Source of the DNA: an uncultured Myxococcales bacterium
GTDB taxonomy: Bacteria > Myxococcota_A > Polyangia > Palsa-1104 > JAEUJZ01
NCBI GenBank assembly: GCA_964628555.1
Contig: CAZVMD010000003.1
Span: forward strand, 264 to 64,263
Direction of reading: 5' to 3'
DNA: 64,000 bases
Made by a program: the position numbers and the translations under genes. How positions within the stretch are numbered: position 1 is the stretch's first letter; each line of letters opens with the position of its first letter. Below, in pieces: positions 1 through 64,000 of the stretch. The notes under the pieces were generated by a model. The model saw nothing but the letters and a program-made list of their open reading frames with translations. It had not been told where the DNA came from and did no database searches.

Positions 1-1130
1 ATGAGGACGGTGACGTGGTGCGTGCCCCAGTGATCGCGGCCGGTGGTGCCCAGCTTTTTGAGGGTGCGACCGAACACGTTCATGGCCATAAACAGCACCT
101 GATCGCGCAGGCCGAGGTCGGTCAGCTTCTGCATCAGGAAGGCGATGCCGGTCTTGCGCGGCATGCCCGCTCCGTCGAGCGGTGCGACCGAGGCCGAGGT
201 CTGATTGGCCTCGTTCTGCAGGTTGTTGTCGGTGTGGTTGTCACCGCCAAACGGCAGGTGCAGCGACACCACCGGCGCGACCTTCATCGCCACCAGTGAG
301 GCGGCAGCGATGATCTGGCCCTCGGGGGTGTCGTTGACGATCGAGCTTAGGTTGTCGAGCAGGTTCTGCGCGATCGAGCGCACCTGGGTCTGCGAGGTCG
401 CCAGGCGATCGAGGTAGGCCTTCTGCGCCGTGTTGCCCGTCTCTTTGAACAGCGCGTTGAGGCGGTTGAGATCCTGATCGCGCATCGACTGCAGGGTGGT
501 CAGCGGCCCGGCTGCCGACAGCAGCGTGTCGCGCAGGGCGCGCGGTGCCAGCTTGGGCAGGTTGCGACCCTCGAACGACAGGAACTCGCCGGGACCCGAG
601 GCGCCGACGACGACTGGCTCGCGCTGGATGGTGCCCAGGCACGGGGCTAGCTGCTTGGCCAGGTACGACACCAGCATCTCTTGCCGCGGCAGCGCACCCA
701 TCAAGCGCTGCACCTTGTTCTGGTTGGTGTGGCTGTTGTTCTGCGTCGAGTGATGGACAAAGGCGATACGACCAGACAGGGCGATCTTGGGATCGGTCGA
801 GTTGATCAGGTCGGCCCAGCACTTGGCCATCTTGATGCTCTTGCCGCCGAGGGTGGCGGTGGCCATTGCGTAGTCGGGGAACATGGCGGCCGGCGGGTGC
901 GCGATGTCGGCGAAGTCATAGGTGCCAGGCATGTTGGCGTTCATCGGATCGCCAGAGTCCGACGTGCTCATGATGATGAACTGGGCCTTGCTGGAGTCGA
1001 GCGAACAGGTGTCGGCTCGCAGCGGATTTGCGAGGAAGGCCACCGGCAGTCCAGTGGCCAAGGCGCGCAGTCCGAGATAGCTACTCCCGAACAGCGCAGA
1101 GAGAAGGGCATCTCTTCTAGTTAAGCTCAT
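1..1130 (-). CDS. DUF1552/DUF1501-type protein with twin-arginine-like signal (3' end runs off the window)
   Basis: Absent from the supplied track because it leaves the window. My reverse-strand reading from the ATG (complement of 1128-1130) gives MSLTRRDALLSALFGSSYLGLRALATGLPVAF... through ...MAMNVFGRTLKKLGTTGRDHWGTHHVTVL without a stop. The N-terminus is T-R-R-D-A-L, Tat-like. G/C is strongly preferred at codon position 3. It starts 20 bp after the stop of 1151-3145. The family call is by eye. Confidence 0.6.
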   Translation of the reverse strand, partial: MSLTRRDALLSALFGSSYLGLRALATGLPVAFLANPLRADTCSLDSSKAQFIIMSTSDSGDPMNANMPGTYDFADIAHPPAAMFPDYAMATATLGGKSIKMAKCWADLINSTDPKIALSGRIAFVHHSTQNNSHTNQNKVQRLMGALPRQEMLVSYLAKQLAPCLGTIQREPVVVGASGPGEFLSFEGRNLPKLAPRALRDTLLSAAGPLTTLQSMRDQDLNRLNALFKETGNTAQKAYLDRLATSQTQVRSIAQNLLDNLSSIVNDTPEGQIIAAASLVAMKVAPVVSLHLPFGGDNHTDNNLQNEANQTSASVAPLDGAGMPRKTGIAFLMQKLTDLGLRDQVLFMAMNVFGRTLKKLGTTGRDHWGTHHVTVL

Positions 1131-1150
1131 GGTTCGGCTCCTTCTGCGAC

Positions 1151-3145
1151 TTAGAGTCCGGAAGACACGCTGGTCGGCGAGCTGCAGGCCAGCACAAAGG
1201 TCGACTTCAAGGCATCGCGCGCCGTGATGGTGGCGGTCTTGCTCGCGGCCTCGTAGTGCTCGACGAGGATGCTGCGGGCTGCCGAATAACGAGCATCGGC
1301 GAGCGGCAGGCCCATCACCGTCTTGACCATGTCGTCGATCGCCGGCTGCGGCATGGTGCTGCTGTAGCGCGGCGTGCCGGGCGTCTTGTCGACCACTTCA
1401 TCGGCCAGCCGACGACAGATGTTTTCGACGCTGGCGCGGAAGAACAGGTTGGGATCGCGCGAGACGACGGGCGACTCGGCCCCGCGGCTGTACGAGGCGG
1501 CTGGGATCGACAGCGACAGGCTGGCCAGCGTGGTCTGCAGCGGCGTCAGAGCCGAGATGGTGTTGATGGCACAGGCATCGTTGATGCCCAGGCGCGACGA
1601 GATCGCGCTGCAGAAGTGCTCCTGGCGCTGGATGGTCACCGGCGCTTCGGTCTCGGTGAAGGTCTTGGTCGATGCCGCCAAGGTCACCAGCGGCGACGAG
1701 AACAGCTCGCGAATCAGCGTCCGGAAGTTGAAGTTGCTGTTCTTAAACGCGGTGGCGACGCGCTGAAACTCGGGATCGTCTTCCAGACACGGAGCCGAGT
1801 TGGCGTAATAGCAGAGCTTCTGCGTCCAGGCGCCCGGCAAGCGCGCATGCTGCGCCAGGTTGGTCGCCAGGTCGGTGATGCCGCCGCTTAGGTTCATGAT
1901 CAGCGTGTCGTCAAACGCAAAGGCGCCGGCCAGCGCCTTCTGCGCCGCATCGGTCTGCTGGCTGCCGTAGAAGCTGTAGGTCTGACGGAACAGCTGCCGC
2001 ATCGGATCCAGCGACAAGTGGCACGAGAAGCAGATGGTGCCGGGCTTGACGTGATCGACGGGATCGGTGTCGGTGTCGATCGAGGGGATGTTGTTGTTGA
2101 TGGTGTCGTCGAAGCTCTTGTTCAGCGCGACGATCATCGTCTGGTTGATGGTCACGCGGTGCTGGTTCGACGGGTTGGTCGGCCAGTTGGCGAAGAAGGC
2201 CGGCGTGGTCATGTAGCCGACGCGCGGCGTGGTGACGACTAGCTCGCTGCCCGAGCGCAGCTTGTCGATGTCGAAGAACACGGTCGGCTGCTCGCTGCCG
2301 CTCGGCGTGCGGATGGTCACCAGCTTCCAGTTGTCCCAGTCAGCCTGGGTAAACTGCGACGTGATGCCGGCTGGGTTGCAGTTGCGCAGGCGGCCGTGCA
2401 TGTAGTCATAGATCAGCGAGACCGCCGTCTGTCCCGTCGGGACATAGGGGTCAGCCATGCAGCCCGTTCCGCCCGTGTTGGTGGTCATCGCCGTCTTGAA
2501 CTTGAGGTAGTTCGGGCTGGCTGGATTGACCGAGTCGGCGTAGCTCGTGGCGGCCACGCTAGAGCCAAACGAGGCTGTAAACGCGGCGCTCGGCGCCAAG
2601 CGATTGCTGCGCTGGCCCTTGTCGTTGAAGTTCCAGGTGTCAGCAAAGGCGATGTACGCCATAAGCGGCGCGTTGAGCATGAAGCGGTTGCTGGTGATGA
2701 CGTCGGTCCAGGGGCGACCTTCCTTCATCAGCTGCAGGGCGGTGCGGGCGAAGCTCTCGCGCGCGGACTTGACGAACAGGTTCTGCGTCGCGGCGGTGAA
2801 GCTAAAGCCGCTCGGCAGCTGATCGGAAAAGCTAGCGATCGAGATCTGCGTCTGCTGAAACGCCTGCTGGAAGAACGCGAGGAGCTTGGCCTCGGCTTCC
2901 GGCGTGCTCAGCCAGGTGTCGATGAGCTCGGCGAGCTTGTTCGGATCGGCCTGTACCGCCTGGAGCTCAGCATCGGTGAGGGCCTGCCCGGTGAGCAGGT
3001 TCTTGACCTTGGCGGTGTACGCCTCAGGCGCAAAGGGTTCGAAGGGAGGGCCTGCCGGGGTCTGCGGACTGCCAGAGCAGGCCAAAAACAGCGCTGCTCC
3101 CACTCCCAGATCTCGGGCCCGGCTCGGCCAGCGGAATCTAAGCAT
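1151..3145 (-). CDS. DUF1585/DUF1588/DUF1592-type secreted protein with a single CxxCH motif
   Basis: 664-aa ORF with a lipoprotein-like N-terminus (LFLACSG) and a CxxCH motif (GTICFSCHLSLDP). It has blocks resembling this domain set (NRFMLNAPLMAYI, GYMTTPAFFANWPTNPSNQHRV). It lies directly upstream of the usual DUF1552-type partner. Confidence 0.6.
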   Translation of the reverse strand: MLRFRWPSRARDLGVGAALFLACSGSPQTPAGPPFEPFAPEAYTAKVKNLLTGQALTDAELQAVQADPNKLAELIDTWLSTPEAEAKLLAFFQQAFQQTQISIASFSDQLPSGFSFTAATQNLFVKSARESFARTALQLMKEGRPWTDVITSNRFMLNAPLMAYIAFADTWNFNDKGQRSNRLAPSAAFTASFGSSVAATSYADSVNPASPNYLKFKTAMTTNTGGTGCMADPYVPTGQTAVSLIYDYMHGRLRNCNPAGITSQFTQADWDNWKLVTIRTPSGSEQPTVFFDIDKLRSGSELVVTTPRVGYMTTPAFFANWPTNPSNQHRVTINQTMIVALNKSFDDTINNNIPSIDTDTDPVDHVKPGTICFSCHLSLDPMRQLFRQTYSFYGSQQTDAAQKALAGAFAFDDTLIMNLSGGITDLATNLAQHARLPGAWTQKLCYYANSAPCLEDDPEFQRVATAFKNSNFNFRTLIRELFSSPLVTLAASTKTFTETEAPVTIQRQEHFCSAISSRLGINDACAINTISALTPLQTTLASLSLSIPAASYSRGAESPVVSRDPNLFFRASVENICRRLADEVVDKTPGTPRYSSTMPQPAIDDMVKTVMGLPLADARYSAARSILVEHYEAASKTATITARDALKSTFVLACSSPTSVSSGL

Positions 3146-3367
3146 CTCAGCCTCCTATGAATCGGGCGCGGCGGGGCGGCTCAGACCTTCCGGCTGCAGG
3201 CGGCATTGCCTGCGTCTGCAGGCGCAAGAAACGTCCTGCACCCGCTGCAGCGGAGAGCGCCCCCCCAGCGGTCCCGCAAATAAAGGAGCTGTCATTATCG
3301 CACGCAGCGCGAGGCCGTAGCATGCCCTTGGCGAGTCGCTGTATGCTCCTCGCTCTGCGAGGACGAG

Positions 3368-3814
3368 ATGCAGCCATCGAATGATGATGCCGGCGCGACC
3401 GCGGCTCCTTCACGCCACCTGTACTTTGATGATCGCGCCGCGGTGAGCTGGTATCGCCGCCTAGAGCCGGCCCTGGCCGAGGCAGCGGTGCGCGGTCAGC
3501 GGCTGCTGGTAGTGGTCGGGCGGCGCGACTGCGGTGGGACGCGGGCCCTCATCGAAAAGATCTTTCCCAAGCAGGAGATCACTGAGGAGCTGCGGGCCGG
3601 CTTTGTCTGTGTCTGTGCCGACGTCGGCGATGTCGAGCCGGCGGTTCGCAGCCTGATGGCCCAGGCGCCGCGGCCCGAGCCGACCCCGCTCTGCCTGTAC
3701 ACGGATGCGGCCGGAGCTCTACTGCACTCGACGGTGGGGGGACGGCCAGCCGCGGTCTTTTTGCGCGATCTCACCGAGGCGCAGGCGCGAAAGAGCCCGG
3801 CGCAAGCACGGTGA
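3368..3814 (+). CDS. hypothetical protein, possible thioredoxin-like fold
   Basis: 148-aa ORF with coding-like composition. The segment LLVVVGRRDCGGTRALIEKIFP...FVCVCADVGD resembles thioredoxin-fold (DUF255-like) proteins but has no CxxC. Function is not supported. Confidence 0.5.
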   Translation: MQPSNDDAGATAAPSRHLYFDDRAAVSWYRRLEPALAEAAVRGQRLLVVVGRRDCGGTRALIEKIFPKQEITEELRAGFVCVCADVGDVEPAVRSLMAQAPRPEPTPLCLYTDAAGALLHSTVGGRPAAVFLRDLTEAQARKSPAQAR

Positions 3815-3826
3815 AGAGGAGGAGCC

Positions 3827-4570
3827 ATGAGAGAGCGGATGCGTTTTCAATCGATGCTGCGTTGGCTGGGGCTGTCGCTGGGCTCGCTGGGCCTGCTGGG
3901 GTTTTGCGCGTGTCTGGGACCGGTGATGATAAACGGCAAGCCGACGCCGCGGCTGAACCTGGAGTACCAAGGTCAGCCCTACGCGCTGCGTCACTTGAAC
4001 GCCCACCCGCAGCCCGGCGGAGCGTCGAGCGGGGTTAAGGAGCAGGGCGGCCGCATCACCGGCGTTATCTGCGGCAGCGATGTCGATGTGAACATCACGC
4101 ACGCCGGCGATCACGTCGAGCTGTACGGGATGGTCGAAAATCAGCACCAGACGACGCTGCAGATCGCGCAGACCCAGGGCTTCCACACCATCACCGGCAG
4201 CATCGCTTTTCGCGAGGTCCGGCTGGAGCTGTACGGCGATCGTCTGCGTGGCTTCATCGGTCGCTGCCCGGTCGAGATGGTGCAAGAGGGCGATGCGCTG
4301 ACCGATACCGTGGTCTCAAGTGGGCAGCCGATGCGGCGAACGCTCAGCGGCCTGGATGCGCTGTGGAAGCTGCCGGCGGCGCCGCAGGCGCTGATCCTGC
4401 CGATGGTGGTCAGCTGCCTGATCGAAAAGACGTTTGAAAACCTCGGCCGCGATACGCCACCGCTTGGCTTTGGTGGCGCCATGAGCTCACAGCCACTGGG
4501 TACGCTGCGCCTGGCCACTACCAGAGATCGTGACTGCGGCGGCTCATGGGTGGCGCGACCAGGCCGATAG
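3827..4570 (+). CDS. hypothetical secreted/lipoprotein-like protein
   Basis: 247-aa ORF with a hydrophobic signal-like N-terminus (LGLSLGSLGLLGFCACLG). It starts 13 bp after the preceding gene. I recognise no family. Confidence 0.55.
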   Translation: MRERMRFQSMLRWLGLSLGSLGLLGFCACLGPVMINGKPTPRLNLEYQGQPYALRHLNAHPQPGGASSGVKEQGGRITGVICGSDVDVNITHAGDHVELYGMVENQHQTTLQIAQTQGFHTITGSIAFREVRLELYGDRLRGFIGRCPVEMVQEGDALTDTVVSSGQPMRRTLSGLDALWKLPAAPQALILPMVVSCLIEKTFENLGRDTPPLGFGGAMSSQPLGTLRLATTRDRDCGGSWVARPGR

Positions 4571-4602
4571 GCGTTGATTCGCGTCGCTAGGCGCTCTCCA
4601 GA

Positions 4603-5349
4603 TTACAGCTTGGTGATCGTCGTGCTCAGGTTGTAGCGACGGAAGATCTCGCCGCGCAGGGCCTGGCCTTGCTCGGCAGCGACAAAGTCACCAAGCTGGA
4701 CGCGCAGCTCGCGGCCGCCGCCGCTTAGCTGCGAGCGCGGCAGCTCGATCAGCGTCGCCTTGTAGCCGGCTTGGCGCAGGCGCTTCACCAGATCTTCGGC
4801 GTCGCCGCGCTTTCCGATCGGCGTGCTGCGCAGGGTGTAGTGCGGCAGGTTGCCCCGGCTGCCGCTGTCGCGCGGACGATCGGCGGCGTCGCGGGCCTCG
4901 CGTGGGCGATCGCTGGCCTCGCTCCGTCCGGCTGCTCCACCGGCCCGGCTGGCGCCTTCGCGGCCGGCCTGATCGCGCAGCACGCGAGGGAACGTCAGCT
5001 CTTCCTCGGCGTTCGCCAGCTGGTCGAGCACGGTCAGCGGATCGGTCGCGGCCTGCGCAGCGGCCCGCGCCACGGCTCGCTGCTCGACGCGTCGGCCGAC
5101 AAAGACGCCCAGGGCAAAGATCAGGCAGGCGGCGATGGCGGTGCCGACAAAGACAAAGAACAGCTGTCGTCCGTCGAGGGTCGTGGCTGGGCGGTCGGCT
5201 TCCGCAGCTGCTCTGGGCCGGGCTGGCTCGCGACGACGTCCGGCACTCGGCTCGCTCTCCGCCTGCGTCGCGGTGGCGGGTGGGACGGCGTGCGTCACCG
5301 CCTCGTCTTCGTCGCCAGCGGGGGTGTGGTCGAGCGCTACCGCGGACAT
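4603..5349 (-). CDS. SPOR domain membrane protein
   Basis: 248 aa with one TM segment (LFFVFVGTAIAACLIFALGVFVG). The C-terminal SPOR-like segment is YTLRSTPIGKRGDAEDLVKRLRQAGYKATLIE...LRVQLGDFVAAEQGQALRGEI. Confidence 0.75.
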   Translation of the reverse strand: MSAVALDHTPAGDEDEAVTHAVPPATATQAESEPSAGRRREPARPRAAAEADRPATTLDGRQLFFVFVGTAIAACLIFALGVFVGRRVEQRAVARAAAQAATDPLTVLDQLANAEEELTFPRVLRDQAGREGASRAGGAAGRSEASDRPREARDAADRPRDSGSRGNLPHYTLRSTPIGKRGDAEDLVKRLRQAGYKATLIELPRSQLSGGGRELRVQLGDFVAAEQGQALRGEIFRRYNLSTTITKL

Positions 5350-5501
5350 GGCTGCTCCATCGCCGTCGGCGCCGTCCCGTCCTGCGCCAGGCCCGTGGTG
5401 CGTCCCCGCTGTGATGTCAGAAGCTCGGCCAGCATATCCACGGCAGTATCACGCGCCTCAGACGGCAGCAATTTTTTGCCGGGCCTCCGGCCGAGCCAGC
5501 C

Positions 5502-6107
5502 TCAGAGCAAGCGGATGGGGTAGCGAGCGCTGCCGAGGACCAAGCTCAGGCGGCCGCGCGGCGGGCCATCATAGCGCTCGTCGTCGCTGTCGCGCTCGTC
5601 GCTGCGCTGGTAGGCCGCATCGCTGTCGTCGTCGTCCTCTTCTTCCACGTGCTCGGCCAGGGCGAAGTAGCAGGGGCGCGAGAAGCGAGCCGGCAGGCTG
5701 CGGCCCTTGACCAGGCACACAAAGCCGCGGCGCGGCTCATAACGCAGTGTGTCGAAGGCCAGATCTTCCTCGCTGCCATCGCTGAGGCGCAGGCGGACGC
5801 GCAGCGGCTCGGCCGTGCCTTCGTCCCCGCTGAAGCGCACCTGGGTCACCCAGTAGGGCACGTCGATCACCACCAGGGGGTAGCTAAAGGGCGGCACGAC
5901 CAGCAGATAGCTGCCGCCCGGCGTGCGCTGGATCGAGCGATGGAACAGCTCGCAGATGCGTGGATCGTCGAGCAGCTCGCCCTCGTGCCAGAAGTTGCCC
6001 TCGCTGTCCAAGGTGATGCGCTCGAACTTCTGGCCGCGGCGCAGCGCGTCTTTGATCGGCTCAGGGATCGTGGGGTCGAGCAGCCAGGTCGCTTCGGGCT
6101 CGGTCAT
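5502..6107 (-). CDS. DUF1285-like protein
   Basis: 201 aa. The pattern FWHEGELLDDPRICELFHRSIQRTPGGSYLLVVPPFSYPLVVIDVPYWV matches what I recall of DUF1285. It has an acidic C-terminal tail. Confidence 0.55.
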   Translation of the reverse strand: MTEPEATWLLDPTIPEPIKDALRRGQKFERITLDSEGNFWHEGELLDDPRICELFHRSIQRTPGGSYLLVVPPFSYPLVVIDVPYWVTQVRFSGDEGTAEPLRVRLRLSDGSEEDLAFDTLRYEPRRGFVCLVKGRSLPARFSRPCYFALAEHVEEEDDDDSDAAYQRSDERDSDDERYDGPPRGRLSLVLGSARYPIRLL

Positions 6108-6435
6108 GCAGGCATTCTATGAGATTTCCGCCCTCGCCCCCCACCTCCGTCGAGCGTCGTCGGGTCGGCAGGTGGTCGGCCGGGGCGCCAGCGCCAGTGG
6201 CTGGATGGCCGGAGAAAGCAGCCAAAGCGAGCTCGGCGTATTTCGCTGCGGAGTCCACCACTTGCCGCCCCGAGCGAAAAAAATCGGCGGCACAGGCGGC
6301 GTCACAGCGACGGAGCTCCATAATTGTCTGGGCGACTTGAAGGGAGTCCGGGTAGCGCATCGCCCTACCAGCAGCAATATTGACGCGTTGCGGCATCGGA
6401 TTTCTTAACGCAATCGCATATATGGAGGATGACGT

Positions 6436-7908
6436 ATGAATACCCCTTCTCGCTTGGTTGCTCGCTCGACGGCAGGCCGCTTGTGGGCGTCGGCCTGGAT
6501 CTTCTCTGCCGGCTTGCTGGCGCTGGGCGCAAGCTGTGGCTCGGGCAGCACCCCCGATCCCAACCCGATGAACATGCTGCCAGCCTCGCAGCCGACGCTT
6601 AGCCAGGTCCTGCCCGAGCTCGGGCCGCTGGCCGGTGGCACGACGGTGTCGGTGTTCGGCAGCGACTTTCGCCAGGGCGCCCAGGTGAAGTTTGGCGGTC
6701 AGCCGGCCAGCAGCGTGGTCGTCAAGTCGAACGTCGAGATCAGCGTCACCATCCCGGCCTGGAGCGGGGCGATCGGGCCGGTCGATGTCAGCGTCGAAAA
6801 CAGCGACGGTGGGCGAGCCAGCGCGGCCGAGCTGTTTTCCTATGTGCGGACGGTGCTGCAGTTTGACCCGACCATCCTGCGTACGGTCGGCAAGAGCCCG
6901 ATGGCGCTCGCTGCCGCGGATGTCAACGGCGACGGCGGCAACGAGCTCCTGGTGGCCAACAATGGCGACGGCACCCTGTCTGTCCTGCTCAACAACCTGG
7001 ACTTCAACCAGAACAACACCCCCTATGCCACCCCGGCTCTGCCGACGGCGATTGCGCTTGGCGATCTGAACGGGGATAGCCGCACCGATGTCGTGCTGGG
7101 CCACGGCAATGCCAGCGCGCAGGATGTCAGCGTGCTGCGCGGCCTGGGCAATGGCGCGTTCATGCCAGCCGACAGCTTTTCCGTCGGCGGCACGGTGGCC
7201 GGCATCGCTGTGCGAGACCTCAATGGCGACGGCAAGCCCGATGTCGCGGCGACGGTGCGAAGCACCAACAAGCTGGTCGTGATGAACAACAACGGCGCCT
7301 CGCCTAGCGTCGGCTTCGTCATGCCGTACACCAACATCAGCGTCAGCGGCGAGCCAGCGGCGGTGCTGTTTGCCGACTTGAACAAGGACAGCCGCGACGA
7401 TGCGGTCATGACCCAGTACGGGGCGCAGTCGATCGCCGTGCTGCTGGCGGCGAGCAGCGGCGGGACGCTGGTCACCCCGCCCAATGTCTCTGGCGTCGGC
7501 CTGCGACCGATCGGGCTGGCCGCGGCCGAGGTCACGGGCGACAGCAACCTCGACGTCGTGGTCGCCAACTTCGATGGCAACTCGCTGAGCGTGCTGCGCG
7601 GCCAGGGCGATGGCAGCTTTAGCTCGGTGAGCACGGTCGCTGCCGCCGAGAAGCCCACTGCCGTCGCGGTGGCTGACATGAACAGCGATAGCAAGCCCGA
7701 CCTCATCGTCTGCAACTCGGGACGCAACCAGGTGTGGATCCTGCTCGGTCGCGGCGACGGCACGTTCGATCCGCCGCAGAAGCTGATCACCGGCGCGCAG
7801 CCCTGGGCGATGGTGGTCGGCAACCTCAACCGCGACAGCAAGCCCGACGTTGCGGTGACCAACCTTGTCGATGGCACGGTGTCGATCTTCATTAACCGCA
7901 CCAGCTAA
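6436..7908 (+). CDS. secreted IPT/TIG plus FG-GAP/VCBS repeat protein
   Basis: 490 aa with a GGAGGA Shine-Dalgarno 7 nt upstream and a signal peptide. The IPT-like segment is LSQVLPELGPLAGGTTVSVFGSDFRQGAQVKFGG. It carries at least 6 repeats of the D(L/V/M)NGD(G/S)xxD(V/L) FG-GAP type. Confidence 0.85.
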   Translation: MNTPSRLVARSTAGRLWASAWIFSAGLLALGASCGSGSTPDPNPMNMLPASQPTLSQVLPELGPLAGGTTVSVFGSDFRQGAQVKFGGQPASSVVVKSNVEISVTIPAWSGAIGPVDVSVENSDGGRASAAELFSYVRTVLQFDPTILRTVGKSPMALAAADVNGDGGNELLVANNGDGTLSVLLNNLDFNQNNTPYATPALPTAIALGDLNGDSRTDVVLGHGNASAQDVSVLRGLGNGAFMPADSFSVGGTVAGIAVRDLNGDGKPDVAATVRSTNKLVVMNNNGASPSVGFVMPYTNISVSGEPAAVLFADLNKDSRDDAVMTQYGAQSIAVLLAASSGGTLVTPPNVSGVGLRPIGLAAAEVTGDSNLDVVVANFDGNSLSVLRGQGDGSFSSVSTVAAAEKPTAVAVADMNSDSKPDLIVCNSGRNQVWILLGRGDGTFDPPQKLITGAQPWAMVVGNLNRDSKPDVAVTNLVDGTVSIFINRTS

Positions 7909-8644
7909 CTTCTGGCACACTGCCGACGCCGAATCGCCAAGCGAGGTCGTCGTGCACAGTCGCCCCCAGTCCCCCCCGCTGTCCATCCAGATCGTTCCCG
8001 CCGAGCAGCTAGCTGAGCTTCGCCGCGCCGCTGCTGACTATGTGGCGCGGGCTACCGGCTGTGCGCTCGACGGCAGCGAAGAGTCGCTGGCCTATGTCGA
8101 TCACTATCTGGATCGCCTGCGCGCCGATCCGCCGCGCCGTCCCGAGGCCCTGCGCTTGGTGGCGTTTGCGCTGGGCACCTACCTGGGCGACCTGGCGATC
8201 GCGCGGTTTGGCGGCCGCTGGCTGGCGCTGCCGGCGGCTGCGAGCGCGGGCGATGCTGCCGAGGCGACGAGCGATCCCAGCCTGGCGCCGCTGGCTTGGC
8301 GCGTCGATCTGGACGCGGCCCCGCTGCGCTTCGATCCCATCGGCATGGCGCAAAGCGCGTTCTCCGATCTGGTGGCGACTGACGATGCCGAGCTTGCGGG
8401 CCTCGAAGCCGACGACGGCATCAGCCTACGTCCGGGGGCTCGCTCGCTGCAGGCGGCGCTGCACGACGCACTGGCTCGGCTGGCTCCGGTCAGCGCCGAC
8501 TACTACTACTCGTTCACCGGCCGCTTTGAGACGCTGGCGCACATCGTCGAGCTGACCGTCGAGCTGCAGGGACAGGCCGCGGCCAGAAGTGCCGACGCCG
8601 ATGCGGCGGCCGACGCCAGTGCCGATCGGCCGCTTGTGCACTAG
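7865..8644 (+). CDS. hypothetical protein
   Basis: 259-aa ORF with coding-like composition. The true start is probably downstream (for example the in-frame GTG near 7949), because 7865-7908 overlaps the FG-GAP gene. No family recognised. Confidence 0.5.
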   Translation: MSMARCRSSLTAPANFWHTADAESPSEVVVHSRPQSPPLSIQIVPAEQLAELRRAAADYVARATGCALDGSEESLAYVDHYLDRLRADPPRRPEALRLVAFALGTYLGDLAIARFGGRWLALPAAASAGDAAEATSDPSLAPLAWRVDLDAAPLRFDPIGMAQSAFSDLVATDDAELAGLEADDGISLRPGARSLQAALHDALARLAPVSADYYYSFTGRFETLAHIVELTVELQGQAAARSADADAAADASADRPLVH

Positions 8645-8658
8645 CGGTCAAAAGGGCG

Positions 8659-10551
8659 ATGTGGGTCTCGCCGCCGCCTAGCCCATGGCGCAGGAGTGCG
8701 CCACGCTGGGGTCTAGCTGGCCTCGGTCTGGCACTCTGTCTCTGGGCCTGGGCGTCGTATACACGGCGGCTCGCAGCGACGGGAGAAGCCTCCCATTCAG
8801 AGCGCTCAGCCGCCACCGCGACAGCTCGCTTTATCGGGCTTGTGGTCAGTGACGGGACGCCGGCGACGGATCCCCTGTCGCCTCGCTGTCTGTGGCTGCA
8901 GGAAGCGCGGCTTCCCGGGGTGTGGTACAGCGCGACCGGCCAGCGCGTGCGCGGTGAGCTGTCGGCGCGGCTGTGGCCACTATTGACCCTCGCCGTGCCG
9001 CTGCGCGAGCGGCAGCTTGACACCGGAGACGACGACTACGGTCTGCGTCGCTGTCGGCTGCGGGTGCTCTGGGGGGCTGGCACTGAGCCGACGCGGCAGC
9101 TGTGCTTTGGCGACGACGCGCCCGGCGATCTGATCTACGCGCGGGCAATGTCGCTGCCGGCCGAGCGCCAAGCGGCGAAGACGGCGACCCCGCTGCAGGG
9201 GGGCTGTGCCGACCTGGCTGCGCTCAGCGCGCCGACGCTGCCGCTGCAGCCAGGGCAGCGGATCCTGCTCCTTGAGCGGGCGCTGTTTGTCGAGCTGACG
9301 CAGGCCCTGGTGAGCTCCTCCGAGCTGCGGCTCTTGCCGTTTGCCGCGGGGCAGGTGCAGCGCCTGGAGCTAAGCGACGGAACTCAGCTGCAGCGCCGCG
9401 CGGCCGGCTGGGTCGATGGGCAGGGCGTGGCCCTCAAGGCCGCAGCGGTGCATGAGCGGCTGGTGGAGCTCGGGCGGGCCGAGCTTGCGCCCCTTGTGCC
9501 CTCCCCGCCGGTTGTCCCGCCGATTGCCTCACCGGCGGCTGCGCCTGGCGAAAAGCGGCTGCGGATCAGCACCGCCTCCGAGACCATCGAGCTACGGCTG
9601 CGCGGCGAGCACATTCAGCGCGATGGCGAGCCGCCGGTCCCGCTGTCGCCCGGGCTCTTGCGGCTCTTTACCTGGTCAGCGCGACAGCTGCGCGATCGCC
9701 GAGTGATGGCTGCCCTGCCGAGCGCCGTCACCAGCCTTGCGACCCAGGCGCTGCCGCCGTCCTCCTCTCTGCCCAGCCAGCGGGCCGAGCGGCAGCCGCA
9801 AGGCTTTGTGCTGACCGCGCCGCTCCGCGACCAGGCCGATGGACCGCTCCTGCGTGCGCTCCTGACGACGCTCGGCGGACTGTCGGCCGAGTCCGAGCTG
9901 CCGGACGAGTCAGGACCCCTGGCCGGCCCGGCGCTGCAGCTGTCGCTTGGGGCGGGGACGCAGACGCAGGAGCTGCGGATCAGCGCACCGCAAGCCGAGG
10001 GCTGTCAGGTGCAGCTCCTGTCCCCGGCGCGACGGCTGGTGCTGCGGCCGGCCGACTGCCAGCGCATATGGCCGCTGCTGACGCAGCCCTGGCCCAGCCG
10101 CAGCCTGCTGCTGCTCGACGATGCGCGACTGGTGTCGCTGTCGGTGCAGTGCGGGCCAAAGACGCAGACGCTGACCCGGCGAGCCGATGGCCTGTGGCTC
10201 GGGGAGCGCCGCTTAGAGGCCGAGCCGCGTCGTCGGCTGTGGACGGCGCTGCACTCGCTGACCCGGGCCGAGAGCGTTCGCTACCGCAGCCGCTCCGACA
10301 CCCACCCGGCAACGGCGCGCTGCCGTCTGCGGCTTGTGCATGCTTCGTTTGCGCCGCTGCAAGCACCAGAGGTCGTGGCGCCCGACAGCGCTCCCGCCGC
10401 GCAGTGTCTGGAGCTCCTCAGCGATGGCTGGCTGCGGCGCTGTGACGGAGGCGTCGAGTACTCACCGTCGTCGGCCGGCCAAGCTACGTTGCTGTCTGCA
10501 TTGTCCATTACGTCAGCAGGCCCTTCGCCCGCGGCGGCCGACGCACCTTAG
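8659..10551 (+). CDS. hypothetical membrane-anchored protein (DUF4340-like repeats?)
   Basis: 630 aa with an N-terminal TM (WGLAGLGLALCLWAWASY). Repeated segments of the type L..L.V....T..L.R...GW.. are reminiscent of DUF4340. This assignment is weak. Confidence 0.5.
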   Translation: MWVSPPPSPWRRSAPRWGLAGLGLALCLWAWASYTRRLAATGEASHSERSAATATARFIGLVVSDGTPATDPLSPRCLWLQEARLPGVWYSATGQRVRGELSARLWPLLTLAVPLRERQLDTGDDDYGLRRCRLRVLWGAGTEPTRQLCFGDDAPGDLIYARAMSLPAERQAAKTATPLQGGCADLAALSAPTLPLQPGQRILLLERALFVELTQALVSSSELRLLPFAAGQVQRLELSDGTQLQRRAAGWVDGQGVALKAAAVHERLVELGRAELAPLVPSPPVVPPIASPAAAPGEKRLRISTASETIELRLRGEHIQRDGEPPVPLSPGLLRLFTWSARQLRDRRVMAALPSAVTSLATQALPPSSSLPSQRAERQPQGFVLTAPLRDQADGPLLRALLTTLGGLSAESELPDESGPLAGPALQLSLGAGTQTQELRISAPQAEGCQVQLLSPARRLVLRPADCQRIWPLLTQPWPSRSLLLLDDARLVSLSVQCGPKTQTLTRRADGLWLGERRLEAEPRRRLWTALHSLTRAESVRYRSRSDTHPATARCRLRLVHASFAPLQAPEVVAPDSAPAAQCLELLSDGWLRRCDGGVEYSPSSAGQATLLSALSITSAGPSPAAADAP

Positions 10552-11333
10552 GGCGAGCCAGCTGGGCGATGGGCGACGACGACGTACTGATCGGGCAGAT
10601 CGATCTTAAGCAGCTCAGCACTTAGGCCGCTGGCCTTGAGATCGGCCAGCACCGACCCGGGGGCTAGCTTGTGCTTCTTGGGCGGACCGCGCGGGCTGTC
10701 GAGCTTGAAGTCGACGATGTAGATGGCGCCGTCTTTGCGCAGCGCGGCGGCCAGCTTCTTGCCAAACTCGCCGCGGGCTGGGATGTGGTGCCAGACGTCG
10801 ACGATCAGGATGCGGTCGGCGCTGCCTGGCGAGAGCTTGGGATCGTCGCTCTCGCCCTTCTGCGCGCGGACATTCTTGAGGCCTTCGCGCTCGGCGCGGG
10901 CTTGCATGTGGCGCACCATATCGGCCTCGACATCGACGGCTAGGACCTGACCGCTGGGACCGACGGCGCGCGACAGGTAGGGCAGGAAATAGCCGGTGCC
11001 GGCCCCCAGATCGACGACGGTCTTGCCGCCCAGCTCGCCCAGCGCGGCGACCACGGTCTGGGGCTTCTGCCAGGCATCGCGCTCGGGCCCTTCGAACTTG
11101 TCGACCCAGTCCGCCGCGCGCTCAAAGCGATGCGGCATCGAGCCGTGCGCATGGCCGTGCGCATGGCCGTGCCCCGGACCGTGCCCCGGACCGTGCCCTG
11201 CCGTCGGCGCGGGAGCGGTTGCTGGGGCGCTGTCCTTCTTTTCCGGTGCCGCCTCGCCGCGCGCCGCTGGCTGAGCGGTCAGAAGAAGCACAGACAGCAG
11301 GGACAGAGACAAGCAGGGATGGCGCGACGACAT
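10548..11333 (-). CDS. class I SAM-dependent methyltransferase with signal peptide and His-Gly tract
   Basis: 261 aa. The N-terminal signal is LSLSLLSVLLLTAQPAARG and the His-Gly tract is HGPGHGPGHGHAHGHAHG. The SAM-binding motif I is VVDLGAGTGYF. Confidence 0.8.
   Translation of the reverse strand: MSSRHPCLSLSLLSVLLLTAQPAARGEAAPEKKDSAPATAPAPTAGHGPGHGPGHGHAHGHAHGSMPHRFERAADWVDKFEGPERDAWQKPQTVVAALGELGGKTVVDLGAGTGYFLPYLSRAVGPSGQVLAVDVEADMVRHMQARAEREGLKNVRAQKGESDDPKLSPGSADRILIVDVWHHIPARGEFGKKLAAALRKDGAIYIVDFKLDSPRGPPKKHKLAPGSVLADLKASGLSAELLKIDLPDQYVVVAHRPAGSP
11145..11192. repeat. two duplicated 12-bp units, (GTGCGCATGGCC)x2 and (GTGCCCCGGACC)x2
   Basis: Read directly at 11145-11156/11157-11168 and 11169-11180/11181-11192. 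On the minus strand they encode the GHAHGHAH/GPGHGPGH tract of the methyltransferase. Confidence 0.9.
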
Positions 11334-11336
11334 CGC

Positions 11337-12329
11337 TTAGGCTCCTCGGTAGCGGGGGAACAAGCGCTCGATCAGGCTCTGCCGCTGCGGCGGCAGCGGG
11401 GCCGTGACGTGGATGCGCCCTTGCGGCTGGGGACGCGCTGCCGCGTCGAGCGCCGGGAAGGCGACGGTGTCGGCGTGCAGGAAGTACCCCTGCAGATCGG
11501 CGGCGGCCAGGGTCGCGGCCGCTGGTGCGCCGTACAGCTCATCGCCCAGCAGCGGCAGGCTGAGATAGGCCAGATGGGCGCGCACCTGATGACGCCGACC
11601 AGTCTCGGTCTGAGCGCGCAGCAGCGCCACGCCCTCGCCGCGCGCCAGAACTTCGAAGCGAGTCTGGGCATCGAGTGCATCGGGGTGATAGACCTGGGCC
11701 GGCGTCTCAGCGGCTATCATCCGTCGGCGGCGCTCTTGCCCTGGGGCCGGCAAGAGCGGCTGCGTGACCTCGAAGACGTCCTGGGCCGGCTCGCCGCAGA
11801 CAACCGCCAGATAGGTCTTTTTGACCAGGCCATCGCGGAACAGCGCGCGCATCGCCTGCCAGGCGGCTGGTGTCCGCGCCGCAATCACCGCACCGCTGGT
11901 AAACGTATCAAGGCGATGGCAGACCCCGCCCTCGCGAGCCTCGGGACTGGCGCGGGAGCACTCGGGAAAGCGCGCCACCAAGGCCGAGGCCAGCGAGCCG
12001 AGCTCGCCCGGTCGCAGCGGATGGGTGACGCAGCCCGGCAGCTTGTTCACCACCAATAGCTGCGCATCCTGATGCAGCACCAAGAGCGGTAGCTCGGGCT
12101 GGGGCACAGGCGGCGTGCTGCGCGGATCGCTGGCCGGCTGCGCTAGCTGCACGCGCTGGCCGGGCAAGACCGTGCCCCCTTTTCGCCCAATGCGGCCGTC
12201 GACGCGGACCTGACCTTCTTCGATCAGGCGGCGGATCGCGGCGCGCGACAGGCCAGTGTGACGGGCCAAAAACAGGTCCAGGCGGGTGATCTCTTCAGCG
12301 GGAGCGACTGTAAAGGACGTCTCGTTCAT
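11337..12329 (-). CDS. RluA-family 23S rRNA pseudouridine synthase with S4 domain (RluD-like)
   Basis: The S4-like N-terminus is RLDLFLARHTGLSRAAIRRLIEEGQVRVDG. The catalytic HRLD motif is CHRLDTFTSGAV, and GRRHQVRAHL is present. The track ORF extends to 12425, but the ATG at 12329 (MNETSFTV...) fits the family N-terminus better. Confidence 0.85.
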   Translation of the reverse strand: MNETSFTVAPAEEITRLDLFLARHTGLSRAAIRRLIEEGQVRVDGRIGRKGGTVLPGQRVQLAQPASDPRSTPPVPQPELPLLVLHQDAQLLVVNKLPGCVTHPLRPGELGSLASALVARFPECSRASPEAREGGVCHRLDTFTSGAVIAARTPAAWQAMRALFRDGLVKKTYLAVVCGEPAQDVFEVTQPLLPAPGQERRRRMIAAETPAQVYHPDALDAQTRFEVLARGEGVALLRAQTETGRRHQVRAHLAYLSLPLLGDELYGAPAAATLAAADLQGYFLHADTVAFPALDAAARPQPQGRIHVTAPLPPQRQSLIERLFPRYRGA

Positions 12330-12425
12330 GGGATGGGGTGACTCGTGCGAGGGAGGCGCGTAGCGGTACGGGGTGATGGCGGAGCGCGGTGGGGTATCCG
12401 ACGGCTGCGCGAGTGCTTTAGACAC

Positions 12426-13703
12426 TTAGACCAGCGCCAGCAAGGTGGCCAGCACGCGCGTCCCGGCCGGCAGCGCGGCGGGTCCCGGCGGAATGTGCAG
12501 CAGCGCCTGCACCCCCAGCATCGAGCGCAGCATGCCCGAGCCCTGCCAAGCGAGCGGGGTCGCCCACAGGCTGTCGCTGCCGTCGGTTGTGCGGCGCTCG
12601 ATCCGGGCCCGCGTAAAGTGCAGCCGGCTGCGATCCGGCTCGACGGGCTGCGCTAGCTGGATCCAGGCGCGTGGCCGCGCCACGGCTGCCAGGCTGAGGC
12701 CAGCCAAGCGCCGCAGGGCCGGCCGCACGAACAGCTCGAAGCTGACCATCGACGAGGCGGGGTTGCCCGGCAGGCCAAACCACAGCACCCGGCGGGCGGT
12801 CAGGCCGGCGCCGCAGTCGACATAGCTAAACGTCAGCGGCTTGCCCGGTTTCATCGCCACGCGCGAAAACTCTTCGACCGCCCCCAGCTCGGCGAGCACT
12901 TCGCGCACGTAGTCGAACTGGCCGACCGAGACGCCGCCTGAAGACACCACCACATCGGCCCGCAGCGCCTCGGCAAAGGCAGCGCGCAGGGCGCTGGGAT
13001 CGTCGCTGGCAATCGGCAAGATGCGAGGCACACCGCCGGCTTCGAGGATCTGCGCGGCCAGAGCATGCGAGTTGCTGTTGCTAATCTGCCCGGGGCCAAG
13101 CGGTCGATCGGCCGGCACTAGCTCGTCGCCGGTCGACAGGACTGCGACCTGCGGCTGACGATGAGCGCTGATCAGCGTGCGCCCCAGCGCCGCCAGAGCA
13201 CCCAGCTCACCGGCGGTGATCGCGGTGCCCGCCGCCAGCACGACATCGCCTAGCTGCACGTCTTCGCCGGCCCGGCGGATGTGCTGACCGGGGCGCGCTG
13301 GGCTGCGAAAGCGGACCTGGCCCTCGCTCTCTTCGGCCTCCTCGCGCATGATCACCGCGTCGGCCCCGGCGGGCAGCGGCGCGCCGGTCATGATGCGCAG
13401 GCAGGTCCCGGCCAGCAGCGGCTCTTGGGCTGGATGGCCCGCCGCGATCACCCCGCGCACCGGCAGCGGCTGCCCCGGCACGACATCGGCGGCCCGCAGG
13501 GCATAGCCATCCATCGCCGAGTTGTCCCAGGGCGGCAGCACCCGCTCGGCGATAAGCGGCGCCGACAGGACGCGCGGCATCAGCGCTTGACTGGCCTGGT
13601 GCAGATCCACCATCTCGTCGGCGAGCGGCGCGGCGTGACGCAAGATGGCGGCCAGCGCCTCGTCCGGCGAGAGCATGACATCGTGGGAGGCGAGCGGCTT
13701 CAT
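12426..13703 (-). CDS. moeA: molybdopterin molybdenumtransferase MoeA
   Basis: 425 aa with MoeA N, MoCF-binding and C domains recognisable (PPWDNSAMDGYA, LSTGDELV, VVSSGGVSVGQFDYV, FGLPGNPASS). Confidence 0.9.
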   Translation of the reverse strand: MKPLASHDVMLSPDEALAAILRHAAPLADEMVDLHQASQALMPRVLSAPLIAERVLPPWDNSAMDGYALRAADVVPGQPLPVRGVIAAGHPAQEPLLAGTCLRIMTGAPLPAGADAVIMREEAEESEGQVRFRSPARPGQHIRRAGEDVQLGDVVLAAGTAITAGELGALAALGRTLISAHRQPQVAVLSTGDELVPADRPLGPGQISNSNSHALAAQILEAGGVPRILPIASDDPSALRAAFAEALRADVVVSSGGVSVGQFDYVREVLAELGAVEEFSRVAMKPGKPLTFSYVDCGAGLTARRVLWFGLPGNPASSMVSFELFVRPALRRLAGLSLAAVARPRAWIQLAQPVEPDRSRLHFTRARIERRTTDGSDSLWATPLAWQGSGMLRSMLGVQALLHIPPGPAALPAGTRVLATLLALV

Positions 13704-13721
13704 GACCTAGGTCCTCTGCGC

Positions 13722-15824
13722 TCAGCGCGATAGCAAAAGTCCAGCCAGGCGCGGCACGACATCGAGCTGCGCTCCGTCGAGGTTTTCCGGCAGCGCGGCC
13801 AGGCTATGGGCCAGCGTGGTCAGCGTCTCGCGCAGGAAGCGCTCGCTCTCCGCCACCCACAGCGCCTTGAACTCGGCCTCGCCAAACGAGCGCGAATAGA
13901 CGCGCTCGCGCAGGCTCGCCAGGACCTCGGTGATCCGCGCGGCCGGCGGCTCGGGGAGGGGCCCAGCGACCTGCCCCGGCGTGGGGAAAGGCGGCAGCTT
14001 GTCGCCCCAGACCGCCCGGCGCAGCGACGGTAAATCCTGGCGCGACAGCGGCACCAGAGCCGGCGGTCGGCCCAGAAGCAGGTTGCCGATCAGCGTGCCC
14101 ACAAGATCGCTAAGCTGCGCCTCGGCTTCGTCCGGCACGGCGCGCTTGAGCGTCTCGGTGATGTGCTCGCTGCGCAGGCCCAGGCCGGTGCTCAGGAGCT
14201 TGCTGAGCGTCGATAGCTCGCCGACCAGCGCAGTCGCCCGGCCAAGATCGGCCAAGCTGACAAACGGTCGCAGCTGGGTGGCCGCAGGCGGCAGCGTGCC
14301 GCGCTCGGCGGCCTGGCGATCGAGATAGGGACTGTACAGCGGTCGCACCAGCAGCAGCGCCGACAGCGGCTCGCCCAGGCGCGGCGGCAGGCGCGTGGCG
14401 ATCGCGGCGGGATTGCCCGCAGCCGGTGGCGTAGCGCTGCGCATCGGCGTCAGCAGGCCCTCGCTACTGCTGAGCAATAGCAGGAGGAGCTTGCGCAGCT
14501 GCACGGTCAGGCCATAGCCGATGCGGAACAGATGCAGGAGCGAGATCTCGCGCAGCACCTCGGCGGCGCGCGCCGCCTCCAGCGCAGCGGTCGCCGCCTG
14601 AGCCGCAGGTGAGCTGGCCGCGGTCGTCGCCGCATCCGCCTCGTCGCTTGAGCTGGCGCTCTTGGCTGGCCGGGTGCGCAGGCGGTACTCGATGCCCAGC
14701 GACAGATAGCCAACGGTGCGACGCAGGGTCTGGCGCAGCGCCTCGACATCGCCGAGCTCGACGCGATCGGCGGCCAGCACGCGGTTGCCCAGCACCATCA
14801 AGTGCTGCACCAGCAGGGCCTGCTCGGGCTCGCTAAGCAGGGCCACGCCGCGCGCGAAGGCACAGTCGTCGGCGCCCAAGCCAGGCACGGTCCGCAGCAG
14901 CGCTCCCGAGACGGTGTCACTGCCCGGCAGCACGTGCACCGCGGCCGGTGGCGACTGGCTCAGCGCGGCGGCGAGCGGCTGCAGCTCCGAGGGCGGCGGC
15001 GGCTTTTCTGGATCGAGCAGCAGATAGACTTTGAGCGCCTCGTAGTAGTCGATGTAGCCGAGATCGGCCATGCGCCCGCTGCGGAAGCGATAGGCGGCTT
15101 CGGCGGTCTCGGGACCGACGTCGTAGCCAGCGCTGTGGACAATCGCACGCGCGAGCTCAGCGTTACCGCGATACAGGATGTCGAGCAGCCGCGCGATCTG
15201 CGCCTGGCTGTCGCCGGCATCGCCAAAGCTCTCGACCGGCCGCCCGTCTTCGCCGTCGCTGTGTGGGCCTGGCGGCGGCAGGATGTCGACGCGAAACATG
15301 CGATCCGGCGTGTCGAAGAACTGCCCCTCGGCCTGCTCGGGCGGCTCTTCGTTTTTGTAGATGTCATAGACGCGCAGGCGCGGTCCCAGGATCGCTGTCC
15401 ACAGCTCGGGATCAAGCGCCGCCGCGACGCTGGTCAGCTTGGCTGGACCCAGCTCGCCAAGCGCCAGCAGCCAGGGCAGCACGCGGTCGAGCGAGGCCTG
15501 ATCGCGATCCCAGCCGTCCATATCGACAAACGCCTGCACCTGCTCGGGCGAGCACAGCGAGAGCACATCCAGCGCTTCCTGCAGGCCCAGCGAGCGCACA
15601 AACAGGAACAGCGGCTGGGCTGGCGTGGCCCGCACCAGGCGTCCCACATCCGGCCGCTCTAGAAGCTGCTCTAGGATCTCGGCCGGCGGCGCGCTCTGGG
15701 CCAGCCACTCACCGCCGCTGGCATAAAGCGGGGTGACGGTCGGCGACAGCTGAGAAGGTGGCGTGGGCGAGCCGCGCGGCGCACTACGCTGCGCGGACAG
15801 AGGAGGAGAGGGACGCTTGGGCAT
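13722..15824 (-). CDS. large conserved hypothetical protein
   Basis: 700-aa ORF with coding-like composition, packed between the SDR gene and moeA (6-bp and 18-bp gaps). I cannot confidently name a family. Confidence 0.6.
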   Translation of the reverse strand: MPKRPSPPLSAQRSAPRGSPTPPSQLSPTVTPLYASGGEWLAQSAPPAEILEQLLERPDVGRLVRATPAQPLFLFVRSLGLQEALDVLSLCSPEQVQAFVDMDGWDRDQASLDRVLPWLLALGELGPAKLTSVAAALDPELWTAILGPRLRVYDIYKNEEPPEQAEGQFFDTPDRMFRVDILPPPGPHSDGEDGRPVESFGDAGDSQAQIARLLDILYRGNAELARAIVHSAGYDVGPETAEAAYRFRSGRMADLGYIDYYEALKVYLLLDPEKPPPPSELQPLAAALSQSPPAAVHVLPGSDTVSGALLRTVPGLGADDCAFARGVALLSEPEQALLVQHLMVLGNRVLAADRVELGDVEALRQTLRRTVGYLSLGIEYRLRTRPAKSASSSDEADAATTAASSPAAQAATAALEAARAAEVLREISLLHLFRIGYGLTVQLRKLLLLLLSSSEGLLTPMRSATPPAAGNPAAIATRLPPRLGEPLSALLLVRPLYSPYLDRQAAERGTLPPAATQLRPFVSLADLGRATALVGELSTLSKLLSTGLGLRSEHITETLKRAVPDEAEAQLSDLVGTLIGNLLLGRPPALVPLSRQDLPSLRRAVWGDKLPPFPTPGQVAGPLPEPPAARITEVLASLRERVYSRSFGEAEFKALWVAESERFLRETLTTLAHSLAALPENLDGAQLDVVPRLAGLLLSR

Positions 15825-15830
15825 GGTGGC

Positions 15831-16898
15831 CTAGTAGCGCAGGGTCGAGCGGACGTCGCGGACGGTATCGTCGAGCGTCTCAGCCGGATCGCGGCTGACA
15901 AAGCCCAGCTCGCGCCGGGCCAGCGAGGAGTCGCAGTACCAGAACACCTGGCCCATCTCGAACGACACGCGATCGAGGGGCGAGGACACGCCGCGGTGCT
16001 GACAGACGTGATCGACGGCGCGGGTGACGCGGTTGACCAGGGAGTTCCAGCCGGCGGGCACGCGCAGCCAGGGGCCTTCGACCTTGGCGATGCGGCCCAG
16101 GCGGCCGAGGAATTCGGCGAAGGTCCAGTTTGGTCCGCCGAGCAGGTAGCGGGCTCCCGGACGACCGCGCTCCATCGCGGCCAGGCAGGCGCTGGCGACA
16201 TCGCGGACGTCGACAAACGACAGCCCGCCGGAGGGAATCGCCGCGATCTCGCCGCACAGGAACTTGCGCACGTCCTCGGTCGAAGAGCCGCGCCGATCGC
16301 CCGGCCCCAGCAGCAGGCTGGGGTTGACGCAGACGATCTCAAGCCCCAGCCGACTCCCCAGATCGAGGGCCAGCTTCTCTTGATAGATCTTCGACAGGTA
16401 GTACGGCCAGGCGCCGCATAGCTCGACCGGATAGGGAAAGGTCTCGTCGGGGATGGGGACCGGCGAGCGGCTGACGGCGATGGTGCCCGAGGTGCTGGCG
16501 ACAACGACGCGCCGTACGCCGGCCGCCTTGGCTGCTTGCAGCAGGTTGCGCGTGCCTTCGACATGCAGGCGCATCATCTCGTTGGCCTTCTGCGGATCGC
16601 GCGAGACCTGGCCGGCCAGGTGATAGACCTCGCCACAGCCGTCGAGTGCCGCCGCCAGATCATCGGCCCCGCGGCCGCCGCTGTGTGCCCCCGTCTCGGG
16701 CAGGATGTCGCCGCTGTACTGCGACACGCCCAGGTCCTTCAGCGTCGTCGCCGGCTGCCGCACCAGGGCCCGCACCGAGCGCCCGCTCTGGCGCAGCGCG
16801 CGCAGCAAGTGTTCGCCCAAAAAGCCGCTGCCACCAGTCACCAACACTGGCTGGTTTCCGTCGGTCTTTGTGGTCTTTAGCGAGGTCGTTGTGCTCAT
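15831..16898 (-). CDS. NAD-dependent epimerase/dehydratase family (extended SDR) protein
   Basis: The Rossmann motif is VLVTGGSGFLGEHL and the YxxxK motif is YYLSKIYQEK. The start is set at ATG 16898 (MSTTTSLK...); the track ORF extends to 16949. Confidence 0.8.
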   Translation of the reverse strand: MSTTTSLKTTKTDGNQPVLVTGGSGFLGEHLLRALRQSGRSVRALVRQPATTLKDLGVSQYSGDILPETGAHSGGRGADDLAAALDGCGEVYHLAGQVSRDPQKANEMMRLHVEGTRNLLQAAKAAGVRRVVVASTSGTIAVSRSPVPIPDETFPYPVELCGAWPYYLSKIYQEKLALDLGSRLGLEIVCVNPSLLLGPGDRRGSSTEDVRKFLCGEIAAIPSGGLSFVDVRDVASACLAAMERGRPGARYLLGGPNWTFAEFLGRLGRIAKVEGPWLRVPAGWNSLVNRVTRAVDHVCQHRGVSSPLDRVSFEMGQVFWYCDSSLARRELGFVSRDPAETLDDTVRDVRSTLRY

Positions 16899-17015
16899 CC
16901 GGGTCCCCAATGCGGGCGCGCAGCATATCAAGCGTCGACCCCGACACAAGACGCAATCGCGCGGAACCGCGCCGGCTGCATTGACTCAACCCGAGGATGT
17001 TGCGAGATTGGCGCG

Positions 17016-18980
17016 GTGCGGCCCGGCGACGAGCATTCCGACCCCTCCCCAGACGGGCCAGCGAACCGATCGCCGTCGGGAGCACCGCTCAGATCGTCTG
17101 ATCGCCGGGCCGGCTCGGGATCGCCGCAGCGCCGCAGCGAGCGGGCTGCGCCAAGTCCCTGGTGGGCTTGGCGCCGTGGGCTGTGGAGCGCGGTCTGGCC
17201 AGCTCTGAGCCTGGCCCTGCTGCTGCTTCTGCCCTATCTGAACAAGGCCTTTACGATCGACGACACGCTGTTTCTGCTGCAGGCGCAGCAGGCGCTGTCG
17301 GATCCGCTGCACCCGACGGCGTTTGTCGTGGTGTGGTCGGAGGTCGCGGCCCGACTGTCGGCGATCATGCCCAGCGGCCCGATCATGGCCTATCTGCTGC
17401 TGCCCACCGTGGCCCACGGCGGGGCCGAGTGGCTGGGACACCTGACGCAGATCCTGCTGCTGTGCCTGGGCCTGCTGGCGACCACCGTCCTGGCGCGGCG
17501 GCTGGGGGCGACCTGGAGCGAGGCGCGCATCGCGGCCCTGCTGGCGGCGACCGCTCCCGCCGTGCTGGGCATGGCCAGCACCGTGATGCCGGATATCGCC
17601 GCTATGACCTTTGGCGTCCTCGGCATCGAGCGCTACATCGCCTTCCTGAGCCAGCGCGGCGGGCTGCGCGGAGTGCTGCGGGGTGGGCTTTCCGCTCTGT
17701 GCCTGGCGGCGGCCGCGCTCTGTCGCACCCATGTGCTGCTCTTGCTCGGCATTGCCGCGCTGTTTGCCCTCGAAGACGAGCTCTTTCCGCTGCTCTGGCC
17801 GGTGCCCTCACCCGGCCTGCCGCGCTTTCGCCAGCGCCTGCGCCAGGCTCTCTCGCTGGACCTGATGCGCCGGCTGGGCCCGATCTTTTTGGCCCTGGGT
17901 CTGGTGGGGGTCGTGCTGCGGCTGGTGCGCGATCCGCTCGGTGGGACTGGCGTCGTCAGCTCGACGCGCTTCTTTGCCACCTTCGGCTCACTGCCCGCCA
18001 ACCTGCTCGCCTGCCTGAGCTATCTCGCGCTGACCGTGCCGCTGATCCTGCCCTGGGCCTTCCTGCGCCGTGCCTATCTGTCGCGGCGATTGATCCTGTG
18101 GGCCAGCCTGATCTCGCTGCCGCTGTTCCCGCTGGCTCACAATCCGCGCTGCCTGCCCCTGGCGCCGCTCATCGGGCTTTCGGTGGCCTGCCTGGTCGAT
18201 CTGTTTCGCTGCATCGTGCGCAGCCGCGATGCCCAGTCGCTGATCCTGCTGTTCTGGCTGTGGCTGTCGCTGCCGGTGCTGTTTTACATCCACTTTGCGC
18301 CCAAGTATCTGGTGCCTTCGGTGCCGGCCATCGCGCTGCTGATGGCGCGCCTTCTGTGTCGCCAGCCCGGCCTGCTGTGGCCGCCGGGTCGCGGCGCTGC
18401 GCCCTTGGCACCGCCGCCAGCCCGGCTGCAGCGGCTGCTCTACGCGACGCTGATTGGCGGTGCGGTGCTGTCGCTGCTGATCGTGCAGGCCGATGCCGCC
18501 TTTGCCCACCTCGGGCGCCGCGTCGCTGCCGAGTGGATCGCGCCGCTTGTGGCGCGCGGCGAGCGGGTCTGGTTCTGCGGTCACTGGGGCTTTCAGTGGT
18601 ACGCGCAGCGAGCCGGGGCTCGGCCGATGACGCGTGAGCCCCCACTGCCGCAGCCCGGGGACATCCTCGTCGCCAGCGAGCGCAGCGACTGCTATCACAT
18701 GCCGCGCTATCCGCAGCGCGAGCGGCTCGGTACGCTGAGCGATCACAGCAGCGGCGGTCGCGCCATGGCCTGGGAGGTCGGGGCCGGCTTCTACTCGAAC
18801 GGCAGCGGCTTTCTGCCCTGGATGGTCAGCTGGGAGCCGCTCGATCGCTACGACATCTATCGCCTGACTGGCCCGGCCCTGCCAGCCGCGGCAGCACCGT
18901 CTGCCTGGACGCCAGCCCCGAAGAACGAGAGCCCGGCGGCACAGCGGGGTGTCCCCGCGCAAGAAAGGTCTGTACCCTGA
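17016..18980 (+). CDS. polytopic membrane protein, putative GT-C (ArnT/PMT-like) glycosyltransferase
   Basis: 654-aa ORF with more than 10 hydrophobic segments. An early-loop acidic motif (FTIDDTLF) is followed by a soluble C-terminal domain. The N-terminal 50 codons look non-coding, so the true start is uncertain. Function is tentative. Confidence 0.45.
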   Translation: MRPGDEHSDPSPDGPANRSPSGAPLRSSDRRAGSGSPQRRSERAAPSPWWAWRRGLWSAVWPALSLALLLLLPYLNKAFTIDDTLFLLQAQQALSDPLHPTAFVVVWSEVAARLSAIMPSGPIMAYLLLPTVAHGGAEWLGHLTQILLLCLGLLATTVLARRLGATWSEARIAALLAATAPAVLGMASTVMPDIAAMTFGVLGIERYIAFLSQRGGLRGVLRGGLSALCLAAAALCRTHVLLLLGIAALFALEDELFPLLWPVPSPGLPRFRQRLRQALSLDLMRRLGPIFLALGLVGVVLRLVRDPLGGTGVVSSTRFFATFGSLPANLLACLSYLALTVPLILPWAFLRRAYLSRRLILWASLISLPLFPLAHNPRCLPLAPLIGLSVACLVDLFRCIVRSRDAQSLILLFWLWLSLPVLFYIHFAPKYLVPSVPAIALLMARLLCRQPGLLWPPGRGAAPLAPPPARLQRLLYATLIGGAVLSLLIVQADAAFAHLGRRVAAEWIAPLVARGERVWFCGHWGFQWYAQRAGARPMTREPPLPQPGDILVASERSDCYHMPRYPQRERLGTLSDHSSGGRAMAWEVGAGFYSNGSGFLPWMVSWEPLDRYDIYRLTGPALPAAAAPSAWTPAPKNESPAAQRGVPAQERSVP

Positions 18981-19681
18981 TGGCCGTGAGGTCGTTTTTC
19001 TTCGGCTTTGTCACTGCTGCGGCGCTGGCTGCCGGCGGGTATTACCAGTACCTGCACAAGCCCGATGCCGACCCCTGCCGGGTCTGCAGCACCGGCACCA
19101 AGTGCGCCGCTGGGCTGTGCGTGGTCGCCGTGACGCCGCCGCAGCCGGTGCCCAAAAAGCGCGTCTATCGCCGGGGCGCGACGGCTGGGAGCGGACCGCA
19201 GGCGGGTGTCCCCAGCAGCCCCGGAGCCAGCCCGCCGCTGCCCGGCATCGAAGGGCCAAGCGAAGCCGCCAGCCCCAGCGAGCCGCCGCCGCCGCCGCCG
19301 CCGCCACTCAAGCCAGAGGAGCGGCGCCTGATCGCCGTCGGTGACAAGCTCACCGGCACCGAGGTGCTCAACCTTGCCGAGGCCAACAACGGCGCCGAGC
19401 GCGAGCTCTCCCAGGAAGACATCGACGCCGTGTTTCGCCCCAAGCAGGGCGCGATCATCGCGTGCATCGACGACGCTCGCGGCGAGGCCCAGATCGATGG
19501 CCAGATCACCGTCGCCTTCCGCATCCGCCGCAGCGGCGATGTCGCCGGTGTGCGCGTCGAGGCCCCGGCCTATCTCATCAACCACGGCCTGCTCGACTGC
19601 AGCCGCCGCGTGGTGAGCGGCCTCCGCTTCCCGCTGTCGACGAAAGCCCAGATAGTTACGTATCCCTTCTCGCTGCACTAG
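18980..19681 (+). CDS. AgmX/PglI C-terminal domain protein (TonB-C-like)
   Basis: 233 aa. Its ATG overlaps the upstream TGA by 1 nt. It has an N-terminal TM and a Pro-rich linker (PPPPPPPLKPEE). The C-terminal domain is DIDAVFRPKQGAIIACID...ITVAFRIRRSGDVAGVRVE...LDCSRRVVSGLRFPL. Confidence 0.75.
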   Translation: MAVRSFFFGFVTAAALAAGGYYQYLHKPDADPCRVCSTGTKCAAGLCVVAVTPPQPVPKKRVYRRGATAGSGPQAGVPSSPGASPPLPGIEGPSEAASPSEPPPPPPPPLKPEERRLIAVGDKLTGTEVLNLAEANNGAERELSQEDIDAVFRPKQGAIIACIDDARGEAQIDGQITVAFRIRRSGDVAGVRVEAPAYLINHGLLDCSRRVVSGLRFPLSTKAQIVTYPFSLH

Positions 19682-19882
19682 CTCCACGTCCCCTGCCTAG
19701 CGGATTGACCGGCGGCGAAGCCCCTCCCCAGTGGGCCCGGAGGGTGGAGCGCCTCCGCATGTAGGTCGTCGAGTCGGATGGGCAAGCTGCTCCGTGGCCC
19801 GCGATTTTTTTTCTGACGACTGTAACCGCCGCGCGCGCTGCAACGTAGCCCCAGGAAACCCGTTTGATTGGAGGCGCGCACG

Positions 19883-20428
19883 ATGTCACTACACCGCTAC
19901 GGCTCTGCCCTGTCTGCCTGGTCCTTCGCTCTACTTTCGGCCTGCGGGGGGAATCCGCTTTCGGATCCGCAGCTACCACCAACCACGGGTCGAGCCGACA
20001 TCGAGGCCTGGCTGGCCAGCGGCTTCTACATGTCCTGGCGCTGCGAACCCGCCGCTCATGCCCAGCGATCTCCGTCGCCACATGGCCAGAACCGCATCTG
20101 CAACAACACCGCCATGAGCAGCTTCAGCGGCGCCGGCGAGTACCCGGTCGGCTCCGCCGCGGTAAAAGAGCTGTTCGACGACACCGGCAAGACGATCGTC
20201 GGCTACGCGGTCGAGGTCCACACGGCGGTCGGCAACACCGGGGACACCTGGTACTGGTACGAACGCGTTCCCGCCAACAGCGGCGCACCGCATGACAGCA
20301 ATGGCGTGGTCGCTGACGGAAAGGGCAGCAGCGGCCCGGCCCAGACCATCTGCGTTGGCTGCCATCAGGCAGCCGGAGCAGACGCCGGGCACTCTGGGCA
20401 CAACTTCGTCTACACCCAGGTCAAGTAG
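19883..20428 (+). CDS. putative c-type heme lipoprotein (cytochrome P460-like)
   Basis: A GGAGG sits about 8 nt upstream of ATG 19883. The lipobox is LLSAC. A single C-terminal CxxCH is present (ICVGCHQ). The size and the placement of the heme motif resemble the cytochrome P460 family. This is a by-eye call. Confidence 0.5.
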   Translation: MSLHRYGSALSAWSFALLSACGGNPLSDPQLPPTTGRADIEAWLASGFYMSWRCEPAAHAQRSPSPHGQNRICNNTAMSSFSGAGEYPVGSAAVKELFDDTGKTIVGYAVEVHTAVGNTGDTWYWYERVPANSGAPHDSNGVVADGKGSSGPAQTICVGCHQAAGADAGHSGHNFVYTQVK

Positions 20429-20556
20429 GCCATGCGCGAGCCGAGGATCGCTGCTCTTGGGCCAGCGCGTATCCGCCGCGAGCTGCGTCGCCAGCCGAGG
20501 CCCAAGCTGGGGCGCTTCCTCCGACACTCCCGGCTCTGGTAGATCTGTCAACCCCC

Positions 20557-21108
20557 GTGAGCCATGCCGGTGACGAGAGCGATGAAGAGCTGATGCAGCG
20601 CTATCAGGAAGGCGAGGAGGCCGCGTTTGTTAGCCTCTTCGCGCGCTACGCTGGCCCCATCTATCGTTATTTCCTGCATCGCACTGGACACCCGGATCTG
20701 GCTCTGGACTGTGCACAGGCGACCTGGCTCAAGCTACACCGGGCTCGCCTAAGTTACCGTCGCAACGAGCGAGTTCGCCCTTGGCTCTACGCCATTGCCG
20801 CCAACCTGCGGGTCGATGCCCTGCGTGCCCAGCTGCGCTCGCGTGAGACGCTGACCGCGGACGGGGTACTGCCGGAGCAGCCAGCCCCCGAGCCCGATTC
20901 CGATGTGCGCGATCGCGCGGTGCGGCGCGTGCTCCTGCAGCTTCCCGACGAAGTGCGCACAGTTGTCATCCTGCATCGCTGGCACGACCTGGGCTTTGCC
21001 GAGATCGCCGCCATGCTTGGACAGAGCGAGAGCGCGGTGAAGGTGCGCGCCCATCGCGCCTACTTGCAGCTGCGCGAACTCCTCCTGGCCGAAGGAATCT
21101 CGTCATGA
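20557..21108 (+). CDS. ECF (group 4) RNA polymerase sigma-70 factor
   Basis: 183 aa. Region 2 is FVSLFARYAGPIYRYFLHRTGHPDLALDCAQATWLKL. Region 4 is LPDEVRTVVILHRWHDLGFAEIAAMLGQSESAVKVRAHRA. Confidence 0.9.
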   Translation: MSHAGDESDEELMQRYQEGEEAAFVSLFARYAGPIYRYFLHRTGHPDLALDCAQATWLKLHRARLSYRRNERVRPWLYAIAANLRVDALRAQLRSRETLTADGVLPEQPAPEPDSDVRDRAVRRVLLQLPDEVRTVVILHRWHDLGFAEIAAMLGQSESAVKVRAHRAYLQLRELLLAEGISS

Positions 21109-21833
21109 CTGCGCCCTGCGAACGAGTGGCCAACTGCCTCGCCGCCATGGATCGTGAGCCCTCGCCCGAGCTTGCGGCCCACCTGGAAGGCTGCGCCGCG
21201 TGCCGCACCGAGCTCGCCCGGCTGCGGCAAAGCTACGCTCTGCTCGCAGTGCGGGTACACGAGCCGCCGGCCTCGCATCTACAAACGGTCCAGACGGCCG
21301 TGCTGCGAGCCTGGCGCGCGCCTTGGTCGCGTCGCTTGGCGGCGGCTCTGGGGGTGCCGCTCTCGCTAGGGTTGGCCGTCGCGCTGCTCTGCACCCTGTT
21401 GCCGGCGCACCCGCTCAGCTCGCCGGTGCAGGCGCTGCTCTTGGCGCTGCTACCGGCCGGGCTGTGCCTGCGTCCGTTTGCCCACCGGCTGCCCTGGGGG
21501 ATGGTGGCCGCAGCGGCAGCCCTGGCTCTGTCCTGCCTGCGGGGCGAGCTTGCGCTGCCGATTCGCGGCGTAGCTTGCCTGCTCCTCTTTGGGCTCAGCG
21601 GTACGGCGGCGGCGGCGCTGCCGCTGGCACTGTTCGCTCGCCGCTTCTTGTCGCCGGCCCCCTTGGGGATGGCGACGCTGGTGGGCGGACTTTCGCTCCA
21701 GGCCGCCGTGTGCAGCCTGCGCGAGCCAGCGCATATCTTGGCGATCCACCTGGCGCCTTTTCTGCTCGCCTGCGCCCTGCTTGGGTGGCTGGCTGCAGCC
21801 CCGGAACAGCCCGAAGGAGCCAACGCCCGCTGA
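21105..21833 (+). CDS. anti-sigma factor (zf-HC2) with polytopic membrane domain
   Basis: A 4-nt ATGA overlap joins it to the sigma gene. The N-terminal HxxxCxxC-type motif is AAHLEGCAACRTEL. About 6 hydrophobic segments follow. Confidence 0.75.
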   Translation: MTAPCERVANCLAAMDREPSPELAAHLEGCAACRTELARLRQSYALLAVRVHEPPASHLQTVQTAVLRAWRAPWSRRLAAALGVPLSLGLAVALLCTLLPAHPLSSPVQALLLALLPAGLCLRPFAHRLPWGMVAAAAALALSCLRGELALPIRGVACLLLFGLSGTAAAALPLALFARRFLSPAPLGMATLVGGLSLQAAVCSLREPAHILAIHLAPFLLACALLGWLAAAPEQPEGANAR

Positions 21834-21840
21834 AGCCAAC

Positions 21841-21906
21841 GTGGCCAGTCGCCTTCGCTTCCCTCTCTCGACGGAAACACGGATTATTACGTGTCCCTTT
21901 TTCTTG
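21841..21906 (+). pseudogene. relic of the last strand of an AgmX/PglI-type C-terminal domain
   Basis: The frame starting at 21841 reads VASRLRFPLSTETRIITCPFFL. The C-terminus of gene 18980-19681 reads VVSGLRFPLSTKAQIVTYPFSL. By my hand alignment about 39/54 nt are identical. There is no start codon, and the frame differs from that of the anti-sigma gene ending at 21833. Confidence 0.4.
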
Positions 21907-21942
21907 CGCTCGCAGTTCCCCGTATCCGTGGGCCGCAGCCGA

Positions 21943-22398
21943 TCAGCGGGGTGCGTGGTCGCTCGCCCCGCTGCCTGCGGCGGGGCTGCGCTTCTCGGCC
22001 TGTAGCTGTGCGCGGCGCTGCTCTACCCAGGCCCAGGCCTCCGCTTCGCTGGCGACAAAGTGGGGGATGATCTTCCGGTTATCCAGCAGACGAAAGGCAT
22101 TCGTAAGCAGCGTGAGCAGCGTGCGCAGCAGCAGGCCAGCCCCGAACACCACTAGCTCAATGCGAATGTGGTGCGTCCTATGCCACTCGGCGTTCTTGCG
22201 GCGCGCGGCAGCACTCATGCCGCCGCCTTTCGACCCGTCTACGACCTCGAACGCGTAGCCGTACTGGCGTTCGACCTGCTGCAGGTGCGAAAGCAGGATC
22301 TCCGTCTCTTCCCAGGAGATCTCACCCACCGCGCGGGCAAACACCACGTCCCCATCGACGCGTAGCTCGTGCTTGCCGACAGGCACCCAGTCCCCCAT
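21943..22398 (-). CDS. hypothetical protein (possible STAS-like fold)
   Basis: 151-aa ORF with balanced composition (K, F, Y, N, I all present). No motif I can name with confidence. Confidence 0.55.
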   Translation of the reverse strand: MGDWVPVGKHELRVDGDVVFARAVGEISWEETEILLSHLQQVERQYGYAFEVVDGSKGGGMSAAARRKNAEWHRTHHIRIELVVFGAGLLLRTLLTLLTNAFRLLDNRKIIPHFVASEAEAWAWVEQRRAQLQAEKRSPAAGSGASDHAPR

Positions 22399-22478
22399 GA
22401 CAGTGGATCCTATCGCACTTGGCGAGGCAGCCGGTGCAAAAGCCCGCGGCGCTCTTCTAGGTAGGTGCCCGTCGGGGC

Positions 22479-23642
22479 TTAGCGCCGCAGGAGCAGGAAG
22501 ACAAAGAAGAGCAGGCTGGCCAGGAAGAAGCCCGCTGCTGCGGCCAGGCCGATGCGCAGCGTCGACGCGCTGCTGCCGCCCTCGCCCTGACGGGTGAACA
22601 TCGAGGTCAGGATCGAGCGCTGCGAGGCCGGAGCCGCCGAGGGTGGAGCCGGGGCTGCCGAAGGCGGAGCGGGAGCCGCCGCCGGCGGGGCCGGGCTCAT
22701 CATGCTCGGGTTGGGGGTCGGCACGTTGTGCTCTTCGAGCAGGATGCCCAGCCGCGTCGCGACATCGGCCATCGTCGGGCGCTCGGCCTGGGTCTTTTTC
22801 AGCATGTCTTCGATCAGCGCGACAAAGGCGGTCGGCGTGTCGGCGCGGCGCTCTTTTAGCGGCGGGGGCGACTCGTACAGATGGGCCGACCGCAGCTTGT
22901 CACTGCTCTGGGCCACGAACGGCGCGGTGCCCGACAGCGTCTCGAACAGCACCACGCCCAGCGAGTAGACATCGGCCTTGCCGTCGACTCGCGCCGCTCC
23001 CAGCCACTGCTCGGGCGCCATGTACTCTGGCGTGCCGAGCGCGACGCCGTCGCGGGTGCTGACCGGCTGCGCCCCTTCCTGCTGGTGCTCGGCCTGCAGC
23101 TTGGCCAGCCCAAAGTCGAGGATCTTGACCCGCTGTCCCCCCGGCACCGTGTCGTCGCGCAGCAGCATGATGTTGTCGGGCTTCAGATCGCGGTGGATGA
23201 TCTTTTTTTTGTGCGCTGCCGAGAGCCCGGTCGCGATCTGCCAGCCCAGGCGCGCCACCTGCAGCGGCTCCAGCAGGCCGAAGTGACGGCGCAGCGACTC
23301 GCCCTCTAAAAACTCCATGATCAGAAACGGCATGCCGTCGGGAAACTGGCCGTGATCATGAATCGCGACCATCGACGAGTGGCGGATCAGGTTGGCGGCC
23401 AAGGCCTCGTTGAAGAAGCGCTTCACCAGATCCGGGCTCTTGCACCAGTCGGGGTGCAGCACCTTGATCGCGACGCGGCGCTGCAGCGTCTGATGCACCG
23501 CCTCATAGACCTCGCCCATGCCCCCGGTACCGATGCGGCGGACGATGCGGTGATTGCGAACGACTTGGCCTTCTTGCAGGAGCGGCGGCATGACTTCCTC
23601 GCCGTAACACAAGTCGGGCCGGCGATGCGGCCATTGTGCCAC
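22479..23642 (-). CDS. Ser/Thr protein kinase, C-terminally tail-anchored
   Basis: The Hanks motifs are GTGGMGEVYEA, AIKVL, HRDLKPDNIML, DFGLAK and GTPEYMAPE. A Pro/Ala repeat linker (APAPPSAAPAPPSAAPA) precedes a terminal TM (FFLASLLFFVFLLL). An alternative start is ATG 23591. Confidence 0.9.
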   Translation of the reverse strand: MAQWPHRRPDLCYGEEVMPPLLQEGQVVRNHRIVRRIGTGGMGEVYEAVHQTLQRRVAIKVLHPDWCKSPDLVKRFFNEALAANLIRHSSMVAIHDHGQFPDGMPFLIMEFLEGESLRRHFGLLEPLQVARLGWQIATGLSAAHKKKIIHRDLKPDNIMLLRDDTVPGGQRVKILDFGLAKLQAEHQQEGAQPVSTRDGVALGTPEYMAPEQWLGAARVDGKADVYSLGVVLFETLSGTAPFVAQSSDKLRSAHLYESPPPLKERRADTPTAFVALIEDMLKKTQAERPTMADVATRLGILLEEHNVPTPNPSMMSPAPPAAAPAPPSAAPAPPSAAPASQRSILTSMFTRQGEGGSSASTLRIGLAAAAGFFLASLLFFVFLLLRR

Positions 23643-23678
23643 AGCGGCCCCCTGTCGTACGTACGCCGCGGGTCGGCC

Positions 23679-25733
23679 TTAGCTGACCGGCAGAAGAGCG
23701 CTGGCGCTGCCGCCGGCTGCGGCCGCGGTGCCGCTGTCTTCGTCGAGGTTGAGGCGCATCACGGCCACCGGTGCGTCAAGCCCGCGCACCGACAACATAA
23801 AGCGCGGCCCCAGGCGCAGCCCGACCCCCGCCAGCGCGCGCTCGGGCGGTCGCTTGGCCAGCCCTTCGCCGAGATCGGCGGAGAGCACGATGTCGCCGGG
23901 ATGGGCCTCGCGCAGCAGTCGCAGACAGAGTCCAAGGGTGGCGCCAAAGTAGTCGAGCAGCTGACAGTGGCCTGGCGTCACCAGGTGGGCCGGCCCGGCG
24001 TACACGCCGATGCGCAGACCGACCGCGCTCTTTCCGATCGGCTGGCTCTCTTTGAGGGCTTTGAATGCCTGCTGCGCTTCGATGGCGGCCAAGGCTGCGG
24101 CTTCGGCGTCGGCAAAGGCGACCAGCAGGCCGTCTCGCTCGCTGCGCACCACCACCCCGGTCGAGTCGCTCGCCTCGTCTTCTTCGCTGCGCCGCGGCAG
24201 CCGGCGGGGCTGCTCGAACAGCTGTCGCAGCCGCGCGAAGTGAGCATCGACAAACTGAAAGGCCACCGCGTCGCCGGCCCGCTGCTGCAGCTCCACCAGG
24301 CCGGCCAGATCGGTGTGCAAGAGCGCCACCTGTGGCACCGAGAACAGCCGCCCGGCCGGCAGCCACTGCGCCTGCGCTGGCCCGACAAACAGCCGCCGAA
24401 ACAGCGGCTGCAGCGTGACGCTGTGCGCGCTGCACAGCGGCGGTGGCGTCTCGCTGCGCCGCACGGCCAGATGGCGGGGCTGGGTGTGCTCGTGCGTGAT
24501 GTGCAGCGTGCCGCCCATCGCGACTTCGACGCTGGCCGGCGCGATCGCCTCGCCGACCTGCAGCTGGGCACTGGCCTGGCCAAGCGTGCTGACGTTGAGG
24601 CGGGCCTGCAGGCCGCCGCGCACAAAGATCTCGTAGTCGCCCGGGGCGCGCGGGGCGCGGAGCTCGGTGGTGCCGGTGGCGGGCAGCAGGATCTGCGCCT
24701 CGATGTGCGGCGTCTCGCTGGGTCCGCCGATGGCGTAGGCGACGCTCTTGCTGGGCGTGTGACGCACGATCTGAGGGCGCAGGCCGGGCGCTACCGCAAA
24801 GCTGACTGCGACGCGATCGTGCAGCGTGGCCGGGACGATCAGATCGCAGCGCGGGCAGGTCGCGCTCTCGGGCAGCTCAGTCAGTCGGGCGACGCGCAGT
24901 GCTGGCCGCAGGCAGGCTGGGCAGATCAGATCCCAGTGCAGCGTGAACAGTCCGTGCGCCGCGCCGGCCAAAAAGGTGCTGAGCAGCCCACTACGCGAGA
25001 CTCCCCATGCATCCGCCAGGGCATAGGGATTCAACGTATCGTCGTCGAGATCGTCGAGCTCAGCGACGTACTCCAGCAGGCGATCAAGCAAGTGATGACG
25101 AGAGGTATCTTCGACCCCCCCGAGGAGGGGAGGCTCAGCAGGCTGGGCCTGATGAGGGGGAGCTGGAACGGTCTCCCCGGTTGCGGGCAAAAAAAGCTCG
25201 GAGAGCGCGCCGCGCGCCGCGCGTGCTCCGGCAGTCAGCTTGGGTACTTCGAGCGCGGTGACCCGCCGCAGCAGCCCCGAGCCCCGCGTCAAGTCGGCTT
25301 CGATCTTGCGCAGCGTAGACAAAAGCTGACGCAGCGAGATCTCACCGTATAGACGCAGCAGCAACCGGAGCGCCGGACTGCGCGGCGCAAGGACCAGTTC
25401 GATGGCAAGGCGGCATCCCTGGGGCTGCGGCGAGAGCACAAAGTGCGTCTCGATGCGGCGTATCGGCCCGCGCGGATACTCGCGGCGAAGGACCAGCCGC
25501 TCGGGGGTCTGCCACTCGACCGGAAGCTCCCAAAATGCCAGCCCCCCCCACGCGCGCTCGGAGAACATCTCGTAACGAGCGGCGCTATCGGGCTGGTTTT
25601 GCAGAGGCCGGTACATGAGCGGGACTTGACCGAGCGCGCGGTACAGCCGCGACGTATCCGCCAGAGCCGACCACAGCGCCTGCGGTGCCGCTGTGGACTC
25701 AAGCTGCCGTTTGAGTGTGATGGAATCCATCAA
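23679..25733 (-). CDS. class III adenylate/guanylate cyclase with N-terminal SRPBCC-like and zinc-ribbon modules
   Basis: 684 aa. The C-terminal cyclase block is VALLHTDLAGLVELQQRAGD...DGLLVAFADAEAAALAAIEAQ...VGLRIGVYAGPA...DYFGATL. A mid-region CPAC...CPRC pair is present. Confidence 0.75.
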   Translation of the reverse strand: MMDSITLKRQLESTAAPQALWSALADTSRLYRALGQVPLMYRPLQNQPDSAARYEMFSERAWGGLAFWELPVEWQTPERLVLRREYPRGPIRRIETHFVLSPQPQGCRLAIELVLAPRSPALRLLLRLYGEISLRQLLSTLRKIEADLTRGSGLLRRVTALEVPKLTAGARAARGALSELFLPATGETVPAPPHQAQPAEPPLLGGVEDTSRHHLLDRLLEYVAELDDLDDDTLNPYALADAWGVSRSGLLSTFLAGAAHGLFTLHWDLICPACLRPALRVARLTELPESATCPRCDLIVPATLHDRVAVSFAVAPGLRPQIVRHTPSKSVAYAIGGPSETPHIEAQILLPATGTTELRAPRAPGDYEIFVRGGLQARLNVSTLGQASAQLQVGEAIAPASVEVAMGGTLHITHEHTQPRHLAVRRSETPPPLCSAHSVTLQPLFRRLFVGPAQAQWLPAGRLFSVPQVALLHTDLAGLVELQQRAGDAVAFQFVDAHFARLRQLFEQPRRLPRRSEEDEASDSTGVVVRSERDGLLVAFADAEAAALAAIEAQQAFKALKESQPIGKSAVGLRIGVYAGPAHLVTPGHCQLLDYFGATLGLCLRLLREAHPGDIVLSADLGEGLAKRPPERALAGVGLRLGPRFMLSVRGLDAPVAVMRLNLDEDSGTAAAAGGSASALLPVS

Positions 25734-25881
25734 CCAAGGTCTGCTCTTGCCTGGGGTCCCCTAGACCGAGCCGTGAGGCGATCGGCCTAGTTAGGCGCAT
25801 CTATTTTATCGCGACTTTTCCGGCTTGCGGGGGCAGACAGTGAGGAAAAAGTGCAGTGGTTTTGTGGACTTAGCGCTGCGC

Positions 25882-28626
25882 TTACAGCGGGCGATAGCGA
25901 TCGGGCAGGGGAGACTCTGGGCCTTTGACATCGTCGAGGGTCTCGCCGCGGCGCAGCAGCACCACCTTTCCATCAGCGGCCACCATGACCACGGCCGGCC
26001 GCAGCTGACTAAACTGCATCCACTGGGTGACGTTGTAGGCCCCGACCGGCGCGATGACTACCTGCTGACCCGGCGCGAGCGGCGGCAGCGGCAAGCCGAC
26101 CCGCAGCGTGTCGATGTTCATGCACAGCGGACCGTACAGCGAGGTCTCTTCGATCGGGCCGGGCACCGGCTGGGCGGGCGTGACGCGATGGCGATACCAG
26201 TGCGCGGTGTACAGCACATTGAGGCCGGCATCGAGCACCAGGCCGCGACTGCCCAGGCTGCTGTTTCCCGTCGCTGGATTGCCGCCAATGCTGCGCCGGC
26301 CGACCACCGTGGCGATCAGGCTGCCGGCGTCATCGACCAGATGGCGACCGCTCTCCAAGATCAGCGTGGGGATGCCGCTGGCGTGGGGGCCGCTTTGGGC
26401 CAGGCGATCGCCAAAGCAGTCGAAGAGCTCGTCGCAGATGGCGCTGGCAAACGGCGTGATGTCGGGTCCGTCTTCGCCGCCTTCGCCCTCGTTGAAGCTG
26501 CCGGTCAGGCTGTTGGTCGAGGGGAAGCCGCCGCCCAGGTTGATGGTCGATAGCGGATAGCCGCAGAGCGACTCGGCCGCCAGGTACAGCTCGCAGAGGC
26601 GCGAGGTGGCCTGCCGATAGGCGCTCGGCTCGGCGATATAGGTTCCCAGATGGCAGTGCAGCCCGGCGAGGCGCAGGCGGGGATTGACGGCGATGCGCAG
26701 CACGGCATCGAGCACCTCGCCGCTGTCGAGGCTGAAGCCGAAGCGCTCCCAGGTCGCACCGGACAGCGCCGGCACCTGCATGTTGACGCGCAGGCCGATG
26801 GCCAGAGGCGGCGTTGCGGCGGTTCGCGTCGCCACCAGCTCTTCGATCAGGTTCAGCTCATCGAAGTGATCGACCTGGATGAAGGCGCCATCGGCGATCG
26901 CCTGAGCCAGCCAGGCTCGCGGCTTGTGCGCTCCGTTGCAGACGATGCGCGCGCCGCTTAAGCCCAGCCGACGGGCCATGGCGTATTCCAGGTCCGAGAC
27001 CACCTCGGCGTCCCAGCCCTCCTGATGCAGGATGGCGCAGATGCCGTCGAGATAGTTGGTCTTGTACGACCAGCCAAAGCGCGTGCGGGGATAGCGGCTG
27101 GCGAAGGCCTGGCGAAAGGCGCGGGCCCGACTGCGCAGCCGCGCTTCGCTGAACACAAACAGCGGCGAGCCGTAGCGCGCCACTAGCTCGGCCACCGGCT
27201 GGCCCTCGATGTGATCGCAGACGCGATGCTGTGCACCGTCGCTGGGCAGGCGATTGCCGACCGCCGCATGATGGCGCAGGAGCGCTGGGGCCTGGTAGGC
27301 GCGCCGCACCGGCGGCGGGGTCGGCGCAGCCCCGGGCAGGGTCAGCGGCTGCAGCGCATCGCTCGATGGGGAGCGCGGCTGCGACGAGCCACTTCCCGTT
27401 CCTGAGCCGCGCTCTGCCGCCCGCTCGCTCTGCCGCTCGCCCTCGCGATCGAGGATCGCCGACAGCGAGACGGCGCGCGGCTGCAGCGCCTCGTCTCCAT
27501 CGGGTAGCGTGCGGCCAGTGGTGCGCGGCGACAGCTCGACCTCGCCCCGCTGCACCATCGCTTCATAGATCGATAGCTCGGCCGGAACATCCAGCGAGCG
27601 GCGCAGCTGCAGCACCCCGGAGTAGTAGGTGTCATAGGCCGGCACGGCTTCGCCGAGCGCCAAGCGCACCAGCGCCCAGGGCAGGTTCTGTCCCGCGGCG
27701 GCGGCCAGCGCGATCCAGGCGGGAAAGCGCGGGTTGATCTCGATCAGATACAGCTCGCCGCTGTCGCGATGGCGCATCAGCTCCAGCTCCAGCGCCCCGG
27801 ACCAGCACAGGCCCGAGACGACGCGCTGGGCGGCGCGAATCAGCTCGGGATCATCGACGGTCAGCGCCCCCCAGGCCTTGCCGCGATCGTCGAGCTGCAG
27901 CTTCTTCATCGGCACCGCACCGACGATCTGCCAGGCCTCGTCGGCCAGCGCGACGACATCGAACTCGGTGCCCGGAACGTACTCCTGCAGCACCACCGGG
28001 TAGCCCCAGCGCGTGGCGTGCTCGGTCACGGCTGCCGCCATATGTTCCAGGCTGTGCACGACGGTGGCCCCGTGCAGGTTGCCTTTGACGACAAACGGCA
28101 GCTTGAGCTTGCGCGCCCCCTGATAGGCCTCGGCCAGGCTGCTTACCGCCGTCGAGCGCGGCACCTTGACCGCCGACAGGGCGCTGACCGTGGGCAGCTC
28201 GGCCTTGCTGCGGCGCTTGAACGCCGCCGCGCTTGGCAAGAGCAGATGAATTCCCATGCGGCGCAGCTCAGGCTGCAGCGTGATGTAGTGGCCCAGCTCA
28301 GAGTCGAGCGTCGGCACGATGACATCCAGGCGCTCGCGGGCGTGGATGTAGCGCAGGCGAGCCAGCAGCGCCGACGGACCCTGAGCCGGATAGGGCAGAA
28401 GATAGCTGGCGTCGAGCAGCTGGCGATCGTAGCTGGCGGGCTCCAGCGGATCGTACGAAAAGCCGACGATGCGTGGCCGAGTGATCGCGCTAGCGCGGGC
28501 GGCACCTGGCCCACTTGCAGCCAGGCCACCGTGGACGCCGCTGCGCAGGCTCTGCACGACAGGCAGGCCGGGCGCCAGGGTGCCCACCACCGACAGCCCC
28601 GAGACGGCGATACAGAGCTCGCTCAT
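25882..28626 (-). CDS. fusion protein: N-terminal ATP-grasp ligase and C-terminal Orn/DAP/Arg-type (fold III) PLP decarboxylase
   Basis: 914 aa. The ATP-grasp blocks are PFVVKGNLHGATVVHS, VVLQEYVPGTEFDV and ELYLIEINPRFPAW. A low-complexity linker (GSGTGSGSSQPRSPSS...APTPPPV) joins the two halves. The decarboxylase blocks are YGSPLFVFSE, SYKTNY (PLP lysine context), INLGGGFPS, ESGRHLVDDAG and GPLCMNIDTL. Confidence 0.85.
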   Translation of the reverse strand: MSELCIAVSGLSVVGTLAPGLPVVQSLRSGVHGGLAASGPGAARASAITRPRIVGFSYDPLEPASYDRQLLDASYLLPYPAQGPSALLARLRYIHARERLDVIVPTLDSELGHYITLQPELRRMGIHLLLPSAAAFKRRSKAELPTVSALSAVKVPRSTAVSSLAEAYQGARKLKLPFVVKGNLHGATVVHSLEHMAAAVTEHATRWGYPVVLQEYVPGTEFDVVALADEAWQIVGAVPMKKLQLDDRGKAWGALTVDDPELIRAAQRVVSGLCWSGALELELMRHRDSGELYLIEINPRFPAWIALAAAAGQNLPWALVRLALGEAVPAYDTYYSGVLQLRRSLDVPAELSIYEAMVQRGEVELSPRTTGRTLPDGDEALQPRAVSLSAILDREGERQSERAAERGSGTGSGSSQPRSPSSDALQPLTLPGAAPTPPPVRRAYQAPALLRHHAAVGNRLPSDGAQHRVCDHIEGQPVAELVARYGSPLFVFSEARLRSRARAFRQAFASRYPRTRFGWSYKTNYLDGICAILHQEGWDAEVVSDLEYAMARRLGLSGARIVCNGAHKPRAWLAQAIADGAFIQVDHFDELNLIEELVATRTAATPPLAIGLRVNMQVPALSGATWERFGFSLDSGEVLDAVLRIAVNPRLRLAGLHCHLGTYIAEPSAYRQATSRLCELYLAAESLCGYPLSTINLGGGFPSTNSLTGSFNEGEGGEDGPDITPFASAICDELFDCFGDRLAQSGPHASGIPTLILESGRHLVDDAGSLIATVVGRRSIGGNPATGNSSLGSRGLVLDAGLNVLYTAHWYRHRVTPAQPVPGPIEETSLYGPLCMNIDTLRVGLPLPPLAPGQQVVIAPVGAYNVTQWMQFSQLRPAVVMVAADGKVVLLRRGETLDDVKGPESPLPDRYRPL

Positions 28627-29168
28627 GGCGCGTCCTCCTCGTCTTCTTCTCCGTCATGGAGGCTGGCCCCGGTGGCGGGACTCTTGTCGCTCTGGGCGAC
28701 GGCGCTGGGGCGCTCGCGCGGCAGCTCCAGCAGCCCGACATCGAACAGGCGGGCCAGAAACAGCTGGGCATCGCGCTGCGCCACAAGCTCGCTGACTTCG
28801 AACTGCGCCACCAGCACCCGCCAGACATCGATCGGCGGCACACCGCGCTTTAGCGCTTGCAGCAGGCAGCTTCCGGTCTCGTTGAGCGAAAACGTCTCGC
28901 CGTCGCGCACGTTGAGCAGAAAGCCTGACTCAGAGAGCTGCAGGCGCGGCACCAGACGGGCACCCATAAAGCGTGTCGGCAGCGGCCGCAGCGGTCGGGG
29001 GGACGGTGGGGAATCGATCGTCATGTGGATGGCCAGCGAGCTCCAGGCATCGGCTAGTTGGGGGACAGCTGGGCGGCGTCTGTTCGGGCTCGTCGCCCGC
29101 GGCCCAGCGTCAGCCCCGGGGGGGCGCGTGTATCTAGGCCAAGACAAAGGCGTTTCCGATGTTATCAC
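28623..29168 (-). CDS. PqqD-like (RRE-type) small protein with acidic C-terminal tail
   Basis: The PqqD-like core is LQLSESGFLLNVRDGETFSLNETGSCLLQALKRGVPPIDVWRVLVAQFEVSELVAQRDAQLFLARLFDVGLLE. The tail is HDGEEDEEDAP. Its stop overlaps the ATG of the ATP-grasp fusion (ATGA at 28623-28626). The start is ambiguous: GTG 29168 as in the track, or more plausibly ATG 29024 (MTIDSPP...). Confidence 0.7.
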   Translation of the reverse strand: MITSETPLSWPRYTRPPGADAGPRATSPNRRRPAVPQLADAWSSLAIHMTIDSPPSPRPLRPLPTRFMGARLVPRLQLSESGFLLNVRDGETFSLNETGSCLLQALKRGVPPIDVWRVLVAQFEVSELVAQRDAQLFLARLFDVGLLELPRERPSAVAQSDKSPATGASLHDGEEDEEDAP

Positions 29169-29325
29169 CTCGCCCCACGGCGATAACAGAGGCTGTCTGG
29201 CCTTTGTCGCGACCCCGCGGCCCTGGCCCCCGCCGACTACAAATCCGTCGCGGCAGCGGGTGATCAGCCCACACGCTGCGTGCTATCATCGGATGGGCAC
29301 TCAAGAATTCGGGAGAAGCAAGCAC

Positions 29326-30396
29326 ATGCGACGCATGCACAACAGTCCCGGGCGGCGCACCGCGCTGTCCTCCGTATTGGCAACCGGTTTGGCAACCGGG
29401 CTTCTGGCTGGCTCGACGCTGCTCTTGTCAGGAGCTGGGGGCGCCGGCTGCTCGTTCTACCTGCCGGAGCGCGCGAGCTGCAGCGGCGATGGCGGCTGCA
29501 AGCCGAGCGACCTGGGGGCCAGCCCCGACATGGCCAAGGACGTCAACGATCCCTCGGGCGCCGGGCCCTATCAGGTGGCTTCGCTGACCACGCCAACCCC
29601 GCCGGCTGGCATCAGCGGCCTGATGCTGCTCGGTCCCAGCGATGATGGCTCGTCGCTGTCGAAGAAGGAAGCGACCTATCCGCTGGTGCTGATCGCGCCG
29701 CCGGAATATACGAACAGCTCGGCGATGCGGCCGTACGGGGATCGGCTGGCCAGCCATGGCTTCCTGGTTGCGCTGTACGACGTCGCGAACCAGATGAACC
29801 ACACGACGTATCGCGACTCGGCCAAGGCGCTGCTGGATACCTTCGTCAACAACGCCGCGACGCAGCACATCGACACCCAGCGCCTGGGCCTGGTGGGCTA
29901 TCAGCTCAGCGGCAAGATCAGCGCCTCGCTGGCTGCCACCGACAACCGCATCGGCGCCTTGTTCCTGGTCGATCCAGTCGATGTCTCGACGGCCAGCGGT
30001 CCGATCGATGGCATCAGCGAGATCGCGCGCGTGACCCTTGCGGGCAATGCCACGGTGGCGCTGATCGGCGGTCAGATCACCACGACTGGCTCGCCGGCCT
30101 GCGTGCAGTCGTCGACCAAGAGCTTCCAGAACTTTTACGACGCGGCGCGCATGCCGGCCGTGGCCATCCTGTTTGGCGGCGCCAACCTCGGCGACTTCAT
30201 CGACAACTACTACGACACCTACTGCACCAAGGACTCGACGGCACCGCGGACGCGCACGCAGGACCTGAGCAAGAAGTACATGACCGCCTACTTCCAGTGG
30301 TCGCTCAAGGCGCGGGCCCGCTCGCGTGAGTACCTGCTGGGGGCTGACTTCGCGACCGATCAGCAGAACTCGATGGTCACTCGCCAGTCGAAGTAG
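29326..30396 (+). CDS. secreted alpha/beta-hydrolase-fold protein (dienelactone hydrolase/cutinase-like), catalytic residues apparently substituted
   Basis: This is the real gene inside the 875-aa track ORF. The in-frame ATG at 29326 gives MRRMHNSPGRRTALSSVLATGLATGLLAGSTLLL (signal). The blocks GPYQVASL, YPLVLIAP and LASHGFLVALYD are typical of this fold. The nucleophile elbow reads GYQLSG instead of GxSxG. Confidence 0.7.
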   Translation: MRRMHNSPGRRTALSSVLATGLATGLLAGSTLLLSGAGGAGCSFYLPERASCSGDGGCKPSDLGASPDMAKDVNDPSGAGPYQVASLTTPTPPAGISGLMLLGPSDDGSSLSKKEATYPLVLIAPPEYTNSSAMRPYGDRLASHGFLVALYDVANQMNHTTYRDSAKALLDTFVNNAATQHIDTQRLGLVGYQLSGKISASLAATDNRIGALFLVDPVDVSTASGPIDGISEIARVTLAGNATVALIGGQITTTGSPACVQSSTKSFQNFYDAARMPAVAILFGGANLGDFIDNYYDTYCTKDSTAPRTRTQDLSKKYMTAYFQWSLKARARSREYLLGADFATDQQNSMVTRQSK

Positions 30397-31192
30397 CGGC
30401 CGCCGCGGCAGCGACATAGGCCGCCGCGCGGGCGGTCAGCTCTCGTCCTTCCTCGTCCACCGCCTCTGACAAGAGCGCGCGCAGACAGGCCACCCGGGCC
30501 CCCAGCGCCGCGCACTGCGTCACGCGCGGCAGCGAGTCAATTCCCCCCAGGGCATAGATCGGTAGCGTGCAGGCTCGGCCCAGCTCGGCCATGGCCTGCG
30601 CCAGGCCAGCCAGCCCCAGCGGCGACACATCCCCGCGACGCGGCGACCGCCACGGCTTCGACGGCGTTGGCCAGATCGGGCTTAGCGTAATGGCGTCGGC
30701 GCCAGCCTGCAGCAGCATGCGCGCCTCGGGCAGCGAGTGGGCGGCGGCACAGAGAAAGCGGCGGGGGCCCAAGAGCGAGCGCGCGGTCTGCACCGGCAGG
30801 CCATGCCCAGGCAGATGAACCCCGTCGGCCTCGACCGCTAGCGCGACATCCAGGCGATCGTTGATCAGAAGCGGAGCGGCGTAGCGCGCGGTTAACTGCC
30901 GCAGCGCGATGGCTCGTTCGTACAGCGCGCGGCCTGGAAGCTGGCGGTTGCGGAGCTGCACCGCGATGCTGCCCGGTGGCACCGCCGCCAGCACCGTCGC
31001 CAAGCGGGAAAGCACCGCCTGCGGCGCGACCGCGTCGGGCGCATCAGGCAGCGTGACTCCGTCGGTAATTAGCAGCACCGCCGCCGCAAGTGGTGGCAGC
31101 TGCACGGCCCGCGGGGGCGCCGGCAGCGGGAACCCCCCGACGAGCAGCACTGGCTGCAGAGCGGGCCGTGAGCTGGGCGCCGCGTCACTCAA
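30377..31192 (-). CDS. thiE: thiamine-phosphate synthase
   Basis: 271 aa. Recognisable blocks are [32 protein letters not shown] and PIYALGGID. An 8-nt overlap with the thiG stop implies an operon. Confidence 0.8.
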
Positions 31193-32114
31193 TGTCGTAA
31201 GGACCGACGGGCGGCAGCGCGCTCTCGCCAGCCTTGGCGGGCAATAGGCCGCTCTGCGGCGATGAGGCGTTGGCGTACAGCTTGCGACCGATGCGACCGG
31301 CTCGGAACGCCTTGCGACCGGCCTCCACCGCCTGGCGCATCGCCTCGGCCATCAGCACGGCGTCCTTGGCTCCGGCAATCGCCGTGTTCATCAGCACGGC
31401 GTCGCAGCCGAGCTCCATGGCCACCGCCGCATCCGAGGCCGTGCCGACGCCAGCATCGACGATCACCGGCACCTTCACCGTCTCCATAATGATGCGCAGG
31501 TTGTAGGGATTGCGGATGCCCAGGCCCGAGCCGATCGGGGCAGCGAGCGGCATCACCGCCGCACAGCCGATCTCGGCCAGGCGCAGGCAGGCAATCGGAT
31601 CGTCGGTGATGTAGGGCAGCACGACGAAGCCCTCCTGGACCAGCACGCGCGCCGCGGCCAGCGTCTGTTCGACGTCGGGAAACAGGGTGCGCGGATCGCC
31701 GATGACCTCCAGCTTGACGAAGTCCGACAGCCCCAGCTCACGCGCCAGGCGGCAGGTGCGGATGGCCTCGTCGGCGGTGTAGCAGCCAGCGGTGTTGGGC
31801 AAGAGCTGATAGCGGCGACGATCGAGGGCCGACAGCAGGCTTGGCTTGCCCGGCGTCAGCTCGACGCGGCGCAGGGCCACGGTGACGATCTCGGCTCCCG
31901 AGGCGGCGAGCGCCTGGTTCATCTCGTCGAAGTCGCGGTACTTGCCGGTGCCGACGATCAAGCGCGAGCGATAGCTGCGACCGGCGAGCACGAATTCATC
32001 GCCCGCCGGGGTCGGCGAGGCGGCGGGTGCGGGGGCGCCCGGTTGGGGAGCAGGTTGGTGGGCGGCAACCGAGGAAGCAGCCGGGGCAGGCTGTGAGGCG
32101 GCAGGCGTGGTCAT
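31185..32114 (-). CDS. thiG: thiazole synthase
   Basis: The core is [36 protein letters not shown]...[17 protein letters not shown]...VKLEVIGD...[14 protein letters not shown]...[13 protein letters not shown]. The start is set at ATG 32114 (AGGGA 8 nt upstream). The track ORF extension to 32366 looks non-coding and would overlap the divergent gene. Confidence 0.9.
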
Positions 32115-32360
32115 CGTAGCATCCCTATGGGCAGGCCCCGATCCCGGGGCGAAACGGGCCGGTACAACCAGGGCAACGGGGGCAACAGGGGGAGCACTGT
32201 AGTCCCGCCGACCTTGAGAAGCTAGCCCTGCAGCAGGGCGGCAGGCGCCGGTTGGGAGTGCTTGTACTCGACGTGTGCGGTCGATACACTGCCGGCCCAG
32301 CTCGGAGCCCAGCGTCTCTGACGACAGCGACGACAGCGCCCGGCTCAAAGACATCCGATC

Positions 32361-37049
<4,689 letters not shown>

Positions 37050-37060
37050 AGCGGTGCATA

Positions 37061-38485
37061 ATGGAGGGCATGTGCGCGGCGCGAACCCTAGGCCAGCGAC
37101 CCCAGCGACGGGCCCTTGCGGCGCTCTGCCTACTGCTCTTGACTAGCTCGCCGCTCGACGCTGCGCAGGGAGGCTCAGCCAGCGTGCAGCTGCCGGGCTC
37201 GGCATCCGCTCTGCACACCAGCGAGCGCTTCGAGAGCATCGTGCAGGAAGCGCGCGAGCTGCACGCCTCCGCCCTGCGCATCCGCCGTCGCGAGAGTCCC
37301 GAGCGGATCACCCAGCTGCAGCGCGCCATCACCCTGCTCACCCGGGCGCTGCAGCTACACGAGCGACACGTCGAGACGCGGGTGCTGCTGGGCAGCTGGC
37401 TGGCTCATACCGAGCTCGGAGACGCCGCGCTGCAGCAAGCCGCCGTCGAGCTATTGCGGGCCCGCAGCGACGACCGCAGCCAAGCCTATGAGTGCGAGAT
37501 CGCCAGCATCCTGGGCGTCGTCTATTCCCACCTGCAGCGCTTCAGTGATGCCGTGACCGAGTACGATCGCGCGCTGCGCCGGCTGCCTGGCGAGCCCGAG
37601 CTAGCCCTGCTCTCTCGTCGCCATCAAGAGGCGATGATCCTGGGCAACTCGGCCGAGGCGCTGATGGCCCTGGGGCGGCTGGACGAGGCGATTGCCCGCT
37701 ATGCCCTGGCCGAGTCGATCGATCGCAGCGATCAGGCGCCGCTGCACGCGCTGGGCCTGGCCATCGCCTACGATCGCGACGGTCAGGGGCAGAAGAGCCG
37801 CGAAGCGGTGGTGCGCTCGCTGGCCGCCGACCCCGGGCTGCGCCTGTTCCAGAGCGACGAGGTCTTCTTCGTGCCCGACGCCGATCGCCACTACTACTGG
37901 GGGCTGATCTACGAGGCGCTGGACAGTCGCGACGATGCCCTGCGCTCGTTCCGCAAGTTTCTCGAAGAGCTTCCCAGCAGTCGCTACGCCGCGCGGGCTC
38001 GTAACCATATCGAAGATCTGAAGGCCCAGCGCGGGCTCAGCCTGCCAGAGCTCTTGCGGGCCCAGGTGATGCTGGCGCCGCCGCAGTTCCCGGCCGAGAT
38101 CGCAAGCGGTGTCGCCGCGCGCAAGCACCGCAGCGAGGCCGAGGTCCAGCGCGTTACCCGCGACCGCGTGTTCGAGCTGCGGCAGTGCTATGCCCGCGCC
38201 CTGCAGCGCACGCCACGCCTGCGCGGCGATCTGCTGCTGGGCATGATGCTCGATCGCAGCGGCGCCGTGGTCTTGGTGCAGCCGCTGGAGAGCACGCTCG
38301 GAACCAGCGACGGCAAGGGAGATCTCCCGGCCCGCACCGAAGACAGCACGGCGGGCAGCGAGGCTCGCTTCCTGCTGTCCTGCGTCACCGGCGCCGTGCA
38401 GCGCTGGCGCTTCTCGCCGGCCGAGCCCGACAACGTCGATGCCGATGAGCTGGCGCTACCGATGCGCTTCTCGACTGGGTCGTAG
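37061..38485 (+). CDS. TPR-repeat protein with AgmX/PglI-like C-terminal domain
   Basis: 474 aa with a signal peptide and TPR-like helices (AYECEIASILGVVYSHLQRFSDAVTEYDRALRRLP...). The C-terminal block is VFELRQCYARALQRTPRLRGDLLLGMMLDRSGAVV...VQRWRFSP. Confidence 0.7.
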   Translation: MEGMCAARTLGQRPQRRALAALCLLLLTSSPLDAAQGGSASVQLPGSASALHTSERFESIVQEARELHASALRIRRRESPERITQLQRAITLLTRALQLHERHVETRVLLGSWLAHTELGDAALQQAAVELLRARSDDRSQAYECEIASILGVVYSHLQRFSDAVTEYDRALRRLPGEPELALLSRRHQEAMILGNSAEALMALGRLDEAIARYALAESIDRSDQAPLHALGLAIAYDRDGQGQKSREAVVRSLAADPGLRLFQSDEVFFVPDADRHYYWGLIYEALDSRDDALRSFRKFLEELPSSRYAARARNHIEDLKAQRGLSLPELLRAQVMLAPPQFPAEIASGVAARKHRSEAEVQRVTRDRVFELRQCYARALQRTPRLRGDLLLGMMLDRSGAVVLVQPLESTLGTSDGKGDLPARTEDSTAGSEARFLLSCVTGAVQRWRFSPAEPDNVDADELALPMRFSTGS

Positions 38486-38491
38486 TCGCAG

Positions 38492-39589
38492 ATGCCGGAG
38501 CGCATGCGGCAGTGTGTGGTGGGCATGGCGATCGTGGCGCTGGCTGGGCTGGCGGGGCCGACGCCGACCTTGGCCCGCGTGCAAGGGCCGCGCAGCCCGG
38601 CCTGTCGCGACAGCGTCTGGGGCTGCGGCACTGCGGTCGACACCGATGGAAACGACAGCAGCGAGCCGCCGCGGCAGCGCTACGATCGGCTGCTGGCTCA
38701 GGCCCGGCGCGCGCTGGCCGGCTGGCGCAGTAGCTCCCCGAGCCTGCTTGGCGAGCTGGGCAAGGACACGGCGCAGAAGCTCAGCGATGCCGCGGCGCTG
38801 CTGCCCGACGACTACGAAGCCCCAAGCCTGCTCGGGCAGCTTGAGCTGGAGCGCGGTCGGCTGGTCGCTGCCGGGCTGCTGCTGCGCCGCGCCGAGGAGC
38901 TATATCTGCACCCCAAGCCCGATCGCAGCCCTCAGGGGGCGACGCTGCCTGGCCTCGCGGCCGCGGTGCCGCTTGAGCATCGCGATCCGGCGCTGGCCCT
39001 GGCCCTGGCTCTGCTGCATGCCCAGGAAGGCGACTTGGTGACGGCGCTGCGACGCTACCAGCGCCTGTATGAAGAGGCCGCGCACAGCCCGCGCCTGCTG
39101 TATCGGCTGGCCGATGTGCTGATGGCGCAGGGACGCCTGGAAGACGCCACGGCGCTGTTTGTCGAGGCCTGCAACCTGCCGCGCTCGCTCGAGATCGCGG
39201 CGGTCGATGTGGCGCGGGCCTGCCTGGGAGCCGTGGTGGCCCTGGACCGCGCCGGACGGAGCGTGCCCGGCCCACTGCTGCGACGGGCCCGACAGGCTGA
39301 TCGCGGCCCCCGCGCGACGGAGCTATCAGACTTCCTGACGACGGGCGAGCGCGACTATGGCCGTGCTCTGCTGCTCGCCCCGGGCTGCGAGCGCAAGCTC
39401 TTGCTGCAGAGCTATCTGCGCACAGCTGCTGGGCTTGCCCCAGCGACGTACAGCCAGCGTGCCGAGGCCCACCTGGGACGCCTCCGCGACCTGATCTGCA
39501 CCCCGCCAGCTAGCCCCTCAGCCAGCCCGGGCGCAGGCCCACGCCCCGTCGAGGGCCCACCTACCGTCAGCCCGCTGCGCAGCCCCTGA
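38492..39589 (+). CDS. TPR-like repeat hypothetical protein
   Basis: 365 aa with a signal-like N-terminus and helical repeat segments (LLGQLELERGRLVAAGLLLRRAEELY, LYRLADVLMAQGRLEDATALFVEA). Confidence 0.6.
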   Translation: MPERMRQCVVGMAIVALAGLAGPTPTLARVQGPRSPACRDSVWGCGTAVDTDGNDSSEPPRQRYDRLLAQARRALAGWRSSSPSLLGELGKDTAQKLSDAAALLPDDYEAPSLLGQLELERGRLVAAGLLLRRAEELYLHPKPDRSPQGATLPGLAAAVPLEHRDPALALALALLHAQEGDLVTALRRYQRLYEEAAHSPRLLYRLADVLMAQGRLEDATALFVEACNLPRSLEIAAVDVARACLGAVVALDRAGRSVPGPLLRRARQADRGPRATELSDFLTTGERDYGRALLLAPGCERKLLLQSYLRTAAGLAPATYSQRAEAHLGRLRDLICTPPASPSASPGAGPRPVEGPPTVSPLRSP

Positions 39590-39615
39590 CCGGCCCCGCG
39601 AGAAGCCGGCGAGCA

Positions 39616-39730
39616 GAGATTAGAACAATTAATCAATAATTAAAAAGAGATAAACGTTACGATGGATTAAGTGTTGATATTTATGTTGAATGACTGCCTT
39701 TGTTTCCGTTGTTTATTGCCCATTAATTCA
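39616..39730. other. AT-rich intergenic island between convergent genes
   Basis: Hand count gives 33 G+C in 115 nt (about 29%) in a window that is otherwise about 70% GC. It contains ATTAAT/AATTAA motifs (caATTAATcaatAATTAAaaag ... cccATTAATtca). Confidence 0.9.
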
Positions 39731-39736
39731 GCGCTC

Positions 39737-40170
39737 CTAGGGCAGCGCGGCCAGCGCCTCGATCTCGACCAGCGCACCCGGCTCTAGCAGATCGGCGACC
39801 TGCACAAGGGCCATGGTCGGGTAGTGGCGACCGAACACCGCGCGATAGGCCGCTCCCACCGCTTTGATGTGCGCGAGGTAGCGTCGCTTGTCGGTGACAT
39901 ACAGGCGCAGGCTGATGACGTCTTCGACCCGTCCGCCGGCCTTGTGCACCACCTGCGCGACGTTGCGCAGGGCCTGGGCGAGCTGACAGACGAAGGCGTC
40001 CTCGTCGGCCGTCTGCGGCTGCGCCAGCACTGCCTGCGCGTCCCAGCCGATCTGTCCCGCCACCACCAGCAGCCGTCGCCCGGCGGGCACGATGATGCCG
40101 TTGACATAGCCGCGCGGCGGCGCCCAGCCATCGGGCTCGACGATCGTGAGGGCTTCCGGGGAGGGCGATT
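39737..40170 (-). CDS. RidA/YjgF/UK114 family protein
   Basis: Recognisable blocks are PPRGYVNGIIVPAGRRLLVVAGQIGWD, NVAQVVHKAGGRVEDVISLRLYVTD, PTMALVQVADLLEPGALVEIEALA. The start is set at ATG 40170 (MSEQSPSP...); the track ORF extends to 40228. Confidence 0.85.
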
Positions 40171-40291
40171 GTTCGGACATGCCTCTTAGTGCCAGCCGGG
40201 GCCGGGCGAGGCAAGTCTCTTGCTGCATGCCGCCGGTCTCTCGACGGAAATCGCTGCGCCGGCCAGGAACGAAGTGTGCTAAGCAACGCCC

Positions 40292-41101
40292 ATGCTTGCA
40301 GCCAAGACCTTTCGCTACTCGCCGCCCGTCGGAGATCAGGGGGTGGCGACGATCACCCTCGACCGCCCCGACACGCTGAATTCGCTGACCTTCGAGGTCT
40401 ATCGCGAGCTCACCGATTTTCTCCTGGCCCTGCGGGGCGAAGCCGCGGTGCGGGCGGTGGTGCTGACCGGCGAGGGGCGCGGCTTCTGTAGCGGCGGCAG
40501 CGTCAACGACATCATCGGCCCGCTCTTGCAGATGAAGGGCCCCGAGCTCCTGGCGTTTACGCGCATGACCGGCGAGCTGATCGGCAACCTGCGCAGCCTG
40601 CCCAAGCCGGTGGTGGCGGCGCTAAATGGCGTGGCCGCCGGCGCCGGAGCGGTGATTGCCCTGGCCTGTGACTTTCGCATCGCGGCCGAGAACGCCAAGC
40701 TCGCGTTCCTGTTCAACCGCGTCGGGCTGTGCGGCGCTGACATGGGGGCGGGCTGGCTGCTGCCGCAGCTAGTTGGCCTCGGCCGGGCGACCGAGATCCT
40801 GATGCTCGGCGAGGCGGTGCCGGCGGCGCGAGCGCTGGAGATTGGCCTGGTACATCGCGTTGTCCCCGACGCAGCGGCGGCGCGGGCCGAGGCGCTGGGG
40901 CTGGCGCAGAAGCTGGCCTCTGGGCCGAGCTTTGCGCACGGCATGACCAAGACCATGCTCAGCCAAGAGGCGCATATGAGCCTGGCCCAGGCGCTGGAAG
41001 CCGAAGCGCAGGCGCAGCAGATCTGCATGCAGACCCAAGACTTTCACGAGGCCTATCACGCCTTTATCGAGAAGCGCGAGCCGCGCTTTTTGGGTCGCTA
41101 G
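40292..41101 (+). CDS. enoyl-CoA hydratase/isomerase (crotonase) family protein
   Basis: 269 aa. Recognisable blocks are ITLDRPDTLNSLT, VVLTGEGRGFCSGG, KPVVAALNGVAAGAGAVIALACDFRIA. Confidence 0.9.
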   Translation: MLAAKTFRYSPPVGDQGVATITLDRPDTLNSLTFEVYRELTDFLLALRGEAAVRAVVLTGEGRGFCSGGSVNDIIGPLLQMKGPELLAFTRMTGELIGNLRSLPKPVVAALNGVAAGAGAVIALACDFRIAAENAKLAFLFNRVGLCGADMGAGWLLPQLVGLGRATEILMLGEAVPAARALEIGLVHRVVPDAAAARAEALGLAQKLASGPSFAHGMTKTMLSQEAHMSLAQALEAEAQAQQICMQTQDFHEAYHAFIEKREPRFLGR

Positions 41102-41104
41102 CCG

Positions 41105-42295
41105 ATGCGCGTCGACGTAGCGACGATGCGCGCCCGCCTCTCGGCACTGCTGCCGGGGCTGGCACCGCTCGACGGGGGAGAGACGCTGCAGCGCGCCCTG
41201 GCCCTGCCGATCCCTGAGCCCGAGCCCAGCCCGCTGCAGATCGTCGCGGCGCTGGCTCAGTCGGGCCTGCTTGCGCACTGCGTGCCGCCGATTTCACCGA
41301 CGGGGGATGTAGGGGCGCTGTCGGTGCGCCGGCTGTGTCTCCTGCGGGCCGCGCTCGCCTATCGCTCGCCGCTTTACGATCTGATGTTCGTCATGCAGGG
41401 GCTGGGCAGCCATGCCGTGGCGCAGGCGGGCAGTCCGGCCCAGCGCCTGGCCTATCTGCCGCAGGTGGTGGCCGGCACCGCGCTGGCCGCTCTGGCCCTG
41501 ACCGAGCCCGCGGCGGGCAGCGATCTGGCCGGCATTGCCACCGTCGCGCAGCGGCAGGCCGATGGCAGCTATCGCATCGCCGGCGAAAAGATCTTTATCT
41601 CGAACGCCGGCCTGGCCACGCACTACGTGCTGTACGCCCGCACCGACCAACATCCCAAGCGTGGGCTGTCGGCCTTCTTGCTGCCGGCGGCGACCGCTGG
41701 GGTTACGACCAGCCCGCTGCGCTTGCTCTGCGACGATCACCCGATCGGGCGCGTGACGCTTACCGACGTTGTGTTACCGGCGGCGGCCCGCATCGGCGAA
41801 GAAGGGGCGGGCATGAGCCTGGCCTTGGCCACCTTGGCCCGCTTTCGTCCGACGGTGGGGGCGGCAGCGGTGGGCATGGCGGCGCGCGCGCTCGACGAAG
41901 CGATCGCCCACGTGCGACGGCGTAGCCAGTTCGGTCAGACCCTGGCCAGCTTCCAGGCGACGCAGCTGCGCTTGGCCGAGATGGCGACGGAGCTGCAGGC
42001 GGCCGGGCTCTTGGTTCAGCACGCCGCCGAGCGCCTGGATGCCGCGAGTGCCGCCGGCGCCGCCAGCCCGAGTGGCGCCGAGCCAGACGGCAGCGACAGC
42101 GCCATGGCCAAGCTCTTTGCCACCGAGGTCTGCCAGCGCGTCGTCGATTCAGCCCTGCAGCTACACGGCGGCAGCGGCCTGCTGCACGGCAGCGTGATCG
42201 AGCGCCTGTATCGCGACGTGCGGGCTCTGCGCATCTACGAAGGCACGAGCGAAATCCAGAAGCTGATCATCGCCCGCAGCCTGCTGCGCGGCTAG
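41105..42295 (+). CDS. acyl-CoA dehydrogenase family protein
   Basis: 396 aa, starting 3 bp after the crotonase gene. Recognisable blocks are ALTEPAAGSDLAGI, GEKIFISNAG, QLHGGSGLLHGSVIERLYRDVRALRIYEGTSEIQ. Confidence 0.85.
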   Translation: MRVDVATMRARLSALLPGLAPLDGGETLQRALALPIPEPEPSPLQIVAALAQSGLLAHCVPPISPTGDVGALSVRRLCLLRAALAYRSPLYDLMFVMQGLGSHAVAQAGSPAQRLAYLPQVVAGTALAALALTEPAAGSDLAGIATVAQRQADGSYRIAGEKIFISNAGLATHYVLYARTDQHPKRGLSAFLLPAATAGVTTSPLRLLCDDHPIGRVTLTDVVLPAAARIGEEGAGMSLALATLARFRPTVGAAAVGMAARALDEAIAHVRRRSQFGQTLASFQATQLRLAEMATELQAAGLLVQHAAERLDAASAAGAASPSGAEPDGSDSAMAKLFATEVCQRVVDSALQLHGGSGLLHGSVIERLYRDVRALRIYEGTSEIQKLIIARSLLRG

Positions 42296-42355
42296 CTGCG
42301 CAGGGACTCGCCGAGGACTAGACAGACCCCCCGGCTCGACGTAGGCTCCCCTCGG

Positions 42356-42937
42356 ATGTTCTCTCGCCGACTCACTCGTGCGCAGCGGGGCCTGACCGTG
42401 CGGTCTTTCGATCGGGTCGCACTGCGGCTGCGTCGCCTGTCTGGACTGGGGCCGGCCCTGCTGCTGCTCGTCGCGGCCCTGGCCAGCGCCGGCGAGCGCG
42501 CGACGGAAAAGTCGGCCAAGTCGGCGGCGGTGGCCACGCCGGTCGGTGTCTCGATCGACTGGCAGCGCGGGATCATCGAGGCCAGTGCCAGTGCCGCTGC
42601 CGATCTGTATGCCGCCTCGGCCGATGTCGCGCGGCTCAAGGCCGAGCGCCTGGCCCGGGCCCGCGCCGAAGAGCGCCTGCGCCGTGGGCTGGCCAGCCTG
42701 CGGAGCGATCCTCGACTGCTGGCGCGGGTGCCCTCTGGCCCGTCGGCTCTTGATGTCAGCCGAGCGACGGTGAGTTACATCGACTACGGCAGCAATGGCA
42801 GCGTCGTGCTGCGCCTGAGCCTGCCGCTGGTCGTGCAGCCGGCGCTGACCGATAAGCCCACCGCTGCCCCCGATGGTGGCGCGGCCACAAGCTCGCCTGA
42901 TATGGGCGCAACCGCGTCGGACAGCCACGAAAACTAG
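42356..42937 (+). CDS. secreted hypothetical protein (LPP20-like?)
   Basis: 193 aa with a signal peptide (PALLLLVAALASAG). The segment GIIEASASAAADLYAASADVARLKAERLARARAEERL is reminiscent of LPP20/FlgT-type envelope proteins. Weak call. Confidence 0.5.
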   Translation: MFSRRLTRAQRGLTVRSFDRVALRLRRLSGLGPALLLLVAALASAGERATEKSAKSAAVATPVGVSIDWQRGIIEASASAAADLYAASADVARLKAERLARARAEERLRRGLASLRSDPRLLARVPSGPSALDVSRATVSYIDYGSNGSVVLRLSLPLVVQPALTDKPTAAPDGGAATSSPDMGATASDSHEN

Positions 42938-42940
42938 ACC

Positions 42941-44152
42941 ATGCGCAGATCGACCTTGCCCCTCACTTTTTCCCGCCTGTCGCGGCGGCTGCTTGGCGCT
43001 GCCTTGTCGCTGGTCCTGCTGGCCGGCGCTGGCGAGCAGGCTCAGCTGGCCTGGGCGCAGCCGACGAGCTTCGAAGGAGCCGCGCTGGTCCCGGTCCTGG
43101 GTCAGGGCGATATCGTCAAGGCCCGCAGCCAGGCGCTGAGCGAGGCGCTGAGCCGGGCCCTCGAGCAGGCCGTCGCCGAGGTCCTGCCCGAGGCCAGGAG
43201 CCGCGTCTATCTGGTGTCCGGGCGGGCTCGCGACTACGTCACCACCTACCGCGTGCTGCAAGAGGGCGAGGTGGCCGGCCAGTTTCAGATCCGCATCGCG
43301 GCCGAGCTCGATCTGCCGCGCCTGCAGCGCGACCTGGGTGGGGCGGCTCCTGGCAGCCTCGCGAGCACGGCCAATCCGACGACGATCTATGTGTGCACGA
43401 CGCAGGCTCTGCCGGCCGCTCAGGTGGCCCTGGAAGCGCTCCGCGCTGGGCTCAAGGAATCCCTGCCCAGCGTCGAGCTTGCCGCCGCGGCGCAGTGCAA
43501 GCAGAGCCCTGATTTTACGGCTCTGCCGGGTGCGCTCGGGCTGCTGATCCTGACCCCCAGCAGCACCCCGGCCGAGAGCCTTCGCGGCCCGCAGCCGCCG
43601 CAGTATGGGGCCCAAGGGCGGGCCCACTTGCAGCTCGTGCGACCCGGGCGGGAGCTGGTGCCAGCGACCGGGGATGCCGTCGGCTTTGGACCGGAGGCCA
43701 GCGCCGCCGAGTCCGAGGCGCAGCGCCAAGCCACCCTGGCCGGCCTGCGCCTCCTGCTCGCGTCGACGGGGCCGCTGGTGCGCAGTGGCGCTGGGGTGGT
43801 GGTGCGGGTCGAAAATCTTGGCTCGTTTCGCGCCTATCAGCAGATCCTGCGCGTGCTGACGGCGCTGCCGGGGGTCAGTCGGGTTGAGCCGCGCCGCTTC
43901 TATCTGCCCGGACGAGCCGTAAGCGGTGAAGAGGCGCAGGTACAGCTGCTGCTGCAGACCAGCGCTACCGTGGACAGCTTAGCGGCGACCCTGGGGCGGA
44001 CCCCGCTGTCGGGCCTGCAGCTCCAGGTGATGCCGCTCGGCGAGGGCGAGCTGCGCGTGCTCTGCGCGCCCGAAGGCGCCCTACCAAACCCCGCCCAGCC
44101 GGCCGACAGCAGCGAGACCTCCGACGCTGACAAACAGGTATCTGTGCCATGA
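42941..44152 (+). CDS. secreted hypothetical protein (FlgT-N/LPP20-like N-terminal domain?)
   Basis: 403 aa, starting 3 bp after the previous stop, with a signal peptide. The block GQGDIVKARSQALSEALSRALEQAVAEVLPE is present. Confidence 0.5.
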   Translation: MRRSTLPLTFSRLSRRLLGAALSLVLLAGAGEQAQLAWAQPTSFEGAALVPVLGQGDIVKARSQALSEALSRALEQAVAEVLPEARSRVYLVSGRARDYVTTYRVLQEGEVAGQFQIRIAAELDLPRLQRDLGGAAPGSLASTANPTTIYVCTTQALPAAQVALEALRAGLKESLPSVELAAAAQCKQSPDFTALPGALGLLILTPSSTPAESLRGPQPPQYGAQGRAHLQLVRPGRELVPATGDAVGFGPEASAAESEAQRQATLAGLRLLLASTGPLVRSGAGVVVRVENLGSFRAYQQILRVLTALPGVSRVEPRRFYLPGRAVSGEEAQVQLLLQTSATVDSLAATLGRTPLSGLQLQVMPLGEGELRVLCAPEGALPNPAQPADSSETSDADKQVSVP

Positions 44153-44529
44153 AGCGATGTGTTTTTCTGATGGCTGCGCTGTCCCTGCTTGCGCTTCCCG
44201 CCTGCCGCAGCGCGCCCGCGACGACCAAGAGCTTGCCCAGCGGCCAGGTCTGGCTGCAGCTTGAGCCCGCGACGGCCAGCGTGATCATCGATGAGCGGCC
44301 GCTTCTGGTGCCGCGCGAGGCCGGTGGTCTGCGCCTGGCGATGCCGATCGGGCCGCACCGCTTCGAGGTCTCGGCGCCGGGCTACTTTGCCGCCTACCGC
44401 GAGGTCACGGTGCAGCTGGGCAGCCCGCAGTCGGTGCAGATCACGCTGCGCGCCGATCCCGATGCCGCGCCTGACGCCACGCCCGCCCGGCCGTTTGGTC
44501 CGCCGCCGCGGACGCCCGACGTGCCCTAG
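44149..44529 (+). CDS. PEGA-domain lipoprotein
   Basis: ATGA overlap with the upstream gene. The lipobox is LLALPAC. The PEGA-like block is ATASVIIDERPLLV...GPHRFEVSAPGYFAAYREVTV. Confidence 0.65.
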   Translation: MKRCVFLMAALSLLALPACRSAPATTKSLPSGQVWLQLEPATASVIIDERPLLVPREAGGLRLAMPIGPHRFEVSAPGYFAAYREVTVQLGSPQSVQITLRADPDAAPDATPARPFGPPPRTPDVP

Positions 44530-46367
44530 CGACCAAGCACGAGAAGCTGCATCAGCAGCACCGCGATCACCCCAATCAGCACGCCGAGCACGATGGCGAT
44601 GATGACGCTGGCGCGGTTGGCGCGAGCCGGTGGGGTGGCCATCGTCTGGCTGGCCAAGGCCAGCGGCGGCACAACGGCGGCTGACTGGCTGGCGGCGGCG
44701 ACTGGCGAGAGCGCGGGCTGCACCGGCGGCAAGGCCTGCATCGGCTGCAGGTTGGCAGCAGCCAGCGCCGACGGCTTGATCGCCGGTGGTACGGGCTGGT
44801 CGAGGCGCGGCAGTCCCAGCCCCGAGGACAGCGCCGGATCGATGGCCGCGACCGGGGCCAAGATTGGCACCGAAGGCACGGGAGCGATCGCCGCGCCGCT
44901 CTGACTGACAGCGGCGCTGCTGGAGTCGGCCTGCGCCTCGCCTGAGCCAGCAAAGCTGGATGCGCCGTCGGGAATGATGCGCATCGGCATCGACGTCGCC
45001 GAGGCCGGAGCGTTCATGCCTGCCGCGGAGCCGCGCGGTGGCGGTGGCGGCGGCGGCTTGCTCATGCGCGAAGGGGCCAGTGAGCGGCCGGCCGCGTCAT
45101 TTGCTCCCGAAGGCACCGGGGGCAGACCGGTCTGGCTGGCGTCGCGGCTGCCCGACTTGGGCACCACCATCGCCTTGCGCTGCTGGATCTGACTGGCGCT
45201 GATGACCTGCAGCGGCATGGTCATGGCCCGTCGCGGTCCCCCCTCTGCCGACTGGCCGGGAGGCGGCGGCGGGCCCGGCACCCGACCCGAGAGGTTGCGC
45301 ATCGGCATGCCGCTCGACAGCCGATCTTCGACGGCGCTTGGGACCGAAGCGCTGGCCGCCATCGACGCCGCAAAGGCCGCCTCACGCTCGCGCTCGCGGC
45401 GCTCGCGAGACAGCTTGTCGGCGAAGATCTCTTTCATATAGCGGCCAAGAGCAGCGCCGCTGGCATCCCAGCCCGAGCGCTCGACGTACTCGATCAGCGC
45501 ATCGTGAAACGCCTTGGCCGATTCCCAGCGTCCCTCGCGATCCATGGTCAGGGCGCGCATCAGGATGTCGTCGAGCTCTTTGGGCACCTCGGGGTTGACC
45601 GTGGCGGCCGGCGGCGCCGGCTCTTCAGTGACAGCGACCAGCGTCGCGAGATCGGTGGCGCGCTTGAACAGACGCCGCCAGGTCAGGAGCTCCCACAGCA
45701 GCGTGCCGACGGAAAAGACATCGGAGCGGGCATCGAGCTGATCGCTGCGCGTCTGCTCGGGCGACATGTAGGCGTACTTGCCCTTGATCATGCCGGCCTG
45801 CGTCTGATCCATGTCGCGGGCCCGCGTCGCCTTGGCGATGCCAAAGTCGATGATCTTGGTCACGCCCTCGTAGGTCACGAGCACGTTCTGCGGCGAGACA
45901 TCGCGATGGACCAGGCCTAGCGGATGCCCATCGTCGTCGGGCAGCGTGTGGGCATAGTGCAGCCCGGCCAGCGTGTCGATGATGATGCGGACGACGACTT
46001 CCATCGGCGGTCGCTTGTGCACCGCGTCCGCCTGCTGCGCGATGCCGCGCAGGTCCTCGCCGTGGATGTACTCCATGGCCAGGTAGTAGGTGCCGTCCGA
46101 CTCGCCCTGATCGAAGATGTCGACGATGTTGGGGTGCTTGAGCTTCGTCGCCAGCTTCGCCTCGTTCATGAACATGCGCACGAACTCGGCTTCCGAGCTG
46201 TGGTGCGCGAACAGGCGCTTGACGATAATGGGCGACGGGCGACTAGCAATGCGTGGAGGCGCAAGTGCAGGGTTCGGCCTGGCCAAGTAGATCTCGGCCA
46301 TGCCGCCTTCCGTCAGCTTGCGCTCCAGCATGTATTTCCCGTAAGGGACAGCCACGGCCACAGCCAT
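44526..46367 (-). CDS. Ser/Thr protein kinase, C-terminally tail-anchored
   Basis: The Hanks motifs are GGMAEIYLA, IIVKRL, HRDVSPQNVLV, DFGIAKA and GKYAYMSPEQ. A long Pro/Ala/Ser-rich region precedes a terminal TM (VIIAIVLGVLIGVIAVLLMQLLVL). The start is set at ATG 46367 (MAVAVAVPYGKYML); the track ORF extends to 46535. Confidence 0.9.
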   Translation of the reverse strand: MAVAVAVPYGKYMLERKLTEGGMAEIYLARPNPALAPPRIASRPSPIIVKRLFAHHSSEAEFVRMFMNEAKLATKLKHPNIVDIFDQGESDGTYYLAMEYIHGEDLRGIAQQADAVHKRPPMEVVVRIIIDTLAGLHYAHTLPDDDGHPLGLVHRDVSPQNVLVTYEGVTKIIDFGIAKATRARDMDQTQAGMIKGKYAYMSPEQTRSDQLDARSDVFSVGTLLWELLTWRRLFKRATDLATLVAVTEEPAPPAATVNPEVPKELDDILMRALTMDREGRWESAKAFHDALIEYVERSGWDASGAALGRYMKEIFADKLSRERREREREAAFAASMAASASVPSAVEDRLSSGMPMRNLSGRVPGPPPPPGQSAEGGPRRAMTMPLQVISASQIQQRKAMVVPKSGSRDASQTGLPPVPSGANDAAGRSLAPSRMSKPPPPPPPRGSAAGMNAPASATSMPMRIIPDGASSFAGSGEAQADSSSAAVSQSGAAIAPVPSVPILAPVAAIDPALSSGLGLPRLDQPVPPAIKPSALAAANLQPMQALPPVQPALSPVAAASQSAAVVPPLALASQTMATPPARANRASVIIAIVLGVLIGVIAVLLMQLLVLGR

Positions 46368-46648
46368 GAAAAGACGACCCCTCGAATCGTATGATGCTTT
46401 CGCCTGGAGGGTCAACCTAGTATAGAGCGGTCGCTTTTGGCAGAATCGCCTGCCCGCTAGCCTTCCCGGGGCTTCCTTGGAGCCTGAAGCCCGCCTGGGC
46501 GACCGACGGAAACCAGCGTCGCCTTGGGCCCCCAATCGTCAGCCATCGTTCAGTACAGTGCTCAATCCGGGAAGAGCCGATTATCGTTCAATCGGGCGCC
46601 GCATCGGCTGCCCACATTTGCCTAGCAACGTCGCGAAGGAGACCTCGC

Positions 46649-47815
46649 ATGTTCGATCTGACCCTGACTGAAGAGCAGGAAGCCCTGCGCAAGACGGCGC
46701 GCGACTTCGCGCGTCAGAAGATCGCCCCGGTGGCCAGCCACTACGACGAAGAGGGCGAGTTTCCGACGCAGATCTTCCGTCAGGCCTGGGAGCTGGGACT
46801 GATGAACCTTGAGGTCCCCGAGGCCTACGGCGGCCTGGGCCTGTCCTGCCTGACGCACTGCCTGATCATGGAAGAGATCGCCTGGGCCTGCGCCGGCGTG
46901 AACACCTCGATGGCCGCCAACATGCTGGGCGCCATGCCGATCATCATCGCTGGCAGCGAAGAGCAGCGACAGCGCTACCTCGGCTGGCTGATGCGCGAGC
47001 CGATCTTCGCTTCGTACTGCTGCTCGGAGCCCGAGGCGGGCTCGGATGTCGCAGGTATGCGCACCCACTACGTCAAGGACGGCGACAGCTACGTCCTTTC
47101 CGGTCAGAAGCGCTGGATCACCAACGGCGGCCACGCCAGCTTTTACACCGTGCTGGCCACCGCCGACCCCAAGCCCGAAAAGGATCTCAAGGCGAGAAAT
47201 CGCAAGATCGCCTGCTTCGTCGTCGATCGCGACCGCGCTGGGGTCAAGGTCGGCAAAGAAGAGAACAAGATGGGCCACCGCGCCAGCAACACCACCGACG
47301 TCCTGTTCGACGAGGTGCGGCTGCCCAAGGAAGCGCTGATCGGCCACGAGGGCGAGGGCTTCAAGATCGCCATGAAGACCTTCGATCGCTCGCGGCCGTG
47401 GATCGCCGCCGGTGCCTCCGGCATCATCGCGCGCGCGCTGCACGAGAGCCGCGCCTACGCTCTGGAGCGCAAGACCTTCGGCGTGCCAATCGCCAACCAT
47501 CAGGCGGTGCAGTTCATGCTCGCCGACATGGCGGTGGCGCTTGAGGCGGCGCGCTCGCTCTGTCACAAGGCGGCGTGGATGGTCGATCAGGGCAAGCTCG
47601 ACTCGGTGGTGTCGAGCATGGCCAAGCTGTACAGCGCCGATATGGCGATGAAGGTGGCCACCGACGCCGTGCAGATCTTCGGCGGCTACGGCTACACCAA
47701 GGAATATCCCGTCGAGAAGCTGATGCGCGATGCCAAGCTGATGCAGATCTATGAGGGCACCTCGCAGATCCAGCGCATGGTCATTGCTCGCAACATCTTG
47801 TCGTCGGAAGGGTAG
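46649..47815 (+). CDS. acyl-CoA dehydrogenase (short/medium-chain type)
   Basis: 388 aa with AAGGAG 7 nt upstream. Recognisable blocks are YCCSEPEAGSDVAGM, GQKRWITNGG, QIFGGYGYTKEYPVEKLMRDAKLMQIYEGTSQIQR. Confidence 0.95.
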   Translation: MFDLTLTEEQEALRKTARDFARQKIAPVASHYDEEGEFPTQIFRQAWELGLMNLEVPEAYGGLGLSCLTHCLIMEEIAWACAGVNTSMAANMLGAMPIIIAGSEEQRQRYLGWLMREPIFASYCCSEPEAGSDVAGMRTHYVKDGDSYVLSGQKRWITNGGHASFYTVLATADPKPEKDLKARNRKIACFVVDRDRAGVKVGKEENKMGHRASNTTDVLFDEVRLPKEALIGHEGEGFKIAMKTFDRSRPWIAAGASGIIARALHESRAYALERKTFGVPIANHQAVQFMLADMAVALEAARSLCHKAAWMVDQGKLDSVVSSMAKLYSADMAMKVATDAVQIFGGYGYTKEYPVEKLMRDAKLMQIYEGTSQIQRMVIARNILSSEG

Positions 47816-47821
47816 GGTCCG

Positions 47822-49600
47822 TTGTCCTTCGAGCGCCTGATCGCCGGTCGCTATCTGCGGGCGCAGCGCCTGCCCAAAGCGCTGAACTACCTGCGCTGGG
47901 CGACGCTGGGCCTGCTGCTGATGACGGTGGCGGTGTTTATCGGCCACCGCTTGGTCGACCAGCACTTAAGCCAGCACCTGTCGCAGTTCATGTGGGATCT
48001 GCGCAGCTGGCTGCGGGCCGGCAAGTTCGTCACCGTCTTGGCCACCGTGCTCGTCGGGCTGCTCGTCGAGCTAGTGCGGCGCCTGACCATCGTGTCGACC
48101 ATCTCGACCTTCTCGCTGTTCCTCGGCACCGGTGTGCTGGTCACAGCGCTGTCGGTGATGAGCGGCTTTGAGCAGGACCTCAAGGGCAAGATCCTCGGCA
48201 CGCACGCCCACATGGTGGTCTCGACGCCGGATCGGGCGTTTACCGACTACCGCGAGGCGCTGGCGGCGGTGGAAAAAGTCCCGTCGGTGCTGGCGGCGAC
48301 GCCGTCGCTGTCTGGCGAGGTGATGCTGACCAGCCAGAGCAATGTCTCGGGCGTGATGCTAAAGGGCATCGATCCGGCCAGCGTCGGGCGGGTGACCGAT
48401 CTGGTGCGCAACACCGACCAGGGATCGCTCGACAACCTGCTGCATCCGGAAAATATCCAGGGCCTGGAAGCGCTGCCGCCGGTGCCCAGTGACACGGCGA
48501 AAGAGCGCTCGGCGGCGCTGGCCAGAGAGCTGGCCAAGGACGCTGGGCAGGACCCAGCACAAGATCTGGGCAGCGCCGCTGCGACGGATGCGGTCAACGC
48601 AGCGCCCACTGAAGCAGCTGCACCGGCGGCCAAGCCGACGGCTCCGGCCAAGCCGACGGCTTCGGCCAAAGCCAAGCCGGCCGCCGTCGCGGATCCGCCC
48701 GCCCCACCAGCTGCGACCGATGGCGGAGCGGCCACCGAGAAGATCGGCAGCGCCGGCCAGCCGGTGGTCAGTCCGGCTCCGCCACCGCGGCCCAAGCGCA
48801 TCCTGCCCGGCGTGGTGATCGGCCGTGAGCTGGCCAAGAACCTGCGCGTCTACGTCGGTGACGAGGTGCATGTGGTGTCGCCGATGGGCGAGATCGGGCC
48901 GACCGGCTCGATCCCCAAGGCCCGCCCGTTCCGCGTCGCGGCGATCTTTTTTTCCGGCATGTACGAGTACGACAGCAAGTACGTCTACATGCTCTTGGCG
49001 ACGGCCCAGAAGTTCCTCGGGGTCGGCGACGAGGTCAGCGAGATCGAGCTCAAGCTGCGCACCCCGAACGAGACCGAGCCGGTGATGGGCGCGGTGCAGG
49101 CCCAGCTGGCTGCGCCGACGCTGGGCGGCGGCTTTTACGTGCAGGACTGGCAGCACCTAAACGCCAGCTTGTTCACCGCGCTCAAGCTGGAAAAGATCGC
49201 CATGTTCATCGCCCTGTGCTTCATCATCCTCGTCGCCGCTTCGTCGATCGTCAGCAACGGCATCATGCTGGTGCTGGAAAAAGGGCGCGAGATCGCCATC
49301 TTGAAGTCGATGGGGGCATCGAACCTGGCCGTGCTGCGCATCTTTCTGTGGCACGGACTGAGCATGGGCGTGCTGGGTACGCTGCTCGGGGCGCTGTCGG
49401 GCTACGCCGTGTGCTGGGCCTTTGACCGCTATGGCCTGCCGCTCGACACCGACGTCTATTACATCACCAAGCTGCCGGTGAAGGTGAACCCGAGCGAGCT
49501 TCTGGCGGTGGTCGGCGCGGCGCTCTTGCTGTCGCTGGGGGCCACGCTGTATCCGGCCTGGCTGGCGGCTCGTCTGCGACCGGTCGACGGTCTGCGCTAG
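47822..49600 (+). CDS. LolC/LolE-family (FtsX/MacB-type) lipoprotein-release permease with a low-complexity periplasmic insertion
   Basis: 592 aa with a TTG start. The N-terminus is FERLIAGRYLRAQR. The C-terminal FtsX domain is KLEKIAMFIALCFIILVAASSIVSNGIMLVLEKGREIAILKSMGAS...ATLYPAWLAARLRPVDGLR. Confidence 0.8.
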   Translation: MSFERLIAGRYLRAQRLPKALNYLRWATLGLLLMTVAVFIGHRLVDQHLSQHLSQFMWDLRSWLRAGKFVTVLATVLVGLLVELVRRLTIVSTISTFSLFLGTGVLVTALSVMSGFEQDLKGKILGTHAHMVVSTPDRAFTDYREALAAVEKVPSVLAATPSLSGEVMLTSQSNVSGVMLKGIDPASVGRVTDLVRNTDQGSLDNLLHPENIQGLEALPPVPSDTAKERSAALARELAKDAGQDPAQDLGSAAATDAVNAAPTEAAAPAAKPTAPAKPTASAKAKPAAVADPPAPPAATDGGAATEKIGSAGQPVVSPAPPPRPKRILPGVVIGRELAKNLRVYVGDEVHVVSPMGEIGPTGSIPKARPFRVAAIFFSGMYEYDSKYVYMLLATAQKFLGVGDEVSEIELKLRTPNETEPVMGAVQAQLAAPTLGGGFYVQDWQHLNASLFTALKLEKIAMFIALCFIILVAASSIVSNGIMLVLEKGREIAILKSMGASNLAVLRIFLWHGLSMGVLGTLLGALSGYAVCWAFDRYGLPLDTDVYYITKLPVKVNPSELLAVVGAALLLSLGATLYPAWLAARLRPVDGLR

Positions 49601-49723
49601 GCGGGACAGCCGCAGCGGTCCCGTTAGCCGACCGGGGATGGCGGGGGCTTTTCGGGCCTGGGATCCTTCCGTCGGGACGCATTCGGGGTTGCATAGGCGC
49701 CGGCTGTTGATGAAGATCGGCCC

Positions 49724-50377
49724 ATGGCGATTCAAAATCTGCGCGACAAGCTCTTGAAAGCGGGTCTCGTCGACAAGAAGCAGAAGCAACAGGTCGATAC
49801 GCAAGACCGTCGCGATAAGAAGCAAAAGACCGTCGAGCAGCTGGCGCAAGAAGACGCCGAAAAGCAGCGCCAGTACGCGCAGCAGCAGGTCGCCGAAGCC
49901 GAGGCCAATCGCCAGCGCGAAGCACAGCGCACCATCGATCGCCTGCAGCACGAGACCTGGAATCGCGTGCGCAACATCTGCGATCGCTGGGCGGTGCGGC
50001 AGATCAAGCAGGGGTCGCGGCGCTTCCACTTCGTGCAGCGCTCGGGGCGTATCGGTTATCTGCTGGTCAACGACGCGCTCTACGATCAGCTGCTGCTGGG
50101 GGCGCTGGCGGTCATCGAGCGCCTGCCGCCCGACGAGATTGCGCCGCCGCTGCGGGAGCTCGATCGCAGCCAGGTGCGGCCCCGGGCGCGCCGTCGCAAC
50201 CTGCTGGCCGAGCTCCTGCGCCCCCAGAGCCAGGCCGGACTGCTGCAGAGCGTCGAGACGCATGTGCTGCTGCCGCCCGAGGCGGCCGAGCGCGTGCAGG
50301 AGATCGACTCATCGGCCGTGCGCTTCTGGGCCAAGAGCAGCCAGCCGGTCGGCTACGTCGCCGACCTGGCCAGCTAG
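49724..50377 (+). CDS. DUF2058 (YaiL-like) protein
   Basis: 217 aa. The N-terminus is NLRDKLLKAGLVDKKQKQQVD. A Lys/Gln-rich helical region and the later FHFVQRSGRIGYLLVND match my recollection of E. coli YaiL-type proteins. Confidence 0.65.
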   Translation: MAIQNLRDKLLKAGLVDKKQKQQVDTQDRRDKKQKTVEQLAQEDAEKQRQYAQQQVAEAEANRQREAQRTIDRLQHETWNRVRNICDRWAVRQIKQGSRRFHFVQRSGRIGYLLVNDALYDQLLLGALAVIERLPPDEIAPPLRELDRSQVRPRARRRNLLAELLRPQSQAGLLQSVETHVLLPPEAAERVQEIDSSAVRFWAKSSQPVGYVADLAS

Positions 50378-50434
50378 CGGCGTCGCCGCGGTTCGCAAGG
50401 TGACAGCGTGAGCCAAGCGCGATAGGCTGCCGGT

Positions 50435-50860
50435 ATGTCTGTCCGACGTACTGTGGCCCCCGATATGGTCGGGTGCTGCTTTCTGCTCTATGCCGGCACG
50501 CTGTTCTTTGCCGTGCTGCGCGCTCCCTATGTCTATCGCGAGGTGACGCCGGTGCTGCGTGACCTGGCAATCTACGGCAGCCTGCTTGTCGCCTGCACGC
50601 TGGTGGCGGTCGGGCTGTTTCAGCGGCGCAGCCTGAGCTGGCTGCCGGCGATGCTGCTGTCGCTCGGCGCGATCGTCGCCGGCGCGATGGCTTTTCACAT
50701 CCCCGACACGGCGCAGCTACCGGCCGGTGTGCTGGGCGTGACCGGCATTGTGCTGCTGTGGGCCCGTCGAGCTGAGTTCGCTGACCGCCCAGCGATGCCT
50801 TCCCCCGCAGCGCGGGCCGGCGAAGGGGACGCCAACCCGGCTGCCGCGGCCGCGGACTGA
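50435..50860 (+). CDS. hypothetical 4-TM membrane protein
   Basis: 141 aa with four hydrophobic segments. No family recognised. Confidence 0.5.
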   Translation: MSVRRTVAPDMVGCCFLLYAGTLFFAVLRAPYVYREVTPVLRDLAIYGSLLVACTLVAVGLFQRRSLSWLPAMLLSLGAIVAGAMAFHIPDTAQLPAGVLGVTGIVLLWARRAEFADRPAMPSPAARAGEGDANPAAAAAD

Positions 50861-50935
50861 GCCGCGAAACCCTCGTCTGATCGCCGACTTATCCGCCAGC
50901 AAAAGTTCGCTGCACGACGGGCTTTCCCGCCGCAA

Positions 50936-50975
50936 CTATCCAGTGGTATCTAGAACTATCTAGTGCTATCCAGTG
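50936..50975. promoter_or_regulatory. four phased 10-bp tandem repeats upstream of etfB (candidate operator array)
   Basis: The units are CTATCCAGTG (50936), GTATCTAGAA (50946), CTATCTAGTG (50956) and CTATCCAGTG (50966). The array ends 28 nt before the etfB GTG and 15 nt before its GAGGAG Shine-Dalgarno. It is locally AT-rich. Confidence 0.5.
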
Positions 50976-51003
50976 GCCCACCGTCCGTAAGAGGAGTGGA
51001 ACC

Positions 51004-51825
51004 GTGAAGATTCTGGTCACCGCGAAACGCATCCCCGACCCAGGACAGAAGATCAAGCTCAAGGGCAATGCCCTCGATCTCAGCGCTGCCAACTGGCAGC
51101 TCAACCAGTTCGACGAGTACGCCGTCGAAGCCGCGCTGCGGCTGACCGAAGACGGCGCCGCCCCCGCCACCCGCCATGGCTCCGTGACTGTGGCCTCGCT
51201 GGGTCCGGCCGATGTGCAGCAGCAGCTGCGCTCGGCCCTGGCGATGGGGGCTGACAAGGCCATCCGCGTCGAAGCCAAAGACGAAGAGCTCGACGCCGTG
51301 GTGGTGGCCAAGACGCTGGAGAAGCTGGTCCGTCGCGATCAGCCGGATCTGGTGCTGATGGGCAAGCTGGCGGCCGACAACGAAGGCAACGACGTCGGCC
51401 AGCGCCTGGCTGCGCTGCTCGGCTGGCCGCAGGCGACGTTTGCCTGCAGCATCCAGGTTACGGACGGAGGCAAGGCGCTTCTGGTCGGTCGCGAAGTCGA
51501 CAACGGCGTCGAGATCAAGAAGGTCCGGCTGCCAGCCGTGGTCACCGTCGATCTGCGCATCATCTCGCCGCAGGCCGTCCGCGGTGCCAAGACCGCCGCC
51601 AACTTCGCCTACCCCGAAGGGCCGCGCTACGCCTCGCTCAAGGGCATCCGCGCTGCCAAGGACAAGCCCATCGAGGCGCTGACGCTGGCCGGGCTGGGGG
51701 TGAGCACGGGCCTCGCCGTCAAGACGCATGGCGCCGAGCTACCGCCGGCTCGCCAGGCCGGCAAGAAGGTCGGCTCCGTCGCTGAGCTGGTCGAGAAGCT
51801 GCGCAGCGAAGCCAAGGTCCTGTAA
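51004..51825 (+). CDS. etfB: electron transfer flavoprotein beta subunit
   Basis: 273 aa with a GTG start. Recognisable blocks are KILVTAKRIPDP, NQFDEYAVEAALRL, DLVLMGKLAADNEGNDVGQRLAALLGWPQATF. Confidence 0.95.
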   Translation: MKILVTAKRIPDPGQKIKLKGNALDLSAANWQLNQFDEYAVEAALRLTEDGAAPATRHGSVTVASLGPADVQQQLRSALAMGADKAIRVEAKDEELDAVVVAKTLEKLVRRDQPDLVLMGKLAADNEGNDVGQRLAALLGWPQATFACSIQVTDGGKALLVGREVDNGVEIKKVRLPAVVTVDLRIISPQAVRGAKTAANFAYPEGPRYASLKGIRAAKDKPIEALTLAGLGVSTGLAVKTHGAELPPARQAGKKVGSVAELVEKLRSEAKVL

Positions 51826-51856
51826 CCGACTGCTCACAAGAAAGAAGGGTACACAG

Positions 51857-52825
51857 ATGGGAAACGTACTTATCTATCTGGAGCAGGCGGATGGCGCGCT
51901 GCGTCCAGCGGCACTCTCGGCCATCACCTTTGCCCGCGCGGTGCACAAGGCGCAGGGCGGCAAGCTGCTGTTCCTGCTGATCGGCGACAACGTCCGGGGG
52001 GCGGCGGCGCAGGCCGCGACCTTCGGGGCTGACGCGGTCCTAACGGCCGAGGCACCGGCCCTCAAGCACTACCTGGCCGAGACCTATGCGCCGATCGTGG
52101 CGCGCGTCGCCAAGGAGCAGGGGGCGTCGCTGGTCGGCGGCACCAGCACCTCGGTGGGCAAGGATCTCTTGCCGCGCGTCGCCGGTCTTTTGGATGCGGG
52201 CCTGGCGCCGGATATCAGCGCTGTGCTGGCGGCACGGCAGTTCCGTCGGGCCACCAACGCGGGCAACGTCTATCAGACGCTGGAGATCGCCAGCCCGATC
52301 GCTGTCGTCAGCGCCCGTCAGACCGAATTCCCGCGCGCCGCACCCAGCGGCAGCAGCAGCCCGGTCAGCGCCGTCGCGCCTGGGGACATCGATGCCCGCG
52401 GCGCCGAGTTTGTCGAGCTCCAGACGCAGAAGCGCGATCGTCCCGACCTCACCGAGGCCCGCATCGTCGTCTCGGGCGGCCGCGGCATGAAAGAGGGCAA
52501 GAACTTTGCCGCCATCGAGCAGATCTGCGACGTGCTGGGCGCCGCCATGGGAGCCAGCCGCGCCGCCTGCGATGCCGGCATGGTGCCCAACGACCTGCAG
52601 GTCGGTCAGACCGGCAAGGTGGTGGCCCCGGATCTGTACATCGCCGTCGCCATCTCGGGCGCCATCCAGCACCTCGCCGGCATGAAGGGCTCGAAGGTCA
52701 TCGTCGCCATCAACAAGGATGCCGAGGCGCCGATCTTCCAGCTTGCCGACTATGGCTTGGTGGCGCAGTGGGAAAAGGCGCTGCCCGAGCTGCTCAGCGA
52801 GCTTAAGCGCGTCAAGAGCGCCTAA
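51857..52825 (+). CDS. etfA: electron transfer flavoprotein alpha subunit
   Basis: The start is set at the in-frame ATG 51857 ([13 protein letters not shown]). The C-terminal FAD-binding block is [10 protein letters not shown]...[50 protein letters not shown]. The track ORF starts at 51728 inside etfB. Confidence 0.95.
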
Positions 52826-52932
52826 GCCCGCGCCCCCTCCAGCCGCATCCGCCCGCCTCCCTCGCATCCTCCCTCAGCGCTCTCCAGATAGGCAGTTTTG
52901 CTGAATCCTAGCCGACGGCTCAGGGAATTTTC

Positions 52933-53631
52933 CTATCCGTTCGTCGGTGAGCTCGCTCGGTCCTGGCACAGCGCGACGAAGTTCTGCAGCAGACGGGGAC
53001 CCAGCGGGCAGCCGATCGACTCGGGGTGAAACTGCAGGCCATACAGCGGTCGCTCGACGTGGCGCAGGGCCATGATGACCGCGGGATCGTCGGGCTCGCC
53101 GAGGGTGGCGGCGCTCCAGGCGCTGACCTGCAGCGCGGCTGGCAGCGAGTCTGGGGCGACGACCAGCGAGTGATAGCGCGTCGCGGCCAGCGTCTTGGGC
53201 AGTCCGCGCCACAGCGGATCCGCTCCCGCCCCGTCGAGGTCAGTCGCTGCTTGGCGGATCTGCCAGATCTTGCCGTGGATCGGTCGCGCGGCCCGCACCA
53301 CCTTGGCCCCGAAGGCTTCGGCCAGCAGCTGATGACCTAGGCACACGCCCAGCACTGGCCAGTTGGGTCGCTCGGCGAGCACCGCGGCCAGCAGGGCCGG
53401 TGAGGCTCCCGCGTCGCTGGGGCGGCCCGGTCCGGGCGAGATGACCAGCCCTGCGAGCGTCCGCTGCAGGATCTGCGGTAGCTGCAGTGCGTCGTTGCGG
53501 CAGACCTCGACCTCGGCCCCGGCCACCGCCAGCGCCTGTGCCAGGTTGAAGGTGAACGAGTCATAGTTGTCGACGAGCAAGAGCCGCGGTCGCAGTGCAC
53601 TGTTCCGATCCACCGCCGAAGTTCGTGCCAC
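52933..53631 (-). CDS. type-1 glutamine amidotransferase, anthranilate/aminodeoxychorismate synthase component II (TrpG/PabA)
   Basis: 232 aa. Recognisable blocks are LLLVDNYDSFTFNLAQAL, PVLGVCLGHQLLAEAFG and GLQFHPES. Confidence 0.9.
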   Translation of the reverse strand: MARTSAVDRNSALRPRLLLVDNYDSFTFNLAQALAVAGAEVEVCRNDALQLPQILQRTLAGLVISPGPGRPSDAGASPALLAAVLAERPNWPVLGVCLGHQLLAEAFGAKVVRAARPIHGKIWQIRQAATDLDGAGADPLWRGLPKTLAATRYHSLVVAPDSLPAALQVSAWSAATLGEPDDPAVIMALRHVERPLYGLQFHPESIGCPLGPRLLQNFVALCQDRASSPTNG

Positions 53632-53691
53632 CCCCGGGGCCGTGGCGTCAAGTCAGCGTCGCCACAGATGTGATAGCTTGCGGCCATCCAT

Positions 53692-54804
53692 ATGCGACAG
53701 AAGCTGCGAGCAGCGATCTTGGGGGCGACGGGGGTAGCCGGTCAGCAGTTCCTGCTGGCGCTGGCTCAGCATCCCTGGTTTTCGGTGACGGTCCTGGCCG
53801 CTTCGGAGCGCAGCGCCGGCAAGAACTATGGCGAGGCGCTGGGACCGCTGGGCTGGTGCTCGGCAGTGGCGCCGCCGGCCGAGGCGCTGACCCTCACCGT
53901 CGCCGATGCGGCCCAGCTAGCCAGCCGGGCCGGGCAGGACTTTGACCTTGTGTTCTCGGCGCTGGAGAGCGATGCCGCCCGGCAGATCGAGCCGCGCCTG
54001 GCCGCTGCGGTGCCGGTGTTTTCGACGGCTAGCGCCTATCGCTATGAGCCGGATGTGCCGATCCTGGTGCCGGGCGTAAACCCAGAGCACGCGGCCCTGC
54101 TGCGCGTCCAGCAGCGACGACGAGGCTGGCGCGGCTTTATCGCCCCCGGGCCCAACTGCACCACCACCGGCTTGGTCATCTGTCTGCGGCCGCTGCACGA
54201 CGCCTTCGGGCTGCGGCGGGTGATCATGACCTCGCTGCAGGCGGTGTCCGGGGCCGGCCGCTCGCCGGGGGTGCTGGCTCTCGATATCGTCGACAACGTC
54301 ATCCCCTACATCGCCAAGGAAGAGGAAAAGGTCGAGCTCGAGACGCGCAAGATCCTCGGCCAGTTTGCTCCTGCGGCCGGCGCTGCAGACGGGACAGAGG
54401 GCGAGATCCTGCCGCTGCCGCTTGGCCTGTCGTGCACCTGCACCCGCGTCCCGGTGCTCGATGGACACACCGAGACGGTCTACGTGGCGACAGAGAAGCC
54501 AGCGCCGCTGGCCGCGGTGCGGCAGGCCCTGCTGGACATGGGACAGGGCCTGCGCGAGCTAGAGCTACCGTCGCTGCCGGCCCAGCTGATCGCTGTGCGC
54601 GATGAGCTTAACCGCCCGCAGCCGCGGCTTGATCGCGACACCGGTGGCGGGATGACCACCGTCGTCGGACGCCTGCGGGCCGAGACGGTCCTGGGCGAGC
54701 ACGGGGTCAAGTTCGTCCTGCTGTCGCACAACACCAAGATGGGGGCGGCCGGCGGCGCGGTGCTGTGTGCCGAGTGGCTGCTGCAGCGCGGCTTCTTTGG
54801 CTGA
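53692..54804 (+). CDS. asd: aspartate-semialdehyde dehydrogenase
   Basis: 370 aa. Recognisable blocks are AAILGATGVAGQQFLLAL and IAPGPNCTTTGLV (active-site Cys context), plus SLQAVSGAG and the C-terminal HNTKMGAAGGAVLCAE. Confidence 0.85.
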   Translation: MRQKLRAAILGATGVAGQQFLLALAQHPWFSVTVLAASERSAGKNYGEALGPLGWCSAVAPPAEALTLTVADAAQLASRAGQDFDLVFSALESDAARQIEPRLAAAVPVFSTASAYRYEPDVPILVPGVNPEHAALLRVQQRRRGWRGFIAPGPNCTTTGLVICLRPLHDAFGLRRVIMTSLQAVSGAGRSPGVLALDIVDNVIPYIAKEEEKVELETRKILGQFAPAAGAADGTEGEILPLPLGLSCTCTRVPVLDGHTETVYVATEKPAPLAAVRQALLDMGQGLRELELPSLPAQLIAVRDELNRPQPRLDRDTGGGMTTVVGRLRAETVLGEHGVKFVLLSHNTKMGAAGGAVLCAEWLLQRGFFG

Positions 54805-54929
54805 TCGCGGACCGGCCCGCGGCCAAGAAAAAATGCCGATAAGCGGCGGTTCTGCGACGAGAAATCAGGCAAAAAAAGCTGCAAAAACTACTGTTCCGTC
54901 GGATTCATGCATTACTCTAGAGGCTGGAT

Positions 54930-55595
54930 ATGGCGCCCAGCCAGCCTCGCTCTCCGATGGAGATGGTTGAAACTCTACAAGCGCGAATTCAGGCAGCTGC
55001 CCGTGGCTATCGCGTAGCAACGGTGCGCTACCTGATGCGGCCGCCCCTGTCGCTGCGACCTAAGTACGTGGCGTTCTTGCTCGATCTGGCCCACCAGTCC
55101 GAGCATATGCAGGCGGTCCTGGGCCGCGCCTCCGAGCGGGTCGCTGATGAGCAATTAGCCAGCTTGCTAAAACATCATCACCGCGAGGAGCGAGCCCGGT
55201 CGCAGCTGGTGCTGTCGGATCTGCGGCGCCTCGGGGTAGCCGAGGGTCTGCCGGAGCGGACAGCGACGAGCGGGGATGCCGCACTGCGCGCCTACAGCAG
55301 CAGCCTAAGCTACGAGCGGCCCAAGGCCATGCTCGGCCTGCTGCTGGTCTTTTTGGGGGTCGCCTCCGAGATCAGTCCGATCATCGTGCGCCTGCTCAGC
55401 GTCGGCAGCGTGCCACGGGAAGCGATGCGCTGGCTGCTGCTGCGCGAGTCCAACGATGGCCAAGCGATGCGCGAGCTGCTGTCGCAGGTCGCCGAGCTGG
55501 TGCGCGATCCCGTCGAGCAGAACAGCGTGATCGAGGCGGCCGAGGTCGCCGGCGAGCTGTTGGCCTTGGGGGCGGGGGCGCGCAGCGCTGCCTGA
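54930..55595 (+). CDS. hypothetical all-helical protein
   Basis: 221-aa ORF with coding-like composition. A possible heme-oxygenase-like helical bundle is only a guess. Confidence 0.5.
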   Translation: MAPSQPRSPMEMVETLQARIQAAARGYRVATVRYLMRPPLSLRPKYVAFLLDLAHQSEHMQAVLGRASERVADEQLASLLKHHHREERARSQLVLSDLRRLGVAEGLPERTATSGDAALRAYSSSLSYERPKAMLGLLLVFLGVASEISPIIVRLLSVGSVPREAMRWLLLRESNDGQAMRELLSQVAELVRDPVEQNSVIEAAEVAGELLALGAGARSAA

Positions 55596-55612
55596 GGCCG
55601 GCTAGCCAGCCC

Positions 55613-56539
55613 TTAGTGTGGCGCGGCGCTGGCGTCGCTGCTGGGGTAGCGCACGGTGAGGTGGTCGGGATGGGCGCGATTGTTCAGATAGACCATCTGC
55701 GGCAGCGGACTGCTGCGGCTGATCTTGCGCCACAGGGCATCGAAGCGGGCCAGGCGCGTATCCAGCTCCTCGGGCGGTCCCTGGCCTAGCTGCAGTGCCA
55801 CGCCGGCTCGCGTGTACAGCGTAATGCCGACGAAGCGATCGATGTGAACCTCACCAATCGGCGGCCGGCTGGGCTCCAGCTGATAGCGCTGCAGCGCCAG
55901 GAGCGCGGTGCGAATCTGGGCCCGGGCATAGGCTGGCTCAAGGACGTAACCGGCGCGGCCGATGCCGGTGATCACGGCCAGCTCGCCATACTCGCTGGGG
56001 TGGGCCCGCTTGAACACAGTCCCGTCGCTGTCGCAGAGATAAATCGACTCTAAAGAGACCAGGGCGGCCGGCTCGTGCTCGGTAAGCTCGATGTGCAGGA
56101 TGTTCGGCAGCTCGCGGCGGACGCGGACCTGTTTCAGCCATGGCTCGCTGGCTAAGCGGGCGACAATCGCGTCGCTGTCGACGTGCAGGAGGTTGGTGCC
56201 CAAGGCCACCGCCGCCCGGCTGAGGATGCCGGCCTGCGACAGGTGACGGGTGCCGGTGATGCGCACCTCGCGTAGCGCCAAGCGCGGGCTGTGATAGACG
56301 AAGTAGCGGCCGCCGATCGTCGCTGCCACCAGGCCTCCGGCAATCAGCGCGAAGATCAGCACGCGGCGCAGAAGCTTGAGGCTGCGCTGCCACAGCGGCG
56401 TGGTCTTCTTCGGCGGGCTGCCGGTCTCGCCTGGCTTCTTCGGGCCGAGGCGACGGTTGCCGCGACCGAAGCCAAGGAAGAACAGGCTGGCAAAAGAGCG
56501 ACGGCGGCTGACCGCGCCGCGCGAGCGCACCCGGGGCAT
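55613..56539 (-). CDS. FtsQ/DivIB-like POTRA domain protein
   Basis: 308 aa with a basic cytoplasmic N-terminus and one TM (VLIFALIAGGLVAATIGG). The POTRA/FtsQ block is LREVRITGTRHLSQAGILSRAAVALGTNLLHVDSDAIVARLASEPWLKQVRVRRELPNILHIELTEHEPAALV. Confidence 0.7.
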   Translation of the reverse strand: MPRVRSRGAVSRRRSFASLFFLGFGRGNRRLGPKKPGETGSPPKKTTPLWQRSLKLLRRVLIFALIAGGLVAATIGGRYFVYHSPRLALREVRITGTRHLSQAGILSRAAVALGTNLLHVDSDAIVARLASEPWLKQVRVRRELPNILHIELTEHEPAALVSLESIYLCDSDGTVFKRAHPSEYGELAVITGIGRAGYVLEPAYARAQIRTALLALQRYQLEPSRPPIGEVHIDRFVGITLYTRAGVALQLGQGPPEELDTRLARFDALWRKISRSSPLPQMVYLNNRAHPDHLTVRYPSSDASAAPH

Positions 56540-56548
56540 GGGGGCAGT

Positions 56549-57310
56549 CTAGGAACAGCCGCTTGGGCTGTCGATTTTTCCCGTCGCGCAGTCCGCTGAG
56601 CCTTCAGGATCTTGGGTCTGGCTGGCGAGGCAGGCCGGGCAGTCAGGACGCGGCGTCAGGCGAATCAGACGGCGCTGGCCGCGCAGCAGATCCAGGGTCA
56701 GCACCGCTCCGGCATAGCGCGGGCGACCGTGCAGAATCGCCAGCGCCTCATCGGCCATCAGCCCAGCCACCAGGCCACAGGCGGGGCCAAGCACGCCGGC
56801 CTGCTGACAGGACAGCGCGCTGCCCTCGGGCGGCGGGGCTTCGAACAGGCAGCGATAGCAGGCGGCCCCCGGCCAGATAGTCTGCAGCTGACCCGAGAAG
56901 CGGACGATGCCGCCGATCAGCGCCGGCCGTCCGAGGGCGCGCGCCGTATCGCTGACCAGAAACTTGGTCGCCAGGTCGTCGCTGCCGTCGATGACCAGGT
57001 CATGCTCGGCAAGCAGCGCCCGGCTGTTATCGGGCGAGAGGCGGGCGGCGTGGGTCTGTAGCTGCAGCGCAGGTACAGTCGAGCCGGCCCGCGGGCTGCG
57101 TCGTCGGAGCATGGCGGCCGCCGCCGTGACCTTGGGCTGCCCGAGGCTGGCCCCGGACAAGAGGATCTGACGATGTAGGTTCGAGATCTCGACGACATCG
57201 GGATCCAGCAGGGTCAGCTGGGTAACCTGCGGCGCGGCGGCCAGGGCTAGGGCGAGCGGCGAGCCCAGGCCGCCAACCCCGACGAGGAGGAGGCGCGCGC
57301 CGCTATTCAT
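56549..57310 (-). CDS. ThiF/MoeB/HesA-family E1-like adenylyltransferase
   Basis: The start is set at ATG 57310 (MNSGARLLLVGVGGLGSPLALAL). Recognisable blocks are LLDPDVVEISNLHRQ, the CYRC...CPAC zinc-type pairs and DLVIDGSDDLATKF. The track ORF extends to 57466 into the permease gene. Confidence 0.8.
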   Translation of the reverse strand: MNSGARLLLVGVGGLGSPLALALAAAPQVTQLTLLDPDVVEISNLHRQILLSGASLGQPKVTAAAAMLRRRSPRAGSTVPALQLQTHAARLSPDNSRALLAEHDLVIDGSDDLATKFLVSDTARALGRPALIGGIVRFSGQLQTIWPGAACYRCLFEAPPPEGSALSCQQAGVLGPACGLVAGLMADEALAILHGRPRYAGAVLTLDLLRGQRRLIRLTPRPDCPACLASQTQDPEGSADCATGKIDSPSGCS

Positions 57311-58508
57311 AGCGCAGGGCTTCGACGGGATCGAGGTTGGCGGCTCGCTGGGCTGGCATGACCCCGGAGAGCACACCGACCACCGCTGAGAAGCCGATGG
57401 CGATGCCAATGATGTCGGCTGACAAGCGCAGCGGCAGCGTCGGGACCAGCCAGCCGGCGAGGCCAATCAGCGAGGCTCCGAGCAGCAGGCCGATAAGCCC
57501 CCCGGCCAGCGAGATGACCACGGCTTCGAGTAGGAACTGCAGCATGATGTGGCGTCGCTTGGCCCCGACGGCGCGGCGGACGCCGATCTCACGCGTGCGC
57601 TCGCGCACCGAGACCAGCATGATGTTGGCGATGCCGATGCCCCCGACGACGAGCGAGATGGCGGCAATCGCCAGCAGGAGGAGCGACATGGTGGCCATGA
57701 TGCCGTTTACCGTGCTGAGCATGTCGTCCTGCGAGATGACGGTAAAGTCGATGAGCCCGCCGTGGCGACGGCGCAGGATGTCGGTGACCTCTTCGATGGC
57801 GGGCTCGATGCTGACCTTGTCGCGGGCCCGGATCAGCAAGTTCGACAAGCCGTCCATGGCGAACATATCCATCGCCGTCGTCGAGGGCACAAAGACGAGG
57901 TCGTCCATGTCGAAGCCCAAGGTGGTGCCCTTGTGCTCCATCAGGCCGATGATGCGGAACTCGCTGTCGGCGATCTTGATGACTTTGCCGAGCGGGTTTT
58001 CTTCGCCAAAGATCTCGCGCACCACGGTGCGGCCCAAGATGGCGAAGCGGCGGTGGGCGTCGATGTCTTCCTCGACGAAGAAGCGGCCCTGATTGACGCG
58101 CATCTGGCGGATCTCGTCGAAGCGGCCGCCGACCCCCAGCACGAAGGTGTCACGGCGACGATTGCCGAAGCGGACGGTGCCGCCGCCGTTGACGATGGCC
58201 GTGACGCCATCCAAGGAGCTAGCGCGATGGCGCAGCGCGACCTCGTCCTCGCGGGTGAGCTTGTGCACGGTGCCGACCGGCGGCGCGCCAAAGCCCTTGG
58301 TCTCGCGTCGGCCCGGCACGACCTGCAAGAGGTTGCTGCCCAGGCCGGCGAAGGTCTCGGCCAGGTACTGCCGCGCCCCCTCACCGAGCGAGACGAGGAG
58401 GATGACGCTGAGCACACCAATCAGCACGCCGAGCGTTGTAAGAAACGCGCGGATCTTGTTGGCGCGCAGCGTGTCGAGCGCGGTGAGGAGGAGTTCGAGG
58501 AGAGGCAC
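57303..58508 (-). CDS. MacB/FtsX-family ABC transporter permease
   Basis: 401 aa. The N-terminus is LDTLRANKIRAFLTTLGVLIGVLSVILLVSLGEGA. A MacB-type periplasmic domain is present. The C-terminal FtsX block is GIANIMLVSVRERTREIGVRRAVGAKR...PAQRAANLDPVEALRYE. No ATPase gene is adjacent. Confidence 0.9.
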   Translation of the reverse strand: MPLLELLLTALDTLRANKIRAFLTTLGVLIGVLSVILLVSLGEGARQYLAETFAGLGSNLLQVVPGRRETKGFGAPPVGTVHKLTREDEVALRHRASSLDGVTAIVNGGGTVRFGNRRRDTFVLGVGGRFDEIRQMRVNQGRFFVEEDIDAHRRFAILGRTVVREIFGEENPLGKVIKIADSEFRIIGLMEHKGTTLGFDMDDLVFVPSTTAMDMFAMDGLSNLLIRARDKVSIEPAIEEVTDILRRRHGGLIDFTVISQDDMLSTVNGIMATMSLLLLAIAAISLVVGGIGIANIMLVSVRERTREIGVRRAVGAKRRHIMLQFLLEAVVISLAGGLIGLLLGASLIGLAGWLVPTLPLRLSADIIGIAIGFSAVVGVLSGVMPAQRAANLDPVEALRYE

Positions 58509-58544
58509 GAGTGGGGGACAGGGGTGGGAGGAAGGCGAGCCGGG

Positions 58545-58766
58545 CTAGGCGGTGCGCGGTTCCCAGTAAAACAGCGTGATGGCCAGGCAGTGAAAGGCCT
58601 CGTCGCTGGACTGGGTGACGACGCGGTCGACGATCTGATACTGCGGATGCTCAGCGATCCAGGCCGAGACCTTCTCGCCGAGCTGATCGCGATCCTGCGC
58701 CATGGTGGCCGAGAAGACCTTGACGCCGTTGAACTGATTGGGACCGGGCTGGTTGAACTCGGACAT
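58545..58766 (-). CDS. small hypothetical protein
   Basis: 74 aa from ATG 58766 (MSEFNQPGPNQFNGVKVFSATMAQDRDQLGEKVSAWIAEHPQYQIVDRVVTQSSDEAFHCLAITLFYWEPR). The track uses a TTG at 58802. Composition is balanced. No family recognised. Confidence 0.5.
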   Translation of the reverse strand: MSEFNQPGPNQFNGVKVFSATMAQDRDQLGEKVSAWIAEHPQYQIVDRVVTQSSDEAFHCLAITLFYWEPRTA

Positions 58767-58848
58767 GGGCCTATTTGGAATCGGGGAGGTAGGTGGCGTC
58801 AAGCAGCCGATGCTGTACGGCGCCGGCGCGGTCGCAGGCTGGGTTCGA

Positions 58849-60096
58849 CTAGCCGGCGCTGACCAAGGTCATGATCTCGTCGCTGGTCAGCAGGCGAACC
58901 TGCGTCTTGGCGTAGGCCAGGATCTTTTTGGCGACTGTGCTGTCGACGGTGATACCGCGCCGGCGCAGCCAGTAGTGGACGTTCGACTCGCCGGACATCG
59001 GGCCGATCTCGATCTCTTGCTGCCGGCCAAACAGGCCAGCCGGGACGGATGAATAGATGCGGTCGGCGAGGAAGGCATCGCCCTTGCGCTCGGCCTTGAT
59101 GATGGCGGCGGCATGGACGCCTGTGGCGGTGCGGAAGGCATCGCCGCCGAGCACCGGGTAGTTGTAGGGGATCGGCACCTGGCAGGCCCGCGATACGACG
59201 GCGGCTAGCTCGACGAGCTTGCTAAGGTCGCGAGCCCCCGGCAGCACCCCTAGCAGGAACAGGTTGACCAGGATCTGATCGATGGCGGCATTGCCGACCC
59301 GCTCGCCGACGCCGAGCACGGTGCCGTGGACGCGATCAGCCCCCGACTGCAGAGCGACGAGCGCGTTGATCACCGCCAAGCCGCGGTCATTGTGGCCATG
59401 CCAGTCGAGTCGAATGTGCTCGGCCGAGCCGTGCTGTTGCACCACATCGGCGGTAAAGCGCAGGAGCGCCCGCACGCCTTCGGGGGTGGCGTGGCCGACG
59501 GTATCGCAGAGGCAGAGTCGATAGGCGCCGTGGTCGAGAGCGTTCTTAAACAGGCTGCTCAGCATGTCGGGATGGGCCCGCGTCGTGTCCTCGGTGACGT
59601 AGCAGGCCGGCAGGCTGTTCTGCACGCAGAAGTCGATGGCCTCGGCCGATAGCTTCAGCATGCGGGCCGCGTCCCAGTCTTCAGCAAAGACGCGAATGGG
59701 CGACGAGCCGATGAAGGTCATGACCTCGATGGCGGTGCCGGTGCGCTGGCTGATCTCGACGATGGGTCGGATGTCGTTAAGGTGTGTGCGGGCAGCGCAG
59801 GCCGGGCGGATGCGTAGCTTGCGATCGCTGATGGCGCGGATGATGCGCTCGGTGTCCTCGACGGCGCGCGGACCTGAGCCGGGCAGGCTGACGTCCAGAT
59901 ACTCGACGCCGACCGCATCCAAGAGCTCGACGATGCGGATCTTGTCTTCGATATCCGGATCGTGCACCGACGGCGACTGGATGCCGTCCCGCAGGGTCTC
60001 ATCAAAAAGGGAGAAGCCGGAGGCAAACGGGAGCGCGCCGGGATCGTGGCGGTTCCAGTCGTGGATGATGTCGGGGTTCAGCTCAGAGCTGGACAT
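58849..60096 (-). CDS. 2-isopropylmalate synthase/homocitrate synthase family (HMGL-like) protein
   Basis: The start is set at ATG 60096 (MSSSELNPD...). Recognisable blocks are LFDETLRDGIQSP, LCDTVGHATP and DWHGHNDRGLAVINALVAL. The track extension to 60231 would run through a strong terminator hairpin belonging to the upstream operon. Confidence 0.8.
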   Translation of the reverse strand: MSSSELNPDIIHDWNRHDPGALPFASGFSLFDETLRDGIQSPSVHDPDIEDKIRIVELLDAVGVEYLDVSLPGSGPRAVEDTERIIRAISDRKLRIRPACAARTHLNDIRPIVEISQRTGTAIEVMTFIGSSPIRVFAEDWDAARMLKLSAEAIDFCVQNSLPACYVTEDTTRAHPDMLSSLFKNALDHGAYRLCLCDTVGHATPEGVRALLRFTADVVQQHGSAEHIRLDWHGHNDRGLAVINALVALQSGADRVHGTVLGVGERVGNAAIDQILVNLFLLGVLPGARDLSKLVELAAVVSRACQVPIPYNYPVLGGDAFRTATGVHAAAIIKAERKGDAFLADRIYSSVPAGLFGRQQEIEIGPMSGESNVHYWLRRRGITVDSTVAKKILAYAKTQVRLLTSDEIMTLVSAG

Positions 60097-60220
60097 GCGG
60101 TTCTCCTGGGACAGTTCTCCTGCGACGCTGCGGCGGGAGTGAGCCCAGCAGTCGGAAGCCGGGTCAGCCAGTGCGTAAGCAGGGGGCCAAGGATATACAG
60201 TGCCGCGGTCGACGATGCGC

Positions 60221-60313
60221 AAAAATAGCAACGCCCCGGTGCTCTCGTTGCGGAGGGCGACCGGGGCGTTGGCGAGGCGCTGTCTGAGCCGCTGAGGTGA
60301 GTCAGCCGCTCAG
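60221..60313 (-). terminator. two consecutive hairpins after the paralog operon, the distal one a Rho-independent terminator
   Basis: On the minus strand, CAACGCCCCGGT (60271-60260) pairs perfectly over 12 bp with ACCGGGGCGTTG (60240-60229), with a 19-nt loop. It is followed by C-TATTTTT (60228-60221). Proximal to the stop codon, a second hairpin spans 60284-60295/60302-60313 (11 of 12 pairs, 6-nt loop). Confidence 0.7.
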
Positions 60314-60329
60314 GCAGAACGAGGCAGGA

Positions 60330-61157
60330 TTACTTGCAGCAGGCGATCGGGAACGGGGTTCCACAAGCCGACGGCGAGCCGCCGCTAGACGGGCCACTGG
60401 CAAACCACAGGGCCTTGCCTTGGGCGGTTGGCGAGGCCTTCCACTCGACGGTGGTGCCATACCAGTGGAAGTCACCGGTGCCGTAGGTGAAGCCGGCGCA
60501 GTTGTCCGAGAGGCCGTTGCCAGGCTGCTGCTTGGTGAAGCCGGGCTCGTTGTGCTGCCAGCTCTCCATGTTGACCCAGGAGCGCGAGAGCGTCGCCGGG
60601 ATGGCGTTGAACACGACGCTGTTGTACATGTCGTAGACCGTACACATGCGCGCGCCGGCGCCGCAGGCCGGGACCGTCTGGCACAGGTTGGCCGCGCCCT
60701 CGACACCGGTCTTGGCGTTATTGCCCGTGATGGCGCCGGTGACGGGGGTGGTGTACTGGCCGCAGTACTTCGCGACGCTGGCCCGCGAGCCGGGCATGAG
60801 GTTGTTGATCGTCGTCTTGAAGCTCTGCAGCCGGGTGTAGGTCGTGTTGATCAGGGTGATGTCCGCCGCATCCAGCGACTCCGTGCCCTTATCAACGCAG
60901 GTGTAGACGCCGATCTCGCTGCCCTTGGTGTAGGTCAGAAGCTGGCCGGTCTTGTTGCAGTCGGGAACGTTGAGCATCGCGCCGACGACTTCACGGCAGG
61001 CCAAGCCACCGCTGGCATAGGTCAGGAACTGGTTTTCGGCGCAGATCGGCAGCGAGTTGGCGATCAGCGGATCGATCTTCGAGGCAAATTCATCGGTGTC
61101 TGCTCCCATCAACACAGGGGCAAACACCAGCAGATAGGCGATGTGAAACTTGCGCAT
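60330..61157 (-). CDS. Cys-rich secreted protein, paralog A (variable N-module plus conserved endostatin/C-type-lectin-like C-terminal domain, by-eye)
   Basis: 275 aa with signal peptide MRKFHIAYLLVFAPVLMGA. The N-terminus has two P-x-C...C hairpin motifs. The conserved C-domain is CGQYTTPVTGAITGNNAKTGVEGAANLC...MCTVYDMY...SWQHNEPGFTKQQPGNGLSDNCAGFTYGTGDFHWYGTTVEW...ACGTPFPIACCK. It is the third gene of a tight operon. Confidence 0.85.
   Translation of the reverse strand: MRKFHIAYLLVFAPVLMGADTDEFASKIDPLIANSLPICAENQFLTYASGGLACREVVGAMLNVPDCNKTGQLLTYTKGSEIGVYTCVDKGTESLDAADITLINTTYTRLQSFKTTINNLMPGSRASVAKYCGQYTTPVTGAITGNNAKTGVEGAANLCQTVPACGAGARMCTVYDMYNSVVFNAIPATLSRSWVNMESWQHNEPGFTKQQPGNGLSDNCAGFTYGTGDFHWYGTTVEWKASPTAQGKALWFASGPSSGGSPSACGTPFPIACCK
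60361..60565. repeat. 205-bp tract 100% identical to 62056-62260 (paralog A versus C)
   Basis: Compared base by base in the printed sequence: identical from CCACAAGCCGACGGCGAGCC... through ...GTTGTGCTGCCAGCTCT. Confidence 0.9.
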
Positions 61158-61172
61158 GGAGTTTCCCCTTTC

Positions 61173-62003
61173 TTAGTTGCAGCAGGCGATCGGGAACGGG
61201 GTTCCACAAGCCGACGGCGCGCCGCCTGACGTCGGGCCACTCTTGAAGTGGAGGGCATTGCCTTGGCTTGTTGGGGAGGCCATCCACTCAACAGTGGTGC
61301 CATACCAGTGAAAGTCACCGGTGCCGTAGGTGAAGCCGGCACAGTTGTCCGATAGACCGTTGCCAGGCTGCTGCTTGGTGAAGCCGGGCTCGTTGTGCTG
61401 CCAGGCAGACATGTACACCCACGAGCGCGTCACGGTGCCGGGCAGCTTGCCAGTCGCGGCACTGTGGTACATGTCATAGACGGTGCACATCTTGGCCGCG
61501 GTGGCGCTGCAGCCCGGGACCTTGCGGCACAGAGCTGCTGCCGCGAGGATACCGGAGCTAACGCCATCGTTAATGGCGCCGGTGGTGGCCGTCGTGTACT
61601 GACCGCACCAGACCGCGCGTGGGGCCGGACCCGAGGGACCGCCCAGCGAGTTGATCTTGGTCTGGTACTCCTTGATCAGGATCTCGCTCTGCTCCAGGTT
61701 GTTGAGCGCGTCGCGCGTGCCCTGCGCCTCGTTGTTCCGGTTGGTGCAGAACACCTTGGTGCCATCCGCAGTCAGCGACTCGCTGTACTTCTTGCAGTCC
61801 GGCAGAGCGGCCGCGCCCGGGGGCAGCGGCTTGCAGATCAGCTGGCCTGCTGGGTTCGTGCTGAGCACCTGATCGGGGCCCGCGCACAGAGGGATTTGTA
61901 CAAATTCGGGTGTACCGCCGGCGCCTTCCTGACCGCAGGCGACCACCAGCAGAGGAGCAAACATCCACGCCTTCAGGCGTGAGCTAGTTGGCTGGTTACG
62001 CAT
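61173..62003 (-). CDS. Cys-rich lipoprotein, paralog B
   Basis: 276 aa. The lipobox is LLVVAC. The architecture matches paralog A, and the C-terminus is ...ACGTPFPIACCN. A 15-bp gap separates it from paralog A, and a purine-rich stretch (AAAGGGGA) lies in that gap upstream of the paralog A start. Confidence 0.85.
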   Translation of the reverse strand: MRNQPTSSRLKAWMFAPLLVVACGQEGAGGTPEFVQIPLCAGPDQVLSTNPAGQLICKPLPPGAAALPDCKKYSESLTADGTKVFCTNRNNEAQGTRDALNNLEQSEILIKEYQTKINSLGGPSGPAPRAVWCGQYTTATTGAINDGVSSGILAAAALCRKVPGCSATAAKMCTVYDMYHSAATGKLPGTVTRSWVYMSAWQHNEPGFTKQQPGNGLSDNCAGFTYGTGDFHWYGTTVEWMASPTSQGNALHFKSGPTSGGAPSACGTPFPIACCN

Positions 62004-62024
62004 AGTTCCTCCAAGTCGTCCGCG

Positions 62025-62855
62025 TTATTGACAACAGGCAATGGGAAAAGTGCTCCCACAAGCCGACGGCGAGCCGCCGCTAGACGGGCCACTGGCAAAC
62101 CACAGGGCCTTGCCTTGGGCGGTTGGCGAGGCCTTCCACTCGACGGTGGTGCCATACCAGTGGAAGTCACCGGTGCCGTAGGTGAAGCCGGCGCAGTTGT
62201 CCGAGAGGCCGTTGCCAGGCTGCTGCTTGGTGAAGCCGGGCTCGTTGTGCTGCCAGCTCTGCATGTAGACCCAAGAGCGGCTGACGGTCGCCGGCAGGCC
62301 ACCGGCCGCCGCGATCTCGTACATCTCGTAGACGGTGCACATGTGCGCGCCGACGCCACAGCCCTGCACGGTCGAGCACAGGTTGGCCGCGCCCTCGACA
62401 CCAGTCTTGGCGTTGTTGCCCGTGATGGCGCCGGTGACGGGGGTGGTGTACTGGCCGCACCACTTGGCTGACGAGCCACCGCCGCTGATCGAGGTGATGC
62501 TGGTCTCGATGTTGTCCGTGTCCATCTTGACCTTGTTGATGATCGTCTTCAGGCCGGCGTTGGTGCCGCCCGCGCCCTTCGGCATGCACTCGAGGATGCC
62601 GTCGTAGGCATTGAGGGCCGAGTTGGCAACCGCACTGCAGTCCGGCGGAGCCAGACCCGCGGTCAGGGCCTGGGTGCACGACATCGTGCGATCCGCGCCC
62701 ACTGCGATTAGCTGACCGTCGAGACAGTCAGGAAGCGTAAGCCCACCCGGGGGAACAGTCACCGGGTTGATAGTCGTATTGCCGCCGCAGCCGACCAGAA
62801 GCGGGACTGCCAGCAGGGCCGTCTTGAGGCTAGTTAGGAAAATGGTTCTGCGCAT
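62025..62855 (-). CDS. Cys-rich lipoprotein, paralog C
   Basis: 276 aa with AGGAGG 4 nt upstream of the ATG. The lipobox is PLLVGC. The architecture matches paralogs A and B, and the C-terminus is ...ACGSTFPIACCQ. A 21-bp gap with a GGAGGA separates it from paralog B. Confidence 0.85.
   Translation of the reverse strand: MRRTIFLTSLKTALLAVPLLVGCGGNTTINPVTVPPGGLTLPDCLDGQLIAVGADRTMSCTQALTAGLAPPDCSAVANSALNAYDGILECMPKGAGGTNAGLKTIINKVKMDTDNIETSITSISGGGSSAKWCGQYTTPVTGAITGNNAKTGVEGAANLCSTVQGCGVGAHMCTVYEMYEIAAAGGLPATVSRSWVYMQSWQHNEPGFTKQQPGNGLSDNCAGFTYGTGDFHWYGTTVEWKASPTAQGKALWFASGPSSGGSPSACGSTFPIACCQ
62056..62260. repeat. 205-bp tract 100% identical to 60361-60565 (paralog C versus A)
   Basis: See the partner repeat. 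A second near-identical tract (about 80 bp, 2 mismatches seen) lies at roughly 60682-60765 versus 62379-62460. Confidence 0.9.
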
Positions 62856-62865
62856 GACCCCTCCT

Positions 62866-62913
62866 AGAGGTGTAGTGAAGATTACACTAATAATTCGAAG
62901 ATAAATAAGTCAA
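62866..62913 (-). promoter_or_regulatory. candidate sigma-70-like promoter of the paralog operon
   Basis: The minus strand reads TTGACT (62913-62908) followed by tatttatcttcgaattattagtgtaatcttcactaca. Possible -10 hexamers are TATTAG (15-nt spacer) or TAATCT (21-nt spacer), and neither is ideal. The block is AT-rich and lies about 50 nt upstream of the paralog C ATG. Confidence 0.3.
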
Positions 62914-63200
62914 CAGGCATTCGCTAAGGGTGCGCAACCGCTGAGCTCTGGCCCTCGTCAGAGGCATCTCACCTGGCCTCCTCCGCAGGGCTACGAGGTC
63001 TGCGGGAGACCTGAAAAATAATTGTTACTCATAGTACACAAATAATATCCGACAATCGGCGCTGACTGAGCTTCAGGACGCCTGCACAGCCGAGCCATAT
63101 CACTGCTCGGCCCTGCTCAGGCCTGCGCTGTGCGTGGGGGAACTAGCCTCTCTGGCTGGGGACGGGTGCCCGGGGACTGCTGGGACGCGGGCGCGTCGGC

Positions 63201-63740
63201 TTACGAGCTTGCGGCGGGCTTATCGGTCGCAGGGGTGTCTTTTTCGCTGGGCTCTGCAGCAGGGCTAGCGGCGGCGTCTGGGGCGCCTGGGCTGGGGGGA
63301 GGCGATGCGTCGTCGCTGTGGCCCTGGCCGGCGTTGTTCTTTACCGCTTCACCAACGGCACTTACAAAGCTACCGAGGGCTTTTTCGAGGTCGCCAGCTA
63401 GGCGGTCGAGGCGGGTTCGCAGCACGCCCCAGCCCTCTTCGCCGACATCGCGGAGCTCATGCAGGCGACTGAAGGCATCGGGGTACTGATCTTTTACCGT
63501 GGCGATCTCTTTTTCGATGACCGCACGAGCCTGGGCGGTGGCCTGCGCCAGATCGGCCGCTAGCTTGCTCTGCATCGCATCGACCTGCTCACCCAGGCCG
63601 CTGAACTGCTCACGCAGCTTGCGCCGGAGGTCGTCAAAGTTGGCCGCGCCTGTGGCCGGGTTCTCGCTGGACTGGGCGGGCGCTGGGGCCGTCGGCGGCT
63701 CACCGGCCGCGGGGGTCGTCGGGGTCTCCGATTCACTCAT
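63201..63740 (-). CDS. hypothetical helical protein with Pro/Ala-rich termini
   Basis: 179 aa. The central amphipathic-helix-like region is FDDLRRKLREQFSGLGEQVDAMQSKLAADLAQATAQARAVIEKEIATVKDQYPDAF...RLDRLAGDLEKALGSFVSAVGEAV. A phasin- or apolipoprotein-like nature is only a guess. Confidence 0.55.
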   Translation of the reverse strand: MSESETPTTPAAGEPPTAPAPAQSSENPATGAANFDDLRRKLREQFSGLGEQVDAMQSKLAADLAQATAQARAVIEKEIATVKDQYPDAFSRLHELRDVGEEGWGVLRTRLDRLAGDLEKALGSFVSAVGEAVKNNAGQGHSDDASPPPSPGAPDAAASPAAEPSEKDTPATDKPAASS

Positions 63741-63864
63741 CGTGTCTGCTCCTGCGTTTGGCTTTTGCGGGCAGTCTCATCTTGCCACAAGCCCTGGTCC
63801 GCGGCGCCGGCTGTGCCAAGTTCCCCCTTTCCGTCGGCAGAAAGATCGTTTACAGCTCAATGTC

Positions 63865-64000
63865 ATGAGCATGCAGTCGACCATCGAGGCCAAGCTGCGC
63901 AGCGCGCTGGCCCCCGTGCACCTAGAAGTCGTCAACGAGAGTCACAACCACAGCGGACCGGCCAATGCCGAGTCGCACTTCAAGGTCATCATCGTCTCGG
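63865..64000 (+). CDS. BolA family protein (3' end runs off the window)
   Basis: Not in the track because it is open at the window end. Read from ATG 63865 it gives MSMQSTIEAKLRSALAPVHLEVVNESHNHSGPANAESHFKVIIVS, the typical BolA N-terminal pattern (L.V.N.S..H......E.HF...IVS). Confidence 0.75.
   Translation, partial: MSMQSTIEAKLRSALAPVHLEVVNESHNHSGPANAESHFKVIIVS

Follow-up and report, generated by a model that had tools for sequence, protein, structure and literature searches.

Within the window, the whole stretch of 64,000 nucleotides that was analysed, we studied a locus on the minus strand built around an open reading frame of 914 aa at 25882-28626 (Table 1). This frame encodes a complete ATP-grasp ligase, a variable linker and a complete alanine-racemase-fold PLP decarboxylase, and its ATG overlaps the TGA stop of a PqqD-family gene. 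The initial annotation had proposed such a single ATP-grasp::decarboxylase polypeptide preceded by a PqqD-like gene, and both proposals were borne out, with PqqD, ATP-grasp and decarboxylase families each matched above their Pfam cutoffs. Furthermore, 11 homologues of the fusion (57-100% identity), coming from different samples, are each encoded as one single open reading frame, so that the fusion is no assembly artefact.

Table 1. Features of the locus and adjacent genes, with positions in the window.
Feature	Position	Strand	Basis or remark
Ser/Thr protein kinase, 387 aa	22479..23642	-	Pfam Pkinase, E 1e-45
684-aa soluble protein: SRPBCC (START-like) N-terminus, DUF5939, weak class III cyclase-like C-terminus	23679..25733	-	Pfam
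Alanine-racemase-fold PLP decarboxylase, aa 463-914 + stop	25882..27240	-	Pfam PF02784, PF00278; FigC/FslC-like
Conserved segment RRAYQAPALLRHHAAVGNRLPS, aa 441-462, candidate PqqD docking peptide	27241..27306	-	Alignment of fusion and stand-alone proteins
Variable low-complexity linker, aa 366-440, S/P/G/R-rich	27307..27531	-	Not conserved among 11 fused homologues
ATP-grasp ligase domain of the fusion, aa 1-365	27532..28626	-	Pfam ATPgrasp_Ter and ATP-grasp_3, AF2, Foldseek
PqqD-family (RRE-type) small protein, 133 aa	28623..29024	-	Pfam PF05402; stop overlaps start of next gene (ATGA)
Terminator-like hairpin	29322..29340	-	Consensus scan only; between upstream 329-aa gene and PqqD gene

At the sequence level, the small protein matches PF05402 (PqqD) with E 3.3e-9 and 37.4 bits against a cutoff of 23.4, over profile positions 4-67 of 67 (Pfam), whereas its best NCBIfam match, the lasso PqqD chaperone model, scores 33 bits, below the cutoff of 70. 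The fold typical of this family is a winged helix, with three strands followed by three helices, to which a bound peptide adds a further strand. The mechanical open reading frame runs up to a GTG at 29168; the ATG at 29024 is the likely start, because a LPTRF(M/L)GARL segment is conserved among homologues. The terminator-like hairpin weakly hints that a new transcription unit may begin with this gene. A PF05402-type family is common to the surveyed loci (L001-L090), sharing the motif S-x-S-G-F-[VL]-[FL]-[DN]...SLN..G, and the protein of the window ends in an acidic tail, EEDEEDAP.

In the ATP-grasp domain, ATPgrasp_Ter was matched at aa 211-328 (45 bits, above cutoff; Pfam), the motif quoted initially, EINPRF, lies at aa 296-301, and K181, E296, N298 and R300 are invariant, corresponding to the conserved Lys and the E-x-N-x-R Mg/ATP motif. 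The AF2 model of this domain (pLDDT 87.5, pTM 0.87) was matched by Foldseek to many ATP-grasp enzymes with a probability of 1.00. The family is large, with 388 representative clusters at E<=1e-30; no close characterised relative was found by sequence or fold search, the best structural match, 2pn1, being itself functionally uncharacterised, and we therefore infer the ligation chemistry from the superfamily alone.

The decarboxylase half comprises Orn_Arg_deC_N (PF02784; aa 496-764, 87 bits) and Orn_DAP_Arg_deC (PF00278; aa 764-862, 32 bits), both above cutoff (Pfam), which stand for the N-terminal barrel and the C-terminal sheet domain of this enzyme class. The motifs quoted in the initial annotation were located (SYKTN 520-524, GGGFPS 698-703, ESGRH 758-762), and the catalytic set is intact, including the PLP lysine (SYK522TN), GGG698-700, ESGR758-761 and C835 within the loop GPLCMN (aa 832-837), these motifs being conserved across 81-85 cassette homologues. 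Among solved structures the best match is FigC (7kh2, 157 bits), well above every DAP decarboxylase (<= 98 bits) and above BtrK (68 bits); the model for FslC/FigC N-citrylornithine decarboxylase (NF041039) gives 177 bits, below its cutoff of 500. DAP decarboxylases bind the distal carboxylate of DAP through an Arg and a Tyr in their specificity helix, R-P-x-L-Y. This helix reads F-L-R-P-S-L-Y in 2qgh and L-I-R-P-A-L-Y in 2yxx, L-Y-T-A-H-W-Y in the window and L-F-T-[AS]-F-W-Y in the cassette consensus, which is aromatic and has Thr in place of the DAP-binding Arg. These data bear on one alternative, an ordinary LysA fused by chance to an unrelated ligase, with an incidental PqqD neighbour. It draws on the match to the lysA model TIGR01048 (E 3e-48) and on the presence of DAP decarboxylases among the PDB matches; the score of 164.2 bits is, however, far under the equivalog cutoff of 297.9, the DAP-binding Arg is missing, FigC is the closest relative, and the trio is conserved across phyla and linked by fusions. 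The view that this enzyme is not a housekeeping LysA is thus upheld, and the chance-fusion reading, largely refuted, is scarcely credible.

The initial annotation had placed the linker at 27246-27441 (aa 396-461); a low-complexity joint does exist there, but its limits did not hold, the variable part covering aa 366-440 and aa 441-462 forming a conserved motif. This last segment, with its core YQAPAL at aa 444-449, is the counterpart of an N-terminal [YF]xxPx[IL] tail on stand-alone cassette decarboxylases, and Y444, P447, R451, H452 and R459 are invariant among the fusions. The tail, K..[YF]E[RK]Px[IL]x[RK]...G...K[FY]G, is present at a fixed offset in 81 of the 83 cassette decarboxylases, is kept in the divergent variants L006 and L090, and was not found in solved homologous decarboxylases; one locus (L085) keeps it without an adjacent PqqD gene. 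In lasso peptide biosynthesis, binding by the PqqD-like B1 protein requires the leader motif YxxPxL, with Y(-17), P(-14) and L(-12) (PMC10368454), and in its residues the decarboxylase tail resembles such a leader, that is, a motif of the type bound by PqqD-like proteins. The likeness concerns a short motif and was spotted post hoc. The AF2 model of the full-length protein was poor (pLDDT 47.9). Both the PqqD gene and the tail motif are kept even where ligase and decarboxylase are covalently fused; therefore, simple bridging cannot be the whole role of PqqD.

The neighbourhood survey, covering the PqqD gene next to either the fusion or split genes, found the adjacency conserved well outside Myxococcota: of 80 genome loci, spread over some ten phyla, nearly all run PqqD, ATP-grasp, decarboxylase, and the PqqD and ATP-grasp genes overlap by 4-8 nt. 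With few exceptions, these loci encode the three proteins in separate genes. Ligase and decarboxylase are fused in one narrow Polyangia-like clade only, and this fusion is a rare derived form of a normally three-gene cassette. In a single locus (P0072/L090), PqqD is instead fused to ATP-grasp. Since natural fusions join the parts both ways, functional coupling of ligase with decarboxylase, and of PqqD with ligase, is supported. As anticipated in the initial annotation, no described system with such an arrangement was found in NCBIfam, PADLOC or literature searches, the PADLOC defence-system models giving only a marginal SIR2 match in one variant. The cassette, though widespread, is apparently undescribed.

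The further proposal that the locus is a tethered-substrate modification module is partly supported: its modules are real, their adjacency is conserved and the parts are coupled by fusions, but the substrate side of the proposal was not matched by the genes found. In about 75 loci, no conserved small open reading frame that could encode a precursor peptide was found in or beside the cassette, the gap upstream of PqqD having a median of 148 nt and falling under 45 nt in 12 loci. Neither an ACP nor a LysW-like carrier was found in the cassette; the sole PP-binding domain in the window is part of a 1562-aa protein that is unrelated and encoded on the opposite strand. Further, the C-terminal tails of 78 PqqD-like proteins revealed no conserved residue or length, and this variability makes a LysW-style carrier role unlikely.

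The usual partners of the canonical cassette are a urea-transporter-like (UT-like) membrane protein fused to an M23 peptidase, and exported TPR proteins, both absent from the window. The UT domain is full-length (218 bits); UT channels let small polar solutes pass, but not peptides. The M23 metallopeptidase keeps its zinc and catalytic motifs and, because no TM helix lies between M23 and UT, probably faces the cytoplasm, as a leader peptidase joined to an exporter would; variants have SIR2 or SIR2+GNAT in its place, and the lineage of the window has the soluble SRPBCC protein. The TPR proteins carry a signal peptide and are similar to the TPR portions of PgaA, BcsC and PrsT; one of them ends like an outer-membrane barrel. 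Elsewhere, P450 and methyltransferase genes adjoin the trio (L009), and some Bacteroidota loci are preceded by envelope-stress genes of the ECF sigma and LTXXQ types. The SRPBCC-DUF5939 family, represented here by the 684-aa protein with no TM segments, is conserved as a downstream partner solely where ligase and decarboxylase are fused (L003, L007, L087, L088, L089). In that lineage the Ser/Thr kinase is a frequent further neighbour, occupying the same position in L001, L007, L087 and L088.

Taken together, these findings point to a cassette that probably couples an amino acid with a partner before stripping the amino acid of its carboxyl group, giving an amine product. In the first step, the ATP-grasp enzyme would use ATP to form an amide in which an alpha-amino acid takes part through its side chain, the bond lying either between the omega-amine of an Orn/Lys/DAB-type residue and a carboxylate or between the omega-carboxylate of Glu/Asp and an amine, leaving the alpha-amino and alpha-carboxyl groups free. 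In the second, as its family suggests, the FigC-like decarboxylase would bind the free alpha-amine to PLP and remove the alpha-carboxylate, yielding an N-acyl diamine or an omega-aminoacyl amide. PqqD, on the ATP-grasp enzyme, may grip the N-terminal tail of the decarboxylase and so join or gate both enzymes, which would explain the absence of a precursor-peptide gene. To our knowledge, members of the PqqD family bind precursor peptides, and none is known to dock an enzyme tail. That the trio works along these steps as one ligate-then-decarboxylate complex organised by PqqD is the reading that we favour over the others, and we consider it quite possible, if short of probable. The product would probably be a small amine-bearing metabolite, which in most lineages may be handled by the UT-like protein fused to M23 (or SIR2/GNAT) and the exported TPR proteins; hints of a small molecule come from the full-length UT domain, the P450 and methyltransferases of L009, the SRPBCC partner and the SIR2/GNAT variants. 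A peptide substrate would suit the intact M23 of the canonical cassette no less well. In the lineage of the window, where the SRPBCC-DUF5939-cyclase-like protein and the Ser/Thr kinase replace the usual partners, intracellular sensing is suggested. A further proposal, in which the PqqD/RRE fold was repurposed from leader peptides to a leader-like enzyme tail, assembling or gating an ATP-grasp/decarboxylase metabolon for a new amine-containing metabolite in many phyla, seems to us unlikely as a whole.

The same two-step logic, a side-chain amide conjugate followed by PLP-dependent alpha-decarboxylation, is used for rhizoferrin in Francisella (FslA/FslC, or FigA/FigC) and for staphyloferrin B (SbnE/SbnH). 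In those systems the ligase is a NIS synthetase, none of which was found in any locus examined, whereas here it is an ATP-grasp enzyme, and PqqD occurs only here. FigC, SbnH, AcsE, MccE and BtrK form a decarboxylase group acting on side-chain-conjugated amino acids, and FigC, like the enzyme of the window, is devoid of the DAP decarboxylase arginine (PMC7857480). Besides scoring far from the FslC model, the cassette differs in that no siderophore genes lie nearby and its aromatic helix is unsuited to citrate. Butirosin biosynthesis likewise pairs an ATP-grasp enzyme (BtrJ) with an alanine-racemase-fold decarboxylase (BtrK), there on tethered glutamate; however, the substrate is borne by the acyl carrier protein BtrI, no PqqD takes part, no PP-binding carrier belongs to our cassette, and the similarity to BtrK is low.

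The strongest competitor of a docked complex is a peptide- or protein-tethered pathway, in which PqqD binds a precursor, scaffold or protein tail encoded elsewhere, ATP-grasp adds an amino acid via its side chain and the decarboxylase trims it; in canonical cassettes the membrane-anchored M23 would release or process the product for export, next to the UT-like channel. In its favour, every PqqD/RRE protein characterised so far is a peptide chaperone and the protein of the window clearly matches PF05402, the PqqD::ATP-grasp fusion of one lineage recalls RREs fused to RiPP enzymes, the intact and probably cytoplasmic M23 would suit a leader peptidase on an exporter, and the signal-peptide TPR proteins, one with a barrel-like end, suggest an export route. 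In addition, MccE and BtrK, of the same decarboxylase group, use peptide- or carrier-bound substrates (PMC7857480). Against this stand the missing small reading frame in about 75 loci, 12 of them with less than 45 nt upstream of PqqD, the lack of an ACP/LysW-type carrier and the variable PqqD C-terminus. Moreover, the swapping of M23 for SIR2, SIR2+GNAT or a soluble SRPBCC protein is odd for a leader peptidase, and UT channels carry small polar solutes rather than peptides; on balance, we regard a tethered pathway as somewhat unlikely.

A related idea makes the N-terminal tail of the decarboxylase itself the substrate or swinging arm, presented by PqqD, loaded with an amino acid by ATP-grasp and decarboxylated in cis or in trans. 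The conserved charges at fixed distances from the YxxPx[IL] core (E+1, R/K+7, K+15) would fit, and the spacing from Y to K-F-G (+15 to +17) equals that from the lasso Y(-17) to the cleavage site (PMC10368454); yet no acceptor is invariant, and the fused lineage, with Q for E+1 and R for K+15, keeps PqqD and both enzymes, which renders the idea improbable. Similarly improbable is the biosynthesis and export of a poly-amino acid, or the decoration of an envelope polymer, with ATP-grasp working as a polymerase or an amidoligase and with an exopolysaccharide-like export apparatus made up of the TPR proteins and the putative outer-membrane barrel: the PgaA/BcsC/PrsT-like TPR proteins, the barrel-like C-terminus and the ECF sigma and LTXXQ genes of some Bacteroidota speak for it, but no conserved glycosyltransferase or polymerase-type gene was found, internal polymer residues would be inaccessible to a PLP alpha-decarboxylase, and the whole export set is missing in the lineage of the window.

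RRE/PqqD domains constitute the main class-independent handle for the mining of ribosomal peptide natural products. Here, across some ten phyla, hundreds of genomes tie an RRE to an ATP-grasp enzyme and a PLP decarboxylase without a visible precursor peptide. This would mean either that a new pathway, based on a peptide or scaffold, is hidden here while the gene for its substrate lies elsewhere, or that the RRE fold has a second job as an enzyme-docking module; both outcomes would alter how RRE matches are read. Docking on the tail, if true, would make this the first RRE known to recognise an enzyme instead of a substrate, and would establish a new class of RRE-dependent pathways that lack a precursor. 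The chemistry would also bring an ATP-grasp enzyme into the "conjugate first, decarboxylate second" route of siderophore and butirosin biosynthesis. For biochemistry, ready-made constructs exist in the natural fusions, ligase::decarboxylase in the window and PqqD::ligase elsewhere.

Other known systems share single elements with the cassette. Lasso biosynthesis also combines a small PqqD-family protein with a Y-x-x-P-x-[LI] motif available for binding, but here the motif lies on an enzyme and not on a precursor, and no B2 protease, lasso cyclase or precursor gene accompanies it. LysW/LysX and RimK/S6 pair an ATP-grasp enzyme with a small acidic partner, as the EEDEEDAP tail recalls; the partner here is a PqqD-family protein and not a zinc ribbon, the family shares no conserved C-terminus, and neither LysX nor RimK was among the best matches of the ATP-grasp domain in sequence or fold searches. 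In microcin C biosynthesis, unlike here, a MccB-type adenylating enzyme, a heptapeptide precursor and nucleotide chemistry are evident; the N-terminal domain of MccE belongs to the same DAP decarboxylase-related group and acts on a peptide-borne aminocarboxypropyl group (PMC7857480), and a GNAT domain is found in some cassette variants, as in MccE.

Genes for a PqqD-like protein, an ATP-grasp ligase and an alanine-racemase-fold PLP decarboxylase constitute a widespread, uncharacterised cassette, and the window carries its rare fused form. The open reading frame, the three modules, the quoted motifs and the linker described in the initial annotation were borne out by the positions of the motifs and by Pfam, which matched the ATP-grasp ligase and the decarboxylase as well as the small upstream protein (PqqD, E 3.3e-9). 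The fusion contains the motifs EINPRF, SYKTN, GGGFPS and ESGRH, along with the catalytic-Cys loop GPLCMN, and its interdomain stretch (aa 366-440), variable and rich in S, P, G and R, is directly followed by the conserved segment RRAYQAPALLRHHAAVGNRL. The PqqD gene likely starts at the ATG listed in the table, chosen because LPTRF(M/L)GARL is conserved among homologues. On the opposite strand, an ORF of 875 aa covers the fusion, the PqqD gene and the gene after it in antisense; it is probably a shadow frame of the type seen in GC-rich DNA, not a gene. Scans for Rfam families and for tRNA genes gave no hits in the window.

Coordinates of the features in the window and at a variant cassette locus on another genome (L090)
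Feature	Sequence	Position	Strand	Remarks
DUF6178 protein	window	13722-15824	-	700 aa
ATP-grasp::decarboxylase fusion	window	25882-28626	-	914 aa; ATG overlapped by the TGA stop of the small upstream ORF
ATPgrasp_Ter domain	fusion	aa 211-328		above cutoff (Pfam)
Orn/DAP/Arg-type PLP decarboxylase, two domains	fusion	aa 496-764, aa 764-862		both above cutoff (Pfam)
Antisense ORF	window	27769-30396	+	875 aa
PqqD gene, likely start	window	ATG at 29024	-	133 aa
thiE	window	30377-31192	-
thiG	window	31185-32366	-	ORF 393 aa; ThiG domain from aa 127
Multidomain protein	window	32361-37049	+	1562 aa
Second Ser/Thr kinase	window	44526-46535	-	669 aa
PqqD::ATP-grasp natural fusion	L090	3550-4983		477 aa
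ATP-grasp-like protein next to it	L090	4980-5852		290 aa; E-x-N-x-R motif lost (LTALTPGF)
UT+SIR2+GNAT protein	L090	7233-9344

Among 5.8 billion proteins, a word-indexed search returned only 11 fused homologues (57-100% identity), in addition to tandem double ATP-grasp proteins, and on the contigs with fused homologues the PqqD gene was always immediately upstream. The fusion of a Polyangia MAG is 81% identical to that of the window. When an alignment of the ATP-grasp domain was scanned against one genome per species, at least 594 relatives were confirmed; the best 80 loci were inspected and their ORFs searched with home-built HMM/phmmer, and nearly all of them display the order PqqD, ATP-grasp (~350 aa) and decarboxylase (~450 aa) on one strand. 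The adjacency noted initially is therefore conserved in Myxococcota (Sorangium among them) and also in Bacteroidota (Cyclobacterium, Algoriphagus, Chitinophaga, Flavobacterium and others), Balneolales, Ignavibacteriota, Neomarinimicrobiota, Desulfobacterota, Nitrospirota, Bryobacteraceae, Brocadiia and Melainabacteria. In an exhaustive profile search, the ATP-grasp family comprised 388 representative clusters at E<=1e-30, the best 150 of which included ~110 single-domain clusters, ~30 tandem ones and 1 representing fusions. With 11 fused homologues against a three-gene order found in nearly all of the best 80 loci, the core is commonly made of three genes, and the ligase::decarboxylase fusion is a rare state derived from it, limited to a Polyangia-like clade. 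An apparent second fusion of this kind (L073) is spurious and was produced by a run of N. The opposite type of fusion, PqqD::ATP-grasp (P0072), occurs inside the otherwise typical variant cassette at L090. That the parts are fused in either direction, and that stop and start codons overlap, indicates that the PqqD protein, ligase and decarboxylase act together. The only clear PqqD-less case among evaluable loci is L085 (Bacteroidota), which retains the ATP-grasp gene, a decarboxylase with an intact N-terminal tail and the UT-M23 gene described below, whereas the 196 nt upstream (6762-6958) contain no ORF for PqqD.

The decarboxylase is not LysA: it scored 164 bits on the lysA equivalog against a cutoff of 298, and 177 bits on FslC against a cutoff of 500 (NCBIfam). 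Among solved structures, FigC/FslC (7kh2) gave 157 bits, every DAP decarboxylase at most 98 bits, and BtrK 68 bits. Furthermore, the specificity helix reads R-P-x-L-Y in DAP decarboxylases versus T-A-H-W-Y in the window and T-[AS]-F-W-Y in the cassette consensus, and FigC likewise lacks the arginine. On the sub-cutoff lysA score and the replaced arginine, a housekeeping LysA was rejected. FigC, SbnH, AcsE, MccE and BtrK constitute a DAPDC-related group that decarboxylates side-chain-conjugated amino acids (PMC7857480). In all these enzymes PLP requires that the alpha-amino group be free. The ligation partner must therefore be attached via the side chain, which sets the order of the reactions, with ligation first and decarboxylation second.

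The ATP-grasp half (aa 1-365) was modelled confidently by AF2 (pLDDT 87.5), Foldseek matched it to ATP-grasp enzymes, and its catalytic residues are invariant. Assignment to a specific ATP-grasp family failed, as both sequence and fold searches gave generic matches only. The closest relatives, 2pn1, CPS, biotin carboxylases and L-amino-acid ligases, are either uncharacterised or generic. Homology does not reveal the acid and amine substrates.

The cassette follows the same logic as FslA/FslC, SbnE/SbnH and BtrJ/BtrK, but it lies outside these systems, falling below their curated cutoffs and lacking their defining partners. What is new is that a ligase and a conjugate decarboxylase are joined by PqqD, a partner without precedent. 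NCBIfam holds no model for the cassette, and full-text literature searches, together with a graspetide survey and a 2025 RRE survey, yielded no description of it, in agreement with the earlier remark that no described system was recognised. PADLOC gave no matches to a known defence system apart from a marginal SIR2 hit in a variant cassette.

For the PqqD protein, a precursor was sought among all ATG ORFs of 18-90 aa from -2.5 kb to +7 kb around the cassette. After clustering, all families that were conserved turned out to be shadow frames of real genes, and after gene masking none was common to more than three near-identical loci; a dozen loci have no room for a small ORF upstream of PqqD. 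Lacking a precursor, the cassette cannot be recognised as a RiPP cluster. The variable C-terminus of the PqqD protein speaks against a LysW-like carrier. Of 83 cassette decarboxylases, 81 carry an N-terminal extension of ~23 aa, K..[YF]-E-[RK]-P-x-[IL]-x-[RK]...G...K-[FY]-G, whose distance from the GSPLFV anchor is constant. No solved decarboxylase aligns to this extension. Its motif reads YEVPSI (L006) and YQPPLI (L090) in divergent variants and YQAPAL in the window, where it follows the linker, with Y444 and P447 invariant among fusions. The core of this tail equals the lasso-leader motif YxxPxL, which PqqD-like B1 proteins bind only if its Tyr, Pro and Leu are present (PMC10368454). Given a conserved tail with this core and no conserved small ORF, we propose that PqqD, bound to the ATP-grasp ligase, would grip the decarboxylase tail. 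The tail itself is unlikely to be a substrate, because in the fused lineage the candidate acceptors E+1 and K+15 are replaced by Q and R. An AF2 model of the full-length fusion, aimed at whether the tail is free or packed, was poor (pLDDT 47.9).

After the decarboxylase, 68 of 84 loci encode a ~728-aa protein (UT-M23). Its membrane domain is of the urea-transporter family and full-length (218 bits), and its M23 metallopeptidase domain has conserved HxH and catalytic His; no TM helix separates the two domains, so the M23 domain is probably cytoplasmic. Two signal-peptide TPR proteins usually follow. One, of ~450 aa (L010 12596-13951 and homologues, a cluster of 40 loci), has a signal peptide and a C-terminus with alternating hydrophobics and a terminal F, resembling an outer-membrane beta-barrel, with no barrel domain in Pfam. 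In a variant of the cassette, PqqD and the decarboxylase are accompanied by either a tandem ATP-grasp or an ATP-grasp with a degenerate copy, and the UT domain is joined to SIR2 and in some cases also to a GNAT. A Bryobacteraceae MAG locus (L009, 6544-12537) looks like a secondary-metabolite cluster: it has no UT-M23, and genes for an O-methyltransferase, a cytochrome P450 and a TylF-type methyltransferase lie beside its trio. No UT/M23 relative was found in the window. In the fused lineage, a soluble 615-684-aa protein takes the place of UT-M23 after the fusion in 6 of 7 lineages; it begins with an SRPBCC domain, continues with DUF5939 and ends in a region weakly similar to class III cyclases (E 0.011, under the cutoff), and a Ser/Thr kinase is often next. 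Directly upstream of PqqD, L022 (6178-7708) and L030 (6222-7706) encode a sigma factor of the ECF type, a small protein and a periplasmic protein of the LTXXQ/Spy type; these genes hint at envelope-stress control of some Bacteroidota cassettes.

Common to all models is a complex organised by PqqD that ligates and then decarboxylates, which we consider probable. For its acceptor, we tentatively favour a small molecule, with PqqD serving to dock the tail of the enzyme; the grounds are that no precursor gene was found and that the cassettes are accompanied by a UT channel, an SRPBCC partner or SIR2, GNAT, P450 and methyltransferase neighbours. A peptide or protein substrate encoded in trans would agree with the known role of PqqD and with the intact M23 peptidase; it ranks second, as somewhat less likely. 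Self-modification of the tail, an envelope polymer and a plain LysA are minor or rejected readings.

Elsewhere in the window, the DUF6178 protein and the second Ser/Thr kinase showed no link to the cassette, and Rfam detected no TPP riboswitch at the gathering threshold. The N-terminal part of thiG is probably an over-extended ORF; its homologues are called at 292-307 aa. The 1562-aa protein combines NAD_binding_4/Sterile reductase, AMP-binding, PP-binding and PlsC-type acyltransferase domains, and resembles the myxobacterial ether-lipid enzyme ElbD. Its gene, thiG and thiE also flank the cassette in L087 and L088, and the neighbourhood is therefore syntenic within the clade.

Follow-up and report, generated by a model that had tools for sequence, protein, structure and literature searches.

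Cell recognition by predators other than Bdellovibrio, such as the myxobacteria and Bradymonadia, is poorly understood. TraA of Myxococcus is a surface recognition protein in which a variable, strain-polymorphic lectin-like head is carried on a stalk of Cys-rich repeats. Collectins, C1q and the bacterial collagen-like adhesins Scl1/Scl2 and Lcl carry a globular recognition head at the C-terminus, joined to a stalk through an alpha-helical neck, and in C1q three genes (A/C/B) encode three chains. The MAT (mosaic adhesive trimer) proteins of Bdellovibrio bacteriovorus form homotrimeric adhesive fibres on the cell surface, and their tips can be swapped (Caulton et al., 2024, PMC10769870). For one tip of solved structure, Bd2740, a C-type-lectin variant independent of Ca, the snaclec agkisacucetin is the nearest homologue (PMC10769870).

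The locus described here lies in a 64 kb stretch of DNA from an uncultured Myxococcales bacterium of Haliangium-like type (the whole analysed stretch, hereafter the window) and encodes three paralogous proteins, A, B and C. One new finding is an unnamed disulfide-rich tip domain, the head, that is common to MAT-like fibres and to this conserved three-gene lipoprotein operon. As the C-terminal tip of MAT_N-like fibres in Bradymonadia and related metagenome-assembled genomes, the head fits the MAT plan, in which the end near the cell is conserved, the stalk trimeric and the adhesive tip exchangeable. The window proteins share the stalk, neck and head order of the collectins, C1q and the collagen-like adhesins. 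They differ from MAT proteins in that they are ~275 aa long versus ~600-1000 aa, lack the MAT N-terminal domain (~130 aa, conserved, beta-rich, directly after the signal peptide), are lipid-anchored in the case of A and B, have a stalk of Cys-hairpins and one short neck, and are encoded as a conserved three-gene set. The three tandem genes recall the C1q genes, although a heterotrimer of A, B and C is a proposal here. The likeness to TraA lies in a myxobacterial cell-surface recognition design, which is our reading of the locus, with a head that differs between strains. Unlike TraA, the anchor is an N-terminal lipid, no sequence relation was detected, and NCBIfam scans returned no myxobacterial Cys-repeat or MYXO-CTERM family.

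Operon organization and protein architecture

Three minus-strand open reading frames form a compact, self-contained operon, with gaps of 21 bp between A and B and 15 bp between B and C. Its features are as follows.

62856..63200, minus strand: 5' intergenic region of the operon, AT-richer than its flanks
62860-62865: Shine-Dalgarno sequence of gene A, AGGAGG
62855-62025, minus strand: gene A, 276-aa lipoprotein precursor, first in every related operon (type-A ortholog); lipobox LLVG-C23, hairpins P42-C44...C60 and P71-C73...C90, neck helix ~100-124, head 130-276
62028..62468, minus strand: head domain of A, residues 130-276, 8 Cys
62003-61173, minus strand: gene B, 276-aa lipoprotein precursor; lipobox LVVA-C23, two hairpins C40-C57 and C70-C86, neck, head 130-276
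61176-61616, minus strand: head domain of B, residues 130-276
61157-60330, minus strand: gene C, 275 aa, signal peptide without lipobox Cys; two hairpins C39-C54 and C67-C87, neck, head 129-275
60333-60773, minus strand: head domain of C, residues 129-275
60220..60271, minus strand: terminator-like GC-rich hairpin followed by UAUUUUU, closing the operon 3' of C

Genes B and C are preceded by Shine-Dalgarno sequences of their own (GGAGGA and AAGGGGA, respectively). A scan of the 5' region (62856..63200) for the sigma-70 consensus returned no site, and we treat this region as an assumed candidate for the promoter. The hairpin 3' of C has a minimum free energy of -36.5 kcal/mol (z=-4.97), with an equally good fold in 0/200 shuffled sequences; the next gene after it is HMGL-like. 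The paralogy of the three copies is far above chance (tblastn E 1e-65 to 1e-86), and tblastn found no further copy in the 64 kb window.

An earlier sequence-only reading had proposed three 275-276-aa genes with 15- and 21-bp gaps and a Shine-Dalgarno or purine-rich stretch before each, two lipoproteins (LLVGC, LVVAC) and one plain signal peptide, and a divergent N-terminal part with two P-x-C...C motifs followed by a helical linker and a conserved C-terminal domain with 8 Cys. The reading frames, the sequence and the AlphaFold model agree with this outline throughout. In the full model, beta-hairpins at 48-62 and 79-92 are followed by a helix at 100-124 and a confidently modeled C-terminal domain. 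The helix, or neck, spans ~25 residues with a 3-4-3-4 hydrophobic heptad pattern that is kept in A, B and C orthologs. With 13 Cys in A, 13 in B (one lipidated and 12 others in each) and 12 in C, the number of Cys in all three mature chains is even, since 12 are left in each once the lipidated residue is set aside. Each chain consists of two disulfide-stapled beta-hairpins, a neck helix and a 147-residue head with four predicted disulfides. Lipoboxes were called by eye and with a regular expression ([LVI][ASTVI][GAS]C) rather than with a dedicated predictor, and by these calls A and B are predicted lipoproteins, each with Cys23 as the lipidated residue, while C is predicted to be exported without a lipid anchor. 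The same pattern holds by ortholog type, with a lipobox in 33/43 A and 38/43 B proteins versus 6/37 C proteins (31/37 C without one).

Conservation of the A-B-C trio

Grouped at 90% identity, the family has 62 clusters, and at 50% it has 460 representatives. With few exceptions, the named sources of the head are Myxococcales, Polyangia, Haliangium or Bradymonadia metagenome-assembled genomes (MAGs), all within Myxococcota; among the exceptions, some are labelled only "Pseudomonadota bacterium" and one contig was binned as Nitrospira. All carriers found so far are MAGs, which limits immediate experiments, and no existing concept is overturned by the family. The order A-B-C is kept in the window and in eight related loci (L003-L010), and members divide by type as 43 A : 43 B : 37 C. 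Gene C is apparently missing from two further loci (L001 and L018), where assembly collapse of the repeat is possible. The conserved order and ortholog types indicate an old, co-inherited A-B-C operon of uncultured Polyangia/Myxococcales with anciently diverged chains. An origin of the trio by local triplication was rejected, as order and ortholog types are conserved across loci.

Concerted evolution of the heads

The heads of the window trio are near-identical, while the N-terminal parts of the same proteins are only 19-25% identical. Two tracts illustrate the origin of this likeness.

62056..62260, minus strand: tract of gene conversion in A whose 205 nt match C exactly, even at third codon positions
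60361..60565, minus strand: matching gene-conversion tract in C, identical to 62056..62260 of A

A 48-nt core of the tract (60514-60561 in C) is also identical in B (61357-61404), a repeat search recovers a 300-nt direct repeat in three copies within the operon, and the boundaries of the tracts are mosaic between gene copies. Across the family, N-terminal parts are 15-31% identical within a genome versus 35-94% between orthologs, and are best described from these values as deeply diverged orthologs. Heads show the reverse, with 59-99% identity within six genomes versus 29-65% between orthologs, and their C-terminal half differs allelically between close relatives. Judged from these sequence comparisons, the heads are homogenised within genomes by gene conversion and their alleles differ between close relatives, while the stalks stay distinct; the likeness of the window heads is a consequence of this conversion. 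The trio is a clean natural case of domain-restricted concerted evolution, in which stalks diverge and heads are homogenised and replaced between relatives. Identical heads are not required, since in the clade of L007, L009 and L010 the three heads are not homogenised (32-46% identity).

The head as an unnamed domain

The expectation that the family would prove to be without a name was confirmed. Window proteins and family members returned no named family for the head in Pfam and NCBIfam (58 members versus Pfam, E<=10), a head profile against all PDB sequences gave noise only, and Foldseek found no significant structural neighbour. The head is thus an unnamed, undescribed domain family. Its boundaries are clear for expression and the head-only AlphaFold model is confident (pLDDT 91, pTM 0.88). 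Six Cys are invariant in 156 heads; a seventh and eighth co-vary as a pair, with both present in 39 heads, neither in 116 and a single one in 1. Conserved residue types are limited to Gly, Cys, Trp, Pro and Ala, and no conserved catalytic or metal-binding residue was found in the head. Since the head has no significant structural neighbour, it is its architecture rather than its fold that suggests a "binding domain".

A C-type-lectin-like fold, which the sequence-only reading had raised, is tentatively hinted at by the models. The order of secondary-structure elements (beta1-alpha1-alpha2-beta2-long loop-beta3-beta4-beta5) is that of a C-type-lectin-like domain (CTLD), and Cys residues are present both where alpha1 ends and within beta5, the two elements that a disulfide joins in CTLDs. 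Foldseek matches to CTLDs are weak: they were 7 of the top 8 with a first model (best E=0.04, prob 0.90, TM 0.47 by target), and only the top 2 with the better model (pLDDT 91; E=0.5-1.8, TM ~0.3). The snaclec agkisacucetin (3UBU) is among these weak matches of the window head. Pfam Lectin_C had no match in 58 members at E<=10, and the head has no sequence or significant structural resemblance to Lectin_C, to C1q or to the C-terminal domain of Lcl. The EPN/QPD plus WND motifs for Ca2+ and carbohydrate occur together in 0/156 heads; this combination marks classical C-type lectins only. If the head is a CTLD, it would be of the non-Ca type, like snaclecs or Bd2740.

A more specific proposal was that the C-terminal domain is homologous to the endostatin of collagens XV/XVIII and, through it, to the Len lipoproteins of Leptospira, and would bind extracellular-matrix-type proteins as proposed for Len. 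Endostatin is itself a member of the C-type-lectin-like fold class, from which the weak CTLD matches of the head come. The Cys spacing is similar (end of helix 1, an "x-x-C-x-x-aromatic" loop, and C-x7-C at the C-terminal strand), and four of the six invariant Cys lie where they would be compatible with the nested endostatin disulfides 1-4 and 2-3. When the 156-sequence head profile was compared by hhalign with endostatin of human and mouse collagen XVIII and human collagen XV, the proposed motif G-V-E-G-A-A-N-L-C was indeed placed on G-I-R-G-A-D-F-Q-C and the Cys pairs at the C-terminal end were matched up, but the alignment as a whole has a probability of 0.46% and P=0.13. No endostatin appears among Foldseek matches at E<=10 with either head model, the head gave no structural superposition on solved endostatin (1BNL, 1KOE, 1DY0-2), and Pfam Endostatin has no match in 58 members at E<=10. 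With neither sequence nor structure giving a match of statistical support, endostatin homology is not supported. The link to Len gains no support either from the Pfam profile of the Len motif, DUF1554, which has no match in the same 58 members at E<=10. Like the window proteins, Len proteins are paralogous lipoproteins in which the C-terminal domain contains Cys and stops immediately behind the last of them, and their genes too have diversified by recombination (PMC2063517); they differ in taxon and domain organisation, and the head has 6-8 Cys versus 4 in endostatin. The Len-endostatin similarity is itself a prediction from PHYRE models with an estimated precision of 25-60% (PMC2063517). A matrix-binding endostatin/Len homolog is therefore very improbable here.

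The head on other fibres and a model for the trio

Distant head-bearing proteins show where this domain is used. Bdello_MAT_N (NCBIfam NF053851) matches 29/34 of them, from Bradymonadia and related MAGs, with a best E of 8.9e-15; these matches score 40-51 bits, below the NCBI curated cut-off of 60, so the fibres, which have a coiled-coil stalk, are MAT-like. The window proteins have no match to NF053851 at E<=1. In P0175 the head follows a collagen Gly-X-Y region (with Scl/Lcl-like matches) and a neck, and in P0059, P0062 and P0087 it follows 8-10 repeats of the same Cys-hairpin and a heptad stalk. Four types of stalk carry it in all, and its place in these fibres is the distal C-terminus. By this sequence-based comparison the head is exchanged between fibres as an independently folding, variable C-terminal tip, in the manner of MAT tips, and the fibres that carry it elsewhere are probably trimers, some of them obligate.

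A role in surface recognition or adhesion, suggested for the trio from its sequence, gains independent support from the other places of the head, as the tip of MAT-like adhesive fibres and of a collagen stalk; the function itself we infer. We put at about even chances a putative function of the window trio as lipid-tethered, probably trimeric recognition stalks on the cell envelope. The necks of A, B and C would assemble short trimers, either an A-B-C heterotrimer or three homotrimers, which the N-terminal lipid of A and B would tether to the outer membrane. The heads would be displayed as ligand-binding tips, with the most variable part (the long loop after beta2 and the beta3-beta4 region) forming the binding surface, and the ligand would lie on another surface, be it prey, kin or matrix. 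For predators outside Bdellovibrio the head would then be a concrete candidate recognition module. A bolder version, which we consider unlikely, makes A, B and C the chains of an obligate heterotrimeric lipid-tethered recognition fibre encoded by a polymorphic self/non-self or prey-recognition locus, a C1q/collectin-like counterpart in which stalks would set chain identity and register, heads would be matched through gene conversion and pass as cassettes from strain to strain, and the tip, the same domain as on the MAT-like fibres of Bradymonadia, might be new or an extremely divergent CTLD-like domain. If true, the obligate heterotrimer would be a bacterial counterpart of C1q/collectin organisation in Haliangium-like myxobacteria.

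The stalk in the window measures only ~100 residues, so the proteins may fail to extend beyond the cell surface, or may point into the periplasm. Lpp is a trimeric coiled-coil lipoprotein, and by similar logic A and B could be outer-membrane lipoproteins facing the periplasm, with C as a soluble periplasmic chain, in a structural or tethering role rather than as adhesins. The short stalks (~100 aa), a lipid anchor of standard Lol-type lipobox logic, the absence of an evident surface-export signal and the housekeeping or envelope genes nearby in the window (a MacB/FtsX-type permease, FtsQ, ThiF) would all suit such an envelope-internal role. These neighbours, however, are not conserved outside the close relatives of the window, and the same head sits on fibres that a periplasm could not accommodate (coiled coils several hundred residues long, or collagen) and on MAT-like proteins, whose Bdellovibrio homologs are surface-displayed (PMC10769870). 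Allelic replacement of heads between close relatives is also more typical of outward-facing recognition proteins, and we regard the envelope-internal role as doubtful.

Returning to recognition stalks, chain A may not stay tethered in every species. Type-A orthologs P0006 and P0011-P0016 carry a Hint insert directly after the lipobox, with the pattern Cys1...TxxH...HN|K, a PT-HINT match (E=1.4e-13, the best in Pfam) and intein N- and C-terminal blocks; gene A of the window has no such insert. Cys1, TxxH and the terminal HN are shared with bacterial intein-like (BIL) and PT-HINT domains, while the position right after a lipobox and the Lys at +1 set the insert apart. With Lys at +1, intein chemistry leads us to expect cleavage rather than splicing, and this self-cleaving insert would release chain A from its lipid anchor in some species. 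In polymorphic toxin systems PT-HINT precedes the toxin, so the module after the insert could instead be an autoproteolytically freed effector with an antibacterial or signalling role, a reading in keeping with the allelic C-terminal half of the head and the tandem paralogs. We hold it to be highly unlikely: the insert is confined to the type-A chain of some genomes, Pfam and NCBIfam scans gave no toxin family match, the operon is followed by its terminator and the HMGL-like gene with no immunity-like small gene, and the other contexts of the head are fibre tips and not toxin cassettes.

Linkage to di-haem oxidoreductases

In five lineages other than that of the window, genes for di-haem oxidoreductases (DHOR, formerly DUF1111) come as a pair after head-bearing genes, an observation that counts against an adhesin model in that it hints at a redox or metal role which this model leaves unexplained. 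Di-haem enzymes of the MauG type act in the maturation of MbnP/MopE-type proteins or of the disulfide-rich methylamine dehydrogenase light chain, and the head might by analogy work with, or be matured by, the paired extracytoplasmic DHORs in such a role. We find this improbable. His, Met, Asp and Glu are conserved nowhere in the head and its single conserved Trp looks structural, no DHOR gene lies in the 64 kb window or beside the head genes of L001-L005, L015, L017 and L018, and other conserved genes in the DHOR cassettes may be the true partners of these enzymes. In favour of the DHOR reading, the literature describes DUF1111 as a family of di-haem peroxidases tied to outer-membrane iron-uptake clusters (PMC3143127). 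The pair stands immediately 3' of the head genes in each of the five independent lineages (L006; L007/L009/L010; L011; L013; L016), the linkage spans three stalk architectures, and the two DHORs of the pair, D1 and D2, form ortholog groups that extend over the lineages (37-38% identity versus 33-35% between paralogs). The DHOR linkage is a testable lead of its own.

A conserved operon of exported, disulfide-rich proteins

The three genes are clear paralogs (tblastn between copies, E 1e-65 to 1e-86) arranged in tandem, with spacers of 21 bp between A and B and 15 bp between B and C, and each is preceded by its own Shine-Dalgarno sequence.

62855..62025, minus strand: gene A, 276 aa, Shine-Dalgarno AGGAGG
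62003..61173, minus strand: gene B, 276 aa, Shine-Dalgarno GGAGGA
61157..60330, minus strand: gene C, 275 aa, Shine-Dalgarno AAGGGGA

A GC-rich hairpin with a U-run lies 3′ of gene C (folding energy -36.5 kcal/mol, z=-4.97), and 5′ of A there is an AT-richer intergenic stretch of 345 bp in which we assume the promoter to lie; a consensus scan of this stretch found no sigma-70 promoter. No fourth copy of the trio was found within the 64 kb window, and a 275-aa ORF at 52040-52867 (minus strand), considered as a candidate, was rejected as a GC-rich shadow ORF unrelated to the trio. ORFs at 60297-61229, 61395-61982 and 62028-62471 (all plus strand) run antisense or off-frame over real genes and are likewise high-GC shadow ORFs rather than genes. 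The gene directly upstream of the operon, 63201-63740 (minus strand), specifies a helical protein of 179 aa that is rich in Ala and Pro and weakly matches the Apolipoprotein A1/A4/E type; its position relative to the operon is kept in the related loci L001, L002 and L003.

Proteins A and B each carry a lipobox with its Cys at position 23, the signal peptide of C lacks such a Cys, and the mature proteins contain 12 non-lipid Cys apiece. The predicted structure (AlphaFold, 49-sequence alignment) consists of two beta-hairpins (48-62 and 79-92), each closed by a P-x-C...C pair, a helix (100-124) and a confident C-terminal domain, hereafter the head. The sequence-only reading had described three ORFs at this place with export signals, hairpins, a helix and a C-terminal domain, and the ORF layout, Cys counts and AlphaFold model bear this anatomy out. 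The necks, formed by the helix, share hydrophobic heptads of 3-4-3-4 spacing, about three heptads long, in A, B and C.

Ten loci came out of a scan of GTDB species representatives. Eight bear the labels of uncultured Myxococcales, Polyangia or "Pseudomonadota" MAGs obtained in independent studies, and one further contig is binned as Nitrospira. Three tandem copies are present in 8/10 loci (L003-L010), two in L001, and two followed by the contig end in L002; the order A-B-C is constant across related loci, and each type has its own N-terminus.

Type A: MRR/K..LLAVPLL.GCG, lipobox
Type B: MRN/T..APLL..ACG, lipobox
Type C: MRK..FAPVLMGAD, no Cys

Sorting of family proteins with HMMs of the N-terminal part (N part) gave 43 of type A, 43 of type B and 37 of type C, and lipobox presence tracks type. 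The trio is an old and conserved operon. L001 is closely related to the window and syntenic with it, having the same flanking genes. Only genes A and B are present at L001:6001-7647 and L018:5101-7194, and in L001 an HMGL-like gene follows B directly with no gene C; the missing gene represents either a real deletion via head recombination or collapse of a 300-nt repeat in metagenome assembly.

Concerted evolution of the heads

The two parts of these proteins have different histories. N parts are only 15-31% identical among the three types in a single genome but 35-94% identical within a type across genomes; they are ancient orthologs. In the heads of six loci, by contrast, identity is 59-99% within a genome and only 29-65% between orthologs, with A and C heads 99% identical in L003 and 84% in the window. 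Genes A (62056-62260) and C (60361-60565) share 205 nt of perfect identity, third positions included, and a 48-nt core of this tract is also identical in B. In the last 15 codons it is B and C that are alike (96%), whereas A and C are only 76% identical. These stretches are mosaic gene-conversion tracts. Purifying selection alone was rejected as the cause of the near-identical heads since the identity over 205 nt extends to third codon positions, and an assembly artefact is unlikely because within-genome homogenisation of heads recurs in independent MAGs.

Between L001 and the window, N parts are 88-94% identical but heads only 65%; most of the head difference falls in the C-terminal half, beyond "SWQHN", where an alternative allele is common to L001 A and B. 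Heads are thus kept alike inside a genome and exchanged from one close relative to the next. Such homogenisation is not obligatory, since in the clade of L007, L009 and L010 the trio heads remain at 32-46% identity.

The head is a small family with a possible lectin-like fold

None of the three window proteins matched any Pfam or NCBIfam model. Among 58 family members the one relevant Pfam match was Hint, in six members; Endostatin, Lectin_C, DUF1554 and DUF1566 were not matched even at E<=10. Searches of all PDB chains (phmmer and profile) gave only noise, for example AhlC/XaxA coiled coils or heavy chains of antibodies, as did Foldseek with the head model against BFVD viral structures. PHROGs contained nothing for the window protein, with collagen-repeat matches for one relative (P0175) only, and no relatives turned up when viral contigs were scanned with a pattern. 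The family is real but small: a set of 5.8 billion proteins yielded 62 clusters, and a set of 1.84 billion 50%-identity clusters yielded 460 representatives at E<=1e-3. Wherever a member carries a name, it is "hypothetical protein", and the sources are Myxococcales, Polyangia, Haliangium sp. UPWRP_2 or Bradymonadia MAGs.

A head-only model built from 110 diverse sequences (pLDDT 91, pTM 0.88) has the element order beta1, alpha1, alpha2, beta2, long loop, beta3, beta4, beta5, which is that of C-type-lectin-like domains (CTLDs). With a first model, 7/8 top PDB matches in Foldseek were CTLDs (snaclecs including agkisacucetin 3UBU, thrombomodulin and mannose-receptor CRD4), although the support was weak (best E=0.04, TM 0.47); with the better model, thrombomodulin and BDCA2 alone were on top (E 0.5-1.8, TM ~0.3). 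The classical calcium- or sugar-binding motifs (EPN or QPD, plus WND) occur in 0/156 heads, in which strong conservation is confined to Gly, Cys, one Trp, Pro and Ala. Six of the Cys never vary. The extra pair of the window subfamily co-occurs (both in 39 heads, neither in 116, one in a single head) and so fits a fourth disulfide. The head is possibly a very divergent, Ca-independent CTLD-like domain.

The C-terminal domain had also been proposed to be related to endostatin and to the Len proteins, and here the proposal found no support. When a 156-sequence head profile was aligned by hhalign with verified PDB sequences of endostatin (human and mouse collagen XVIII, human collagen XV), the motifs originally noticed do pair, yet the probability is 0.46% (P=0.13); Foldseek never returned endostatin, and neither Endostatin nor DUF1554 was matched in Pfam. 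The Len-endostatin link itself is a PHYRE prediction alone, with 25-60% estimated precision (PMC2063517). We regard true homology as very improbable.

The same head tips other stalks

Several other architectures end in this head, its six Cys included.

Architectures ending in the head
P0190-P0230: 300-650 aa; N-terminal beta-domain, long heptad/repeat stalks, head; those named are Bradymonadia
P0175: collagen Gly-X-Y region (Pfam Collagen 1.7e-14, Scl/Lcl-like matches), neck, head
P0059, P0062, P0087: 8-10 tandem copies of the same Cys-hairpin, heptad stalk, head
P0063: 510 aa; two complete hairpin-neck-head modules in one polypeptide

The first module of P0063 ends "...APCSAMLPP" without the terminal CC, and the protein may result from two neighbouring genes that were fused or read through. 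The N-terminal beta-domain of the first architecture is matched by NCBIfam NF053851 "Bdello_MAT_N" in 29/34 proteins (best E 8.9e-15; 40-51 bits, below the curated cut-off of 60). In Bdellovibrio, mosaic adhesive trimer (MAT) proteins form homotrimeric fibres displayed on the surface, whose N-terminal domain does not vary and whose adhesive tips can be swapped. [quoted passage not shown] The window head is a tip of MAT-like fibres elsewhere, but the NCBIfam scan found no MAT_N in the window proteins, which are thus not MAT members. The collagen stalk of P0175 implies trimeric presentation in at least one member.

Taken with the shared necks, these architectures suggest that the window proteins may assemble through those necks into short trimers (an A-B-C heterotrimer or homotrimers), which would be anchored by the lipid of A and of B and would point their heads, as binding tips, at another surface. 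We consider this reading evenly poised between right and wrong; its narrower form, a specific A-B-C heterotrimer with polymorphic recognition, is rather doubtful. The same lipid anchors could instead belong to structural lipoproteins facing the periplasm, an alternative that we likewise consider unlikely; the Bdellovibrio homologues of the MAT-like proteins that carry the head are displayed on the surface. Tip-swapping fibres are an already known kind, as are exported modular proteins that bear a recognition head on an oligomeric stalk; what appears undescribed is the head family, the stalk module made of hairpins, the conserved trio of lipoproteins and the restriction of its concerted evolution to one domain.

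Two tandem MAT-like fibre genes at L016:5690-6886 and 7001-8821 have heads 69% identical over 139 aa on different stalks, repeating the within-genome head likeness of the trio. The hairpin of ~22 aa (P-x-C-x2-G-x-x-L...C), which no Pfam or NCBIfam model covers, also occurs in several copies in very large headless proteins and in one protein with LVIVD repeats; P0180 (1500 aa), P0196 (2446 aa) and P0199 (406 aa) were noted for it.

A Hint insert in type-A orthologs

A Hint domain (Cys1...TxxH...VHN, followed by K) is present in the type-A chain of L004 (5398-6732), L005 (4214-5584) and L018 (5101-6342) and of P0006 and P0011-P0016. The insert sits a few residues past the Cys of the lipobox, ahead of the first hairpin, and its matches are PT-HINT (1.4e-13) and the intein N- and C-terminal models. 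Because residue +1 after the Hint HN is Lys, established intein and BIL chemistry favours autoproteolytic cleavage over splicing, by which stalk and head would leave the lipid anchor; this applies to the orthologs, not to the window. That the proteins are polymorphic effectors released by Hint is, in our judgement, highly unlikely.

Genes neighbouring the head genes

In five independent lineages with three stalk architectures, two paralogous genes for di-haem oxidoreductases (DHOR; PF06537, formerly DUF1111) lie directly downstream of head-bearing genes: L006; L007, L009 and L010; Bradymonadia L011 and L012; Polyangiales L013 and L014; and L016.

DHOR gene pairs
L006:8667-11896
L009:2872-6173
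L010:8595-11845
L011:10054-13394
L013:9387-11770
L016:8849-12130

Each of the two genes, D1 and D2, is orthologous across lineages. DUF1111 proteins have been described as di-haem peroxidases tied to putative outer-membrane iron-uptake clusters (PMC3143127), and the linkage keeps a redox or metal-related function under consideration. No DHOR gene occurs in the 64 kb window or beside the head genes of L001-L005, L015, L017 and L018, so the linkage does not bear directly on the window, and a role coupled to these enzymes seems to us distinctly improbable. A search for a conserved gene beyond the pair, as a candidate for the true DHOR partner, gave only weak similarity (L013 vs L006/L010). Just upstream of MAT-like head-bearing fibre genes, a conserved gene encoding 300-390 aa is found at L011:7105-8004, L015:6024-6938 and L016:4472-5632; its product is lipoprotein-like, with faint to clear TSP_3 (thrombospondin type 3) matches and 35-41% identity between loci.
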